From NCBI GenBank assembly GCA_040752695.1, contig JBFMGO010000031.1:1-52238 (forward strand): 52,238 bases of DNA. The letters are read 5' to 3'. This DNA is from a bacterium. GTDB lineage: Bacteria > SZUA-182 > DTGQ01. The position numbers were made by a program, and so were the translations under genes. The notes beneath the pieces are model-generated. The model saw only the letters and a list, made by a program, of their open reading frames with translations, made no database searches and was not told the DNA's origin. This document shows positions 1 through 52,238 of the stretch, piece by piece. Numbering within the stretch: the first letter of the stretch is position 1; every line of letters begins with the position of its first letter.

Positions 1-1
1 T

Positions 2-1330
2 TTGGTCTGTATCTTCATCTGGTTCTGGATCAGCAAACTGGAATCACACGGACCGAAGATCAGTCAGGATAATACAATTAAATTCTTGAATAAACCCCAA
101 ACCTTGCGTTTCGAAGTGGAGGATCTGGAAAGCGGCTTGCGCAGTATCCAGGTAACCGCATTGCAAAGCGACTCTCAAAAGGAGATCTATACGGAAGAAT
201 TACCTGGCAGTCTGCTCTGGAGCAGATTGAATACGGTCCGCAAAACCATCCAGATTACTTTTGATCCGATGAAAATGCAATTAAAAGAGGGACAGTTGAC
301 CTTCGCGGTATGTGCCCATGATTATTCCTGGCGGAATAAATTGACTGGTAATGCTACCATTTTCAACCAGACAGTCATTCTTGACCGGATACCGCCCACC
401 CTCTCCTGTTTGAGCACTCAACACTATCTTAACCGGGGAGGAACCGGCTTTGTGGTCTACCAAACCTCCAGCGATTCGGTAAAGAACGGTGTCTGGGTGA
501 ATGACACCTTTTTCCCCGGCTTTTCAATGAAATCTTCAATCTATCCCCAGGCTCACGCTGCCTATTTTGCTCTCCCCCACGATCCGCAGGAACCCAAAAT
601 CGAGCTGGCCTCAGAGGATGAAGCCGGGAATGTCGCCAGGACCGATTTTTATTACCTTTTACGAAAGAAGTCCTTCCGGAAAGACTCTCTGAATATCAGT
701 AATTCATTCCTCCAAAAGAAAATACCACAATTTTATTCCATTGACGCTGCCTTAAGTGGAATGTCTCCCACCGATGCATTCTTAAAAATAAATAACTACT
801 GGCGGGATCAAAACCATCGCCGAATTCGTGAAATCTGCCAACAGACCAATCCGGATTGCCTGTGGGAAGGATCATTTTTACGGCTCCCGAATGCCAAACC
901 CTCTGCCTTGTACGCTGACCATCGCTTTTACTTCTATGAAGGGCGCAAGATCGATGAACAAACCCACCTGGGAGTAGATCTGGCCTCACTCGCCCATTCC
1001 CCTGTGCCTGCCGCCAACAGCGGCATTATCATCTTCCAGGACGAATTGGGAATATATGGGAAATCGGTTATCGTCGATCATGGCCAGAATCTGTTCAGTA
1101 TGTATAGCCATCTCAGTAACATTTCCGTCTCTTTAGGGGAAAGGGTAGAAAGAGGACAAACTATCGGCACAACCGGAGACACCGGTTGGGCTGGTGGAGA
1201 CCACTTGCATCTTTCCATGATGATTGGCGGAACTTTCGTTAATCCGATCGAATGGTGGGATGAGCACTGGATCCAAGACAATATTGAACTGAAACTGGCT
1301 ATTCTCTCTCCTTCGGGGAAAAGAAGATAG
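2..1330 (+). CDS. M23 family metallopeptidase (5' end probably outside window)
   Basis: C-terminal M23 motifs HLGVD (HxxxD) and HLH, with YGKSVIVDHG and YSHL; frame open to window edge. Confidence 0.9.
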   Translation: MVCIFIWFWISKLESHGPKISQDNTIKFLNKPQTLRFEVEDLESGLRSIQVTALQSDSQKEIYTEELPGSLLWSRLNTVRKTIQITFDPMKMQLKEGQLTFAVCAHDYSWRNKLTGNATIFNQTVILDRIPPTLSCLSTQHYLNRGGTGFVVYQTSSDSVKNGVWVNDTFFPGFSMKSSIYPQAHAAYFALPHDPQEPKIELASEDEAGNVARTDFYYLLRKKSFRKDSLNISNSFLQKKIPQFYSIDAALSGMSPTDAFLKINNYWRDQNHRRIREICQQTNPDCLWEGSFLRLPNAKPSALYADHRFYFYEGRKIDEQTHLGVDLASLAHSPVPAANSGIIIFQDELGIYGKSVIVDHGQNLFSMYSHLSNISVSLGERVERGQTIGTTGDTGWAGGDHLHLSMMIGGTFVNPIEWWDEHWIQDNIELKLAILSPSGKRR

Positions 1331-1421
1331 AAATATCACGGGAGTAAAAAAAGAAAACCCCGGGTGAAAAAAGAAATCCGGGAAAAAAGAAAGAAAAAGA
1401 GAAAAAGGGGGAGAAAAAACG

Positions 1422-1458
1422 TTAACCACGAAACACGAATGTTTCGTGGTTAATTTTT
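1422..1458. terminator. Hairpin between convergent genes, probable bidirectional intrinsic terminator
   Basis: ttaaccacgaaaca-cgaa-tgtttcgtggttaa, a perfect 14-bp stem with an A-run before and a T-run after. Confidence 0.75.
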
Positions 1459-1495
1459 CCTTTTCATGGTTTGTCAAGCGCGGGGGGGGAATCGC

Positions 1496-3504
<2,009 letters not shown>

Positions 3505-3516
3505 TCACTTTTTCCG

Positions 3517-4452
3517 TTAAAATAAGCCGCCGCTTGCTTTTTTGGCAGCCTCCAGCTCGATTACGTTAGCTGCGCTTAAAATTCCTAACAAGTCTAAGGT
3601 TATTAAATCTCTTCGCATCTTGTTGTAATTGATTCTCAATCCCCTCAGGGTTTCCTCTGCCCGGTCGGAAGCCTCTTCCATAGCCATCATTCGGGCTCCC
3701 TGCTCACTGGCATAAGATTCGAGCAGCATATCGAAGACCTGAATCCGAAAGTAAGTCGGGATGAGTTCCTTCAAGATGGAAATGGGATCCGGCTCATAGA
3801 TCCAATCCTCAAAAGATTGGAACTTGCCTGGCGTCGCCAAGATATCGAAGCTCAATGGAAGCATCTTTAAAACAGTCGGCTCTCGTTTAACCGGACTGTA
3901 GAATTTCGTATAGGCACAGTATATTTCTTTGACATCATCATCGTTAAAGAACCTGACCATAGTCACCAATAACTTGATGGCGTCAGAGATTGACACGCCT
4001 TCGTCCGACCATTTCTCCATACCGAGAATAGGAGTTTTCGTTTTTCGCCGAAAAAACTCCTCGCTTTTGATCCCTTTGCAGAAAACTGCACAGGGTTGGC
4101 CAGCTCTTTGTATTTCCTCAATTTTCGCCTGGGCCAGACGGCCTATCTGACCGTTGTAACTCCCGCACATCCCTATGTCGGAGCCGACAACAATGAAAAT
4201 AGCCTTCCCTTCGCCCCGCTTTGCCCTGAACAAGGGAGAAACCTCTGCAATCTTATCCCCAAGTTCAGCCACATAGTAGGATTGGACAAGAACAATCTCC
4301 CTCATTTTCTCTGCATAAGCACGCAATGAGGAAGCCTTGTTTCTCGACCGGGCCAGCTTCGCAGCAGCGACAGTAGACATGGTCTGGGTCGTCGCCTTGA
4401 TATTCTCAACACTACCAATGTGCTGTTTTAATTCGATCAGTTTCTGTGACAT
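3517..4452 (-). CDS. atpG: F-type ATP synthase subunit gamma
   Basis: SDIGMCGSYN and ASEQGARMMAMEEASDRA motifs; position between alpha and beta. Confidence 0.97.
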   Translation of the reverse strand: MSQKLIELKQHIGSVENIKATTQTMSTVAAAKLARSRNKASSLRAYAEKMREIVLVQSYYVAELGDKIAEVSPLFRAKRGEGKAIFIVVGSDIGMCGSYNGQIGRLAQAKIEEIQRAGQPCAVFCKGIKSEEFFRRKTKTPILGMEKWSDEGVSISDAIKLLVTMVRFFNDDDVKEIYCAYTKFYSPVKREPTVLKMLPLSFDILATPGKFQSFEDWIYEPDPISILKELIPTYFRIQVFDMLLESYASEQGARMMAMEEASDRAEETLRGLRINYNKMRRDLITLDLLGILSAANVIELEAAKKASGGLF

Positions 4453-4496
4453 GGTATCCTTCTCATTTCACCGGTTTTCCCCTGCAATTCTCACCC

Positions 4497-6299
4497 TTAG
4501 GCCTTGATAAAGGTATTTTTGAATTCAGTGACTGCCTTCTTCAATAATCCTTCGATCTCCTGGTTAATATCCTTAAGCTCAAGGATTTTCGAGAATATCT
4601 GGGGATAATTCTGGCGAATATAGAGGACCAGTTCTTTTTCAAAATCACTCATCCTCTTGACCGGAACATCATCCACAAAACCATTAACGACCGCAAAAAT
4701 AATGGCGATTTGCTCCTCTACCGGCATTGGTGCGTACTGAACCTGCTTCAGGAGTTCCCGTCCACGCTCACCACGTGCCAATTGTGCTTTGGTAGCCTCG
4801 TCAAGTTCTGCTCCGAATTTTACGAAGGCAGCCATTTCATGGTATTGTGACAAGTCCACGCGCATACGGCCGGCCACTTTTTTCATGGCCTTCAACTGGG
4901 CTGCACCACCGACTCGGGAGACCGACAGACCCACGTTAATTGCAGGCCTGAAACCGGTGTTGAACAATTCGTTTTGAAGATAGATCTGACCATCCGTAAT
5001 CGAGATGACGTTCGTGGAAATATAAGCGGTAACGTCACCGCCCAGAGTTTCAATAATGGGAAGGGCGGTCAGAGACCCCCCTCCTAAATCGTCACGCAGT
5101 TTGGCTGCTCTTTCCAAAAGCCGGGAATGGATGTAGAAAATATCTCCCGGATAAGCCTCTCGACCGATCGGGCGCTTCAGCAAAGCGGACATTTCCCGAT
5201 AGGATATGGCGTGCTTTGAAAGGTCATCGTAAATGACCAGAGCATGCCGGCCCTGCTCCATAAATTCTTCACCAATGGCGCAGGCAGCATAAGGGGCTAA
5301 AAACCGGAAAGCGGTCTGCTCGTTCGATAGGGCCGCCACGATAATGGTATGCTTCATCGCCCCTTCTTTTTGCAGCACGTGAACCACTTTGGCTACGGCT
5401 GCTGCTTTTTGCCCTATGGCGCAATAGATACAGATCAAATCAGAATTCTTCTGATTTAAAATGGTATCCACGGCCAGAGCGGTCTTACCGATTTTTCTGT
5501 CACCGATGATCAGCTCACGCTGTCCTCTTCCGATCGGAACCAGGGCATCGATGGCTTTGAGTCCGGTCTGTACCGGCTCGCAGACCGATTTTCTGAGCAT
5601 AACCCCAGGGGCTTTACGCTCGATCAGTCGGTATTTATTCGATTCGATCTTTCCCTTGCCATCAATCGGAACAGCCATGGCATTGACGATCCTGCCGATC
5701 ATCCCGTCCCCGACGGGAACCTGCATCAACTGACCCGTGCAGGTTACCCGGCTCCCCTCCGGAATCTCTTCCTCGGGGGTGAGCAGAATGCATCCGACAC
5801 TGTTTCGCTCCAGGTTAAATGCCATGCCATAGCCGCCATTTTCAAACTGGACCACCTCATTATATCCAACTTTCCCCAAACCGGAGACGCGGGCGATACC
5901 GTCACCAACTTCCAAAACCACCCCTTCGCGTCCGATATCATCCACTTTAAACGATGGCTCTGTCGCCTCGATAAGCTTTCTGATCTGACTCGTTACGTCA
6001 TCAACCTTGGTTACATCGATTCCGTCCCTCAGCATGCGCAGCTTTTCTTCGAGGGTATCTGCAAAGGAATGTCGAATATCCAGGTTAATCTTCAAGTCTT
6101 CGGTCAGGAAAAGCACACTTCCTTCCTGTTTTGAATCCTCGAAAACCCTGATAGTGATTTTACGGTCAGAGAGTTCAGACAGCTTTTGTTCCAAGCTGTT
6201 CACAAAATTACTGTTGAGGGGCACAGAGGTGAGGAGGACCAGCGGTAATTTACATTCGGAGAGAACCTCTTTCAAATCCTGCTGTAAAATTTCTTTCAT
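4497..6299 (-). CDS. atpA: F-type ATP synthase subunit alpha with ~95-aa N-terminal delta(C-terminal)-like extension
   Basis: [63 protein letters not shown] just upstream of ATG 6299. Confidence 0.97.
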
Positions 6300-6353
6300 A
6301 AACCTTAGCCTTCCTTGATGATTCCTTCTTCAAGAATCCACTGGAATTAAAAG

Positions 6354-6854
6354 TTAATTAGTCATTCCCCCTCGGAGATAAGACTGTTTAAGGCTCTGCC
6401 CAACGGCACTTTCAATTAATGCCTTCTGGTAATCCTCATTGATCGATCCATACATGACTTTTCTGGAAGCCAGGGATACCAGGTCGATCAGCATTGCGTA
6501 CATCTCCCGCCGAATTTCCTCTTTTTCCCGCTCAATACCCGCCTTGGCTTCCTGAGCGATTCTGCTCGCCTCAGCCTTGGCCTGAACCAGGAGTTCATCG
6601 GCATTTTCCTGAGCCTTTTTTCGAATTACATCTGCATCCTGCCGAGCCGCGAGGATAATTTTTTCCCCGCTCTCCTTCAATTTAGCTACTTCTGCTCTGG
6701 CCGCATCAGCGGTTGCCAGTTCAGCGGCAACTTTGGCCTTTCTCTCTTCCAGGGTGTCCATGATCGGCCTGAAGAAGAGCTTTTTCATAATAACCAGAAG
6801 TATTAAAAAGTTCAGTATGCTAAAGAGAAATTTAAAAAAACTGAATCCTAGCAT
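6354..6854 (-). CDS. atpF: F-type ATP synthase subunit b
   Basis: N-terminal TM helix NFLILLVIMKKLFFRPI followed by an Ala/Glu/Lys-rich coiled coil; operon position. Confidence 0.93.
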   Translation of the reverse strand: MLGFSFFKFLFSILNFLILLVIMKKLFFRPIMDTLEERKAKVAAELATADAARAEVAKLKESGEKIILAARQDADVIRKKAQENADELLVQAKAEASRIAQEAKAGIEREKEEIRREMYAMLIDLVSLASRKVMYGSINEDYQKALIESAVGQSLKQSYLRGGMTN

Positions 6855-6935
6855 TCGTTCTTCACCTTATAAAAGTAGTGGAAAAAAATAAAAGTTATCC
6901 TTTTTCTATCCCTACTTGGTTCTTTTTTTTTCAGT

Positions 6936-7190
6936 TCAATGGATAAATGGATTTCCGAAAAGAAGAATCAAGGAAATCAGCAAGCAGTAAATAGCAAGAG
7001 CTTCAATAAGAGCCATAGCGATAAGCATGGTGGTAAAGGTTCTTCCGGCCATCTCCGGTTGTCTGGCAATACCTTCCAGTGCAGCCATTCCGATTTTTGA
7101 CATACCTAATGCAGCTCCCAGAGCCCCAATAGCAATAGCAATCACAGCACTAAAGGTTGTAACCATTTTCAGCACGATCATACTATCCAT
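6936..7190 (-). CDS. atpE: F-type ATP synthase subunit c
   Basis: Two TM helices, ARQPE loop, conserved Glu in MALIEALAIY. Confidence 0.97.
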   Translation of the reverse strand: MDSMIVLKMVTTFSAVIAIAIGALGAALGMSKIGMAALEGIARQPEMAGRTFTTMLIAMALIEALAIYCLLISLILLFGNPFIH

Positions 7191-7256
7191 GACGATTCAT
7201 ACCTCCATCTATATATGAGAGTTTATAAATTAAGTTATATAGTAAAACTGCTGCTT

Positions 7257-8030
7257 TTAGTGATGAATAGCAGCTTCCTCTTTCAGGTAAAAAGCGCTCA
7301 ACATGCAAAAGACGATTGTTTGAATTATGGCGGCCAGGATATCGATCAAAAGGATCATGAGGGGAATAAAGAGCGGGATCATCATCTTCCAGGTGCCCAG
7401 GGCAACCTGTGAAACCATGGCATATACCGTATGCTCTCCGAAGATGTTTCCAAAAAGTCGAAAAGAGAGCGACAGCAGCCTGGCAGCATTGTCCATAACA
7501 TGAAGCACAATCAATAGGCCCACAATGATTCTCATCATTGAGGAATATAAAAAGCCACTCAGCTTTTTGAGAAAGCCGGACTTTCCGTCACCTTCCTCAC
7601 CTTCCGCCTTTTCGGTCAGTTCAGGGTAAGGATTAACCCAGTCACCCAGGTATTTTTTGATGCCTTTTATCTTGATGCTGAGGATATGAACGCCGACCAG
7701 GGAAATGACAGCCAGTGCAACCGTTGTGCTTAAGTCCCCTGTAGGGCATTGGGCGTAAGGCAGGAGAAGAAAAAAGTTGGAAATAAAAACAAAGATGAAA
7801 AATGTTCCGATGAAGGGCAGGACCGTCGGCATGAGTGATTTGCCGAGCTCAGGCTCAAACGTGCCGAGTAAAAACTCGACTATGGCCTCCGCTATATTTT
7901 GAAGACCTTCCGGAACCCCCAGCGTTTTTTTGCTGAGAGCCAGTTTTGAAAAAAGAATCAATCCTCCTGTTACGAGCAGGGTCCAAAAAATTGATTCGCC
8001 TTGACTGAGAAAATGAATACCAGATCCCAT
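7257..8030 (-). CDS. atpB: F-type ATP synthase subunit a
   Basis: PEGLQNIAE, PTGDLSTT, LSLSFRLFGNI (essential Arg), IQTIVFCMLS. Confidence 0.95.
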   Translation of the reverse strand: MGSGIHFLSQGESIFWTLLVTGGLILFSKLALSKKTLGVPEGLQNIAEAIVEFLLGTFEPELGKSLMPTVLPFIGTFFIFVFISNFFLLLPYAQCPTGDLSTTVALAVISLVGVHILSIKIKGIKKYLGDWVNPYPELTEKAEGEEGDGKSGFLKKLSGFLYSSMMRIIVGLLIVLHVMDNAARLLSLSFRLFGNIFGEHTVYAMVSQVALGTWKMMIPLFIPLMILLIDILAAIIQTIVFCMLSAFYLKEEAAIHH

Positions 8031-8245
8031 GCACCCCTCCTAACCACATAAAAATGACACACATTAACCACACGTTAATAACATTTATCCTGAAACGTTT
8101 ACTTAAAATTTATGACATGTTACTTTAAAATAATAACAAAATGTCAGACAAATTTCAATTGGAATTCGGATGAATTGACATAAAAAATACACATTTTGCT
8201 GGGGAAGTACGGTCGAAAATTGTTCCATGAATGTTGATTCGTCGG

Positions 8246-8275
8246 ATTATATCATTTTGAATTTTATGCTGTCAA
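8246..8275 (-). promoter_or_regulatory. Sigma70-type promoter of the atp operon
   Basis: Minus strand TTGACA-18 nt-TATAAT with TG extended -10. Confidence 0.8.
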
Positions 8276-8410
8276 GTACGAACTTAAAATATATTTCCGT
8301 CTTCTCCCACTATAATCGTTTTTTATTCAGCCCCATAAATTCAGTCTATTAACAGGTGTATAATTATCGGCTGATTTGAAATTTTATCTTGCACCCAAAA
8401 GATTTCATCC

Positions 8411-10390
8411 TCACTCCTTATGAGATTCATCGATGAGCCAGATATTGACCATAGTAAAGGAAACCGCTTTATCAAAGACCGAAAGGACCTTGCGCACGGG
8501 TACCAAAAGAAGAATACACAGATCGTAGCCTTTCGCATACCAGTAGCCCAGGGAAAATTTCTCCGGAATGGAAAGGTCAAACAAATGGATGCCGTATTCA
8601 AACATGAAATAAATCAGCGTTCCGATAATCACGATACCAACGCTCTGGAGGTTGTGCAAGACCTGTGAATTGAGCATGGATACCGTTCGCGGGTCATAGA
8701 GAAGGGGAATGGTGGATTTCAGGGTTCCGGAAAGAGCATGGCTGTTATAGATGGCATGGTAGGCATGAGAGGCCGGGTTGAAGCCAAAAAGGGCCAAAAG
8801 GGGACCGATGATATATTCAAGCATGAGATTGGGCCATATTCCCACCACGACGATGACCAGGCCAAGAGAAACGAGGGAAATTTTCATGGCCCATGTCTCT
8901 TTGGGGAGCACGGCCTTTGACGAGACTTCATCCGCTGGCGGGGCCAGGAATACGGCAATGAACATCTTGGCGATATAGCACAGAGTGCCCGATGCGGTGA
9001 TCAGAAAGACAAGCTCAGCGAACCTCAGCCAGGGATCGGGCTGATGAAAGGGGGAAAAGTGGATAGAGTGTTCATAGGCCTCTACAATGGCGTGATGCAA
9101 AATGGTTTTACTGGCAAAACCGCCGAGCCCCGGAAACCCGGCAATACTGAAGGCCGCGATCAGGTAGATAAAAGCGGTTACCGGCAGGTGTTTCAAAAGG
9201 CCGCCAAGATGATCCATGCGCAATTCCCGCGTAGAGAAATACACCACTCCGATGGTTAAGAAGAGTGCGGACTTAAACAGAGCATGGTTGATTACGTGAT
9301 ACAGGCTTCCAGCCATGCCCATGGCTCCCTCGTTTCCCATGTAAAGGGCGCATCCGATCCCCATGACGATGTATCCCATCTGGCTGACGGTAGAATAGGC
9401 CAGGACTCTTTTGCAATTTTTGTCCAGCAGCGCATTCACCATTCCGCCGAACATGGTCAATATTCCGGTCCAGATCAGGATATAGCCCAACACCGCCATA
9501 ATGTGTCCTGTTTCGGCCGTAACCGGTGTAAAAAGAGTGTAAATGCTTCTGATGATTCCGTAGACACCTACCTTGACAATCAGTCCTGAGAGTATGGCAC
9601 TTGCGGGTGTCGGGGCAATCGGATGGGCCTTGGGCAGCCAGACATGGAGGAAAAAGATGCCCGCCTTGATGCCGAAACCGGCAATAAACCCGAAGGTAAT
9701 GAGGTATTTCAAAAAGATCGGCATCCGGCTGCTTACCAATCCGCCGAGCGGTTCCAGGGCTGTCGTTCCCGTATAGAAGAAGAGGATGAAAATCGATCCG
9801 AGAACGAGGAGGCCGCCGATGATGCTCATCAGGATATACAACCTGCCGGCAGCCATGGACTCTTTGGATTCTTCGTGAATGACCAGTACATAGGAAAAAA
9901 GAGTCATCAGCTCAAAAAAGACAAAGAGGGAAAAAAAGTCCCTGGTCAGGAACACGGCCATATTGGCCCCGAAGGTGAGAAGCATGAAGAGAAAGAATCT
10001 GCCTTGAGCATGCTCGTGGCTCATATAGCTGGTGGCGAAAAGGCTTGCGAGTGTCCAGACAAAAGCGGTAATGAGTGCGAATAAAAACCCCAGGCCGTCG
10101 AGGCCGAGGTCAAGGTGTACTCCCAGAATGGAGGGCAGGTTGTACTCCATGCCCTTGTAAAGGTGTCCGCCGATGGTTATCCCCAAGACCGCAGCCTGAT
10201 ACAGCGAAACTACCAGGGCCAGCGTAAAGAGGGTAGTCAGGACGACCAGGGTATTTCGTATTTTTTTATTTTTATGAGAAAGTGCCGTGAGCGCCGCCCC
10301 TATGAAAGGAACCATGATGATAATGGCCACAAGGGACGCCTTTGGGCTGATGGCAGAGGTTAAAGGCTGGATTATCTGTGTATTAATCAT
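8411..10390 (-). CDS. Proton-conducting antiporter-like membrane subunit (MrpA/D, NuoL, HyfB-like), large, cassette 1
   Basis: FFELMT, GIKAGIFFLHVWLPKAHP, KRVLAYSTVSQMGY, NHALFKSALF, GFASK. Confidence 0.92.
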   Translation of the reverse strand: MINTQIIQPLTSAISPKASLVAIIIMVPFIGAALTALSHKNKKIRNTLVVLTTLFTLALVVSLYQAAVLGITIGGHLYKGMEYNLPSILGVHLDLGLDGLGFLFALITAFVWTLASLFATSYMSHEHAQGRFFLFMLLTFGANMAVFLTRDFFSLFVFFELMTLFSYVLVIHEESKESMAAGRLYILMSIIGGLLVLGSIFILFFYTGTTALEPLGGLVSSRMPIFLKYLITFGFIAGFGIKAGIFFLHVWLPKAHPIAPTPASAILSGLIVKVGVYGIIRSIYTLFTPVTAETGHIMAVLGYILIWTGILTMFGGMVNALLDKNCKRVLAYSTVSQMGYIVMGIGCALYMGNEGAMGMAGSLYHVINHALFKSALFLTIGVVYFSTRELRMDHLGGLLKHLPVTAFIYLIAAFSIAGFPGLGGFASKTILHHAIVEAYEHSIHFSPFHQPDPWLRFAELVFLITASGTLCYIAKMFIAVFLAPPADEVSSKAVLPKETWAMKISLVSLGLVIVVVGIWPNLMLEYIIGPLLALFGFNPASHAYHAIYNSHALSGTLKSTIPLLYDPRTVSMLNSQVLHNLQSVGIVIIGTLIYFMFEYGIHLFDLSIPEKFSLGYWYAKGYDLCILLLVPVRKVLSVFDKAVSFTMVNIWLIDESHKE

Positions 10391-10421
10391 GCTTTTGTAT
10401 CTCCATGAAGAAATCTTATCA

Positions 10422-11948
10422 TCATTTGATATAAGACGTTGCCACGAGTCTTGCCAAACCTAAGGGGAGCTCAGGAAATATGGCAAAGAATATAATGCCG
10501 AGGGTTAAAACCAGCATGGGCAAAAGCATGGTCCAATTCGGATCTATGATCTTGCGTGCTCCTGCCTGCGGGTTTTGGTGTACATGACCTGATGCAGGCT
10601 CTCCACCCTGTACCTTGCCAAACCAGCCATCGATGATAACCGGGCCGTAGTAGATCGCATTCAATATGCTGCTGAGGATAAGACTGCCGATAATGACCAG
10701 CGAGCCCCCTGAGCTGATAACCCTTCCTTGAGCCGAGCTTAAGGCACCTATAGCCAGAAACCACTTGCTGAGGAATCCGACAAAGGGTGGAAAGCCGATC
10801 ATGGAGCAGGCGGCAATCGTAAAAATCAGCATCGTCAGGGGCATTTTCCGGCTGATTCCTTTCATGTCGCTGATGTTTTTTATGCCGGTCTGATAGGCAA
10901 TCGCTCCGGCGCACATGAAGAGCGCACCTTTCATCATGGCATGATTGAAAATGTGAAGAACGCTGCCGATCAGTCCTTCTCTTGAAAGCAGGGTTGCTCC
11001 CAGGATAACATAGCCGATCTGGGCTATGGAGGAATAAGCGAGCAGCCTTTTCAATTCGGTCTGAACCAGCGCGGCAACCGAACCCATAATCATGGTTACG
11101 ACAGCCACCACCATGATGACCGTATTGAATTGGTGATCCATAACCAGGGTTGAGCCATACACTGCATAGATGGTCCTGATGATTCCGTAAGCCCCTGCTT
11201 TAATCATCACGGCAGAGAGCAGAACGCTGGCCGGGGTTGGAGCTATGGGGTGGGCCTCAGGCAGCCAGACATGGACGGGAAACATCCCTGCTTTCACGGC
11301 AAAGCCAAATATATAGGCCCAGAAGATCCAGACAAAATAAGGGCTTGTCTGTAATATGACCAGTCCCTTTCCCGACAGATCCACGCTGCCTGTCTGAAGA
11401 TAGGTCATGATAATAGCCCCCAAAAGAACCAGGCCGCCGATCACTCCCATGAACAGGTACTTTGCCCCTGCCTGCATGGCCCTTTGACTTTCCTCGTGAA
11501 TGACCAGGAAATAGGAGAGGACACTCATGATCTCAAAAAAGATAAACAAGCTGACGAGGTTTCCGGTCGTTACCATTCCCAGCATGCCGAATAAGGAGAA
11601 AAGCGAGAAGGTATGAAAGCGGCTCTGGTCGTGCTCTTTTTTCATATACTCGATCGAGTACCACGAGGCCATAAGCCACACGAAAGCTATCGTCACCATC
11701 ACGAAGTAACCCAGGGCATCGAGGTAAAGGGAAAAAGGAATCTCAAGGCCGATGTCGATCTGGTACTTGGCTACCTGTGCACTGTGTATGTAAGGGTAGA
11801 TCAGGAATGCAAAAGCCAGAATCGCACCTGAAACGGCCGTAGTAACGATGCCTCCATTGCGGTCTGAAAAATTTTTCCCGAGAGCTCTCAGGATGGCTAC
11901 GCCGATAAGGGGCAAGACGAGAATAAAAATCATGTAGTTAGTGATCAT
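10422..11948 (-). CDS. MrpD-like antiporter-type membrane subunit, cassette 1
   Basis: FFEIMS, KAGMFPVHVWLPEAHP, KRLLAYSSIAQIGY, GFPPFVGFLSKW; start at ATG 11948 after GGAGG. Confidence 0.92.
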   Translation of the reverse strand: MITNYMIFILVLPLIGVAILRALGKNFSDRNGGIVTTAVSGAILAFAFLIYPYIHSAQVAKYQIDIGLEIPFSLYLDALGYFVMVTIAFVWLMASWYSIEYMKKEHDQSRFHTFSLFSLFGMLGMVTTGNLVSLFIFFEIMSVLSYFLVIHEESQRAMQAGAKYLFMGVIGGLVLLGAIIMTYLQTGSVDLSGKGLVILQTSPYFVWIFWAYIFGFAVKAGMFPVHVWLPEAHPIAPTPASVLLSAVMIKAGAYGIIRTIYAVYGSTLVMDHQFNTVIMVVAVVTMIMGSVAALVQTELKRLLAYSSIAQIGYVILGATLLSREGLIGSVLHIFNHAMMKGALFMCAGAIAYQTGIKNISDMKGISRKMPLTMLIFTIAACSMIGFPPFVGFLSKWFLAIGALSSAQGRVISSGGSLVIIGSLILSSILNAIYYGPVIIDGWFGKVQGGEPASGHVHQNPQAGARKIIDPNWTMLLPMLVLTLGIIFFAIFPELPLGLARLVATSYIK

Positions 11949-12051
11949 CTTTCCTCCAAGCTCATCTCTTTCGTTAACCTCTACTCTTGCTGGGGAAAAG
12001 GGAAGGGAAGTCAAAAGGGGCTGAAAGTTAAGGTTTTTATGTTCTTGTCTT

Positions 12052-12276
12052 TTAGGATCTTGCAATCCATAAGTTCATGAGGATAAAGAGAATAATGGCC
12101 GAAAGAATAAAAAAAACGTAGTTTCTCCAATATCCTGTATGAAGGGTCCTGGCCGCTTTTTTGCTCAGCAGGGCAAACCCGGACCCAAGGCCAAGGACGG
12201 CACGATTCAACGATCTTTCGAATCGATAGGTGGCAGAAGCCACCCCCTGTAACGTAAATGAAAACTTCGTTTTCAA
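12052..12276 (-). CDS. Small membrane protein resembling the NuoL/MrpA C-terminal helix + last TM, cassette 1
   Basis: TTG start 7 nt after AAGGAGG; LHTGYWRNY followed by a hydrophobic helix; paralog at 17849-18112. Confidence 0.75.
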   Translation of the reverse strand: MKTKFSFTLQGVASATYRFERSLNRAVLGLGSGFALLSKKAARTLHTGYWRNYVFFILSAIILFILMNLWIARS

Positions 12277-12379
12277 GAGGTATCCTCCTTCATCAATAGT
12301 GTTGTGCTTCGATTTCCGGGCCTTAATGTGCAGTTACGTGTGCGGGATAGTAATAAAACACTGTTATAAAACCTTTCTT

Positions 12380-12409
12380 ATTATGTCACTATATATTCTC
12401 AACTGTCAA
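12380..12409 (-). promoter_or_regulatory. Sigma70-type promoter of cassette 1
   Basis: Minus strand TTGACA-18 nt-CATAAT with TG extension. Confidence 0.65.
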
Positions 12410-12720
12410 GTGCCAAATTCACTCTTTTATTACAAAGCCGTTGTTACTTTTGTTAATTTACCATCGATTACGCTGAGTAACGAGGTGAAGTGCCATTTAG
12501 ACGATCTGTGCCCGCCGAGATGATATCTTTATGGATAATTGTTGGATTTTTTATCCAGGATTATCTTGACTAAAAGGATAAATAATGATAATGATTACAT
12601 GATATCTAACATTATGGATGCTTTTTATCGTGTTGCTCGCTTTGAGCCCGGGAATCAGCCTGGTACACCTTTAATCGGAAACCAAAAAATCAAAAAACTC
12701 TAAGTGTGGAGAAAAGACCT

Positions 12721-14025
12721 ATGCTTCTTGAAAAAATACAGGCACGAACAGCCCAGATAGGGATTATCGGACTTGGTTATGTCGGTCTGCCATTGGTCAG
12801 AGAGTTTCATCGAAGCGGCTTTCAGGTGACCGGCTTTGATGTGGACAAGACCAAGGTGGATGCACTCATGTCAGGGAAGAGCTACATCAAGCACATCCCT
12901 TCAGAAATGATTCAGAAAATGGTTTCTGATGGGCGATTTCAGGCAACAACTGATTTTTCCCGGTTAACGGAAATGGATGCGGTTGTCATCTGTGTTCCAA
13001 CCCCTCTCAATGTCAACCGGGAGCCGGATATGTCTTATGTCTTCGGCACAACCAGGACCATCGCCAGATATCTGCGCAAAGGGCAGTTGATCGCTCTGGA
13101 AAGCACGACCTATCCGGGGACCACGGATGAGGACATGCGGGCGATCCTTGAAGAGTCGGGACTTATAGCCGGACGTGACTTTCATCTGGCCTTTTCGCCC
13201 GAGAGGGAAGACCCGAATAATGCCCAATACTCGACCAGAACCATCCCCAAGGTCGTGGGAGGCTACACGCCGCAGTGCCTTGAGGTGGCCCTCAATCTGT
13301 ACAATTGCATCATCGAAAAAACCGTTCCGGTATCCTCGACCAGGGTGGCCGAAGCCACCAAACTGCTCGAAAATATTTTCCGGGCAGTGAATATTGCCCT
13401 GGTCAATGAGCTGAAAATGCTGTTTGACCGGATGGGGATAGATGTCTGGGAGGTGATCAATGCCGCCGCCACCAAGCCCTTCGGCTACACACCCTTTTAT
13501 CCGGGACCGGGCCTTGGCGGCCACTGTATCCCTATCGATCCCTTTTATCTTACCTGGAAGGCACGGGAGTATGACTTCAATACCCGCTTCATTGAATTGG
13601 CCGGGGAAATAAACACCTCCATGCCTTACTATGTCATGCAAAAAACCATGGATGCCCTGAATGAACAGGGCAAAAGCATCAAGGGGGCCAGAATCCTGGT
13701 CCTTGGGATTGCCTATAAGAAAAATATCGATGATCCGAGAGAATCACCCTCTTTTAAGATAATCGAGCTGTATCAGGGCAAAGGAGCCATTGTGGACTAC
13801 AATGATCCGTATGTTCCCGATCTGCCGAAAATGAGGCACCATTCTCTGGAAATGAAATCCGTTCCGCTCACCGAGCACACGGTTTCGGCTTACGATGCCG
13901 TGGTCATCCTGACCGATCATTCCGATTACGACTACTCGTGGCTGTATTCCAAGGCCAAGCTGATCATCGATACGAGAAATGCCACGCGAACTCCCCTGAA
14001 GGATAAAAAGGTGGTAAAGGCATAA
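12721..14025 (+). CDS. Nucleotide-sugar dehydrogenase (UDP-GlcNAc 6-dehydrogenase/WbpA-like)
   Basis: [35 protein letters not shown] (catalytic Cys), DDPRESP. Confidence 0.95.
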
Positions 14026-14047
14026 TACCAGAGCGCAAGAACAAGAG

Positions 14048-14092
14048 AAAAAAACGGCTGCCTGATGCCGGGCATCAGGCAGCCGTTTTTTT
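14048..14092. terminator. Bidirectional intrinsic terminator
   Basis: aaaaaaacggctgcctgatgccgggcatcaggcagccgttttttt, a long GC-rich stem with A/T runs between convergent genes. Confidence 0.88.
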
Positions 14093-14108
14093 GTTACCTG
14101 TTTTTGTC

Positions 14109-16148
14109 TCATAGGGATTCAATGCCCGATTGTGCAAGGAGAGGAACCCGCTCTTCTTCTTGTTCTCCTTCAGCCTCTTGAGCCTGCCAGAAGTCCACCA
14201 GAAGGAAGGATAGAAAGCCGTTGAGCACAAATTCCAAACCGGCACACAGTTGTGAGAAGATAAAAACAACCAGCCGGCTGATGACGACATACCAGTTTTT
14301 CAGGTTAAGGTATTCAGGGACCCTTATGGAAAACATCTTCCCGAAAATACCGATGAGGTACCACCCGACGGTCGAAAGGGCCACGATTCCAACTCCCGAA
14401 ACATTATGCAGGACCTCGTGAGAGAACATCGATCCCAGGGAAAAGTTGACGGGATTATACAGGAGAGGAAGAGCGGATCTGCCCGTATTCACATCGAAAA
14501 TCATCTTGTAGGCATGCGATCCGCTTTGCAGTCCGAATCCAGCCAGTGCAGGCCCGATCAGCTTTTCCAGCAAAAAGTTGGGGAACAGGCCGATGAGGAT
14601 AATGCTGATAATCATCGGAATGAAGGCAGCCCTCATGGTATTGGTTTCCGGCTCTGCATTTTTCAGGTAATCGGGTCGTTTCCCCATATAGACCAGGTAA
14701 AAAGAGCGGGTGGTATAACACAAGGTCATACCTGCGGATATGATAAACATGATCTCCGCCCACTTCAGCCAGGCAATCCCGGCGGCATGGGCATGGCCAA
14801 AGTGTGCGATGGCCTCGGTAATGGCATGGTGTACCATGGTCTTGCTGGCAAACCCGCCCGTAAAGGGAATACCGGCAATGCTCAAGACCGCAAAGAGAAA
14901 GGTGAGAGCGGTAATGGGCATATTCTTTCGCATTCCGCCCATTTTCTCGATATAATCCTCGTTCGTCCGGCTGCAGGTTATTCCGATGCACAGGAAGAAG
15001 GCTGACTTAAAGACGGCATGGTTCATAATGTAATACAAAGAACCAGCCAGGCCCATGGCGCCTTCTGTACCGAGCACCATGCAGCAGCCAAGGCCAAAAA
15101 CGATAAAGCCCATCTGGCTCACCGTGGAGAAAGCGAACATTCTCTTGAAATGGGTAGTCAGGAGCGCCGGCAGAGCGCCGAAAAACATGGTCAGGACTCC
15201 CAGCCAGATGACTCCCACCCCTATCATGTTCATCTGCGCCCCATGGGTCAGGGGCATGGCTGGATAGAGCCGGAAAATGGTTCGAAGCATTCCGTAGATG
15301 CCGACTTTCACGACCAGTCCGGAGAGCACGGCATGGGCTGGCGGCGGTGCCACGGGGTGAGCTACGGGCAGCCATATATGAACCAGCCATAATCCGGCTT
15401 TAATGGCAAATCCTGCTACCAGAAGGAAGAAAATGAGAAACCTGATCCGGGGGGTGAGCACGAGACCGGGCAAGGCGCTGGTGGTATATCGGGTCAGTTC
15501 CGCCGAAGGGTAGAGGGAGATATTTCCCGTATAGCCGTACATCAGTATCGTGCCAAAGAGCATGCAAAGCCCGCCGATGACACTCACATAAAGAAAGAGC
15601 TTGCCCGCAAAGGTGGCGTCGCCGGTTTCGTCATGGGCGACCAGGGCATAGCAGGTAATGGTGACAAATTCGAAGAAAATAAAGAGAGAGAAAAAATCCC
15701 GGACCAGATAAATGCCAAGACACGATGCCAGACCGAGCATGTAGAAGGTGAAAAACCTGCCTTTCGCATGTCTTTTAACCATATAGCTGGTGCCGAAAGT
15801 TGCAGAGAGGGTCCAGATAAAGCTTGTGATCAGGGCAAAGATCAATCCTGCACTATCTGCGCCGAAGCGCAGGTGAAATCCCATAATCCCAGGGAGTGAC
15901 AGGTCCAGCCCCTTGTAGAAAACTCCCTCGATGTAAACTCCGCGGACTACAGGATGGTACAGGGCGAGGATAAGCCCGAGACTCACAAGGCAGGTAAGAA
16001 TAATGACGGCATTCTGGGCAGCCCACGCTTTGCACCTGGCGCAGACAGCCACTAAAATCGCCCCGATGACCGGAACCAGGACGATCACCAAAGGCATCAG
16101 GGCAATGGAACTTTCTTTTAGGGTAATAGGCAACTCGGCTGGGGTCAC
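14109..16148 (-). CDS. Proton-conducting antiporter-like membrane subunit, large, cassette 2 (paralog of 8411-10390)
   Basis: FFEFVT, AIKAGLWLVHIWLPVAHP, KRMFAFSTVSQMG, GFASK; GTG start after AAGGAGG. Confidence 0.92.
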   Translation of the reverse strand: MTPAELPITLKESSIALMPLVIVLVPVIGAILVAVCARCKAWAAQNAVIILTCLVSLGLILALYHPVVRGVYIEGVFYKGLDLSLPGIMGFHLRFGADSAGLIFALITSFIWTLSATFGTSYMVKRHAKGRFFTFYMLGLASCLGIYLVRDFFSLFIFFEFVTITCYALVAHDETGDATFAGKLFLYVSVIGGLCMLFGTILMYGYTGNISLYPSAELTRYTTSALPGLVLTPRIRFLIFFLLVAGFAIKAGLWLVHIWLPVAHPVAPPPAHAVLSGLVVKVGIYGMLRTIFRLYPAMPLTHGAQMNMIGVGVIWLGVLTMFFGALPALLTTHFKRMFAFSTVSQMGFIVFGLGCCMVLGTEGAMGLAGSLYYIMNHAVFKSAFFLCIGITCSRTNEDYIEKMGGMRKNMPITALTFLFAVLSIAGIPFTGGFASKTMVHHAITEAIAHFGHAHAAGIAWLKWAEIMFIISAGMTLCYTTRSFYLVYMGKRPDYLKNAEPETNTMRAAFIPMIISIILIGLFPNFLLEKLIGPALAGFGLQSGSHAYKMIFDVNTGRSALPLLYNPVNFSLGSMFSHEVLHNVSGVGIVALSTVGWYLIGIFGKMFSIRVPEYLNLKNWYVVISRLVVFIFSQLCAGLEFVLNGFLSFLLVDFWQAQEAEGEQEEERVPLLAQSGIESL

Positions 16149-16166
16149 TTTCTTGCCTCCTTTTTT

Positions 16167-17675
16167 TTAAAGAATTTGATTAACCGCTAGCCCGATCAAC
16201 CTCATCGGCCATTGAGCGTAGATCGCAAACACGATCATGGAAATAACCAGAACGAAAATCGGTACGATCATGATCCATGATGGATCACACCTCTGTACTG
16301 CCATATCCGGCAGCGGATGATGGTCGTGAGGATCCTGCGGACAGCTTCCAAACCAGCCATCCATCACGATCGGTCCGTAATATACTGCGGTGAGCAGGCT
16401 GCTTAAGATCAAGACTCCGATAATCACGATACCCGTGGTCTGGGAAATGACATTCATGCTGGCCGCCTGCAAAGCACCCACGCCAAGGATCCACTTGCTG
16501 ACAAAGCCGACAAAGGGCGGGAACCCGACCATGGAAAGGGCCGCCAGGGTGAAGCACAGCATGGTCAGCGGCATTTTCTGCCCTATTCCCTTCATGTCTT
16601 TTATTTCCCGGATACCGGTTTTATAGATAATGGCTCCTGCGCATAAAAAGAGAACCGTTTTGGCCAGGGCATGAGCCATGATGTGATAGATCCCGCCCGC
16701 CAGCCCCTTGCCGGAAAGCAGGATAACGCCGAGGATAACGTACCCGATTTGCGACATGGAGGAGTAGGCGAGCATGCGTTTTATTTCCTTCTGGGCAATA
16801 GCCAGTCCGGAACCCAGGATAATGGTGATGATGCTGATAATGAGGAGGATTTTTCCCGTAGCGGGTGTGTTGATCCGGCCTGCCCCGAAAATGCCGTATA
16901 CGGTCTTGATAATACCAAAGGCTCCCGCCTTTACCATAACCGCTGACAGAAGGGCCGTAGCCGGACACGGAGCAGCCGGATACGCATACGGCCTCCAGAT
17001 ATGCAGAGGGAATATTCCGGCTTTCACGGCAAAACCGATTATGAAGCCCCAGAAAAGAAAAAGAAAATAAGGACTGCTCCGCAGGACGGCATAACCTCCG
17101 TTCGTAAAATCAAAGGTGCCGGTAATGTTCCGCGTAAGGATAATGGACAATAAAAGGATGATTCCTCCAATAATTCCCATGAACAGATACTTGCTTCCGG
17201 CAGCCAGGGAGAAAGCGCTTTCATCGTGTACGATCAGCATATAGGAGAGAATGGCCATGATTTCGAAGAAAAAGTAGAGAGTTAACATATTGCCGCCAAG
17301 AACGATTCCCATAATGCCAGAGAGTGAAAAGAGCGAGAAACACTGATAGCGCGCCTTATGTTTATCGTTCATCAGGTATTCTATGGCATACCATGATGAG
17401 ATGGTCCAAATGAGAGAACTGACCAGGGCCATAAATATACCCAGAGCATCGGCCCTGAAAGAAAAAAGGGCGGGAATCGTTCCGATCTGCCAGGCAACCT
17501 CAATAATCCGGCCCTGACCGACGGCCGGATAAAGGCAGGCGGTGAATACGAAGGTCAGTCCGCAGATGAGGGTTGCGGCTACGTTGCTGAGCATTTCGTA
17601 AAACAATGAGAGCCAATAGATAAATAATGCTCCAATAAGCGGTGTAAAGATTGCTATAAACAAAACACTCTTCAT
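16167..17675 (-). CDS. MrpD-like antiporter-type membrane subunit, cassette 2 (paralog of 10422-11948)
   Basis: FFEIMA, KAGIFPLHIWRP, KRMLAYSSMSQIGY, GFPPFVGFVSKW. Confidence 0.92.
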   Translation of the reverse strand: MKSVLFIAIFTPLIGALFIYWLSLFYEMLSNVAATLICGLTFVFTACLYPAVGQGRIIEVAWQIGTIPALFSFRADALGIFMALVSSLIWTISSWYAIEYLMNDKHKARYQCFSLFSLSGIMGIVLGGNMLTLYFFFEIMAILSYMLIVHDESAFSLAAGSKYLFMGIIGGIILLLSIILTRNITGTFDFTNGGYAVLRSSPYFLFLFWGFIIGFAVKAGIFPLHIWRPYAYPAAPCPATALLSAVMVKAGAFGIIKTVYGIFGAGRINTPATGKILLIISIITIILGSGLAIAQKEIKRMLAYSSMSQIGYVILGVILLSGKGLAGGIYHIMAHALAKTVLFLCAGAIIYKTGIREIKDMKGIGQKMPLTMLCFTLAALSMVGFPPFVGFVSKWILGVGALQAASMNVISQTTGIVIIGVLILSSLLTAVYYGPIVMDGWFGSCPQDPHDHHPLPDMAVQRCDPSWIMIVPIFVLVISMIVFAIYAQWPMRLIGLAVNQIL

Positions 17676-17848
17676 CTGTTTTTTCCCTTATAGTCGCTTA
17701 AGATCCGCATCCGTTTTTTGTGAAACCGAAAAAAAGGATGAGAACCCTGGTTGTGATTGGCGATCCTAAGATAAGCACGTGTGGGTAATGAGGCTGCAAT
17801 CATGGTTTTTTCCGCTTTCCGGCGAATGGTCCTGAAGCTTGTTCGCGG

Positions 17849-18112
17849 TCAATGGAAAGCGAGATGACCAGATTGGACAAACATCCCCACGATCAGGAGG
17901 ATAATGGAGAAGAAGATTATCAAAGCGTACCGGTTCCAATATCCTGTATGGAGGAATTTTCGAAGGTTATGGCTGATAGCTTCAAAACAAAATCCGATGC
18001 CGTAAATAGATCTGTTCAAGGCTTTGTCAAACGTGTACACAGCCAGTCCGATCCCTCTGGCATTCAAGGGATAACTGGTTCCTTCAATCATAAAACAGTT
18101 TTTTGATACCAT
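17849..18112 (-). CDS. Small membrane protein resembling the NuoL/MrpA C-terminal tail, cassette 2
   Basis: FDKALNRSIYGIG...LHTGYWNRY + TM helix, aligns with 12052-12276; ATG 18112 after GAGGA. Confidence 0.75.
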   Translation of the reverse strand: MVSKNCFMIEGTSYPLNARGIGLAVYTFDKALNRSIYGIGFCFEAISHNLRKFLHTGYWNRYALIIFFSIILLIVGMFVQSGHLAFH

Positions 18113-18211
18113 GATATGTTCATCCTCACTGATTGCCGGGTAAATAAGACTATGAAACATATTCCCTAATGGTTACGGTGCAAGAAATCGGTTCAAAACT
18201 ATCATTTATCT

Positions 18212-18242
18212 TGTTATAATTTTATATAATAAAATTATAACA
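18212..18242. promoter_or_regulatory. Perfect 14-bp inverted repeat, candidate operator
   Basis: tgttataattttat-ata-ataaaattataaca downstream of the cassette-2 promoter. Confidence 0.45.
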
Positions 18243-18278
18243 TATAACAATTTAAATAAATATTAAATATATAGATTA

Positions 18279-18308
18279 AATATAGAATAAATCAAATTCG
18301 AATGTCAA
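18279..18308 (-). promoter_or_regulatory. Sigma70-type promoter of cassette 2
   Basis: Minus strand TTGACA-18 nt-TATATT. Confidence 0.6.
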
Positions 18309-18336
18309 GTACAAACTTCAATTCCTGCATTGTATC

Positions 18337-18365
18337 TTGACATCCACAGGGGATATTGTTATAAA
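18337..18365 (+). promoter_or_regulatory. Sigma70-type promoter, divergent
   Basis: TTGACA-17 nt-TATAAA with TG extension. Confidence 0.7.
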
Positions 18366-18428
18366 TTGATTTTGAAGTCTCGTTGCGTTCAATTATGTAA
18401 TCACGAAGGGTTATTATTTTAAAGAAAA

Positions 18429-19358
18429 ATGAAAAGCAGCTACGATCTCGCCTATCTGGAAAAGGAGTGGAGTCAGAGGAATCTTGATCTTTTTCCCTAT
18501 ATCGAGGGCCTTTTCAGCCTGATGCGGTCAAGGGAGGGTAACCTCGAGAAGACCAGAAAAAGATTGCAGGCTTCCTCTGCGGCTACGATTGTCCAATTCC
18601 TCGGCTCGGATGACAAGGACGTTTCCCATATCGCCAGCAAGTTGGTTCAGGGCCATCAGGACCAGATGCTTATTACGGCTATCCTGCTCTACAGCCTGAC
18701 GAAAGTGACCAAAGCAGGCTACGCGGCCAAGGTCGGTGACTGTCTGGCCGGTTGTCCTCAGCCGGAGGCCGGGCTTCGGTACTTTTTTCCGTTTCGCCGT
18801 CAGTTTCCTGAAGTCAGGACAAGGAGCGATGAATTTTTTCAACACTTCTGGCGCACAGGCACCGAATCGATTCTTCGTGACGATCAGGCACAGAAATTCT
18901 TCCGGCATATTTTTGAGGCCATCCTGGAAGATTTGGCGGATTCTATCCCCGACCTGAAAGACATCTCCTCCTTACCGGACTTCCTTGTGCTGAAAGAAGA
19001 CCTCACTCCTGCCCTTCGGGTCTACTACCTGGTTGAGAACCGGCCCGAGATAAAGATGATTTTCGATCAGGGGCTTAAGACGTTCGGGCGTCATCTGGGA
19101 AGCATCAGGAAATTGATCAGTTTTGAATCCCATACCTACCTTGACGAAGTGCTTCCCGTAGTTCTCGCATTCATCGGCCTTTTGCGGCTCGAGCAAGACC
19201 GGCAGGAACTGGACCGGATTTTGTCGAAAATAGCCGAATTCGACTGTACGAAACCCCTGGCGACCCGTCTTGAAATCCTCATCGAAAAGGTTATCTCTCT
19301 TTTGGAAGATCCAAACAAATATGTCTACGAGACCCTTCCCCATGATTTGTTTTTTTAG
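18429..19358 (+). CDS. Hypothetical helical protein
   Basis: 309-aa ORF downstream of a good promoter; no motif recognised. Confidence 0.7.
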   Translation: MKSSYDLAYLEKEWSQRNLDLFPYIEGLFSLMRSREGNLEKTRKRLQASSAATIVQFLGSDDKDVSHIASKLVQGHQDQMLITAILLYSLTKVTKAGYAAKVGDCLAGCPQPEAGLRYFFPFRRQFPEVRTRSDEFFQHFWRTGTESILRDDQAQKFFRHIFEAILEDLADSIPDLKDISSLPDFLVLKEDLTPALRVYYLVENRPEIKMIFDQGLKTFGRHLGSIRKLISFESHTYLDEVLPVVLAFIGLLRLEQDRQELDRILSKIAEFDCTKPLATRLEILIEKVISLLEDPNKYVYETLPHDLFF

Positions 19359-19515
19359 TATCTTCATTTCCTCCATAATGCCGATAGCTGCCTGATAAGC
19401 GCAGGAGGGCGAAATACCATCCTTTCTTGAGGAGGACAGGGAGGTTTTCTGATGACTGCGGATTCCCTTTACGCTTTTTGGGTCCTCCAAAGAATCACTG
19501 AATAAGATATAATTC

Positions 19516-19544
19516 TTGACAGATACAATTGATAATGTTATATT
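19516..19544 (+). promoter_or_regulatory. Sigma70-type promoter
   Basis: TTGACA-17 nt-TATATT with TG extension. Confidence 0.7.
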
Positions 19545-19597
19545 TCTAAATCCTGCAAAAGATCATAACATCCAAGCATCCTGGCCAATTTGAAACC

Positions 19598-20590
19598 GTG
19601 CTTGAGGAAAGAGAAGAAAGCTTGAGCCGGCATATGGTGAAAAGCAAAGAGCTGAAGTCACTGGAAAAGAAATATCAGCACCGTGAGGAAAAAAGATACT
19701 TTTTGCCGTTGGCCGATGCCTACCGGAAAAATAATGACCTTGCAAAGTGTATCAGCCTGCTTCGTCAGGGACTTTCCCATTTTCCACAGTACTGGGCCGC
19801 GCGCGTGGCACTTGGCCGTGCTCTCGTGGAAAGGGGCGATCTCGACGAGGCACAGAAGGAATTGGAAGCGGCACGCGACCATGTTCCGGAAAACCTTCTT
19901 CTTCACCGCTTGTTGGCTTCGATCTACTTCACCAAAGGGGAACTTCGAAAAGCTGCCTACTACTGTCAATTGGTCTTATTCGTGATTCCTCACGATGGGG
20001 AATGCCTTTTTATCATGGATGAGATTTTTAAAGCAGCGGGGGATTCCAAAAGAGAAGGAGGGGAGTTTAAGACACCATCCGTACCTGAAGCAGGAGGCGG
20101 GCCACAACCTGAAGCAGCCCACATGCCTGAAGCCGGGGTCGAGCCCGTACTTGAAGATAAGCCTGTACCTGAAGATGAGATAACTTCCGCTCCTGAATAC
20201 GGGCAGTCCGAACAGGCTCTTTTTGTACAAGAGGTGCCCGGCCTGAATGTACCTGAACAGGAACCGCAGGAGTTGGCTCAGCAGGAGGAGATTATCGCAC
20301 GCTCGTCCAAGGAGGATGCGGCGGAACAGGAAGAGGAGATCGTTACCCCGACGATTGCGGAGTTGTATCTGGCTCAAGGGGTTCCGGAAAAAGCCATAGA
20401 AATTTATCAAAAGTTATTGATCCAGCAGCCGGACCACAGGGAGTGGCAGGAGCGGGTCAACTTCATACAACACAAGAGTGGAATCATGCCTCCCGTTCGA
20501 AAGACCGATGACTGTGCTCAGGGAAACGACAGGGTATTGCAGCAACTGGAGACCTGGTTAAAAAATATTGAAAAATCTACTTTAAGTTAG
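19598..20590 (+). CDS. Tetratricopeptide repeat protein with acidic Pro/Glu linker
   Basis: TPR-like helices (FLPLADAYRK, ARVALGRAL, TIAELYLAQG); start may be ATG 19634. Confidence 0.85.
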   Translation: MLEEREESLSRHMVKSKELKSLEKKYQHREEKRYFLPLADAYRKNNDLAKCISLLRQGLSHFPQYWAARVALGRALVERGDLDEAQKELEAARDHVPENLLLHRLLASIYFTKGELRKAAYYCQLVLFVIPHDGECLFIMDEIFKAAGDSKREGGEFKTPSVPEAGGGPQPEAAHMPEAGVEPVLEDKPVPEDEITSAPEYGQSEQALFVQEVPGLNVPEQEPQELAQQEEIIARSSKEDAAEQEEEIVTPTIAELYLAQGVPEKAIEIYQKLLIQQPDHREWQERVNFIQHKSGIMPPVRKTDDCAQGNDRVLQQLETWLKNIEKSTLS

Positions 20591-20610
20591 TATTATTAAG
20601 GTACAGCATA

Positions 20611-21705
20611 ATGATCGATTATGCAGCGAGATATCAAAAAGTCTTAGCGAAGTTCACCGAGAAAGAGATTGATGCTCTTTTGGTGACGAATCCCTACAAC
20701 CAGAGGTATCTGACCGGGCTTATCCTGAGTGATGCGGAACTTGTTCTGGTGCCTTCCCAAAGCGCCCTGTTTGTAGATTCCCGGTATCTCCTGGAGGCCC
20801 GGCAAAGGAATTTTCCCTTTCCTGTCGAGGTAATACAGTTTAAAGATAAATATAAGGAAATTCCCATTTGGCTCGAAAATCACGGGCTTGGCCGGATCGG
20901 CATAGAATCCGATTTTATTTCCTACCGCACGTTTTTAAAGTGGCGGGAGAAGGTATCCGGCCACCTGGTACCGTGTGAAGAACTCGTTGAAATGGTTAGG
21001 ATATATAAGGATGAAGTCGAGATTCAGCTCATCGGGAAGTCACTTGATATTCTGGCCAGGGTCATCAGGGTAATTCCGGACATACTCAGTAACTATACGC
21101 AAATTACCGAAAGAGATGTAAGTCTGGAAATCGAGTATTTAATGAAAAAGGAGGGTTCGGAGCGTCCGGCCTTTGACCTCATCGTCGCTTCAGGAGAAAG
21201 AGCGGCCATGCCGCACGCTGCTCCCAGTGACAGGAAATTCCGGACCGGGGAATTAGTGCTCGTTGATTTGGGGGCTGTTTTCAAAGGATACCATTCTGAT
21301 TTGACCCGCACCTTTTGTCTGGGGGAGGAATCGGAAGAGGTGAAGAAGGTGTTTCACATTTTGAAAGCGGCCCAGGAGGCGGCCATTGAAGGGATCAGAC
21401 CCGGAAAGACGGCCAAACAGATCGATGCTCTTACCCGCGGAGTCATCGAGAAGGCAGGGTACGGTCAGTTTTTCGGCCATGGCACCGGACACGGCGTCGG
21501 GATCGAAGTTCATGAGCTTCCCCGGATTTCCCCCGCCAGTGAAGCTGTACTGGAGGAGGGAATGGTCTTTACCGTAGAGCCAGGGATCTATTTGCCTGAT
21601 CACCTTGGAATGCGGCTTGAGGATATGGTATTGGTAACTCGGCAGGGCTGTCGGGTTCTCAGTCAGTCCGTACCGAAGGAAGTTGTCCTGGTTCAGGGCT
21701 GGTAA
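20611..21705 (+). CDS. Xaa-Pro aminopeptidase (M24 family)
   Basis: AAMPH, YHSDLTRT, HGTGHGVGIEVHE, TVEPGIY, RLEDMV. Confidence 0.95.
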   Translation: MIDYAARYQKVLAKFTEKEIDALLVTNPYNQRYLTGLILSDAELVLVPSQSALFVDSRYLLEARQRNFPFPVEVIQFKDKYKEIPIWLENHGLGRIGIESDFISYRTFLKWREKVSGHLVPCEELVEMVRIYKDEVEIQLIGKSLDILARVIRVIPDILSNYTQITERDVSLEIEYLMKKEGSERPAFDLIVASGERAAMPHAAPSDRKFRTGELVLVDLGAVFKGYHSDLTRTFCLGEESEEVKKVFHILKAAQEAAIEGIRPGKTAKQIDALTRGVIEKAGYGQFFGHGTGHGVGIEVHELPRISPASEAVLEEGMVFTVEPGIYLPDHLGMRLEDMVLVTRQGCRVLSQSVPKEVVLVQGW

Positions 21706-21821
21706 CCCTTTTTCGAAAGGCCGGGGGACGGTATGGGTATGGTATGGGACAGTATGGGCGATGGTGAGACAGGCAGCTTTAGGCGACCTATAACCTGAGA
21801 ACTTTAGCAGAATAGAGAAAA

Positions 21822-22262
21822 ATGGATATAGAGAAAATTGACCAGATTTTAAATTTAATCGAGAAGACAGGTTTTATCGAGGTTGAGGTAGAGCAGGCCG
21901 GCCTTCGTATCAGGGCCCGCAAGGGAACATCCCCGTCAAAACCGAAGGTCGAGGTGAAACAGGAGATTGAGGAAAAACCGGCGGCTGAGAGCCCGGTGGT
22001 GGAAAGCGATAAAGGTGTCATCAGCCGGTCACCGCTGGTTGGGACTTTTTATCGGGCTCCGTCACCCAATGCAGCTCCCTTTGTTGAGATAGGTGATATC
22101 GTCAGAAAGGGGCAGGTCTTATGTATTGTTGAAGCGATGAAGCTCATGAATGAAGTCGAAGCCGAGGTAGACGGCAAGATTATTGCCATCTATGTCGAAA
22201 ACGCACGCCCGGTTGAATACGGTGAGCCGCTCTTTCTGATTGAAACTGTTGGATCCCGGTAA
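21822..22262 (+). CDS. accB: Acetyl-CoA carboxylase biotin carboxyl carrier protein
   Basis: SPLVGTFYRAPSP and EAMKLMN biotinylation motif. Confidence 0.97.
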   Translation: MDIEKIDQILNLIEKTGFIEVEVEQAGLRIRARKGTSPSKPKVEVKQEIEEKPAAESPVVESDKGVISRSPLVGTFYRAPSPNAAPFVEIGDIVRKGQVLCIVEAMKLMNEVEAEVDGKIIAIYVENARPVEYGEPLFLIETVGSR

Positions 22263-22274
22263 GGATTAAGCCCC

Positions 22275-23615
22275 ATGTTTTCCAAAATATTAATTGCTAA
22301 CCGGGGGGAAATTGCCCTGAGAGTTATTCGGGCATGCAAAGAGCTCGGCATTAAAACGGTAGCTGTTTATTCTGAAAATGACGCTCACTCTTTCCATGTC
22401 CGGTTTGCTGATGAGGCTATCTGCATTGGTCCTCCGGAAGCGTATAAGAGTTATTTAAACATTCCGTCTATTATCAGTGCTGCTGAGATTACAGACGCTG
22501 AGGCCATTCATCCGGGGTATGGATTTCTATCTGAAAATCCCCGGTTTGTGGAAATCTGTGAAACCTGCAAGATTCGTTTTATCGGCCCCAGCCTGGATAG
22601 TATCAAGCAGATGGGAGACAAAGCGAGGGCGCGCGAGATTATGGGCGCATCCGGAATCCCCGTGATCCCCGGAAGCGGAACTGCGGTAGAAAATGACCGG
22701 GAGGCTTCCGAAATTGCTCATGAGATCGGATTTCCGGTTATCGTGAAGGCTGCGGGTGGAGGAGGGGGAAGGGGGATGCGGGTCGTCCATACTGATGCCA
22801 GTTTCCTGAACGCCTTCATGACAGCCCAGGCTGAAGCCATCAGCTCTTTTGATAACCCCAAACTGTATATAGAAAAGCTCATCGAAGAGCCCAGGCATAT
22901 TGAGTTTCAGATTCTCGGTGACCGTTACGGAAACATTGTCCATCTCGGAGAAAGAGATTGCTCCACGCAGCGCAGATACCAGAAACTCATCGAGGAATCT
23001 CCCTCATTCTGCCTGACTCCCGAGCTCAGGCAGAGAATGGGAAAGGCCGCCATTAAGGCTGCCAGGTCGGTAGGCTATTACAGTACAGGCACAATTGAAT
23101 TTCTTTTGGATAAAAACAGTAATTTCTATTTTATGGAGATGAATACACGAATTCAGGTCGAACATCCGGTCACCGAGATGGTTACCGGAATTGATCTTAT
23201 CAAGGAGCAAATCAAAGTGGCCTGTGGAGAGCGGTTATCTTATTCCCAGGATGATATCAGGCTGAAAGGGCATGCCATTGAATGTCGGATTAATGCGGAA
23301 AACCCCCGGTCATTTACCCCCTGTCCCGGTACTATCACGAGTTTTCATTTACCCGGAGGTCCGGGGGTGAGAATAGATACCGCCGCACATCTCAACTGTA
23401 AGATATCCCCCTACTATGACTCTCTTATTGCCAAACTTATTGTCCACGGCGCAGATCGAAAGGAGGCTATCCGCAGAATGCAAAGAGCCCTTGACGAGTT
23501 TATTATCGAAGGTATTGACACCACCATTCCCTTTCACCTGGAGATGCTGAAGAATCATGCTTTCATTGAGGGGAATATCAACACGGAATTTTTACATCGA
23601 ATGGATGTTAATTAA
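22275..23615 (+). CDS. accC: Acetyl-CoA carboxylase biotin carboxylase
   Basis: [41 protein letters not shown]. Confidence 0.98.
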
Positions 23616-23641
23616 ATGATTAGGCAGGAGGAAATGTAGAG

Positions 23642-24004
23642 ATGATCAGCGCAGAGGATCTGGCGGCTATTAAAAAAGAGTTACTCAAGGAAAGGACTCG
23701 AATACTTGAGGTCGGAGATAGAACCATTGAAAACGGTTTGCAGCAAAGCCCTGAAGATCTCCCGGATTTCGCCGATCAATCTTCGTTTGAATCAGACCGT
23801 AACTTTGTACTGAGAATGCGAGATCGGGAAAGGAAATTGCTGGTTAAGATTGACCAGGCACTGGAGCGCATCGAAGATGGGACTTTTGGAATATGTGATC
23901 ATTGCGGAGAGGAAATCGGCCTGAAACGCCTTGTGGCCAGACCGGTAGTCACCCTTTGTGTCCACTGTAAGGCACTGCAGGAAAAACAGGAAAAATTCCT
24001 CTGA
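23642..24004 (+). CDS. dksA: RNA polymerase-binding protein DksA
   Basis: DFADQS coiled-coil tip, RDRERKL, C4 zinc finger CDHC...CVHC. Confidence 0.93.
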   Translation: MISAEDLAAIKKELLKERTRILEVGDRTIENGLQQSPEDLPDFADQSSFESDRNFVLRMRDRERKLLVKIDQALERIEDGTFGICDHCGEEIGLKRLVARPVVTLCVHCKALQEKQEKFL

Positions 24005-24070
24005 TCAATTCAGAGGCATGGATGTTTTTACCGTAATGGATATTTTCGTATTTACCTATTTTCGAGACTA

Positions 24071-24307
24071 TTATTTACAGCTACTGCAATTTTTGCTGCT
24101 GCACGAACTGCACGCAGTCGAGGAAGAATACCTCGACTCGGAAAAGACATCGTTGCCACCCGATAATTTCCTGGCGAAGATTGACAATTGCTTATCGACA
24201 CGGCAGCCGTGGCAATGAGGGCAGACGATCGATTCTGTTTGACTGGCGAGAACAAGCTTTTCGAAGTTCTTCTGGCAATCGCGACATTGGTATTCATAAA
24301 TCGGCAT
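24071..24307 (-). CDS. FmdB family zinc-ribbon protein
   Basis: MPIYEYQCRDC...CPHC...CSSCSSKNCSSC; start at ATG 24307 after GAGGA. Confidence 0.88.
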   Translation of the reverse strand: MPIYEYQCRDCQKNFEKLVLASQTESIVCPHCHGCRVDKQLSIFARKLSGGNDVFSESRYSSSTACSSCSSKNCSSCK

Positions 24308-24580
24308 GGAGTATTCCTCTTTTATTTTTTTTCGTTGAAATAGGGGGACCTTTTCGGAAGTTCTCCCTTTCGTTTTACACAAAATCCTTCCCAAGGCCGT
24401 ATCCGTCAATCGAATACTTTGTATGTTACTCGAATTTGCACAAAATGGCAAGGCCAATAGGAGCAGCAAAGAACCAGCCAGCCTCGATGGCTGCCCACAC
24501 CTATTCATACTTCCTTCCCCTTTTTCCTAAAAAAGGGTTATGGGATTTTTACTATGGAATCCGCTTCTTAAGGGCAGGTT

Positions 24581-25006
24581 CTAAATGAGTTCAATAGATA
24601 AATCAAGGGAAACCGCCCATGTCTGGATGTATGTCCTCATGTACTGCCTTTGGAACTGCTTCCACTTTTGGTAATTTTCGTCATAATTTCCAATAACTTC
24701 TAAAAATCTTCGAATCGGCCCCCGATGAATGAGAGCGACTTCCAGTTTATCACGGACATTTTCATCCTCGACCAATTCCAAAAAATTTTCGCGTATCTTC
24801 ACTAACTCTTCCGGAGGTAATGGGTCAATCTTCAAAAACCGTTCATGATCGTTATAGTCGATCTGCGAAAGCGTCTCGTCAGCGCAGTAATCTTCAGAGA
24901 CTTTCACTATTTCGCCGCTCAGCATATCCAGATAATAGTAGATACCTTCAGCCTCATTTTCAAAGGCTTCGATCAAATCGGCCATTTCGACGCACAGCTT
25001 TTTCAT
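24581..25006 (-). CDS. UPF0158 family protein
   Basis: YYLDMLSGEI...LEVALIHRGPIRRF pattern; ATG 25006 after AGGAGG. Confidence 0.8.
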   Translation of the reverse strand: MKKLCVEMADLIEAFENEAEGIYYYLDMLSGEIVKVSEDYCADETLSQIDYNDHERFLKIDPLPPEELVKIRENFLELVEDENVRDKLEVALIHRGPIRRFLEVIGNYDENYQKWKQFQRQYMRTYIQTWAVSLDLSIELI

Positions 25007-25423
25007 AAATGAAACCTCCTTCATCAGCCCTTCTCCTGATGAGCCATAAGCCAGATGAGGTAACCTGCATCCTTTGGTATTCCTACCCCATTAGTTTTCG
25101 GAATATTAGCCCAGGATTCATCATCAAATGAGGGCTCATTTTATTATCGACCCCTTAAGGCGACTGATTCAATAAAAAGGAGTCGAAGAGGTAATTAATA
25201 AAAAAATATCATCCGAAACATCATAAGAAATAACTCGCTGATATTGAAGAGATTTATATAAAAAATCCATGAGGTGACCCATAGAGTAAAGATTTTATGA
25301 TGCAAATTTTATTCTAATGATGTATGCTACAACAAAAGCTACGCCAAGGCAATGGTTGATCATTGGGAACCTGACATTTACAGGTAAAAAATTAATACTA
25401 TTATAAATAAGCAAAGATAGAAA

Positions 25424-26560
25424 ATGACAAATTTAAGTGGAATTCTCGTTGCCGATTCTGAACAGTTTATTAAAAAGATCGTTCCTCCTTTGCATCTGCA
25501 CAGTGTTCAGCTAAGGTTTGATGTAGCTGAGTCCGAAGATGCCTGTTTAAGAAAACTGGAGTCTCATCCCTTCGATATCCTTATAGCCTATCATCATCCT
25601 CCGGCAGTTGACGTTCTTCAATTAACCCGGACTGTAGCTTCAAGGCACTTCCCTGTTGAGATTCTGGTCATCGCTCCGGCTAGTTATGAGGAGGTTCTTA
25701 ATGAATGCGTTATGGAAGGAGCGTTCGCCTATTTCATCGATACTTCCAGGCATTACGAAGTTATTCCTCATCTCGTCAACCGGATGATCCAGTCCTTAAC
25801 TGTCCAGGGAAAAGGATATGCCGCAGCAGGCGGACAGGCTGAGCAGACCGACCGGGAAAAGGGCACAGCCGATCGGGGACAGGATTTATCTTCCCTCGGC
25901 TATGAGGAAAAACTCAAGATCTTAGATCGGCTTACTTCTTATATCGCGCATGAATTAAAGAACCCCTTTACAACGATCAATAATGCTCTTTATTTTCTGC
26001 AAAAAAAAATTCCTGATCAGGCTGACCCTGTTTTCAAAAAGTATATCCAGATAATTGAAAATGAAATCACCGCTTCAAATAAGTTCCTATCGACTCTTTT
26101 GTCTATAACCAGAAAGACCGTCCTTAACCCGACACCCTTACAGATTAATGAAATTTTGGAAAAAACAGTCCATCAGGTCCCGATTTCCCAAAAGATTAAA
26201 GTCAATTTACAACTCGATTCGCTTCTGCCGATCAGCCTGGTCGATCAGGAGCAGATCCAGACTGCCTTTTCTCATGTCATTCGAAACGCAATCCAGGCTA
26301 TGCCCGAAGGGGGGGAACTTACGATACGAACTGCCCATACACAAAAAGTGATTGAGATTCGTATCATCGATCAGGGCACTGGTATCGATCCGAATCATTT
26401 GCCCCATATCTTCGATGCTTTTTTTACCACAAAAGCCAGAAATATCGGATTGGGGCTCACCATTGCCCAGAGAATCATTGAGACCCACGGCGGACAGATT
26501 CTCTTTGAAAGTACTCCCGGAAAAGGAACGAAGTGCACCATCCTGCTCCCCGGTTCATGA
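25424..26560 (+). CDS. Sensor histidine kinase with N-terminal degenerate receiver-like domain
   Basis: H-box AHELKNP, N-box RNAIQAM, G1 DQGTGI, F-box FFTTK, G2 GLGL. Confidence 0.9.
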   Translation: MTNLSGILVADSEQFIKKIVPPLHLHSVQLRFDVAESEDACLRKLESHPFDILIAYHHPPAVDVLQLTRTVASRHFPVEILVIAPASYEEVLNECVMEGAFAYFIDTSRHYEVIPHLVNRMIQSLTVQGKGYAAAGGQAEQTDREKGTADRGQDLSSLGYEEKLKILDRLTSYIAHELKNPFTTINNALYFLQKKIPDQADPVFKKYIQIIENEITASNKFLSTLLSITRKTVLNPTPLQINEILEKTVHQVPISQKIKVNLQLDSLLPISLVDQEQIQTAFSHVIRNAIQAMPEGGELTIRTAHTQKVIEIRIIDQGTGIDPNHLPHIFDAFFTTKARNIGLGLTIAQRIIETHGGQILFESTPGKGTKCTILLPGS

Positions 26561-26841
26561 ACGTGATTAATCAGATGAGATAAGGCGGTTTTTTTCTTTT
26601 CATGAACCTTTACAGCGGTTATAATGGATTTTTCTTATTACCTTGAGCGGGCAAAAAAAAGAAAGCCGTAAAAGGGGTCCTTAACCCTTTTGCCTGTCAA
26701 TCTGGCCGGTAGAAAGGTTAGATAATTCCTGACGATACATTCAGTTATGAAGAGTCTGTCTTTTAGAGACTGGAGAGGAAAAAACACTGGCCACATGTTC
26801 TGCCTGCCTCTTTATGGTTGTATTGTTAGAGAAGAGGAACG

Positions 26842-28629
26842 ATGACGATGAACAAAGTGAGAGAAACCAGGGGAAATGCCGGAAAAGCCATTGCCTCCAA
26901 AAAGGTCCTGCTTATCTATCCGGAGATTCCCCCTACGTACTGGAGTTTTAAATACGCCTTGCCGTTTGTTGGCAAGAAGGCGTCGATCCCTCCTCTTGGC
27001 CTGTTGACCGTGGCTGCTATGCTGCCACCCGCATATGAAGTGACCTTTACCGATATGAACGTGACCTCTCTTCGGGACGAGGAGATTGCCCGGGCTGATC
27101 TGGTGATTACCTCAGCGATGATTGTTCAGAAGGAATCTTTGGCCGGAATTGCCCGAAGATGCAGGCACTTGCATGTGCCGCTGGTCGCAGGTGGACCATA
27201 CCCCACTTCCTCGTATGAGAAAATAGAAAATATAGACTACTTTGTGCTGAATGAGGCCGAAGTGACTCTCCCGCAATTTCTGCATGATTTTGAAAGAGGG
27301 CAGGCCCGGCCTGTTTATAAGGATCGGACGAAAGCGGACATTACAACCACGCCTCTGCCCCGCTTCGATTTACTCTCCATGGATGATTACTGCAGCATGG
27401 CTTTGCAGTATTCCCGTGGGTGCCCGTATAATTGTGAATTCTGTGACATCATCGAGATGTTTGGCCGCTCCTTGCGCACAAAAACCAGCCAGCAGTTTAT
27501 GCACGAATTGAACTTCATCTATTCTCTTGGCTGGCGAGGGTCCGTATTTATTGTGGATGACAATTTTATCGGCAACAAGCAGAAGGTCAAGCAGCTTTTA
27601 CCCGTTATCGCTGCCTGGCAGAAAGAGCGGGCTTACCCGTTCGATTTATTCACGGAAGCCTCGGTTGATATGGCGGCAGATGAAGAGCTGATGGACCTGA
27701 TGAGCGATGCCGGTTTTAATATGGTGTTTCTGGGAATTGAAACTCCGGTCGAGAAAACGCTCATCAGTGCGGGGAAAAAGCAGAACGTGAAGGAGAATCT
27801 CCTTGACAGTGTGGTCAAAATCCAGAACAAGGGAATCGAGGTTGCCGGCGGTTTTATTGTCGGCTTTGACACTGATCCACCCGACATTTTCGAACGTCAG
27901 ATCGAATTCATTCAAAAGTCTGGAATCGTTCTGGCCATGGTAGGATTATTGAACGCGCTGCCGGGCACTCAGCTCTACCGGCGACTGGAAAAAGAAGGCA
28001 GACTTTTGCAGGATTCCACAGGAAATAATACGCATGATTTGCAGTTGAATTTTAAAACCATCATGGATTTAAAAGTACTCCTTGATGGATATAAGCAGGT
28101 TATTGCCAGTATTTATCAGCCCAGGTTCTACTTTGACCGCTGTTTACATTTCCTGCGCAATCTTCATCCCCATCAAAATTCCTCCCGCCGGGTGAGATCG
28201 GAAGAATTATACGCCTTCTTTATGTCTGTCGTGAGGCAGACCTTTTCGCCCTATGGACATCACTATCTGAGTTACCTCTTGAAATCCCTTTTGATCAAGC
28301 CACGGATGTTTCCCGAAGCGGTACGTCAGGCAATCATGGGGCATCATTTTTTTAAGATCACGCGGGAGATTTTGGCTGTAGATGATTTTAAAAGCCGGGT
28401 CAAATCGATGAAGGAGATGTACAAGGAAAAAATCCTCAACGCCTATTCCCTTGAAATAGACAAAGCGATCAAGGAGCTTCGAACCGCCAAAGATACCTTC
28501 CTGAAAGAATTGCATAAGGAATATCTCAAAATTGATAAGGACTTCCGTAATCAGGTTGAAGAATCATTCAGAGCACTGGAGAACTCTTTGAATGCTTACT
28601 ATGGGCAATGGATCAAGGGTAACTCTTGA
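26842..28629 (+). CDS. B12-binding radical SAM protein (DUF4070-type)
   Basis: PPLGLLTVAA, SRGCPYNCEFC (CxxxCxxC), VDDNFIGN, GGFIVGFD. Confidence 0.92.
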   Translation: MTMNKVRETRGNAGKAIASKKVLLIYPEIPPTYWSFKYALPFVGKKASIPPLGLLTVAAMLPPAYEVTFTDMNVTSLRDEEIARADLVITSAMIVQKESLAGIARRCRHLHVPLVAGGPYPTSSYEKIENIDYFVLNEAEVTLPQFLHDFERGQARPVYKDRTKADITTTPLPRFDLLSMDDYCSMALQYSRGCPYNCEFCDIIEMFGRSLRTKTSQQFMHELNFIYSLGWRGSVFIVDDNFIGNKQKVKQLLPVIAAWQKERAYPFDLFTEASVDMAADEELMDLMSDAGFNMVFLGIETPVEKTLISAGKKQNVKENLLDSVVKIQNKGIEVAGGFIVGFDTDPPDIFERQIEFIQKSGIVLAMVGLLNALPGTQLYRRLEKEGRLLQDSTGNNTHDLQLNFKTIMDLKVLLDGYKQVIASIYQPRFYFDRCLHFLRNLHPHQNSSRRVRSEELYAFFMSVVRQTFSPYGHHYLSYLLKSLLIKPRMFPEAVRQAIMGHHFFKITREILAVDDFKSRVKSMKEMYKEKILNAYSLEIDKAIKELRTAKDTFLKELHKEYLKIDKDFRNQVEESFRALENSLNAYYGQWIKGNS

Positions 28630-28656
28630 GGATAATTGACCATAAGGAGCAGTATC

Positions 28657-29514
28657 ATGAAATTGAAAGAAAAATTGGGAAAACAGTTTGTAATTACCAC
28701 AGAGTTGGGCCCCACCAACGGTACAAATGTCGAAGAGACCTTGATCAAGGCAAAAGGGTATTTGCCCCTGGATGCGGTAAATATTCATGATTGCCCCATG
28801 GCCAACCTGAGGATCAACTCGATTGCCCTGTCGCATATTGTTCAGACCGAGCTGGGGATCGAGGCTATTCCCCATTTTACCTGCCGGGACCGGAGCCTTT
28901 TAGGCACGCAGGCAGATCTTCTCGGCGCCCATGCCCTGTGCGTTCGCTACATCCTGCCTACGACGGGAGATGGCCCTCAGCACGGCCCTTACCCATCGAA
29001 GCCTGTCTATGATCTGGATACCCTGGGGCTGATCGCCCTCATCAAAAATATGAACCGGGGGGTGGATTACAACGGAAAAGAATTCGGCGGCACAACGGAC
29101 TTCACCATATCCGCTACCGCAGCGCCCACAGCCAGAAACAGAGAGGTCGAGTTCAGAAGGATTCGGGCTAAAATCGAGGCTGGAGCGGATTTTTTCCAAA
29201 CCCAGCCGGTTTACGATGCCGATAAAGCCATCTCTTTCATGGAGGAGATGAGCCCCTTGAATGTTCCGGTAATTATGGGTATCATGCCTCTCAAGGGGTT
29301 GAAAATGGCCGAATATATGCGGGAGAACGTGGCCGGGGTCGATATCCCGGACGAAATCGTGGAGCGGCTGCGGCAGGATAAAAAGGCCGGAGTTAAAATA
29401 GCCTGTGAGCTTATCCAAAAGATTAAGCCCCATGTGAGCGGCATCCATATTATGGCTCTGGGAAATGTGGAAGGGACCAATGAAATTATCGAATTCGTGC
29501 AGTCCCTTCCCTAG
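28657..29514 (+). CDS. metF: Methylenetetrahydrofolate reductase-like flavoprotein
   Basis: HFTCRDRS, TGD, KIEAGADFFQTQPVYD, GIHIM; ATG after TAAGGAG. Confidence 0.85.
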   Translation: MKLKEKLGKQFVITTELGPTNGTNVEETLIKAKGYLPLDAVNIHDCPMANLRINSIALSHIVQTELGIEAIPHFTCRDRSLLGTQADLLGAHALCVRYILPTTGDGPQHGPYPSKPVYDLDTLGLIALIKNMNRGVDYNGKEFGGTTDFTISATAAPTARNREVEFRRIRAKIEAGADFFQTQPVYDADKAISFMEEMSPLNVPVIMGIMPLKGLKMAEYMRENVAGVDIPDEIVERLRQDKKAGVKIACELIQKIKPHVSGIHIMALGNVEGTNEIIEFVQSLP

Positions 29515-29570
29515 ATTGCCCGATAAGGGCAGTTTCTTGCTGCGCCGAATGTAAAAAGGGGGTGAGGCTT

Positions 29571-30065
29571 ATGTCCTTAGACGAGTACAGGCAGAAGAGG
29601 AAATTTTCCGCTACCCCGGAGCCTGACCCTGATATTGCACCTGATCCTGACCTTGAGCCGGATAGTGATCAGCCGGATCCATCCGGCAGCCGGGCAGGAA
29701 AGCTGTGCTTTGTGGTACAAAAGCATGCGGCTTCGCATCTTCATTACGATTTCCGTCTCGAAATGGATGGGGTCTTAAAGAGCTGGGCTGTCCCCAAAGG
29801 GGTCCCCGATGTGCCGAAAGTGAGAAGACTGGCTGTGGAAACCGAGGACCATCCCCTGGCCTATGTCTCCTTTGAAGGTGTCATTCCCAAGGGGCAATAC
29901 GGAGCAGGCACCGTGGAGATCTGGGATACCGGAGATTACAGGCTGGAAGACCGAAGCGGGGAAAAGATCGTTTTTGAACTGGATGGCCAGCGCCTCAAGG
30001 GCAGATATGCCTTGATCCACACGCAGGGCAAGAACTGGATACTCATGAAAACCGACCATTCGTGA
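29571..30065 (+). CDS. Stand-alone LigD 3'-phosphoesterase domain protein
   Basis: YRQKRKF...TPEP, FVVQKHAASHLHYDFRLE, SWAVPKG, TEDHP, YGAG. Confidence 0.93.
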   Translation: MSLDEYRQKRKFSATPEPDPDIAPDPDLEPDSDQPDPSGSRAGKLCFVVQKHAASHLHYDFRLEMDGVLKSWAVPKGVPDVPKVRRLAVETEDHPLAYVSFEGVIPKGQYGAGTVEIWDTGDYRLEDRSGEKIVFELDGQRLKGRYALIHTQGKNWILMKTDHS

Positions 30066-30094
30066 AAACCGGATGAGAAGAGGGCTTATCTGCC

Positions 30095-32143
30095 ATGAGA
30101 GTGGCTACGGATATCGGCGGAACGTTCACCGATATTGTTTACTGTGACCAAAAAGGCATTCACGGACGGAAAGTGCTTTCAACTCCCCGGAATCCTGACC
30201 TGGCCGTGGCAGCGGCGATCCAGTCCTTTGGCAGGATCGGTTCGTTTTCCCATGGAACGACCGTGGCCACCAATGCACTCCTTCAGCGAAAGGGTGCACG
30301 GGTGGCTTTTCTGGTTACCGAAGGATTCAGGGACCTGCTTCACATCGCCCGCCAGACTAGACCAAGACTCTATGATTTCAACTGCTTCAGACCGGAACCG
30401 GTCGTGGACCGGGCTTTGTGCTTCGAGGTGCCGGAGCGTCTTGGCCATGATGGCTCCGTCATTCGTCCGCTTTCTCTGGAAAAGGCTCAAAGCCTGGCTG
30501 ACGAAGTAAAAAAATCGGGTGCTGAGGCTGTAGCCATATGTCTTTTGTTCTCTTACCGGAATCAGGAACATGAACTTCTCATCGAGCGGGTCATGAAGGC
30601 AGCGGGGCTTGCGGTTTCGCGCTCTTCGGAAATAATCCCCGAATTTCGTGAATATGAAAGGGCCTCGACCACTGCCATCAATGCCTTTGTCCAGCCGGTG
30701 CTGCAAGGGTACCTCGAGAGAATTCAGGATGCCCTGCAGGCAGCGGCCGGTCCCCGTGCCTACTACGTGATGAAATCGAATGGCGGCGTGGCTGCTTCGC
30801 ATGAGATTCTGCCGGTCGAGGCTATTCTCTCCGGCCCGGCAGGCGGTGTAGCCGGTGCGGTTATCCTGGGCAGGGAAATTCGGCAATCCAGCCTGGTCAC
30901 TTTCGATATGGGCGGAACAAGCGCTGATTTTTCGGCCATTGTTGACTACAATCCGCTGTGGACAGATGAGGGGGAAATCGATGGACTTCCTATCCGCCTC
31001 CCCATGATCGACATTACCACAGTCGGAGCAGGAGGGGGTTCCATCGCCTGGCTGGACCGGGGCGGCGCACTGCGTGTCGGCCCGCAAAGCGCCGGTGCCG
31101 ATCCCGGCCCCGCCTGCTACAACCGGGGCGGTCTTCAGCCGACGGTAACCGATGCGAACTTTCTGGCAGGGCTTATCCATCCCGATTCATTCATCAGTAC
31201 AGGCATCCACCTCAACCAGGAGCTGAGCCGGGAGGCGTTCCGGAAACTGGCCGGAGACGCTCGTCTTGGCTTTGAAGAGACGGTTCTTGGCGTGCGCTCC
31301 ATAGTCAACGCCACCATGCTGAGGGGCATCCGCCGCACCACTGTGGAAAAGGGGATTGATGTGCGCACCTTTTCTCTTCTGGCTTTCGGCGGGGCCGGGC
31401 CTCTTCATGCGGCGGACCTGGCCAGGGACCTGGACTTGAAGGAGATCATTGTTCCGCCTCTGGCTGGTGTATTCTCGGCTTTAGGCATACTTCTTTCCGA
31501 TGTGCGACTCGACTTCAGCCAGAGTATTCTCGTCCCGTGGCAAGGGGATAAGACCATCGGGCAGATAGAACACATCCTTGAAGGATTCAGGATAAAAGCC
31601 TGCCGCTCCCTGGCTAACCAGGGGATTACCGAGGCACAGGCAGTATTCTCTCCGCTGGTGGATATGCGCTACCGGGGCCAGAGCTTTCATCTTTCCATCC
31701 CCTATGGCAGCAGCCCGTGCGCTGGGGATGCTGATCTGGAAGCACGTTTTGGCAAGGTTTTCCAGGCCCGCTATGGCTACCTGCTGCCTGCGCAAGCCCG
31801 CACAGAAGTGGTCAATGTGCGCCTTTCGGTATCGGCCAAAAGGGAGGAACTATCCTTCCCGCGGGTCTCGATCCCGGCCATCGCGGCATCGGAAAGCCCG
31901 GCCCTCTCACCTGATCCCCCAAAGCCCGTAGATAAGAGAAAGATTTTACAGCCCACGGGCTGGATGGAAGTCCCCGCATTTCAGAGAAGCGGCCTTCCGG
32001 CGGGCTTTGCCTGGCCAGGCCCTGCCATTATCGAGGATGAAGGGGCCACGATCTTTGCTCCGGCTGATTTTTCAGTGCTCGTAGATGAGAGCGGATGTTT
32101 GCGGATGAGGAAAATGTACGCAGGTAAGGAGGCAGGATTATGA
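30095..32143 (+). CDS. Hydantoinase/5-oxoprolinase subunit A
   Basis: DIGGTFTD, HGTTVATN, SGPAGG, DMGGTS, GAGGGS, FGGAGPLHA. Confidence 0.95.
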   Translation: MRVATDIGGTFTDIVYCDQKGIHGRKVLSTPRNPDLAVAAAIQSFGRIGSFSHGTTVATNALLQRKGARVAFLVTEGFRDLLHIARQTRPRLYDFNCFRPEPVVDRALCFEVPERLGHDGSVIRPLSLEKAQSLADEVKKSGAEAVAICLLFSYRNQEHELLIERVMKAAGLAVSRSSEIIPEFREYERASTTAINAFVQPVLQGYLERIQDALQAAAGPRAYYVMKSNGGVAASHEILPVEAILSGPAGGVAGAVILGREIRQSSLVTFDMGGTSADFSAIVDYNPLWTDEGEIDGLPIRLPMIDITTVGAGGGSIAWLDRGGALRVGPQSAGADPGPACYNRGGLQPTVTDANFLAGLIHPDSFISTGIHLNQELSREAFRKLAGDARLGFEETVLGVRSIVNATMLRGIRRTTVEKGIDVRTFSLLAFGGAGPLHAADLARDLDLKEIIVPPLAGVFSALGILLSDVRLDFSQSILVPWQGDKTIGQIEHILEGFRIKACRSLANQGITEAQAVFSPLVDMRYRGQSFHLSIPYGSSPCAGDADLEARFGKVFQARYGYLLPAQARTEVVNVRLSVSAKREELSFPRVSIPAIAASESPALSPDPPKPVDKRKILQPTGWMEVPAFQRSGLPAGFAWPGPAIIEDEGATIFAPADFSVLVDESGCLRMRKMYAGKEAGL

Positions 32144-33711
32144 AGCGGCTTGACCCTGTAACTCTTGAAATCTTCAAACACCTCATTCTGGCTATCCCTG
32201 AAGAAATGGGTGCCAACTTAAGACGCACCGCATTTTCGGCCAATATCAAGGAGAGGATGGATGAAAGCTGTGCTCTCTTTGATGCCCGCGGCCGCCTGAT
32301 AGCGCAGGCCGAGCATATCCCTGTTCATCTCGGGGCCATGCCGTCTGCCGTGCAGGCTGTCATGGCTGATTTCCCGGACCTTTTGCCCGGGGACCAGGTG
32401 ATTGTCAACGATCCCTACCGGGGAGGCTCTCATCTGCCTGACATTACCCTGATCGCACCCTTTTTTTTGACGGGCAGGCTCAAAGGCTTTGCAGTAAACC
32501 GTGCCCATCATGCTGATGTGGGCGGCCTGACTCCAGGGTCCATGCCTGGTCTGAGTCACACCTTAACCGATGAAGGAATTATTATTCCTCCCTCACTTTT
32601 CATTCGCAATGGCAGCATTATAGAAGAAATCACCGGCCGGTTTACCCATGAAACCAGGAATCCGCAAGAGCGGCTGGGTGATTTGAGTGCTCAGGCCGGG
32701 GCCAATATCCTCGGCGTGTCACGATGCGTCGATTTCATCAGGCGTTATGGAGAGGGTGCATTCGATGATTTTGTGGAGGCTATTATTGGTTATTCGGCCA
32801 GACGGGTACGGGCACATCTTGGTACTCTTCCTGAGGGATCTTTTTCGGCCATCGATTACCTTGACGGAGATTGCCAGGAAGAAGGAGCGGGTATACCCAT
32901 TCAAATCAGGCTGAACCTGCAAGAAGAGAGTATCACGGTGGATTTCAGCGGTACGGCGCTCCAGTCTCCGGGCAACATCAATGCTCCCTTAAGTGTTACG
33001 AAATCTGCGGTGTACTATGTCGTGCGATGCCTCTTGCCCTCTGATATCCCTTTGAATCACGGCTGCTATGAGACAGTCCGGGTGATTGCCCCCATAGGAT
33101 CTCTTCTCAATCCCAAGCCGCCTGCTGCCGTAAGTTCCGGGAATGTAGAAACTTCACAGCGCATTGTCGATGTTCTGCTCCTTGCCTTTGCCAAGGTGCT
33201 GCCGGAGCGCATTCCGGCTCAGGCTCAGGGGACCATGAACAATGTAGCCTTCGGCTGGAGCGAGAGCACCTATTATGAGACCATAGCCGGCGGTATGGGT
33301 GCCGCACCCTCTCACGGCGGTGCAAGCGGAGTCCAGGTACATATGACCAACACCGCCAATACGCCGGTAGAGGCGCTAGAGAGTGCCTTCCCCTTGCGGA
33401 TAGAAAGGACTTGCCTTCGTCCTCATTCCGGCGGTCTGGGACTTCATCAGGGAGGAATGGGTATTATCCGGGAATTTTCATTTCTCGATGACACCACGGT
33501 ATCCATTCAATCGGAGCGCAGGCTTCTGCCTCCCAGAGGGCTGGCAGGAGGTGGTGACGCACAGTGCGGGATCAACCGGCTGCGCCGCCCGGGCGGCGCA
33601 GCCGGGATACTCCCCGGCCGCGTTACCTTTACGGCCCGCCAGGGGGAAACCCTGATCATCCAAACACCTGGCGGAGGCGGTTGGGGCAAGCCCGACTGCG
33701 GCGACTCCTAA
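32140..33711 (+). CDS. Hydantoinase/5-oxoprolinase subunit B
   Basis: HIPVHLG, NDPYRGGSHLPD, HHADVGG, HMTNT, TPGGGGWG. Confidence 0.95.
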   Translation: MKRLDPVTLEIFKHLILAIPEEMGANLRRTAFSANIKERMDESCALFDARGRLIAQAEHIPVHLGAMPSAVQAVMADFPDLLPGDQVIVNDPYRGGSHLPDITLIAPFFLTGRLKGFAVNRAHHADVGGLTPGSMPGLSHTLTDEGIIIPPSLFIRNGSIIEEITGRFTHETRNPQERLGDLSAQAGANILGVSRCVDFIRRYGEGAFDDFVEAIIGYSARRVRAHLGTLPEGSFSAIDYLDGDCQEEGAGIPIQIRLNLQEESITVDFSGTALQSPGNINAPLSVTKSAVYYVVRCLLPSDIPLNHGCYETVRVIAPIGSLLNPKPPAAVSSGNVETSQRIVDVLLLAFAKVLPERIPAQAQGTMNNVAFGWSESTYYETIAGGMGAAPSHGGASGVQVHMTNTANTPVEALESAFPLRIERTCLRPHSGGLGLHQGGMGIIREFSFLDDTTVSIQSERRLLPPRGLAGGGDAQCGINRLRRPGGAAGILPGRVTFTARQGETLIIQTPGGGGWGKPDCGDS

Positions 33712-33775
33712 ACACGCCCCTTCTCATGGCCTTCGCTTCATGCCCCTTTGCCGCCGCCCTGTGATAAGCCGTGCC

Positions 33776-33808
33776 TCTTGCAGGGGCAAGTCTTTTGCCC
33801 CTGCAAGA
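33776..33808. repeat. 14-bp stem hairpin between convergent genes (terminator or REP-like)
   Basis: tcttgcaggggcaa-gtctt-ttgcccctgcaaga. Confidence 0.6.
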
Positions 33809-33911
33809 AGAAGTGATTACATTTTCCCGGCCAGGCTCTCATTTTTCCGAACAAACTTTTAACGCGCTTTGCACTGAAGTACGTTTTGCTTTGCACCGAG
33901 GTGCGCTCTGT

Positions 33912-34670
33912 TTAAAGGCTGTATCCCATAACTACGCCGGCGTAGAATCTATTATCCTGTTCATCGGCCAGGTCGCCGTAAGGAATGGAGTAGTTGACAT
34001 TCGGCTTGAAGGTCAGATTTCCGGTCAGAGGAACGCTCACCCCTGCGGTCAGGGCTACATCACCCCCGGTTCCGTCGAGAAAATAGCCATCGTTGTATCC
34101 GACATGTCCGGAAAGATCCAAACTGATTCCCTTATTCACCGCAAAGCTCTGAGCAAGGGCAAGGGCTGCATAGTCTCCCTTCCCTCCACCTGAGTCTTCA
34201 TCAGAATAGTCATGCTTCCAGGATACTGAGGGGGAGAGCAGGGTGTCGTAGAAGATCCCCACCGACACTTCCTTGGCAAAGCTATTGGTATATTCATAGT
34301 CGTCATCACCAACAGCAACCCTGTTGCAGCCCGAGAAATCAAAGTAGGTATGACCAACACTGACCCTCAGTTTCTCGATCGTGTAGGCATATTCGATGCA
34401 ATAATCGACCTCGTCAGAATTGATCCCCTCCTGGTTCCTGATGTCCTGACTGTTCCAGATGGTGAGGGTCAGCCCTTTATAACCGATATAAAAACCCGCC
34501 TGCAAGACCGGATCTTCATCATAGGTAAATCCCTTGCCGACATAATTGGTGTAGAAGGCATAGTCAGCACTGAAGGTAACATCCTTGGCCAGAGAGTAAT
34601 CCTCGGCACAAGCAGAACAACAAGCCAAAATACTGAAAATCACCATAACCGGACAGAGAGCTTTTTTCAT
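33912..34670 (-). CDS. Exported outer-membrane beta-barrel protein (TorF/TIGR02001-like)
   Basis: Signal peptide, alternating aromatic strands, YVGKG..., EVDY, C-terminal GYSL. Confidence 0.75.
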   Translation of the reverse strand: MKKALCPVMVIFSILACCSACAEDYSLAKDVTFSADYAFYTNYVGKGFTYDEDPVLQAGFYIGYKGLTLTIWNSQDIRNQEGINSDEVDYCIEYAYTIEKLRVSVGHTYFDFSGCNRVAVGDDDYEYTNSFAKEVSVGIFYDTLLSPSVSWKHDYSDEDSGGGKGDYAALALAQSFAVNKGISLDLSGHVGYNDGYFLDGTGGDVALTAGVSVPLTGNLTFKPNVNYSIPYGDLADEQDNRFYAGVVMGYSL

Positions 34671-35429
34671 TTTTTCTTTTTCTCCTTTCTTTCCTTATCT
34701 TGTTCCTTATCTTGCACGCTAAGGGCCTATCCCGAAACGAACCTGACAGGAGGGAGGTACGGCACTGACCGAGAGTCCATCCAAAACATCGAGAGAGAGA
34801 TCTTGAGTTCTTCCAACGAAAAATCTGCCCCTGTAAGCATTCAGCCTCTCCCCCGGCAAGGGCGGCAGAATGTAGTGGACAACCTGATCCACGGCAAGGA
34901 GGTTATCTTATTCCATGCAAACCGCCCTCGTCCATGAGGAAGGGAGGCGCATTATAGAGCCTTGACCTGCTCTTTTTTAGTCCTCGGTCGCCCGCTGGGG
35001 ATATTCCTGCGGCCTTGGCTATCTATTGAGATTTTTCAGGATAAGCTCCAAGGGGAGGTTACTGCACCTGTACGGTTTAACCGCATAAAGGATGCCACTT
35101 TGAAGCGGAAGATGGTTCATTGCATGGAACGATTTATTTATCAAGGTAATAGCCAGGGATAAAGGAACATGGGGAAACCATTTCGTTATGTATCTGAAAC
35201 GATTAAACTTTGGCACTCGTTTGCATGTTTTTTTGTTTATTACTGAAAAGTTGTGTTAGAGGTGTTGAAGTTTATCATGATTGCTTTTTTTTGATCATAT
35301 GTCCGGTTTCTGGCATAGAGAAAAACACTCTTTAGTAACTCGACGATAACGAATTACCGAACAGGCAGCCCGTTTCAGGGAACGAACACATCAATCGATT
35401 AATTAATGTCTGCAAATGATGGGTTGGCA

Positions 35430-35481
35430 TTGAAAAATGCCGAAAAAAAGGCTATTATGAAGAAAAAGTGACTGTATCACT
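35430..35481 (+). promoter_or_regulatory. Sigma70-type promoter plus small palindrome upstream of ahbC-like gene
   Basis: TTGAAA-17 nt-TATTAT, then AGTGA-N5-TCACT at 35467-35481. Confidence 0.5.
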
Positions 35482-35606
35482 ACCCAGACAGATTGCGACT
35501 ACCTAAAGCAGAGGAACCAGGGGTCCGGACTCACGCTCCCTCAACTGGCCCATTTCTTTGACTCCCTGACTTGTTGGTTCCTGACTATCGAAGGGGAAAA
35601 ATTACC

Positions 35607-36833
35607 ATGATCAATATAACCAGATTATACTGCGGAGAGGAAACTCCCAGTGATGACATTCGATATGGCCAGAAGATTCACAAATGCCACCATGGACTTC
35701 CGCAGTCATGGGAGGGATTGACCGACCGGGTTCCTCCTTCGGCTGCCTCAAGAAGGCCCATAGTGGTCTGGAACTCGACCAGGACCTGTAATTTGAAATG
35801 CGTTCACTGCTATACCGATTCTGAAAATATTTCCTATCAGGGAGAATTGACCACGGATGAAGGCAGGAAGATGCTGGCGGATCTGGGAGCTTTCAAGGTG
35901 CCGGCCATTCTTTTTTCCGGCGGAGAGCCGCTTTTGCGCAAGGACCTGTTTGAACTGGCAGCCTGGGCCCTGGAGCAGGGGGTCAAGCCGACGCTTTCCA
36001 CCAACGGTACACTGATCACCAAAGAGGTTGCCCGGAAGCTGAAGGAAACGGGTTTCACGTATGTAGGCATCAGCCTGGATGGAATCGGGGAAGTAAACGA
36101 TCAGTTCCGCGGTGTGAAAGGTGCTTTTGAGCGGGCCATGAGAGGATTTAAAAACTGTGTCGAGGAGGATCAGCGGGTGGGATTGCGGCTGACTTTGACC
36201 AGAAAGAACGCCCAGGACCTGCACAGAATCTTTAACTTTATCGAAGAAGAAAAGATCGACCGGGCCTGCTTTTACCATCTGGTCTATTCAGGACGGGGAA
36301 GTAATATCCGCTGTGACGACCTGACTGCTGAAGAATCGCGTCGCGCTATGGACATCATCCTGAGCCGGAGTGAAGATTTCGCCAAAAGGGGCCTGAACAA
36401 AGAGATCTTGACCGTGGATAACCATGTGGACGGGATCTATCTGTATCTGAAGTTGCTGGAGAAGAATCCCAAGCGGGCTGCCGAGATTATGGACCTTTTG
36501 AAATGGAACGGCGGAGGTCTGTATTCAACCGGAGTCGGCATCGGCGAAATCGATTTTTGCGGGAATGTACATCCTGATCAGTTCTGGCTCGATCACACGC
36601 TGGGAAACGTCCGTGAGCGACCCTTCTCGGAAATCTGGATGGATACTTCCGACTCCATTATGGCCGGACTGAAGAATCGAAAGCATTTGCTCAAGGGAAA
36701 GTGCAGTAAGTGCCAGTGGATCGATGCTTGCGGTGGATCGTTCCGGGTGCGGGCTTTGCGGGTTTATGGAGACCCCTGGATGGAAGACCCTCAGTGCTAT
36801 CTTACTGCACAGGAGTGCGGAATCAGTGAATGA
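35607..36833 (+). CDS. ahbC: Radical SAM/SPASM protein, AhbC/NirJ1-like (alternative heme pathway)
   Basis: MINITRLYCG...SDDIRYG N-terminus, VVWNSTRTCNLKCVHCY, FYHLVYSGRG, LTVDNHVDG, SPASM cysteines. Confidence 0.78.
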   Translation: MINITRLYCGEETPSDDIRYGQKIHKCHHGLPQSWEGLTDRVPPSAASRRPIVVWNSTRTCNLKCVHCYTDSENISYQGELTTDEGRKMLADLGAFKVPAILFSGGEPLLRKDLFELAAWALEQGVKPTLSTNGTLITKEVARKLKETGFTYVGISLDGIGEVNDQFRGVKGAFERAMRGFKNCVEEDQRVGLRLTLTRKNAQDLHRIFNFIEEEKIDRACFYHLVYSGRGSNIRCDDLTAEESRRAMDIILSRSEDFAKRGLNKEILTVDNHVDGIYLYLKLLEKNPKRAAEIMDLLKWNGGGLYSTGVGIGEIDFCGNVHPDQFWLDHTLGNVRERPFSEIWMDTSDSIMAGLKNRKHLLKGKCSKCQWIDACGGSFRVRALRVYGDPWMEDPQCYLTAQECGISE

Positions 36834-36936
36834 ATCCTGGATAAGTCCGGATATACGTGAATCTCCCGGCAGCGGAGTTTGAAACATTGACTACTTTCAC
36901 CAAGAAGCATTTCAAGAGAGTGAGTGGTTTACGGTA

Positions 36937-37818
36937 ATGGCTGATTTAGCCTGGGTCATTCAGACGGTATTTCTCCTTGGGTTTCTTCACGGGCTCAAGG
37001 GAGATCATCTTATCGATGTCCTGAATTCCAAGGGGGCGGAAGAGATATATACCCGCCCCTCATGGATTTCTTTCAGGCTGGGAGTGGTGCACCTTGGATA
37101 CGTCCTGTGTTTTATGGTTCCATTCTGGTTATTATGGCTCTTGGGGATAGAAGCCCCTATCGTGCATTATTCATTTTCCCAGCCCGCTGTCGGGATCATT
37201 TTTACAGCCTTGGGTCTGTACAGCCTCTATGAATTCTTCTTTATACCTCCCAAACAGCTTCATCAGCATGACCACCATCACAAGCATGAGCATGGCCATT
37301 TACACTCGAAAGAGCCACCTGCTTCAGCAGGGGGAGAAGGTCATGTTGGTCACGTTCACCTTCCAAAGTACATAGATAAACCTGAATCGGTGGTTCCGGT
37401 GGCCCTGGGAAATTCCGTAGGGTCAGAGCAAGCGGCGGATGGCAGGCAACCGGCTGCCTCAGCTCATGAGCACCCTCATGAGCACCAGCATGAGCATCTG
37501 CACTTTCATGATCCAGAGGCGAATAAAAATCACAGCCATCAACATTATGCCGGAAAAATGAGCCGCCTGGGTACCCTTCATAATGTGATCTCACTGCTGG
37601 CAGTCTCCATGACTGCCCTTGTTTTCCCCTTGAAAGAAATCCTCTCCTCCCTGGCTGCACTGGCCGCATTCCTGGTTGGGCTATTCCTCGCTATCTACCT
37701 CCTTGAAACGATATACCGGGGTATGGGAATCAAGCTGATAGGCAAGATCGATCGCGTTGCCACCTTTTTACTGGGAGTGGTTGCCGGGCTGATAGGATTT
37801 CTGCTGCTGAAGCCCTGA
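36937..37818 (+). CDS. His-rich integral membrane protein, UreH/RcnA/NiCoT-like metal transporter
   Basis: LHGLKGDHL (Hx4DH) in TM1, about 6 TMs, long His-rich central loop. Confidence 0.7.
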   Translation: MADLAWVIQTVFLLGFLHGLKGDHLIDVLNSKGAEEIYTRPSWISFRLGVVHLGYVLCFMVPFWLLWLLGIEAPIVHYSFSQPAVGIIFTALGLYSLYEFFFIPPKQLHQHDHHHKHEHGHLHSKEPPASAGGEGHVGHVHLPKYIDKPESVVPVALGNSVGSEQAADGRQPAASAHEHPHEHQHEHLHFHDPEANKNHSHQHYAGKMSRLGTLHNVISLLAVSMTALVFPLKEILSSLAALAAFLVGLFLAIYLLETIYRGMGIKLIGKIDRVATFLLGVVAGLIGFLLLKP

Positions 37819-37876
37819 CAACACACCCGGCTCCTTGAGTTGTTCTGATTCTGGGTATCGTCTTTTCGAATTCCGC

Positions 37877-37920
37877 ATTATGTCGTTGTCATGTCATTAT
37901 TATGTCGTTGCCATGTCATT
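37877..37920. repeat. 22-bp tandem duplication
   Basis: attatgtcgttg(t/c)catgtcatt x2. Confidence 0.8.
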
Positions 37921-39962
37921 TATCTGTTGATCCGGTCGCTTGAAAGCATCAATTGCGTGCGTCTGCAGGTACTGGATGCTGTGCGCAGGCACATTTTTGC
38001 TTTTGAGATAGCGGACTGCATTTTTCGTGTACTATCGGGCATGTCTTTCAGAATGGCCTGAGCAGATTCGATCTGGTTATAAATTCTGGTTATCTCTTCG
38101 ACGCTCCTTTGGACTGCCTGGTCATTATCCGCGCCGGAGTCCTGGCCGGTGTCTGAACTTTCTTTCATGAACTGAATATCCTCCATCAACTCATCCAAAC
38201 TGGCCTTGGCTGAGTCCACATTGCCCCGGCGTAAAGACTGGAGAGCCATGGTGATGAGATCCTTGATCCATTTCATTTGCGAACGCACCATTTCCCTCGG
38301 ATGAGCAGGTTCTAATACGCTGACCCCCCCTTCAGGCTTTTGGATATTGATGCCCATCCTCTGGGAAATAGAATAAGCTACTGAACTGGAAACTGAGCCG
38401 TGCGCGCAATAGACCGTGCCATCCTTGTCCAGGGTCAGCACACTTTCACTGGTATCCGGCAATTCTGCAAACGAATTGATTGTGGGCAGGAATCTCTTTT
38501 GGCTGTCGAAGGGTGTCAAGACTACCAGAAGATTCCGCAGGGGATAAAGATGAGAAAAGGTTTCTTCCTGAAGTGAGACCTCATAGCCTAAAGCCATAGT
38601 AAGATAGAGGTGGTTTTTACTGACCGAGACAACGCTGTTGCACTGCATGGAAGGTTTAACCCGTTGGGAAGGATTTTCATCTCTGCTGGGCACAGGCAAA
38701 AAGGAGTTAAGCAGGTTTCCGATTATGGTGTCGTTAAAATCCAGCCGCCACAGAATCTGTCCCGAATCGCCGAGGTCTTTGACTGCATAGACCTGGCTTT
38801 TGCTTACCCCGTAGATTGTCCCGTCCTGCCCGATAGCCGGAGATGCGGGCTGTGCCTGAACATCGAGGGTCCATACGTTTTCCCCTTCCGTATCGAAGGC
38901 ATAAAGGGTTCCTTTATCGTCAAGAGTGTAGATGTGTGAGCCGTTGGGTGAAATGGCCGGGCTCGATCCGCTGCCTGGCTCCATTTCGGTTTGAAAGGCT
39001 AGTTGCAGCTTGGCGGGAGTATCCACGGTGGCAGGGATGAAATCTACTCCAAAAAACCTGCCCTGGACATCGGAAAGGGCATAAGACCGTACAGTGCCGG
39101 AAATATAGACCCGCCCGTTGACCGGATTGACTGCTGGAGTGTTGGTGATCTTGTATTGTCGGCCCATGAGGCCATTGAAAATATCACTGATCGTAAGATG
39201 ATCTCCATTGCTTACCATTCCCTGCCATAAACCAGGAGGGGTAGGAATCTTATACGCACTGTCCGGAGACTGACCGGGAAGTTCCAGAGGGGGAACCACC
39301 ACATGACCATCCTGAGGGTCGAATACATAAACCAATCCACTCACGCCTATACCTATGATATGGCCGTCCAGGGAAAAACAGGCCGAAGCAAAAGGCCCCT
39401 CAACTCCCGAACATTTCCACTTCAGGTTCCCGTCAGGATAAAAACAAAAAAATTCATCCGAATCACCAAGATAGATATTCCCCTGCCGATCCAGCAGGGG
39501 AGCACTGCAAAAGGCACCATTATCCGGGAGATAACTTCTCCACAGCTCATTTCCCTGCTTGTCAAAGGCATGGAGATTGCCGTAGCTTTCTTCCTTTCCG
39601 GTAGTAAAGTAAATATGCCCTTCCGGGCCGATAACTACAGCGGTGAGTACAGACGAATATTCACCACTAAGGGCATGCCATTTCGATTTCAATTGCCCGG
39701 CGGTGAGGGAGGGGAGATAATCCGAGTTTCTTGAATCCCGGTGTATGGATGGCCAGGAGCTTTGAGCATAAGCAGGAAGGAGTCCATTTGATTCCTGAAT
39801 AGGCGAAGTCTCATCTTTCGGATAGATAAACGGATATTCTCTTTCTCTGTACAATCTGATGCCCTCTGCATAAGAGCAGGAATAAAAAGAGTGTTCGATG
39901 GCGAGCCCGGTGATACATAAGATGACAAATGCGATGAGTAAAAACTTCACATTCGTATGCAT
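37920..39962 (-). CDS. Exported PQQ-like beta-propeller repeat protein with C-terminal helical domain
   Basis: N-terminal hydrophobic helix; repeated SPAI.DG.IY / LYAFD..G...W motifs; ATG 39962 after AAGGAG. Confidence 0.8.
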   Translation of the reverse strand: MHTNVKFLLIAFVILCITGLAIEHSFYSCSYAEGIRLYREREYPFIYPKDETSPIQESNGLLPAYAQSSWPSIHRDSRNSDYLPSLTAGQLKSKWHALSGEYSSVLTAVVIGPEGHIYFTTGKEESYGNLHAFDKQGNELWRSYLPDNGAFCSAPLLDRQGNIYLGDSDEFFCFYPDGNLKWKCSGVEGPFASACFSLDGHIIGIGVSGLVYVFDPQDGHVVVPPLELPGQSPDSAYKIPTPPGLWQGMVSNGDHLTISDIFNGLMGRQYKITNTPAVNPVNGRVYISGTVRSYALSDVQGRFFGVDFIPATVDTPAKLQLAFQTEMEPGSGSSPAISPNGSHIYTLDDKGTLYAFDTEGENVWTLDVQAQPASPAIGQDGTIYGVSKSQVYAVKDLGDSGQILWRLDFNDTIIGNLLNSFLPVPSRDENPSQRVKPSMQCNSVVSVSKNHLYLTMALGYEVSLQEETFSHLYPLRNLLVVLTPFDSQKRFLPTINSFAELPDTSESVLTLDKDGTVYCAHGSVSSSVAYSISQRMGINIQKPEGGVSVLEPAHPREMVRSQMKWIKDLITMALQSLRRGNVDSAKASLDELMEDIQFMKESSDTGQDSGADNDQAVQRSVEEITRIYNQIESAQAILKDMPDSTRKMQSAISKAKMCLRTASSTCRRTQLMLSSDRINR

Positions 39963-40422
39963 GGCAAGCTCCTTATCACTTTTCAGCATTTTTTGAATAA
40001 TTTAATAACTTATAAGTATGTCAAAAGTATAAATTAATATAAATTATGAGTAAAGTTATAAGTATAAGTTAATGATAAATTATATTACATTATATACAAG
40101 AATTGGTTTATGCCTCAGGTATATTTCTATCGGCTTTTCTATAAATGATAACGAATGATTTAATTTTGGCTATCACTTTAATAACCGGTGTCCCACGGGA
40201 GACTTGGATAGACCGAAGGTGAGTTGAAAAGGGCCGATAAAATATATGACGTGTTCGCGTGAAGTAAAAACTTCCCCCATAATGGGCCGGATAGGAGCGC
40301 TTTTTATTCGTGATGCCAGTGATGATCAGGCAGAAGTGGAACATCAGGGCGATAAGGTTGTATCAGCAAAAAGGTGAGAAGAAGCCGGGAGGGGAGAATC
40401 AGCTAAGGAAGGGAGAAAAGGA

Positions 40423-40833
40423 ATGGCATCTATATTTTTGTTCGATGATGATATACAGATGTCCAAGGCTATGGAAAACGATTTGGAAAAGATGGGCAAT
40501 AACGTTGTTGTTATCAACAACCTTGACGATCTGGATGATAAGCTCAATCAAATTGAAAATAATGATATTATCATTATGGATGTGATTTGCCGCTCCAAGA
40601 AGCTTGCTCAGAAAATGGGAACGAAGGAAGAATACGTGGGCCCCTACGGTATTATCTATGTAGCTGAAAAGTGGGGCAGGAATAAAGAGATGCTCGATAA
40701 GGTCATTCTCATGAGTTCATGGGAGGACCCCTGGATTGAAGATGCTGCCAGGAAAATCGATTGCCCTTTGTTTAATAAGTCCTTTCAAAAGGAGAACATG
40801 CTCCAATACATTTCACAGAAAAAGTCTGCTTGA
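40423..40833 (+). CDS. Single-domain response regulator receiver
   Basis: FDDD acidic pocket, IIMD phosphoacceptor, MSS, conserved Lys in FNKS. Confidence 0.78.
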   Translation: MASIFLFDDDIQMSKAMENDLEKMGNNVVVINNLDDLDDKLNQIENNDIIIMDVICRSKKLAQKMGTKEEYVGPYGIIYVAEKWGRNKEMLDKVILMSSWEDPWIEDAARKIDCPLFNKSFQKENMLQYISQKKSA

Positions 40834-40940
40834 CGAGTTTCCAGTTTCGTTTTCGTTTGTGTTGTTTATCTTTGTTTCTTTTATTTGTTTTTGCTCTTTT
40901 TGTTCGTTTTATTTTTCTTTCTTTTCCAGTTCCATTGCGG

Positions 40941-42242
40941 ATGATAAGGGTAGGTTTTGTGGATCAGTTCAAGGATATTGAGTTTTACGAGATTCTCAAG
41001 GAATTATACATCGATATAGACTACTATAAGACCTCACTGAGGGATTTTTTAACCCGTGTTGACCGGATCTGCCAGAAGTTTTTTCACCTGAAAGCAGGAT
41101 TTTATATTCAGACAGACCAGCAGGGGCAAACTCACTACCTTCCATTCAGTGCCGCTTATCTGCCCTGGGAGGAAAGGGTCAGAACGCTTTACAGCTTCAA
41201 GAACCAGACCAGCTCTTATATGGCCCAGTCGATTCTGGGTGATGATCTTCCCCATGCCCCTTTCTGTTTTCCTGATGAGGATCAGGTAGTCATTAATAAT
41301 CAATTCATTTGCTTTATTTATGGTTTTTTCCCTATTTGTGATGCAACCAGCCAAAGAAAAGGGATGTTGTTTTTTGCCTGCGAAAAGGGAACGGGCAGGC
41401 ACTACACTTCTCAGATTGAAAGCCACTGGAGGGATCTTTACTATATCAGCAAAATCTTTAACAAGTTCTTAATTTTCAAGCTGCAGGCAGAGCATGGACA
41501 AAATATTAAAAAAGCATTTCTTAAGGCCCTGGAAGCCAAGGACATTTATTCCTACATGCATGCGGATTTCGTGACCAAATATGCAAGGGCTATCAGCCAG
41601 AAGGCTCTTGAGGAAAAGGATGCCAATTTTCAGGAGGAGGATGTTGATAACCTCGTTCTGGCTGCGGAGCTGCATGACATCGGTAAAATCAACATTCCTG
41701 ACGGTATCCTCAATAAACCAGGCAAGATTTCCGAAGAGGAGTACCGGGAAATCAAGCGCCATCCCTTCTATGCTTATAAGCTCCTGGACATGGTGAATGT
41801 CAATCCCAAAGTGCTCCGGCTCATCACCAACCACCATGAAAGGTGCGATGGGATGGGGTATTACCGCAAGCCGAGACGAGAGATGGACCTTTCGTTAAGC
41901 ATTCTCATTCTGGCCGACTGCTTTGATGCCATGACTTCATGGCGCTATTACAAGCCCAAGGAAAAAATTTTAAGTCTTGCCGATGCCCTGAACGAGTTCA
42001 AATGCCAGAATTCAGCCAATGGAAACGGTCTTCCTCCCAGGATTATTCTTCCCAGGGCCATCGAGTTACTGGAAAAGTGCCTGGAGGAGAACATGGAAAC
42101 CTGGGAAAAAGAATCCAGGGAAAGAAATTCCTCGCTGGAGGAATTGGCCAGAAACTGGAACAAGACCTTTCGAGGCATTCCTCTGTACTGCCAGCATTTC
42201 CCGGAGAAAAGGTGCCTGCAGGGCGAGCCCCTGGATAATTAG
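40941..42242 (+). CDS. HD-GYP-type phosphohydrolase
   Basis: LEAKD, ELHDIGK, ILNKPG, HHERCDGMGYY, ADCFDAMTS.R.YK; start uncertain. Confidence 0.88.
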   Translation: MIRVGFVDQFKDIEFYEILKELYIDIDYYKTSLRDFLTRVDRICQKFFHLKAGFYIQTDQQGQTHYLPFSAAYLPWEERVRTLYSFKNQTSSYMAQSILGDDLPHAPFCFPDEDQVVINNQFICFIYGFFPICDATSQRKGMLFFACEKGTGRHYTSQIESHWRDLYYISKIFNKFLIFKLQAEHGQNIKKAFLKALEAKDIYSYMHADFVTKYARAISQKALEEKDANFQEEDVDNLVLAAELHDIGKINIPDGILNKPGKISEEEYREIKRHPFYAYKLLDMVNVNPKVLRLITNHHERCDGMGYYRKPRREMDLSLSILILADCFDAMTSWRYYKPKEKILSLADALNEFKCQNSANGNGLPPRIILPRAIELLEKCLEENMETWEKESRERNSSLEELARNWNKTFRGIPLYCQHFPEKRCLQGEPLDN

Positions 42243-42364
42243 GGGGAAAATGCATTACCCTCATATCTGCCGGATATCTGCCTTTGTCACGTCCCCCGGT
42301 CTCCTGCAATTCCCAGATGTCAGGAATAACATAAACCGTCCCTGGCACGCGTGTCTCCGCGCCC

Positions 42365-43885
42365 TCACAATTCCCAGATCTCGTATCTCATCGATACCGA
42401 ATCTGTCTCCCGGATGAGATTTACGGTAATAATGCCATTCTCATCGCAGGAAAACTCCTCAATCACCTTATTGACCCCATAGCGTTTTACCTGGATATCG
42501 CCTTTTCCCGGTATCCGGGACAGGTTCCAGTCAGGGTCATAGGGAAAGAAAATCTCGCTCCACATCCGGGGGGAGACAGCCTGACCGTCGCGGTGTTCGG
42601 CACATTCCAGATAGCGGTAATAGCCGATGTTATGCTCCGGATAGATTTCAAACCGCTTGGTAGCGGGAATCCTTGTCCCCTGCTCGAAAATCGGATCAAA
42701 ATACTCCCTGCCTCCGGCTGTCCGGATGACCCCGAATGTCCGGCTCAGGATTTGCTCTACCTGCATCTTTTGCTGAACCATATGGCAGGCGCCAAGGGCT
42801 ATGGAGGCAAAGGGGAGACTGGAGAGGTGCACCTTTTCCCTGCCATACTTTTCCTGCACCCGCTTCAGGATCAGGGGAAGCTGGGAGCCGCCTCCCACCA
42901 GGTAGATTTTTTCTACCTGATCAAGTCCGGTGATCCCTTCGCCTTGAGTCATTTTCGAGTGCAGCACCTCCTCAAGTTTGCTCAATGTCTGATTGACCAG
43001 GGGGAGGAGGCGCTCATAGTAATCCTCCACCCGGAGCCTGATGGAGCCCTCATCGATATGGGCCTCTTCCAGGTCGATCCGCAGGTATTTGGGATCGATG
43101 ATATTGGCCAGGGATTCCTTGGCCTCACAGCACCGGTAGAGAAGGAGTTTTTCCTGTAAGGGAGTTAGACCAGACAACTCTTTGTTTTCGATGACCATCT
43201 GATAGAGGCATTGGTCAAAATCATCGCCACCGAGCTGCTCGATCCCCGCAGAAGCGATGACCGAGTAGCGTTCAGGCTCGATCCTGACCAATGAGACATC
43301 GAAGGTGCCGCCCCCAAGGTCATAGACCAGCACATAGATGGAGTTGCCCTGGTTCGCCTGGCCGCGCAGGCGCTCGGACATGCCGGTATAAGAAAACTCG
43401 ATGGCCGAAGCGGTTGGCTCATCGATGATTCGGGGCGAGACAACAAAGCCCGCCTCACGAAAGCACTCCCTGGTAATGAGCCTCTGTGCTCCGTTGGCAT
43501 TGGCCGGTACAGTCAGGAGGACTTCCAGTTCTTCTTCATCGGTAAGGTGCTGGGTCTGAATGATCGTCTTTTTCAGATGCTTCAAAAAATCTACCAGGAT
43601 ACCCTTGACATCCCGTTGAAACGTCTCCTCACATAACTGCAAGCCCTGAAAGTAGTTTTTTAAGTTTCGCTTAAGAGACCGCACGAGGGTACCCTGCCCG
43701 GCAAAGGCGCACTCCAGGGCTTCCAGCCCATGACATCCTTCTGACGCCCCTTCCGGGTAGAACGAGACGGAAGGGAAAACATCCTTGGTTAAACCGGCAT
43801 GGTTGAATTTCATGACCACTGGTGTATGGTTATCCATGTAGGAAACCACGGTATTGGAAGTACCGTAGTCGATGCCGATTCTCAT
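42365..43885 (-). CDS. Atypical Hsp70-family ATPase (short C-terminus, no helical lid)
   Basis: GIDYGTSNT, DEPTASA, YDLGGGTFDVS, LVGGGSQLP; only 506 aa. Confidence 0.88.
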   Translation of the reverse strand: MRIGIDYGTSNTVVSYMDNHTPVVMKFNHAGLTKDVFPSVSFYPEGASEGCHGLEALECAFAGQGTLVRSLKRNLKNYFQGLQLCEETFQRDVKGILVDFLKHLKKTIIQTQHLTDEEELEVLLTVPANANGAQRLITRECFREAGFVVSPRIIDEPTASAIEFSYTGMSERLRGQANQGNSIYVLVYDLGGGTFDVSLVRIEPERYSVIASAGIEQLGGDDFDQCLYQMVIENKELSGLTPLQEKLLLYRCCEAKESLANIIDPKYLRIDLEEAHIDEGSIRLRVEDYYERLLPLVNQTLSKLEEVLHSKMTQGEGITGLDQVEKIYLVGGGSQLPLILKRVQEKYGREKVHLSSLPFASIALGACHMVQQKMQVEQILSRTFGVIRTAGGREYFDPIFEQGTRIPATKRFEIYPEHNIGYYRYLECAEHRDGQAVSPRMWSEIFFPYDPDWNLSRIPGKGDIQVKRYGVNKVIEEFSCDENGIITVNLIRETDSVSMRYEIWEL

Positions 43886-44682
43886 ATTGATATCCTCCTG
43901 TTTACAACCACTTGCGGCTTGATGACCATCTCCTGGTTGTACTCCCAGAAAAACCCCTCTCGAAGAACGGCCAGAATTGCCGATTCACCATGGTCCGCGT
44001 TCCAGGAGAAATCGACCTCCTCGTGAAGAGCCGGGTTGAACTTTTCTCCAACCTGAGGTGAAATGCGCTTCAATTTGCTGTTTTCCAGGATGTAATCCAG
44101 ATCATCCTCCAGGTCCAGAAGATGCGAGGCCGCCGCATCACCCCTCTCGCCGGTCAGTTTCTTTCGTATCTTTTGTACCTTCAGGGATAATTTGGCTACA
44201 GGGACCAGGAGCCCCTTGATCCTTTTGGCCACATGCTCTTCCAACCGCCGGTTGATGAAGACGGTTACCTCCTCCTCTAACTGCATGAGCAGAGGATCGG
44301 CAACCTTGACCTCATCACGGATACCGAGTCCATTATCCTCATGGGCTTCAGCCTTCTCACGGACTTCAGTCTTCTCATGGGCTTCAGCCTTCTCATGGGC
44401 TGTTATATTTTGGTTTTCTCCAATGTGAGTTCCCGCACCATGGGCTTTCATGTCATGAACTTCCCTGTTATGGACTTGTGCAGTATGGACTTTTTTCTGA
44501 CTACAGGCTCCTCCGCTATAGGATTCTCCTTTGTTGTCGGATTCCTGCTGGGTAATGTCTTTTTGCATCTGAAGGACCTCCTCCCCTGTAGAATCTCCCC
44601 AAGTGCCTCTCAGCCCGATAATACGTTCGGGCTGAGAGATGGCGAGCATCCTTTTTCTTTTGACCTTCTTTTTCTTAGACAT
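43882..44682 (-). CDS. grpE: GrpE-like nucleotide exchange factor with repeat-rich N-terminus
   Basis: GEKFNPALHE...VLREGF...VIKPQVVV; 4-nt overlap with the hsp70 start. Confidence 0.75.
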   Translation of the reverse strand: MSKKKKVKRKRMLAISQPERIIGLRGTWGDSTGEEVLQMQKDITQQESDNKGESYSGGACSQKKVHTAQVHNREVHDMKAHGAGTHIGENQNITAHEKAEAHEKTEVREKAEAHEDNGLGIRDEVKVADPLLMQLEEEVTVFINRRLEEHVAKRIKGLLVPVAKLSLKVQKIRKKLTGERGDAAASHLLDLEDDLDYILENSKLKRISPQVGEKFNPALHEEVDFSWNADHGESAILAVLREGFFWEYNQEMVIKPQVVVNRRISI

Positions 44683-45309
44683 TGTTCGGGTCTCCTTTCG
44701 TCATTCCAATCTTCTATGGCAGTTTTATACCATATTACTTTCCGCAATGTAAATCTAAATTTAACCCTTTGCGTTTCAATGGCTTTTATTGTGGTATCTT
44801 TCTTTTATTGTGGTATCTTTTCTTGTGTCTCGCAATACGACAAGACTTCTCATGGCGGTTTTTCATCGAATAGCCATATCCCGCCACAGAGAGAAAAAGA
44901 TGAATTGCCCTCCGATGTATCCATCTTTTCCTGACGATAACATTATTGAGCTGAGGTGTGAAATATGTTAAAGAGCTGATACCATTTTGTTCCAAATCAT
45001 CTGCAAATATTCTCAAACAAGGTCAAATTTTTCTCCACAAGACTGCTTCTATAGATCGCACCATGAAGAGAATAAACAGAAGGCATGAGGAGTAATTTCC
45101 CCTTATATCTTATACCGTAAGTGTATTATAAGCCTATGCCGGAATACATCCTCCCCCCTTTTCTCAAGGGGAATGAGGAGGTTTTTACAGAGAATTCTAT
45201 CTTTGGGATATGTTCATGCATTTGCAATGAGGGTAATAGGCTGCTGGATTACGGAGTAATTTTAGCGTAAATTCTTAGCTAACTTCAACGCGATGAAAGA
45301 TAATATCTT

Positions 45310-47556
45310 ATGGAATGTAATCTCAATGCACCCTCTTTACTTCCTTATCTTGATTCTACCGGGGCTCACTTTTCCCTAAGACTCTCGCTGGTGACGGAAG
45401 AGGCTTCTTCTCTGGAAAAAGCCCCTTTTCCTTTTGTGGTTATTACTGACTCAGACCCTCTTACCCGCCTGATTGAGGCACGGCTGCTCACCGATGCCGG
45501 CAGCGAGATCAAGAAAGTATTCCTCCTGGTTCAAAAAGACCAATACCTCCTGGCCAGGGATGAACTGCGGCCTATAGGGAACCAGGATATCGATACCTTC
45601 TGGCAGAAGGCATTCTCGTCGTACGAGAGCGGGAACGGGAAAGACGACAGCTCTTTCATCACCCTTGCCTGTCAGACAGGCGGTCAGCGGACAGAAGGGC
45701 AGGGGAGTCAAAATTCTCAAAACAATGGCCAGGGAGAGCGAAAAGGGTGTTTATTGCCTTTTCAATCCCTGTTCTTCTGCAAGCACAGCAGGCTTTTTTT
45801 TGCCCCGCCCTGTCCGGAGTGCGGTCTAGCCGTGCAGCAATGCTGTGATGATGACCTTTTGATCCGATGCGGACTTCAGCCGTATTCGACCTCTCTGAAG
45901 CGGTATTTGTTTTGCCCCTCATGCGTTGCTTCCGGCACGAGTCCTACTTTTTACACCCTTGGGCTGGAAAGTTTTGCCTCTCCCGGCCTCAAGGACAGGT
46001 GGGATTTAATCAGAGGGTTCGGTCACTTGCTCAAGGGCGGAAATAACTATAACAGTGAGCAGTTTATCTGTTGGGAATGCCCCGGCCAAAAGGAGTGTTA
46101 CAGCTCGGACAGCCTCTTCCTCTCGCGGATTGTGCCTTTCTCCTTCTATCCTTTTCGCATGTTTATCATAGAAGCCATGTCGCTTCACGCCATGGATTTT
46201 TTGTCCCTTGTCTCGGGGGCCTCGTGCGATGAGATCGAAACCCAGCTTGCATCAAAGCAGGAATTCGGGAGAGCGGGGTGTTTGAAGGCTGTAGTACATC
46301 AATGCAATCCAGCCTGGACATTCATGTTTTTCGGTCAGGCTGACCGGCACTTTCTTGAGGTCTTACACCTCAAGCTTTCCTTTTTAAGTGAAGTTATTCG
46401 AAAGATTTCCACGGCTTCAGGGTCCGGCATCAGCAGCCGGCCTGATCTGGGATTATCACTCGATCAGATCTGGGTCAAGCTGGCCAAAAGGTCAGGTCTT
46501 CTCCCCCTTTTCTGGAGCTTTTCCGTAGAGGTGCTGAACCTGGGGAAAACCGCCATCCCGGATAATTCGCCGCCCCGGCCCCTGCCACCTCATGATCTTC
46601 ATGTTCTCGGACTCATCTGGTTCTACGCACTTATCGTTAACCGGAAGCAAAACATTTCGAAGGTGTATCAGCTCCTGAGACAGGCTGCGATGGCGAGTGA
46701 GAATGATGCCGCCTCCGGTAACGGGTCCGGCTATCAGGGGAGTTTCCCAAAGACAGATAAGGCATTTGCTCCTGAAAACATATTCTGGAACCCGGAAGAC
46801 AGAGCGATTGATACAAACTCCCATCCTCTGTGGGAGAAATCCCTCGATCTTGGGTGGTCTTTATTGAAGGCAAGCCTTCATTACTCTCCTCAATGGTCAG
46901 GGAAGGAATTCCTTCAGCACATAGAAACGTTGAGAGAAGAAGTGAAAAGCGCTCTGTTCCAGGGAAAAACCTGCGATGGGAACTGGAGTGATATTCCGGC
47001 ACAGAGCCAGGGCCGGCATTTGGACCAGCATTTGATACAAAACCAGCATCCAATGCCGGGCCACCGAATGGCAGACAATACCGGTATAGACCTTTCGGAA
47101 GGCTGTGAGAATCCCCTGAAAGAAAATAATAAGGCTGTTCAAGCTATCCTGACACGCATCATGGACAAATGGCGTGTGACAGAGGCTGAACAACCCTGGG
47201 GAGTGCCAGCCGTGGTTGAGACAGGAGAAGCTGAGTCAAGAGAAGCCCAGTCGGGAGAAACTGAGTCAGGAGAAACGGAGTTGGGAGAAACTGAGCCGGG
47301 AGAAATTGAGTCAGGAGAAGCTGAGTCGAGAGAAATTGCGTCAGGAGAAGCTAAGTCAGGAGAAGAGGAATTAGCTGCCTGGGCCTCATCCAACCGGCTC
47401 GGTGAATGGACCTCTTCCGATGAGGTTGACGAGGAGATTCTCAATCAGGAAAATACGTTCGATAACGGCCATGACCGGGATGAATTCCTGGCCGGGGTAA
47501 CTGCCCGGGGATCAGAGAGAAAGATCCGGGGCAAGAGAAAAAAGGGGCGCAGGTAA
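45310..47556 (+). CDS. Large hypothetical protein: Cys-rich region + kinase-like segment + acidic repeat tail
   Basis: CPEC, CPSC, CWECPGQKEC; DLHVLGLIWF resembles kinase subdomain IX; 748 aa. Confidence 0.75.
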   Translation: MECNLNAPSLLPYLDSTGAHFSLRLSLVTEEASSLEKAPFPFVVITDSDPLTRLIEARLLTDAGSEIKKVFLLVQKDQYLLARDELRPIGNQDIDTFWQKAFSSYESGNGKDDSSFITLACQTGGQRTEGQGSQNSQNNGQGERKGCLLPFQSLFFCKHSRLFFAPPCPECGLAVQQCCDDDLLIRCGLQPYSTSLKRYLFCPSCVASGTSPTFYTLGLESFASPGLKDRWDLIRGFGHLLKGGNNYNSEQFICWECPGQKECYSSDSLFLSRIVPFSFYPFRMFIIEAMSLHAMDFLSLVSGASCDEIETQLASKQEFGRAGCLKAVVHQCNPAWTFMFFGQADRHFLEVLHLKLSFLSEVIRKISTASGSGISSRPDLGLSLDQIWVKLAKRSGLLPLFWSFSVEVLNLGKTAIPDNSPPRPLPPHDLHVLGLIWFYALIVNRKQNISKVYQLLRQAAMASENDAASGNGSGYQGSFPKTDKAFAPENIFWNPEDRAIDTNSHPLWEKSLDLGWSLLKASLHYSPQWSGKEFLQHIETLREEVKSALFQGKTCDGNWSDIPAQSQGRHLDQHLIQNQHPMPGHRMADNTGIDLSEGCENPLKENNKAVQAILTRIMDKWRVTEAEQPWGVPAVVETGEAESREAQSGETESGETELGETEPGEIESGEAESREIASGEAKSGEEELAAWASSNRLGEWTSSDEVDEEILNQENTFDNGHDRDEFLAGVTARGSERKIRGKRKKGRR
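47224..47373 (+). repeat. 15-bp coding tandem repeat x10 (GE(A/T)ES-like pentapeptide)
   Basis: ggagaagctgagtca consensus repeated in register. Confidence 0.9.
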
Positions 47557-48413
47557 TGAGCCGTATTCCCTTTGATGGAATGCCTATAGATGAAATGCCT
47601 TTCGGTGAAATGCCTTCCCGTGAAGCGCCTTCAGGTGAAATATTTTCGGATGACATGTCCTTAGACGAAATGGTCAATGACTTACAGAATATCTACCAGT
47701 CGGACCCCTCAGGGTCCGAAGCGCTGATTGAAAAATACCTTGAGGAAAAACTGGCGGGGATTTTGCCCGGGGGAAGGCTGCCGCTTATTGAAAAACTCGC
47801 CCAAACCCTGGAGAGCAAGACATCGGAAGCACCCGGCGTCCCTCCTTCTGGATTGTCCGGTTCTGGCTGCATGGGATCTCTTGAGCATGCAAAGCTGCTC
47901 TCTTTCCTTCTGGGCAAGGATGTCGCCGGCGAGGATTTTTCCTTAGCCGGGCTTCTGGCAGAAATGACGTCTTCCCTCAAGGCTATTCATGGTACTCTCA
48001 ATCGAATTACCGATACCATCAACACCACTCTCCTTGGCAGAAGGACCGATATGGACTCGATCAGGCAGATTATCGGTTCCACTTTTGAGGACCCCAAGCC
48101 CTCAACCTCCCTGAAAGAGCGCCTGGACCGAATCAACGATGCCTTTTTAATCGCTCGACAGGCTTTCAGACAGGCGGTTCAGGCCAGGTTGGGCGAAATC
48201 CTGTTTGAGCTGAATCCTGATCGTCTTGAATCCACTACCAGTGGAGGCTTGCGATTCGGTCCGCTTCGCAAGGCCGAACTGTTCGAAATCTACAAGGAAA
48301 AATACCAAACCTGTCAGCGGTGGTTCGAATCGGGTCATCTTATGGAAGAAATCCTGAGAGAATTTGAGAGAGCCTGCCAGAAAATATACTCCGAAAAAGG
48401 GGTCGAAGGCTGA
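47556..48413 (+). CDS. Hypothetical protein with TagH (T6SS FHA protein) C-terminal-like domain, no FHA
   Basis: EILFELNPDRLE...RKAELFEIYKEKY...REFERAC resembles the TagH C-domain; 1-nt overlap with the upstream stop. Confidence 0.6.
   Translation: MSRIPFDGMPIDEMPFGEMPSREAPSGEIFSDDMSLDEMVNDLQNIYQSDPSGSEALIEKYLEEKLAGILPGGRLPLIEKLAQTLESKTSEAPGVPPSGLSGSGCMGSLEHAKLLSFLLGKDVAGEDFSLAGLLAEMTSSLKAIHGTLNRITDTINTTLLGRRTDMDSIRQIIGSTFEDPKPSTSLKERLDRINDAFLIARQAFRQAVQARLGEILFELNPDRLESTTSGGLRFGPLRKAELFEIYKEKYQTCQRWFESGHLMEEILREFERACQKIYSEKGVEG
47565..47669 (+). repeat. 15-bp coding tandem repeat x7 (MPxxE-like)
   Basis: IPFDG MPIDE MPFGE MPSRE APSGE IFSDD MSLDE. Confidence 0.75.
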
Positions 48414-48430
48414 CAAACCGGGAATCCCCG

Positions 48431-48480
48431 GCGCTGCCTTCACACGGCAGGGGGGCTAGTGGTTCAGGCTTGATAGTGCC
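48431..48480 (+). repeat. Degenerate tRNA-Val(CAC) fragment, copy 1
   Basis: Intact anticodon arm ctgcc-ttCACac-ggcag, then a decayed T-arm/acceptor. Confidence 0.75.
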
Positions 48481-48601
48481 CATCTTGGTAGTACGTTGGA
48501 AAGCAAGAGATTAGAGATGGATTAATTTTTCGCAAGGAGTAGTGGGCGGATTCCCCCTTGATTTCCCCTTAGAGAAAAAAATCTATTTGCCAATTTCATA
48601 A

Positions 48602-48901
48602 TCAGAGTATCAGACGAAGAACATCGCACGAGGTCAATGCTCTCAAAATCTCCCTGAATTCATCCAATGAGGTCACTTTGGCAGCCTTTCTCAGGACCAT
48701 ATGCAGGACTGCTACCTCATCGATCTGCTTTACTGATTTAACAATCTCATCGGGTACCAGGTTAAATCGGTCCTCGATGATTTCGAGAATATCCTGCTGA
48801 GTGGCTTGCCGCACACCCTGCTGCATACCTTCTTTGATGCCCTGCTGGATTCCCTCATCGATCCATTCCTGGACAATATTAGCGGTTTTGATCATCTGCA
48901 T
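48602..48901 (-). CDS. C-terminal module of Rpn/DUF4351-like protein (fragment or stand-alone small protein)
   Basis: EGIQQGIKEGMQQG repeat + ILEIIEDRF..VP...IDEVAVL...AAKVTSLDEF; GGAGG before ATG 48895. Confidence 0.72.
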   Translation of the reverse strand: MQMIKTANIVQEWIDEGIQQGIKEGMQQGVRQATQQDILEIIEDRFNLVPDEIVKSVKQIDEVAVLHMVLRKAAKVTSLDEFREILRALTSCDVLRLIL

Positions 48902-48910
48902 CTCCTCCCT

Positions 48911-48987
48911 ATCGGGTAAGCGGGGGGCTGTTACCAGGCCCAACTCCCCTAAGAACGGTACGTGCAAGTTTCCCCGCATACCGTCTT
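48911..48987 (-). mobile_element. Group II intron 3' remnant (domains V-VI)
   Basis: Minus strand ACGGTATGCGGGGAAACTTGCACGTACCGTTC (D5 with GAAA loop) + GGGGAG...GGTAAC...CTTACCCGAT (D6, AY end); no RT ORF. Confidence 0.85.
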
Positions 48988-49144
48988 ACACGGACACCTT
49001 TGGTGAGGACACGGATATACTATCAACCCACAGTCCTATACAAAGCTGGATGCTGCGGGGAATGAGCTGCCAGATTCCGCTACGTCATGGAGTATGGTCA
49101 CCTGCGAAAATCTTTATATGTCATTTCTGTTAATTTTTTAAATG

Positions 49145-49184
49145 AACGCGGAGGAATTGCCGTCCGAGTGTATGCCTGTTAGTC
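49145..49184 (-). mobile_element. Truncated attC-like site downstream of the methyltransferase
   Basis: Minus strand GACTAAC-AGGCATACACTCGGACGGCAATTCC starting 6 nt after the stop; right arm not found. Confidence 0.55.
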
Positions 49185-49190
49185 ATTCTT

Positions 49191-49811
49191 TCACTTTTCC
49201 CTTTTGAATAAAGCATAAATATATGGTCTTGGATCACCATTTGGATTTATGTATATATAGTTAAAATGGGACATTAGTGTAAATGACGATCCCAGTCTTT
49301 CCGATAGTTCTTCAATAGAATACCGATGAAGCGTTAATCCCGCACATTTAGACGCACCTGTTTTTGAAAATTCGGCAAACATGGCGTAACTGTCTACTTT
49401 TAGTATTGATTTTAGATTGTTAAAGTATCCTCTTATATCATCTTCATCTGTCAGAAAATGTAAAACTGCCCTGTCAATCCATATATCAATATCCGGTATT
49501 GCATCTTGGATTGGTTGGGCGATGTCTTGGCAAAGATAGTAGATGCCTTTGCTTCTGTCGCCTAACCTGCTCTTAACTCTGTTTATAGCCTCTATGCTGA
49601 TATCATTGAGAACTAATGTCGTGCCCTTGCCCAGAAGTCCTTCGATCAAAAGTGAAGTTCCCACGCCAGGGACAAATATCGTAGAATTATCCCATCCCGG
49701 AATAAGATTCAATAATTCAAATAACTTGGATGGGTCCTTTTCATACCAACCCAGTTTTGAATCTTCTGTGCCGGAAAAAATTTTATCCCAATGCTCACTC
49801 CTCGATTTCAT
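49191..49811 (-). CDS. Class I SAM-dependent methyltransferase
   Basis: HWDKIF, VPGVGTS, NDIS, DIWIDRAVLHFL, KCAGL; visibly AT-rich. Confidence 0.88.
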   Translation of the reverse strand: MKSRSEHWDKIFSGTEDSKLGWYEKDPSKLFELLNLIPGWDNSTIFVPGVGTSLLIEGLLGKGTTLVLNDISIEAINRVKSRLGDRSKGIYYLCQDIAQPIQDAIPDIDIWIDRAVLHFLTDEDDIRGYFNNLKSILKVDSYAMFAEFSKTGASKCAGLTLHRYSIEELSERLGSSFTLMSHFNYIYINPNGDPRPYIYALFKREK

Positions 49812-49896
49812 ACTTATTCTCCTCTTTTAGGGCTAACTGTAATACTATAATACCACATTATTTCTGAGTTACAAATGGTTTAAATGATATTTATCC

Positions 49897-49935
49897 GGTT
49901 CGATCCCAGTATCGCCCATTTTTTAAGGCTTTGAA
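49897..49935 (+). repeat. tRNA-Val 3'-end fragment plus downstream flank, copy 2
   Basis: ggttcgatcccagtatcgcccattttttaaggctttgaa, 39 bp identical to 51842-51880. Confidence 0.9.
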
Positions 49936-49992
49936 ATTTAATACTTTATAAATCAGAGAGGAATTTCCAGAAAAAACCCATTATTCTTTCTC

Positions 49993-50021
49993 TTGAACTC
50001 TACACAAAATATGTGTATTAT
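49993..50021 (+). promoter_or_regulatory. vapBC promoter with palindromic operator
   Basis: TTGAAC-17 nt-TATTAT overlapping TACACA-N5-TGTGTA (50001-50017). Confidence 0.7.
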
Positions 50022-50047
50022 ATATATCGAATACACATGAGGAGAAT

Positions 50048-50254
50048 ATGATGCGAACGAATATCGATATTAACGACAGCTTACTGGAAGAAGCTTTTTC
50101 TCTCAGCCGTGCCAGAACTAAAAAGGATCTGATCCACGAAGCTCTGCAAGAATATATCAGGTTGAAAAAACGGAAAGATCTTACTGAATTAGCTGGATCA
50201 ATCGAATTCTATGAAGGTTATGACCATAAAAAATTAAGGGAAACCAGAGGATGA
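50048..50254 (+). CDS. vapB: Type II antitoxin, VapB family
   Basis: MRTNIDINDSLLEEA...TKKDLIHEAL ribbon-helix-helix pattern; directly upstream of a PIN gene. Confidence 0.9.
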   Translation: MMRTNIDINDSLLEEAFSLSRARTKKDLIHEALQEYIRLKKRKDLTELAGSIEFYEGYDHKKLRETRG

Positions 50255-50257
50255 TTA

Positions 50258-50653
50258 ATGATTCTCGTTGACACCTCTGTCTGGGTCCAGGTTTTAAAAG
50301 ATAAAACCGGCAGGGTAGTACATGCGTTTCGTGAGAGAACAAGTGCAGAAGTAATTGTATTTAGCCGTTTCATTCAGCTCGAATTGCTTCAGGGTGCAAA
50401 AGACGAGTTTGAATGGCGGCGACTCGATGAGTATCTGACGACCCAGTACTATCTTGAAGCAACAGAGGATACCTGGAGGCAGGCAGCGAGGACTTATTTC
50501 GACCTCCGCAGGCAGGGAGTAACCCTAAGAAGCCCGGTTGATTGTTGTATCGCCTGTATAGCCATTGATACCCGCGCCCTTCTTTTACACCGGGATCGGG
50601 ATTTTGAAAAAATTGCCGAAATCAGACCACTTGCCCATGAGTTCTTCAGTTAG
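50258..50653 (+). CDS. vapC: PIN-domain toxin VapC
   Basis: MILVDTSVW, ELLQG, DCCIA, HRDRDF. Confidence 0.92.
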   Translation: MILVDTSVWVQVLKDKTGRVVHAFRERTSAEVIVFSRFIQLELLQGAKDEFEWRRLDEYLTTQYYLEATEDTWRQAARTYFDLRRQGVTLRSPVDCCIACIAIDTRALLLHRDRDFEKIAEIRPLAHEFFS

Positions 50654-50848
50654 AAGCAGCTCCCATTTTTCTCCCATGTTTCCCACCATAAGCGTCCTCA
50701 TCTATCAACTTTCTCTCTTTCTTTTATGCGGTCCAAGGATGCAAGTAAAACGTTCCTGTTTCGATAGGCGTTCTCCGGTCTTCGATGGTCTTCGGGGTGC
50801 ATGCCCCCGATCATCTCCGGGGTTCGGTCTTCCGGCCCGTCTCTGGGG

Positions 50849-50897
50849 GCACTGCCTTCACACAGCAGGGGCCACTGGTTCGATCCCAGTATCGCCA
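50849..50897 (+). repeat. tRNA-Val(CAC) fragment (anticodon arm to acceptor 3' strand), copy 3
   Basis: gcactgccttcacacagcaggggccactggttcgatcccagtatcgcca. Confidence 0.88.
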
Positions 50898-51119
50898 ATT
50901 GTTTAATGCGTTAGAAAACAGGCGGTTAGAGATGAGTAATTTTTCTTGAAAAAAGTAGTAGGTGAATTTCCCCAATGGGTCCCCTCTTGGTTTTCTTCTC
51001 AGAGAGAGACAACTCTGCCATCAATTTCTGTCCCTAATTTTCCTGGATCGTGATAAGCTACAACATAAGGGATGTTTTTCTCCTTTCCATGTTTTCGAAA
51101 ATAAGATATTATATGTATT

Positions 51120-51602
51120 ATGAAAATGAAGCTATATTTGGACACATCCATTCCAAGTGCATACTTTGATTATTCAAAGCCTGTCAGGCAGCTTATTACT
51201 CAGAAATGGTTCGAAAACGATGCATCATCATTTGAACTATATATTTCAGTTATTACTATTGAAGAAATTGAAAAATTAAAAAATTTTAATAAAAGAAATA
51301 AGATTAAAGAATTAATTGTCAATCACAATGTAAAGGTATTGGAAATTTCCTCAGAAGCGATCGAATTAGCCAATGAATATATGAATGCTGGTGCGATCCC
51401 ACAGTCAGAACCTGAAGATGCATATCATATTGCCGTAGCAGCAGTAAATACTGTCGAAACGTTAGCTTCATGGAATTTTAAACACATAGTTAGTATAAAT
51501 CCCATAAGAAAAATCCATGAAGTGAATAGAAAACTTAAGTATCCGATGATTGAAATTGGATCATTAGAATTATTTGGGGGATCTCGATATGGAAACCTAT
51601 AA
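51120..51602 (+). CDS. PIN-domain protein
   Basis: LYLDTSIPS, EDAYHIA, SWNFKHIV. Confidence 0.9.
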   Translation: MKMKLYLDTSIPSAYFDYSKPVRQLITQKWFENDASSFELYISVITIEEIEKLKNFNKRNKIKELIVNHNVKVLEISSEAIELANEYMNAGAIPQSEPEDAYHIAVAAVNTVETLASWNFKHIVSINPIRKIHEVNRKLKYPMIEIGSLELFGGSRYGNL

Positions 51603-51768
51603 GAATGACTATACAAAAGATGAAGATGAAACGCTATGGGAATTACATGAAATCAGGAATGAACTGTATAACAAATTCATATCTAAATCGGTGGGCCAGG
51701 TAAATGAGGAAGCATTGAAAAAATTTCAGACCTGGAAAAAAGAAATAAAGGAAAAAAGCGAGTGTTAA
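51589..51768 (+). CDS. Small protein overlapping the PIN gene, putative antitoxin
   Basis: 59-aa charged helical ORF (DETLWELHEIR) overlapping the PIN 3' end. Confidence 0.65.
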   Translation: METYKNDYTKDEDETLWELHEIRNELYNKFISKSVGQVNEEALKKFQTWKKEIKEKSEC

Positions 51769-51791
51769 GCAACTCTTTCGCACATGGTAAC

Positions 51792-51863
51792 AAATGATTA
51801 GGTCAGCGGGAGGCCCCTGCCTTCACACGGCAGGGGTCACTGGTTCGATCCCAGTATCGCCCA
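51792..51863 (+). pseudogene. Full-length pseudo-tRNA-Val(CAC), copy 4
   Basis: D-, anticodon- and T-arms can pair, but acceptor 5' strand AAATGAT mismatches ATCGCCC at 3 positions; no encoded CCA. Confidence 0.8.
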
Positions 51864-51882
51864 TTTTTTAAGGCTTTGAAGA

Positions 51883-51981
51883 GTAGTACCTCTTCACAGC
51901 CAAGTTTGTGAAGACTGGATTCCCGCTTTCGCGGGAATGATGAAATGACAGACTACAAATTTAAGAGTGAAGAGGTAGTAG
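51883..51981. mobile_element. 91-bp MITE-like element with 11-bp TIRs and GTAG direct repeats
   Basis: GTAG-TACCTCTTCAC...GTGAAGAGGTA-GTAG; internal hairpin attcccgc-tttc-gcgggaat. Confidence 0.7.
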
Positions 51982-52238
51982 ACGCCCCCAGAAGAATAAA
52001 GGCTCACATTCTCCTGCTCAAAAAGTTCCTGTGACGGCGGTAGAAGACAAGTTGAGAGCTATCGAAGGGTTTGTGAATGTATCCGCTATCCTGATAGGAA
52101 TACTTCAAATTCTGGCTCTTCAATTCCCAGAACAAATCTGGAAAGATAATCAACATTGGCTGAGAACCTTTAGCAACAAGGTTCCTTCTGAGTATATTGT
52201 CAAGGGGGTACTGACTCAAACCATCCTGGGGAATTTAC
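51980..52238 (+). pseudogene. Transposase C-terminal remnant (IS701/IS4-like)
   Basis: Start-less open frame RRPQKN...KLRAIEGFVNVSAILIGILQILAL...IW...WLRTFSNKVPSE running off the window. Confidence 0.6.

Follow-up and report, generated by a model that had tools for sequence, protein, structure and literature searches.

An N-terminal extension of the ATP synthase alpha subunit, encoded in the window (the whole stretch of 52,238 nucleotides of DNA that was analysed), was supported as a homologue of the C-terminal domain of the delta/OSCP subunit. The support came from the profile-profile alignment of the extension with delta, from the matches of its relatives to the OSCP family just under the threshold, and from the fold searches. 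The window protein showed the features of a delta(deltaN)-alpha fusion, namely a delta C-terminal domain and a complete alpha subunit in one frame, a retained alpha N-terminal helix and an operon devoid of a delta gene. The idea of a delta-alpha fusion is not new, and the window fusion is a diverged natural example of a recently described type. Judged by its architecture, the fusion very probably acts as a stalk anchor. For the fused enzyme, the contact with b, the number of stalks, the ion/ATP ratio and the role in the cell are all inferences.

The fused alpha gene is located in an F-type ATP synthase operon on the minus strand, in which the subunits are encoded in the order a-c-b-alpha-gamma-beta-epsilon and match the expected Pfam families. 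The first gene of the operon, atpB (7257..8030), encodes the Fo subunit a of 257 residues (PF00119 ATP-synt_A, E 3.4e-41). It is followed by atpE (6936..7190), encoding the c subunit of 84 residues (PF00137, E 1.4e-16), and by atpF (6354..6854), encoding the b subunit of 166 residues (PF00430, E 6.9e-17; TIGR01144 77.7 bits, cut-off 65.5). Downstream of the alpha gene are atpG, encoding the gamma subunit (3517..4452; PF00231, E 8.8e-65), atpD, encoding the beta subunit (1972..3498; PF00006, PF02874 and PF22919), and atpC, encoding the epsilon subunit (1496..1975; PF02823, E 4.5e-17). The start of atpD is uncertain and is either a TTG at 3498 or an ATG at 3468, with ∼35 residues ahead of the barrel. 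The atpF product is the sole b subunit of the operon, its C-terminal third is conserved in 11 kin sequences, and it is presumed to be the partner of the fused domain.

The preliminary description had placed ∼54 bp between atpF and atpA, and exactly 54 bp were found between the end of atpF at 6354 and the start of atpA at 6299. This spacer (6300..6353, minus strand) contains a Shine-Dalgarno-like GGAAGG/TAAGG before the ATG and, given its length, has no space for a delta gene. A delta gene was not found in the fused-alpha operon, either by Pfam searches of the operon genes or within the spacer. Four antiporter-like genes located upstream (8411-17675) were considered as part of the system and rejected, as the kin loci examined had no such genes ahead of the fused operon.

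The atpA gene forms a single frame of 600 residues (4497-6299, minus strand). TIGR00962 (atpA) matched residues 98-598 on model positions 3-502 with 741.6 bits, above the cut-off of 484.45, and the three alpha/beta Pfam domains (PF02874, PF00006 and PF00306) were present; the protein is, by both, a member of the F-type alpha family. The alpha core, which comprises the beta-barrel, nucleotide-binding and C-terminal domains together with the stop codon, is encoded at 4497..5924. An N-ATPase alpha reading was rejected, as TIGR03324 reached 609.5 bits against a cut-off of 750.5 and the gene order was not of the N type. Since the TIGR00962 match begins at residue 98, about 95-97 residues are extra at the alpha N-terminus, which agrees with the ∼95 extra residues reported earlier; the peptide quoted at that time lies in the same uninterrupted frame.

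An open frame of this kind could arise as an artefact of a lost stop codon, a frameshift or a wrongly chosen start, in which case the true alpha subunit would begin near residue 98. The only feature found in favour of an artefact was an ATG (Met89) inside the extension. This methionine was not conserved among the relatives and an internal start at Met89 was therefore rejected, while a ribosome-binding-like site was present ahead of the first ATG. Of 41 related genomes, 12 contained a match to the 110 N-terminal residues of alpha (38-89% identity), and each match lay within an open frame of 604-649 aa. A profile of the extension likewise matched 12 of the 20 genomes of the source phylum (E <= 0.001), again in open frames of 604-649 aa. 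By family, the matches comprised five of five f1 genomes, four of six f2 genomes and the single f3 and f4 genomes, and none of the seven f5-f8 genomes; both f2 genomes with no match to the profile are only 63% complete. When the profile was searched against a protein collection, 48 clusters were recovered (E <= 0.01), of which 46 were of alpha length (573-719 aa) and two were fragments. Independent assemblies thus agree on the open frame, which was seen in 12 genomes and 46 alpha-length proteins.

The ratio of non-synonymous to synonymous substitution (dN/dS) was also calculated against two congeners. Values of 0.081 and 0.059 were obtained for the extension (codons 1-97), and values of 0.025 and 0.011 for the alpha core. 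The extension is therefore under purifying selection, and a dN/dS of 0.06-0.08 speaks against an artefact. Based on the conservation of the frame, the dN/dS values and the non-conserved Met89, a lost stop or a wrong start is practically excluded, and we regard the artefact reading as extremely improbable. The preliminary description had held that a real start near the canonical alpha N-terminus would speak against the fusion; the conserved frame and the non-conserved Met89 indicated no such start.

Profile-profile alignment compares two families through their patterns of conservation, and here the delta reference was an alignment of 27 sequences taken from canonical operons of related and unrelated genomes. 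With a 17-sequence profile of the extension, HHalign returned a probability of 94.6% (E 6.8e-8) and aligned extension residues 20-88 (6036-6242, minus strand) with delta residues 111-178. A 26-sequence profile raised the probability to 95.0% (E 4e-8), and a 12-sequence profile aligned to delta residues 113-170 with a P of 1.7e-4. Against the score of 47.5, a reversed delta profile scored 17.7 and ten column shuffles scored 14.0 or less; overall, the controls ranged from 10 to 18 and the true scores from 47 to 49. A profile built from the phylum alone gave a probability of just 49-52% (P 1.4e-4 to 1.7e-4). As the phylum-only profile reached at most 52%, the strong HHalign value rests on the sister clades, to whose extensions the window's extension is unambiguously related.

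Direct searches with the extension gave a different picture. Residues 1-110 had no OSCP match in Pfam even at E <= 10 and returned two weak unrelated matches only, searches of PDB sequences with the extension profiles (hmmsearch) found no delta or other ATP synthase chain, and residues 1-97 had no usable match in the ESM Atlas. Distant relatives of the extension were then sought among 1.84 billion representatives by an exhaustive profile search, which recovered eight proteins at E <= 0.001 from a representative library in which full-length fused alphas are hidden behind ordinary alpha representatives. P0007 (2450 aa) and P0011 (1551 aa) were set aside as repeat proteins matched via low-complexity repeats. 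The extension relatives found included P0008 (E 4.6e-17), P0012 (E 1.1e-4), P0010 and others. P0008 and P0012 matched positions 104-165 of the Pfam OSCP family just under the threshold, with E values of 1.3e-3 and 3.7e-3, respectively.

The HHalign register coincided with the motif register proposed earlier (TSVPL ... INLD). In this register, the window protein lacks the glycine pair of the delta consensus. The delta N-terminal helical domain is absent, given that only ∼19 residues lie ahead of the matched core and the alignment covers delta residues 111-178 only. The extension as a whole (residues 1-97, 6009..6299, minus strand) was delimited as a delta/OSCP C-terminal-like domain by HHalign, the fold searches and dN/dS. 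It is followed by a short linker and the alpha N-terminal helix (residues 98-125, 5925..6008, minus strand). The stretch could be aligned with residues 3-30 of the canonical alpha from the same genome, which indicates that the alpha N-terminal helix is retained, and a helix was predicted at alpha residues 99-112.

Two AlphaFold models of the extension were obtained, both of low confidence, with a mean pLDDT of 58.3 and 55.5 and of ∼70 across residues 15-75. The use of a deeper alignment (29 rows) brought no gain in confidence (55.5 vs 58.3). Both models presented the succession strand-helix-strand-strand-strand-helix, followed by the alpha N-terminal helix. In the Foldseek search with the first model, eight of the ten best rows were F-type ATP synthase chains of 173-382 residues (E 0.018-0.098). 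With the second model, ranks 1, 2 and 4 were occupied by chains of 9JC1 ('Engineering of ATP synthase'), with E values of 0.016-0.044 over 103 columns. No match of either model reached an E value of 0.001, the best being 0.016.

The model was further compared with 48,161 representative chains using VIA-align, and just two of them reached Z >= 5. These were 6n2y_I of Bacillus PS3 (Z 5.8), in which model residues 18-83 were superposed on chain residues 107-173, and 7jg5_d, the mycobacterial b-delta protein (Z 5.7); as Z values below 8 may reflect a common arrangement, this ranking is taken as supporting evidence and not as proof. The Chloroflexus chain 9itj_S was fourth (Z 4.6), and the chloroplast and mitochondrial counterparts also appeared after the top two. 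In our reading, chains such as 6n2y_I are delta, based on the chain length and on the PS3 delta C-domain range of 105-178 given in the part of the published account consulted (PMC12229609). Taken with the HHalign probabilities of 94.6-95% and the OSCP matches of P0008 and P0012, the fold ranking supports the proposal of the preliminary description that a delta/OSCP C-terminal-like domain is fused to alpha. The extension together with the helix (122 aa) was also predicted in complex with two copies of b (residues 95-166), which gave a median of 0.30 against a mark of 0.32 in runs made without controls; this value is taken as evidence neither for nor against binding to b.

The whole assembly was searched in six frames for delta. 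The genome encodes one full delta, located on another contig (C9) and matched by PF00213 with an E value of 1.6e-32, where it forms part of a canonical operon of the order a-c-b-delta-alpha-gamma-beta. The fused operon is therefore a second F-type enzyme of the genome. The absence of atpH, as it had been stated for this locus, consequently holds for the fused operon and does not extend to the genome. The only other PF00213 match of the genome (E 0.21) was CoaD and not delta. The genome also encodes two V/A-type B subunits and FliI.

A sodium-binding c-ring typically carries a Ser/Thr after the glutamate. The atpE product of the fused operon has one conserved carboxylate, located in the second helix, and its first-helix small-residue motif differs from the one in the canonical operon's c subunit, which has 74 aa. 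As the Ser/Thr pattern was found in neither c subunit, protons are assumed to be the coupling ion of the fused enzyme.

The arrangement seen in the window was compared with that of its kin. The kin loci run a-c-b-alpha or a-b-c-alpha, so that the gene immediately ahead of the fused alpha is either b or c. A sister clade of 616-residue proteins, known from metagenome contigs, again presented the order a-c-b-fused alpha-gamma-beta-epsilon, and its loci, 7 of 17 of which had sufficient flank to inspect, gave no match to a canonical delta query. Among the 12 fusion-bearing genomes, 11 had a PF00213 match, always on a contig other than that of the fused alpha, and in 10 of these 11 the delta was near full-length. 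The remaining fusion-bearing genome had no PF00213 match at all and is only 76% complete.

In ordinary enzymes, the alpha N-terminal helix binds delta. Its retention in the fused alpha can be read as a sign that the extension, although derived from delta, no longer docks b and serves another role, for example in assembly, in regulation or in contact with another partner, with the stator being attached via the canonical delta or through a direct b-alpha contact. The divergence of the domain, which has no Pfam match and has lost the delta glycine pair, would fit such a change of role, as would the canonical delta encoded elsewhere in the genome and the full-length delta kept by at least 10 of the 12 fusion-bearing genomes. 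However, the strand-helix-strand-strand-strand-helix core is under strong purifying selection, the operon lacks delta throughout the kin genomes and the sister clade, and one fusion-bearing genome has no PF00213 match, though it is the 76% complete one. We therefore consider the loss of b docking improbable and return to the reading of the extension as a stalk anchor.

Among the basic parameters of bioenergetics is the H+/ATP ratio, which was long held to depend on the size of the c-ring alone. In 2025, an engineered delta(deltaN)-alpha enzyme and the natural two-stalk enzyme of Chloroflexus were described, showing that the number of stalks can alter this ratio (PMC12229609, PMC12002316; both consulted in part). 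Ueno et al. (Nat Commun 2025, PMC12229609; PDB 9JC1) engineered a delta(deltaN)-alpha fused FoF1 of Bacillus PS3, in which, according to the sections of the paper available to us, delta residues 2-104 were deleted and residues 105-178, the C-terminal domain, were fused to alpha. The same sections report for the engineered enzyme as many as three stalks, a mean of ∼2 a-subunits and an H+/ATP of 5.8, compared with 3.0. The authors argued there, and their result agreed, that the delta C-domain holds the top of b2 and that the N-domain, through its position on the F1 axis, allows no more than one stalk per enzyme (PMC12229609).

The window fusion resembles this design in that it comprises the delta C-domain only, a short linker and a complete alpha, with no free delta in the operon, and the 6n2y_I match at residues 107-173 lies within the fused segment 105-178. 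It differs in being natural, with ∼12-16% identity in the structural alignments, and in having its own operon in a genome that also carries a canonical one. A further difference is that the engineered PS3 enzyme lacked the epsilon C-terminal domain, whereas the window operon has one. As the architecture is the same as that of the PS3 design (PMC12229609, in the part consulted), each head would have three copies of the fused domain, which very probably serve as built-in anchors for the stalk.

We propose the following working for the fused enzyme. Alpha residues ∼15-92 would be a diverged delta/OSCP C-terminal domain, which in delta secures the b2 stalk at its top, and a short linker would join this domain to the normal alpha N-terminal helix and body. 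Each F1 head would then carry three built-in stalk anchors, and the three-fold axis of F1 would be unoccupied. Our preferred view is that each enzyme mounts more than one b2-a stalk, like the engineered enzyme of Bacillus PS3, in which case the fused enzyme would serve the cell as a second 'gear' in addition to its canonical single-stalk enzyme. The possibility of more than one stalk agrees with the published experiment on the same design, as far as it is described in the part of the source consulted (PMC12229609). That the fused operon coexists with a canonical one is in keeping with two enzymes that share the work, one of low and one of high ratio. The explanation as a whole, that is, a natural delta(deltaN)-alpha fusion that acts as an anchor, mounts more than one stalk and raises the ion/ATP ratio, is put forward tentatively, at a probability just short of even.

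The same fusion and the same anchoring would also be compatible with a single stalk, where one domain holds b2-a, the other two are empty, and the c-ring alone sets the ion/ATP ratio. The fused operon, with its single a gene and single b gene at ordinary spacing, speaks for such an enzyme, and the engineered enzyme is itself reported, in the sections seen, to have given single-stalk particles and to have partially lost stalks (PMC12229609). However, the PS3 design is described in the same sections as yielding ∼2 a-subunits and up to three stalks without further changes (PMC12229609). Furthermore, the lineage has kept a canonical enzyme as well, which is easier to reconcile with a difference in function than with a redundant mode of attachment. 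We therefore favour more than one stalk over a single stalk with two idle anchors, which we regard as a serious contender that is nonetheless rather more likely to be wrong than right.

If the multi-stalk assembly is true, it would explain energy conservation at low membrane potential in such organisms. The locus adds a conserved natural family in uncultured bacteria, whose matching clusters, where named, are annotated merely as 'subunit alpha'. The presence of fused and canonical operons in one genome allows a direct comparison within one organism, and the fused-alpha sequences are diverse enough for the choice of a candidate for expression or cryo-EM.

Fusions between b and delta are known from mycobacterial AtpH and from the AtpF of N-ATPases (TIGR03321). 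They resemble the window fusion in that the delta C-terminal domain is joined to a neighbouring stator subunit; they differ in that the partner is b, with one copy per stalk, whereas in the window the partner is alpha, with three copies per head. The canonical delta/OSCP subunit (PF00213) shares with the window domain a homologous C-terminal domain, as seen by profile-profile alignment and, less certainly, by fold, whereas the window domain has no N-terminal helical domain, is not a free subunit and has no direct PF00213 match. The b-delta type, which was the only one named in the preliminary description, is not the sole kind, as delta-alpha fusions are already in print (PMC12229609, 10.64898/2026.10.01.756066; both consulted in part).

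According to the sections of Ueno et al. available, natural delta-alpha fusions without the delta N-domain occur in the Acidaminococcus fermentans operon and in two UniProt entries, and natural multi-stalk enzymes were proposed (PMC12229609). An October 2026 preprint (10.64898/2026.10.01.756066), in the part available, surveys such fusions and describes delta, or just its C-terminal part, at the alpha N-terminus. These fusions are set beside the window fusion by description, and the window domain is too diverged for Pfam. In the portions of the literature that our search covered, no experimental study of a natural fused enzyme was found, nor anything on the fused enzyme of the source lineage.

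The Chloroflexus aurantiacus two-stalk F1Fo (PNAS 2025, PMC12002316; 9ITJ) has, in the part of the report consulted, the composition alpha3beta3-gamma-epsilon-delta2-a2-b4-c10, and its delta C-domain consists of a four-stranded sheet and two helices (PMC12002316). The predicted topology of the window domain is the same sheet with two helices. This F-type enzyme occurs in nature and has both more than one stalk and more than one a-subunit. In Chloroflexus, delta is free and a shortened N-domain dimerises on the axis; in the window protein, there is no N-domain and the C-domain is covalently attached to alpha.

To place the fused alphas among their relatives, a maximum-likelihood tree of alpha was built from 26 fused and 23 canonical sequences with a beta outgroup, using 420 P-loop-anchored columns from which the extension was excluded. 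In a first quick tree, the support for the fused clade was only 80, and four canonical rows and L019 had been dropped, having no anchor motif; re-anchoring on the P-loop retained all 50 rows. All 26 fused alphas then fell on one side of a 100/100 branch, with a bootstrap that was not fully settled, and the canonical alphas of the source phylum formed a separate 100/100 clade. Family codes, by which the canonical alphas group, did not account for the grouping within the fused clade, with G004 and G005 (both f1) placed with f2 and f4. This departure from the family codes points to a history of the fused alphas that probably includes transfer or differential retention.

The lineage might possess a natural gearbox, in which a canonical single-stalk enzyme is accompanied by a fused enzyme with two to three proton-conducting stalks that makes ATP at membrane potentials insufficient for the canonical one. 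The fused enzyme would belong to a single ancient family that moved between phyla and within the source phylum and was elaborated, giving alphas of 719 residues that bear delta-C domains in tandem, and a-subunits of ∼430 residues with a partial internal repeat. Taken in its entirety, we consider this scenario speculative and unlikely to hold in full.

The source lineage is an uncultured phylum. The preliminary description had suggested looking for the same fusion in other genomes, and the fusion was indeed recovered there: the phylum has it in 12 of its 20 genomes, and the fused-alpha clade is also present in other environmental lineages. One of the sister-clade proteins is labelled as originating from a Betaproteobacteria MAG.

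Outside the window, further arrangements were seen in which delta-type sequence was joined to the alpha subunit. A genome of the same order (G006) carried, in a canonical operon on its contig C91, delta and alpha in one open reading frame (locus L039, positions 1432-3501). This frame, of at least 690 residues, showed no stop codon separating a complete delta (positions 4-171 of the Pfam delta/OSCP family, PF00213) from a complete alpha. It would be a full-length delta-alpha fusion found in one MAG only; given this sole source, the joined frame is possibly a sequencing error. A further variant was observed among the fused alphas, that is, the alpha subunits with an N-terminal delta-C-like domain. 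Three proteins of 719 aa (P0010, P0014 and P0016) contained two copies of the domain in tandem ahead of the alpha body, and they formed a separate clade inside the fused alphas in the tree, with support of 100/100. In six genomes of the same class (G014-G019, families f5-f8, 88-97% complete), neither a PF00213 match nor the fused extension was detected.

The gene order a-b-c-fused alpha was identified in four operons of related genomes. In all four, the a-subunit was encoded as one frame of ∼430 residues (L054, 172-1467; L056, 3442-4722; L057, 3291-4574; L059, 3344-4657), in which the matches to the ATP-synt_A family fell into two stretches. A partial a-like repeat was located at the N-terminus, ahead of a complete a-subunit that contained the conserved arginine motif. 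The repeat of L056 had a lysine at its end, at the place of the essential arginine motif. The c subunit of these a-b-c type operons was 118 residues long (L056, 5320-5676), with ∼50 added N-terminal residues that included a hydrophobic stretch.

Directly upstream of the window ATP synthase operon, and on the same minus strand, four NuoL/MrpA-D-like genes (PF00361; 659, 547, 679 and 502 aa) were located at window positions 8411-17675, their row broken up by a UDP-glucose dehydrogenase gene on the opposite strand. Genes of this type were found upstream of the fused operon in none of the related loci examined. Within the operon, the beta subunit (window 1972-3498) was compared with loci L051-L053; a lead of ∼30-38 residues ahead of the beta-barrel was present in the genus of the window and in two related genomes, while the lead in other relatives was shorter and unrelated.

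The source genome also held a second, canonical ATP synthase operon on its contig C9 (L003, L077), with the order a-c-b-delta-alpha-gamma-beta and subunits of 257 (a), 74 (c), 176 (b), 188 (delta) and 517 aa (alpha). The first helix of its c subunit carried a glycine repeat, unlike that of the c subunit (84 aa) encoded in the window operon. Two V/A-type ATPase B subunits and the flagellar FliI were located on contigs C15, C141 and C2 (L006, L007 and L005). Counting the two F-type operons, this genome had up to four rotary ATPase loci.

Follow-up and report, generated by a model that had tools for sequence, protein, structure and literature searches.

Tandem tRNA-Val(CAC)-Derived Repeats in a Bacterial Contig as Probable Remains of Serial Site-Specific Insertion

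Four pieces of one tRNA gene, on the same strand and far beyond chance, lie at 48430–51880 of the window, the whole 52,238-nt stretch of DNA analyzed here, with small genes between them. The question raised by this locus is whether the pieces bound cassettes that an integrase acting in trans has stacked, as the preliminary description proposed, or whether they are eroded relics of serial insertions, which it gave as the alternative.

Four Partial Copies of tRNA-Val(CAC)

Positions in the copies were numbered against the tRNA-Val(CAC) of a genome of the same genus (G002), and this comparison confirmed the four same-strand copies. Copy 1 (48430–48482, +; direct-repeat families D6 and D8) begins 17 nt past the stop codon of a 285-aa ORF. 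It is identical to the reference at tRNA positions 26–45 (20/20) and then decays; the anticodon stem-loop is intact, and the T-arm and acceptor are decayed. Copy 2 (49897–49935, +) comprises positions 51–73, from the T-loop to the discriminator, and 17 nt of flank. It has no anticodon arm, and 49897–49918 match positions 51–72 throughout (22/22). Copy 3 (50849–50898, +) covers positions 23–72, with 47/48 matches to positions 23–70 in 50849–50896. Copy 4 (51796–51880, +) is a near-complete pseudogene of positions 5–73 plus 17 nt of flank and matches positions 5–72 at 63/68 nucleotides (51796–51863). It scores 35.4 bits against the Rfam tRNA model (gathering score 29; model positions 5–66). Only the first 4 nt of its acceptor stem are unmatched, having been replaced, and pairing in the D-stem is kept by a compensatory change. 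Copies 3 and 4 alone keep the entire block from the anticodon arm to the 3′ end, and they are identical to each other at 55/61 positions. The spacings of 980 and 965 nt reported earlier between GGTTC motifs hold exactly; the first of these motifs begins at 48461 instead of 48460.

The similarity extends beyond the tRNA sequence. Just downstream, ∼20 nt of flank are common to all four copies, and copies 1 and 3 have ∼100 nt of flank in common. The flank of copy 1 (48483–48557, +) is homologous to that of copy 3 (50899–51010, +), both being putative remnants of an element-derived P′ arm; 48430–48557 and 50848–50973 are 71% identical over ∼130 nt (E = 2e-7 in a whole-genome search). Part of the copy 3 flank (50924–50973) also occurs in G002 (contig C11), where it lies 3′ of the end of an ORF and has no tRNA part. 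The block of 39 nt said to be shared by copies 2 and 4 and to run 17 nt beyond the discriminator is exact (49897–49935 and 51842–51880). Since the rest of the array has diverged, such 39/39 identity points to a recent event, be it duplication, gene conversion, or insertion. No exact repeat shared by the copies is longer, and similar blocks reach 66 nt at most.

The canonical att sublocations in tRNA genes are said to have been placed by Williams in 2002 at the anticodon stem-loop or the T-loop. The starts of copies 1 and 3 (positions 26 and 23) fall in these sublocations, as does that of copy 2 (position 51, T-loop). The start of copy 4 at position 5 is a misfit to the anticodon and T-loop sublocations, and its reach is not accounted for by a simple anticodon-loop att site. 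The polarity of the array is opposite to that of the textbook, as the 5′ side lacks an intact tRNA and the 3′-most copy is the most complete one. A MITE-like repeat of ∼97 nt with 26-nt terminal inverted repeats (I2; 51884–51980) is inserted 20 nt past copy 4 and has copies of 88%–95% identity on contigs C120, C52, C74, C76, and C54. The contig ends in the start of a multicopy, IS-like repeat (51977–52238), which is 98% identical to C18:1531–1792 and 95% identical to C46.

The tRNA-Val(CAC) Locus and Integrases in This Genome and Its Relatives

The assembly is a 239-contig MAG of 6 Mb and is 96.6% complete. ARAGORN found no tRNA on the 52-kb contig, leaving copy 4 uncalled, and Pfam gave no Phage_integrase match on it at E ≤ 1, in agreement with the earlier statement that the contig holds neither an intact tRNA nor an integrase. 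tRNA-Val(CAC) is absent from the 42 tRNAs that ARAGORN called in the genome, and the 5′ half of the native gene has no match anywhere in the assembly; the gene is either nonfunctional here or located in an assembly gap. The Pfam integrase search set comprised 13 + 36 called ORFs and 43 stop-to-stop intergenic frames (46 sequences). Between the repeats of the window, no integrase or excisionase debris was detected, the best tblastn E values being 0.056–0.09 and Pfam being blank in the 43 frames. The assembly has 13 Phage_integrase matches, and those adjoining tRNAs serve Ala-GGC, Thr-CGT, and Leu-CAG. No integrase of the assembly is close to those that adjoin tRNA-Val(CAC) in G004 and G005; the best relative of the G004 enzyme is only 25% identical and lies beside a tRNA-Leu. 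A genome-wide search for the repeats, in which many copies were to support a cassette system, found none elsewhere in the 6-Mb assembly.

An intact tRNA-Val(CAC) is found in relatives, lying in other neighborhoods in G001 and G002, and extra tRNA-Val fragments are present in 5 of the 13 genomes examined for the order. The fragments in G007 (two fragments), G010, G003, and G005 begin at the same place in the anticodon stem (query positions 29–31; tRNA positions ∼27–29). In G004 (contig C113), an excisionase-like ORF accompanies a tyrosine integrase that converges on the tRNA and ends 20 nt from it, and in G005 (contig C90), frameshifted pieces of an integrase, also convergent, lie 28 nt from the tRNA. 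A second G005 contig (C358) holds an element of ∼7.4 kb with xis, a frameshifted int, and an ImmA/IrrE-like gene, whose end is a fragment 100% identical to tRNA positions 27–75. Integrase remnants of ∼50 aa directly follow the fragment or tRNA in G003 and G016, and in G007 and G010, islets without an integrase have 3′ fragments as their boundaries. Toxin-antitoxin islets lacking an integrase are found at tRNA-Val(CAC) in G007 (ParD-PIN), G010 (a DUF2283 pair), and G003 (RHH-PIN_3). In copies 2 and 4, the 13-mer TTTTTAAGGCTTT starts 1 nt past the discriminator base; in G005 it starts 4 nt past the tRNA end, within the spacer that separates the tRNA from the stop codon of the integrase. It occurs only three times in the 6-Mb genome. 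These relatives, with integrases at the very places that the insertion model predicts, support the earlier proposal that the repeats originated as att sites of tRNA-targeting tyrosine-integrase elements. The integrase debris that had been expected between the repeats of eroded islands is present in relatives and not in the window.

Cargo Between the Copies

Synteny with G001 and G002 ends at ∼44.67 kb, and the cargo has a G+C content of 32%–44% against 48.6% in the backbone; judged from its sequence, the region is foreign and non-syntenic. The ORF at 48602–48910 (−) is the 3′ exon, or approximately the last 100 codons, of a multicopy family of genes of ∼310 aa, the N-terminal ∼200 codons being absent. 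Its residues 24–125 are 50% and 44% identical to the C termini of paralogs on contigs C72 and C20, and residues 1–23 are read from intron sequence. The neighboring 3′ remnant of a group II intron (48911–49100, −) consists of domains V–VI and ∼110 nt upstream, the remainder being deleted. Domains V–VI are recognized at 48911–48987 (−) by Rfam RF00029 with 48.5 bits, and 48986–49100 match G001 contigs C97 and C113. Unit 1 is deletion debris, in which only the last ∼190 nt of the intron and the 3′ exon of its host gene are left. The name Rpn previously given to this gene did not hold, as the ORF has no Pfam match and a full-length paralog yields only a weak, below cut-off match to DUF2887 (22.2 bits). 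The other cargo described with it (intron, methyltransferase, vapBC, and PIN gene with partner) was recovered.

An orphan class-I SAM methyltransferase (Pfam Methyltransf_11, NodS; 38% G+C) occupies 49191–49811 (−). The type II toxin-antitoxin operon at 50048–50653 (+) consists of vapB (50048–50254; Pfam VapB_antitoxin, 2.3e-17) and vapC (50258–50653; Pfam PIN, 1.9e-12; NCBIfam NF047959, TA_toxin_VapC, 129 bits). Just 5′ of vapB is a perfectly adjacent, operator-like 14-nt inverted repeat (I12; 50011–50038). The last interval holds a PIN-domain gene (51120–51602, 160 aa; Pfam PIN, 2.8e-8) and an overlapping 59-aa partner (51589–51768), together 51120–51768 (+) with 32% G+C. Promoter-like sites lie 5′ of vapB, the PIN gene, and the methyltransferase, the one at 49993–50021 overlapping the inverted repeat in the promoter scan. 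The claim that vapBC has its own promoter agrees with the site upstream; the number of such sites in the region does not exceed chance (7 versus 9.0 ± 2.6 in shuffles).

Both operons have homologs outside the array, in other genomes and in metagenomes. The PIN module is 85% identical at the nucleotide level in G005 and 70% in G002, and the two-gene module was found at 80 loci in many phyla; at least 21 of the loci conserve the partner region. A match to copy 4, or to copy 3 with its flank, was found at 0/80 of these loci, and any tRNA at 1/80. No tRNA-derived flanks were found at the PIN homologs in G002 and G005, whose flanks are unrelated, or at the vapB homolog in G002 (contig C13). Homology of the toxin-antitoxin operons to outside copies stops 40–200 nt from the repeats, so the operons may be later arrivals rather than retained cargo. 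The idea that islands were eroded down to their addiction modules therefore falls short of strict demonstration.

Origin of the Array and Comparison with Known Systems

The array probably represents the decayed remains of several site-specific insertions into tRNA-Val(CAC) by tyrosine-integrase elements, and the serial-insertion alternative of the preliminary description fits best. In the proposed mechanism, crossover would occur in the anticodon stem-loop, the element bringing a new 3′ part of the tRNA. Each tRNA-like copy is shown to be an att junction, and its retention of 17–130 nt of the element's own P′ arm, which in intact relatives reaches from the end of the tRNA to the stop codon of the integrase, is supported. 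As the decay series in relatives suggests, later deletions would have taken the integrase and excisionase modules and most of the cargo from the window. The survivors would be two toxin-antitoxin operons, the orphan methyltransferase, and the truncated, intron-interrupted gene, and the MITE and IS would then have inserted past the last copy. The toxin-antitoxin operons may persist either through selection against their loss or through the ease with which such modules enter decaying islands. The units are structurally CIME-like as far as sequence indicates, being att-flanked and integrase-less, and nothing indicates continuing movement of units in this genome.

It is unlikely that ordinary events without site specificity, following one or two insertions, instead made most of the copies, in which case the number of insertions would be overestimated. 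Segmental duplication, gene conversion, or an IS- or repeat-mediated rearrangement placing the tRNA-Val locus beside the Hsp70/GrpE backbone would fit the sharing of flanks, the rearrangement of the locus relative to G001 and G002, the MITE, IS, and intron debris, and the reach of copy 4 to position 5, like that of a relocated gene copy. The starts in the anticodon stem, however, agree with those of the fragments in relatives. In addition, the segments between copies have no mutual similarity and differ in G+C content (32%, 38%, and 44%), and whole-unit duplication is therefore excluded. The proposed active cassettes of ∼1 kb, mobilizable in cis or trans and excised, captured, and stacked in integron-like fashion by a tRNA-Val(CAC)-specific integrase encoded elsewhere, are quite improbable. 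In their favor, the units have att flanks and no integrase, as CIMEs are defined (PMC5704250); small toxin-antitoxin islets are present at tRNA-Val(CAC) in four of the five genomes of the order with extra fragments; copies 2 and 4 are identical; and at 96.6% completeness an integrase could be missing from the assembly. Against them stand the confinement of the repeat to this array, the other tRNA specificities of the assembly integrases with only a 25%-identical relative of the G004 enzyme, the travel of the cargo without sites, the decay of copy 1, the lack of the anticodon-arm core in copy 2, and the debris of unit 1. On these grounds, the cassette proposal is not supported.

A related idea, that the G004/G005-type integrase family services minimal units of toxin-antitoxin genes only and that the tRNA-Val locus is a small integron-like stacking platform for addiction or defense modules, is very unlikely. 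If true, each unit would carry a tRNA 3′ half and ∼100 nt of arm sequence, the tRNA gene itself would have been consumed, and the toxin-antitoxin pairs that four genomes of the order have beside the distal att copy, with the 39-nt identity, would mean recent activity and not decay. Hardly credible is an assembly artifact in which alternative islands that coexisting strains have at a hypervariable tRNA-Val locus were joined in one metagenome contig. The genome is a MAG of many contigs and this contig terminates in a repeat, but 127-nt overlaps at several contig ends imply a k of about 127. Exact repeats among the copies reach no more than 39 nt and similar blocks no more than 66 nt, so single k-mers span every copy with unique sequence on both sides.

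Integron cassette arrays and CALINs consist of small, promoter-bearing or promoterless units arranged head to tail and are often rich in toxin-antitoxin genes. The units of the window are likewise small, stacked, and toxin-antitoxin-bearing. In contrast, what bounds them is a direct repeat of the 3′ part of a tRNA rather than a folded attC site, copies 1–3 folding no better than shuffled sequences (z about 0). The window has neither intI nor attI, its cargo occurs elsewhere without such boundaries, and Pfam detected no integron-type platform integrase with an adjacent primary site on the contig.

CIMEs were defined for elements related to ICESt1 and ICESt3 of Streptococcus thermophilus, and decay to CIMEs and their accretion are in print (PMC5704250). 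As described there, they resemble the array in having lost integration and transfer genes and in being att-bounded and stacked one after another where a target gene ends 3′ (PMC5704250). The window units differ in being far smaller (about 1 kb), with unequal att copies, one decayed and one without the core, with no adjacent functional element for mobilization, and with a target tRNA gene that is not intact. In Dehalococcoides, tandem islands are bounded by ssrA, and 15 are without an integration module (PMC3146451). The resemblance lies in arrays of islands bounded by a direct repeat of a small-RNA gene 3′ end, many lacking an integration module, and in conserved sequence that runs past the repeat (PMC3146451). 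Unlike the window, that system has a serine recombinase, a tmRNA target, islands of several kb with rdhA, and an intact ssrA heading the array (PMC3146451). The tycheposons of Prochlorococcus are adjacent elements parted by partial tRNAs, with fragmented integrases (bioRxiv 10.1101/2020.12.28.424599). They are similar as tRNA-targeting tyrosine-recombinase elements with serial insertion and scattered partial tRNAs (bioRxiv 10.1101/2020.12.28.424599), whereas the window keeps no recombinase or replication module and its cargo is toxin-antitoxin rather than nutrient-acquisition genes. The array matches known CIME and accretion arrays, the Dehalococcoides ssrA islands, and tycheposon islands, and it is a known type of genome scar, here from a little-studied bacterial phylum.

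The tRNA-Val(CAC) copies and their flanks

As the preliminary description had claimed, the window carries tRNA-Val(CAC) sequence four times on one strand, at 48430-51880. Scored against the tRNA of the same-genus genome G002, copy 1 retains tRNA positions 26-45 (20/20 matching) and is decayed beyond; copies 2, 3 and 4 cover positions 51-72 (22/22), 23-70 (47/48) and 5-72 (63/68), respectively. The 39-nt identity reported for copies 2 and 4, 17 nt of it past the tRNA end, was confirmed. Copies 1 and 3 have ~100 nt of downstream flank in common at 71% identity, and upon alignment the first ~20 nt of flank is common to all four. ARAGORN called no tRNA on this contig (C31, all of which the window covers), in line with the claim that the array holds no intact one. 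Copy 4 scores 35.4 bits against the Rfam tRNA model (model positions 5-66), with the D-stem still paired through a compensatory change and 3-4 acceptor pairs left. A tRNA-like function of the copies was considered and rejected, as none reaches a cloverleaf in its minimum-energy structure: copies 1-3 fold with z about 0 and copy 4, as an extended hairpin, with z = -2.84.

In copies 2 and 4 the tRNA end is followed by a 13-mer that also lies in the spacer between tRNA and integrase of a relative, G005, and that occurs only three times in the source genome, G000, which argues for the flanks being element arms and not native chromosome. A phylum-wide search with the copy-3 flank gave a sole match, on G002 contig C11. 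At this locus (~3184-3233), an ~80-nt near-copy of the flank lies 3′ of an ORF end without a tRNA part, and the upstream ORF resembles, by eye, a ParE/RelE-type toxin. The locus could be a further junction, likewise decayed, left by this family of elements.

The combined signature of tRNA end and flank gave no matches in a metagenome scan. A 24-nt T-arm/acceptor string was found in at least 121 stretches from many lineages and is thus not lineage-specific. Across 80 loci examined it matched 81 times, 58 in intact tRNAs and 23 outside. The 79 ORFs beside 21 of these 23 fragments were scanned, the two cut by a contig start being left out; none was a toxin-antitoxin gene, and an integrase lay near the fragment at two of the 21 loci, whose identical flanks may represent one sequence.

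Cargo between the copies

At 48602-49100 (minus strand), in the unit between copies 1 and 2, all that is left of a group II intron and its host gene is the intron 3′ end (last ~190 nt, domains V-VI; Rfam 48.5 bits) and, directly downstream, the 3′ exon, with the final ~100 codons of a ~310-aa gene that belongs to a multi-copy family. Members of this family carry a (GIQQ)n-rich linker, with paralogs on contigs C72, C20, C19, C125, C11 and C165. Homology to the full-length paralogs begins exactly at the intron 3′ boundary. A group II intron once sat in a member of the family, and the remainder is a deletion scar. A methyltransferase gene (38% G+C) follows the exon/intron remnant. Family searches thus agree with the intron remnant and methyltransferase described for this unit and leave its 'Rpn' label unconfirmed. 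PADLOC gave two weak matches on the array, the methyltransferase to mad2 (2.5e-7) and a 125-aa ORF to a putative invertase (3e-4), and nothing beyond these.

The other two intervals hold the cargo previously assigned to them, according to family matches. Between copies 2 and 3 lies a vapBC operon with an operator-like inverted repeat; its vapB region has a 77% match on G002 contig C13. Between copies 3 and 4, at 51120-51768 (32% G+C), a 160-aa PIN gene overlaps a gene for a 59-aa partner, which has no family match. The pair looks like a predicted toxin-first toxin-antitoxin pair.

The PIN operon has counterparts in G005 (85% identity) and in G002 (70% identity), the latter lying ~1.5 kb beyond the syntenic GrpE-like gene. 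Neither shows homology outside 51098-51753, the flanking sequences being unrelated. A contig from the public sequencing run X1 spans 51025-51758 with 13 differences and is only partly on window sequence. PIN-protein homologs were examined at 80 loci in many phyla (33%-88% identity). At 21 or more of them the partner region lies 3′ of the PIN gene; one has a tRNA gene of any kind, and none matches copy 4, or copy 3 with its flank. The cargo, on this comparison, does not travel with the att-like sites, contrary to the earlier proposal of cassettes moving with tRNA-derived sites. Having boundaries of their own, the toxin-antitoxin operons may be later arrivals.

Integrases and the fate of the target tRNA

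As stated in the preliminary description, no integrase was found in the array. Pfam searches at E<=1 of 43 stop-to-stop frames between the copies gave nothing, and no integrase or excisionase remnant was detected there by tblastn with the proteins of relatives G004 and G005 (best E 0.056-0.09). None of the 13 Phage_integrase matches in G000 lies on C31, and those adjacent to tRNAs serve Ala-GGC, Thr-CGT and Leu-CAG. The one closest to the integrase of G004, at 25% identity, adjoins tRNA-Leu. No integrase cognate to the sites, as suggested to act in trans, was found in this assembly.

An intact tRNA-Val(CAC) with an adjacent integrase, which had been proposed as a check, is present in relatives. 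An excisionase-like ORF and an integrase converge on the tRNA in G004, and frameshifted integrase pieces lie 28 nt off it on G005 contig C90. A ~7.4-kb element on G005 contig C358 carries xis, a frameshifted int and an ImmA/IrrE-like gene and ends in a perfect tRNA fragment. Integrase remnants of ~50 aa directly follow the fragment or tRNA in G003 and G016, and G007 and G010 have islets of 1.7-4.1 kb without an integrase. The relatives thereby offer a tidy decay series, from integrase plus excisionase through frameshifted pieces and ~50-aa remnants to nothing, and by their positions the integrases agree with the classical tRNA-integration model. Williams, in 2002, reportedly distinguished sublocation classes of tRNA integration sites.

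Extra 3′ fragments of tRNA-Val(CAC) occur in five of 13 genomes of the order (G000, G003, G005, G007 and G010), starting in the relatives at the anticodon stem. All of these except G005 have toxin-antitoxin genes no more than 500 nt upstream of a fragment; in G005 the gene pair beside the C358 fragment has no Pfam match.

The 42 tRNAs of G000 include Val-GAC and Val-TAC and lack Val-CAC, in an assembly that is 96.6% complete (6.05 Mb, 239 contigs). A full-length tRNA-Val(CAC) match exists in nine of the 12 other genomes of the order, and ARAGORN found the tRNA intact at 12 of 14 loci examined. In the same-genus genome G001 it lies 760 nt from tRNA-SeC; the matching tRNA-SeC on G000 contig C9 is without it. 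The target tRNA appears to have been lost in G000 during accretion and decay. Such a loss would be tolerable because tRNA-Val(UAC) can read GUG under established wobble rules.

Array edges and origin

The first 44.7 kb of the window is ordinary chromosome encoding ATP synthase, Mrp/Nuo-type antiporter subunits, AccBC, DksA and an Hsp70-like/GrpE-like pair. The pair (506 and 266 aa; 42365-44682, minus strand) is kept in G001 and G002 and marks the edge of the backbone syntenic with them, at ~44.67 kb. Two ORFs separate backbone and array: one of 748 aa (45310-47556) without Pfam or NCBIfam match, and one of 285 aa (47556-48413) with a weak, sub-threshold T6SS_FHA_C match. At least nine tandem 15-nt repeats lie inside the former (47187-47379), and homologs of both ORFs are found together on G002 contig C72. 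Copy 4 is followed by a MITE-like repeat of ~97 nt with 26-nt terminal inverted repeats (51884-51980), of which 88%-95% identical copies lie on C120, C52, C74, C76 and C54. A palindrome of ~26 nt at the center of the repeat is present on dozens of contigs. Beyond this element, C31 terminates in a multi-copy IS-like repeat common to six contig ends or more; C86 has it at its start and lacks it at its end. As C86-like genes lie downstream of tRNA-Val in G001, C86 is a possible neighbor of C31, a candidate suggested by gene order.

The array probably represents decayed tandem integrative elements specific for tRNA-Val(CAC), CIME-like in structure and most likely immobile now, which favors the eroded serial insertions offered as the alternative in the preliminary description over its trans-integrase cassettes. 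This reading does not sit easily with the lack of integrase debris in the window. Nor does it neatly accommodate the polarity, which is reversed, with copy 4 extending to tRNA position 5, the perfect identity of copies 2 and 4, or the independently bounded toxin-antitoxin operons. An origin by ordinary duplication and rearrangement is unlikely. Active CIMEs or cassettes, compared here with integron/CALIN features, are quite unlikely. The G000 assembly has no further copies of the repeat, which speaks against a cassette system, and the native 5′ half of the tRNA is likewise absent from it.

An assembly artefact is very unlikely. Overlaps of 127 nt between contig ends indicate k ~127, longer than any repeat among the copies (39 nt exact, 66 nt similar), so that chimerism or collapse through them is unlikely. 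The best of the public runs searched for the locus holds at most 15% of the sampled words, and four runs from other communities, examined as Logan contigs, contain relatives of single window parts only. Joints seen in these runs (48453>50866, 49936>50955 and 50262>51261) have short sides of 20-24 nt at 88% likeness; one X1 contig runs to 51757, then through 24 other letters to ~48379, with a second side of ~20 nt. With sides so short and at such likeness, these joints were not taken for array junctions.

Beyond documentation, the importance of the array is slight. Two modest points are that what survives of such elements at their distal end is toxin-antitoxin pairs and that the target tRNA was apparently lost in the process. 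The decayed tandem insertions favored here suggest that accretion and decay anchored on tRNA genes, as described for Firmicutes, Dehalococcoides and marine cyanobacteria, shape genomes of this phylum as well, of which the searched collection has only 20. The array corresponds to the three-step model of decay and accretion (PMC5704250), to the ssrA islands of Dehalococcoides (PMC3146451) and to tycheposon islands (bioRxiv 10.1101/2020.12.28.424599).
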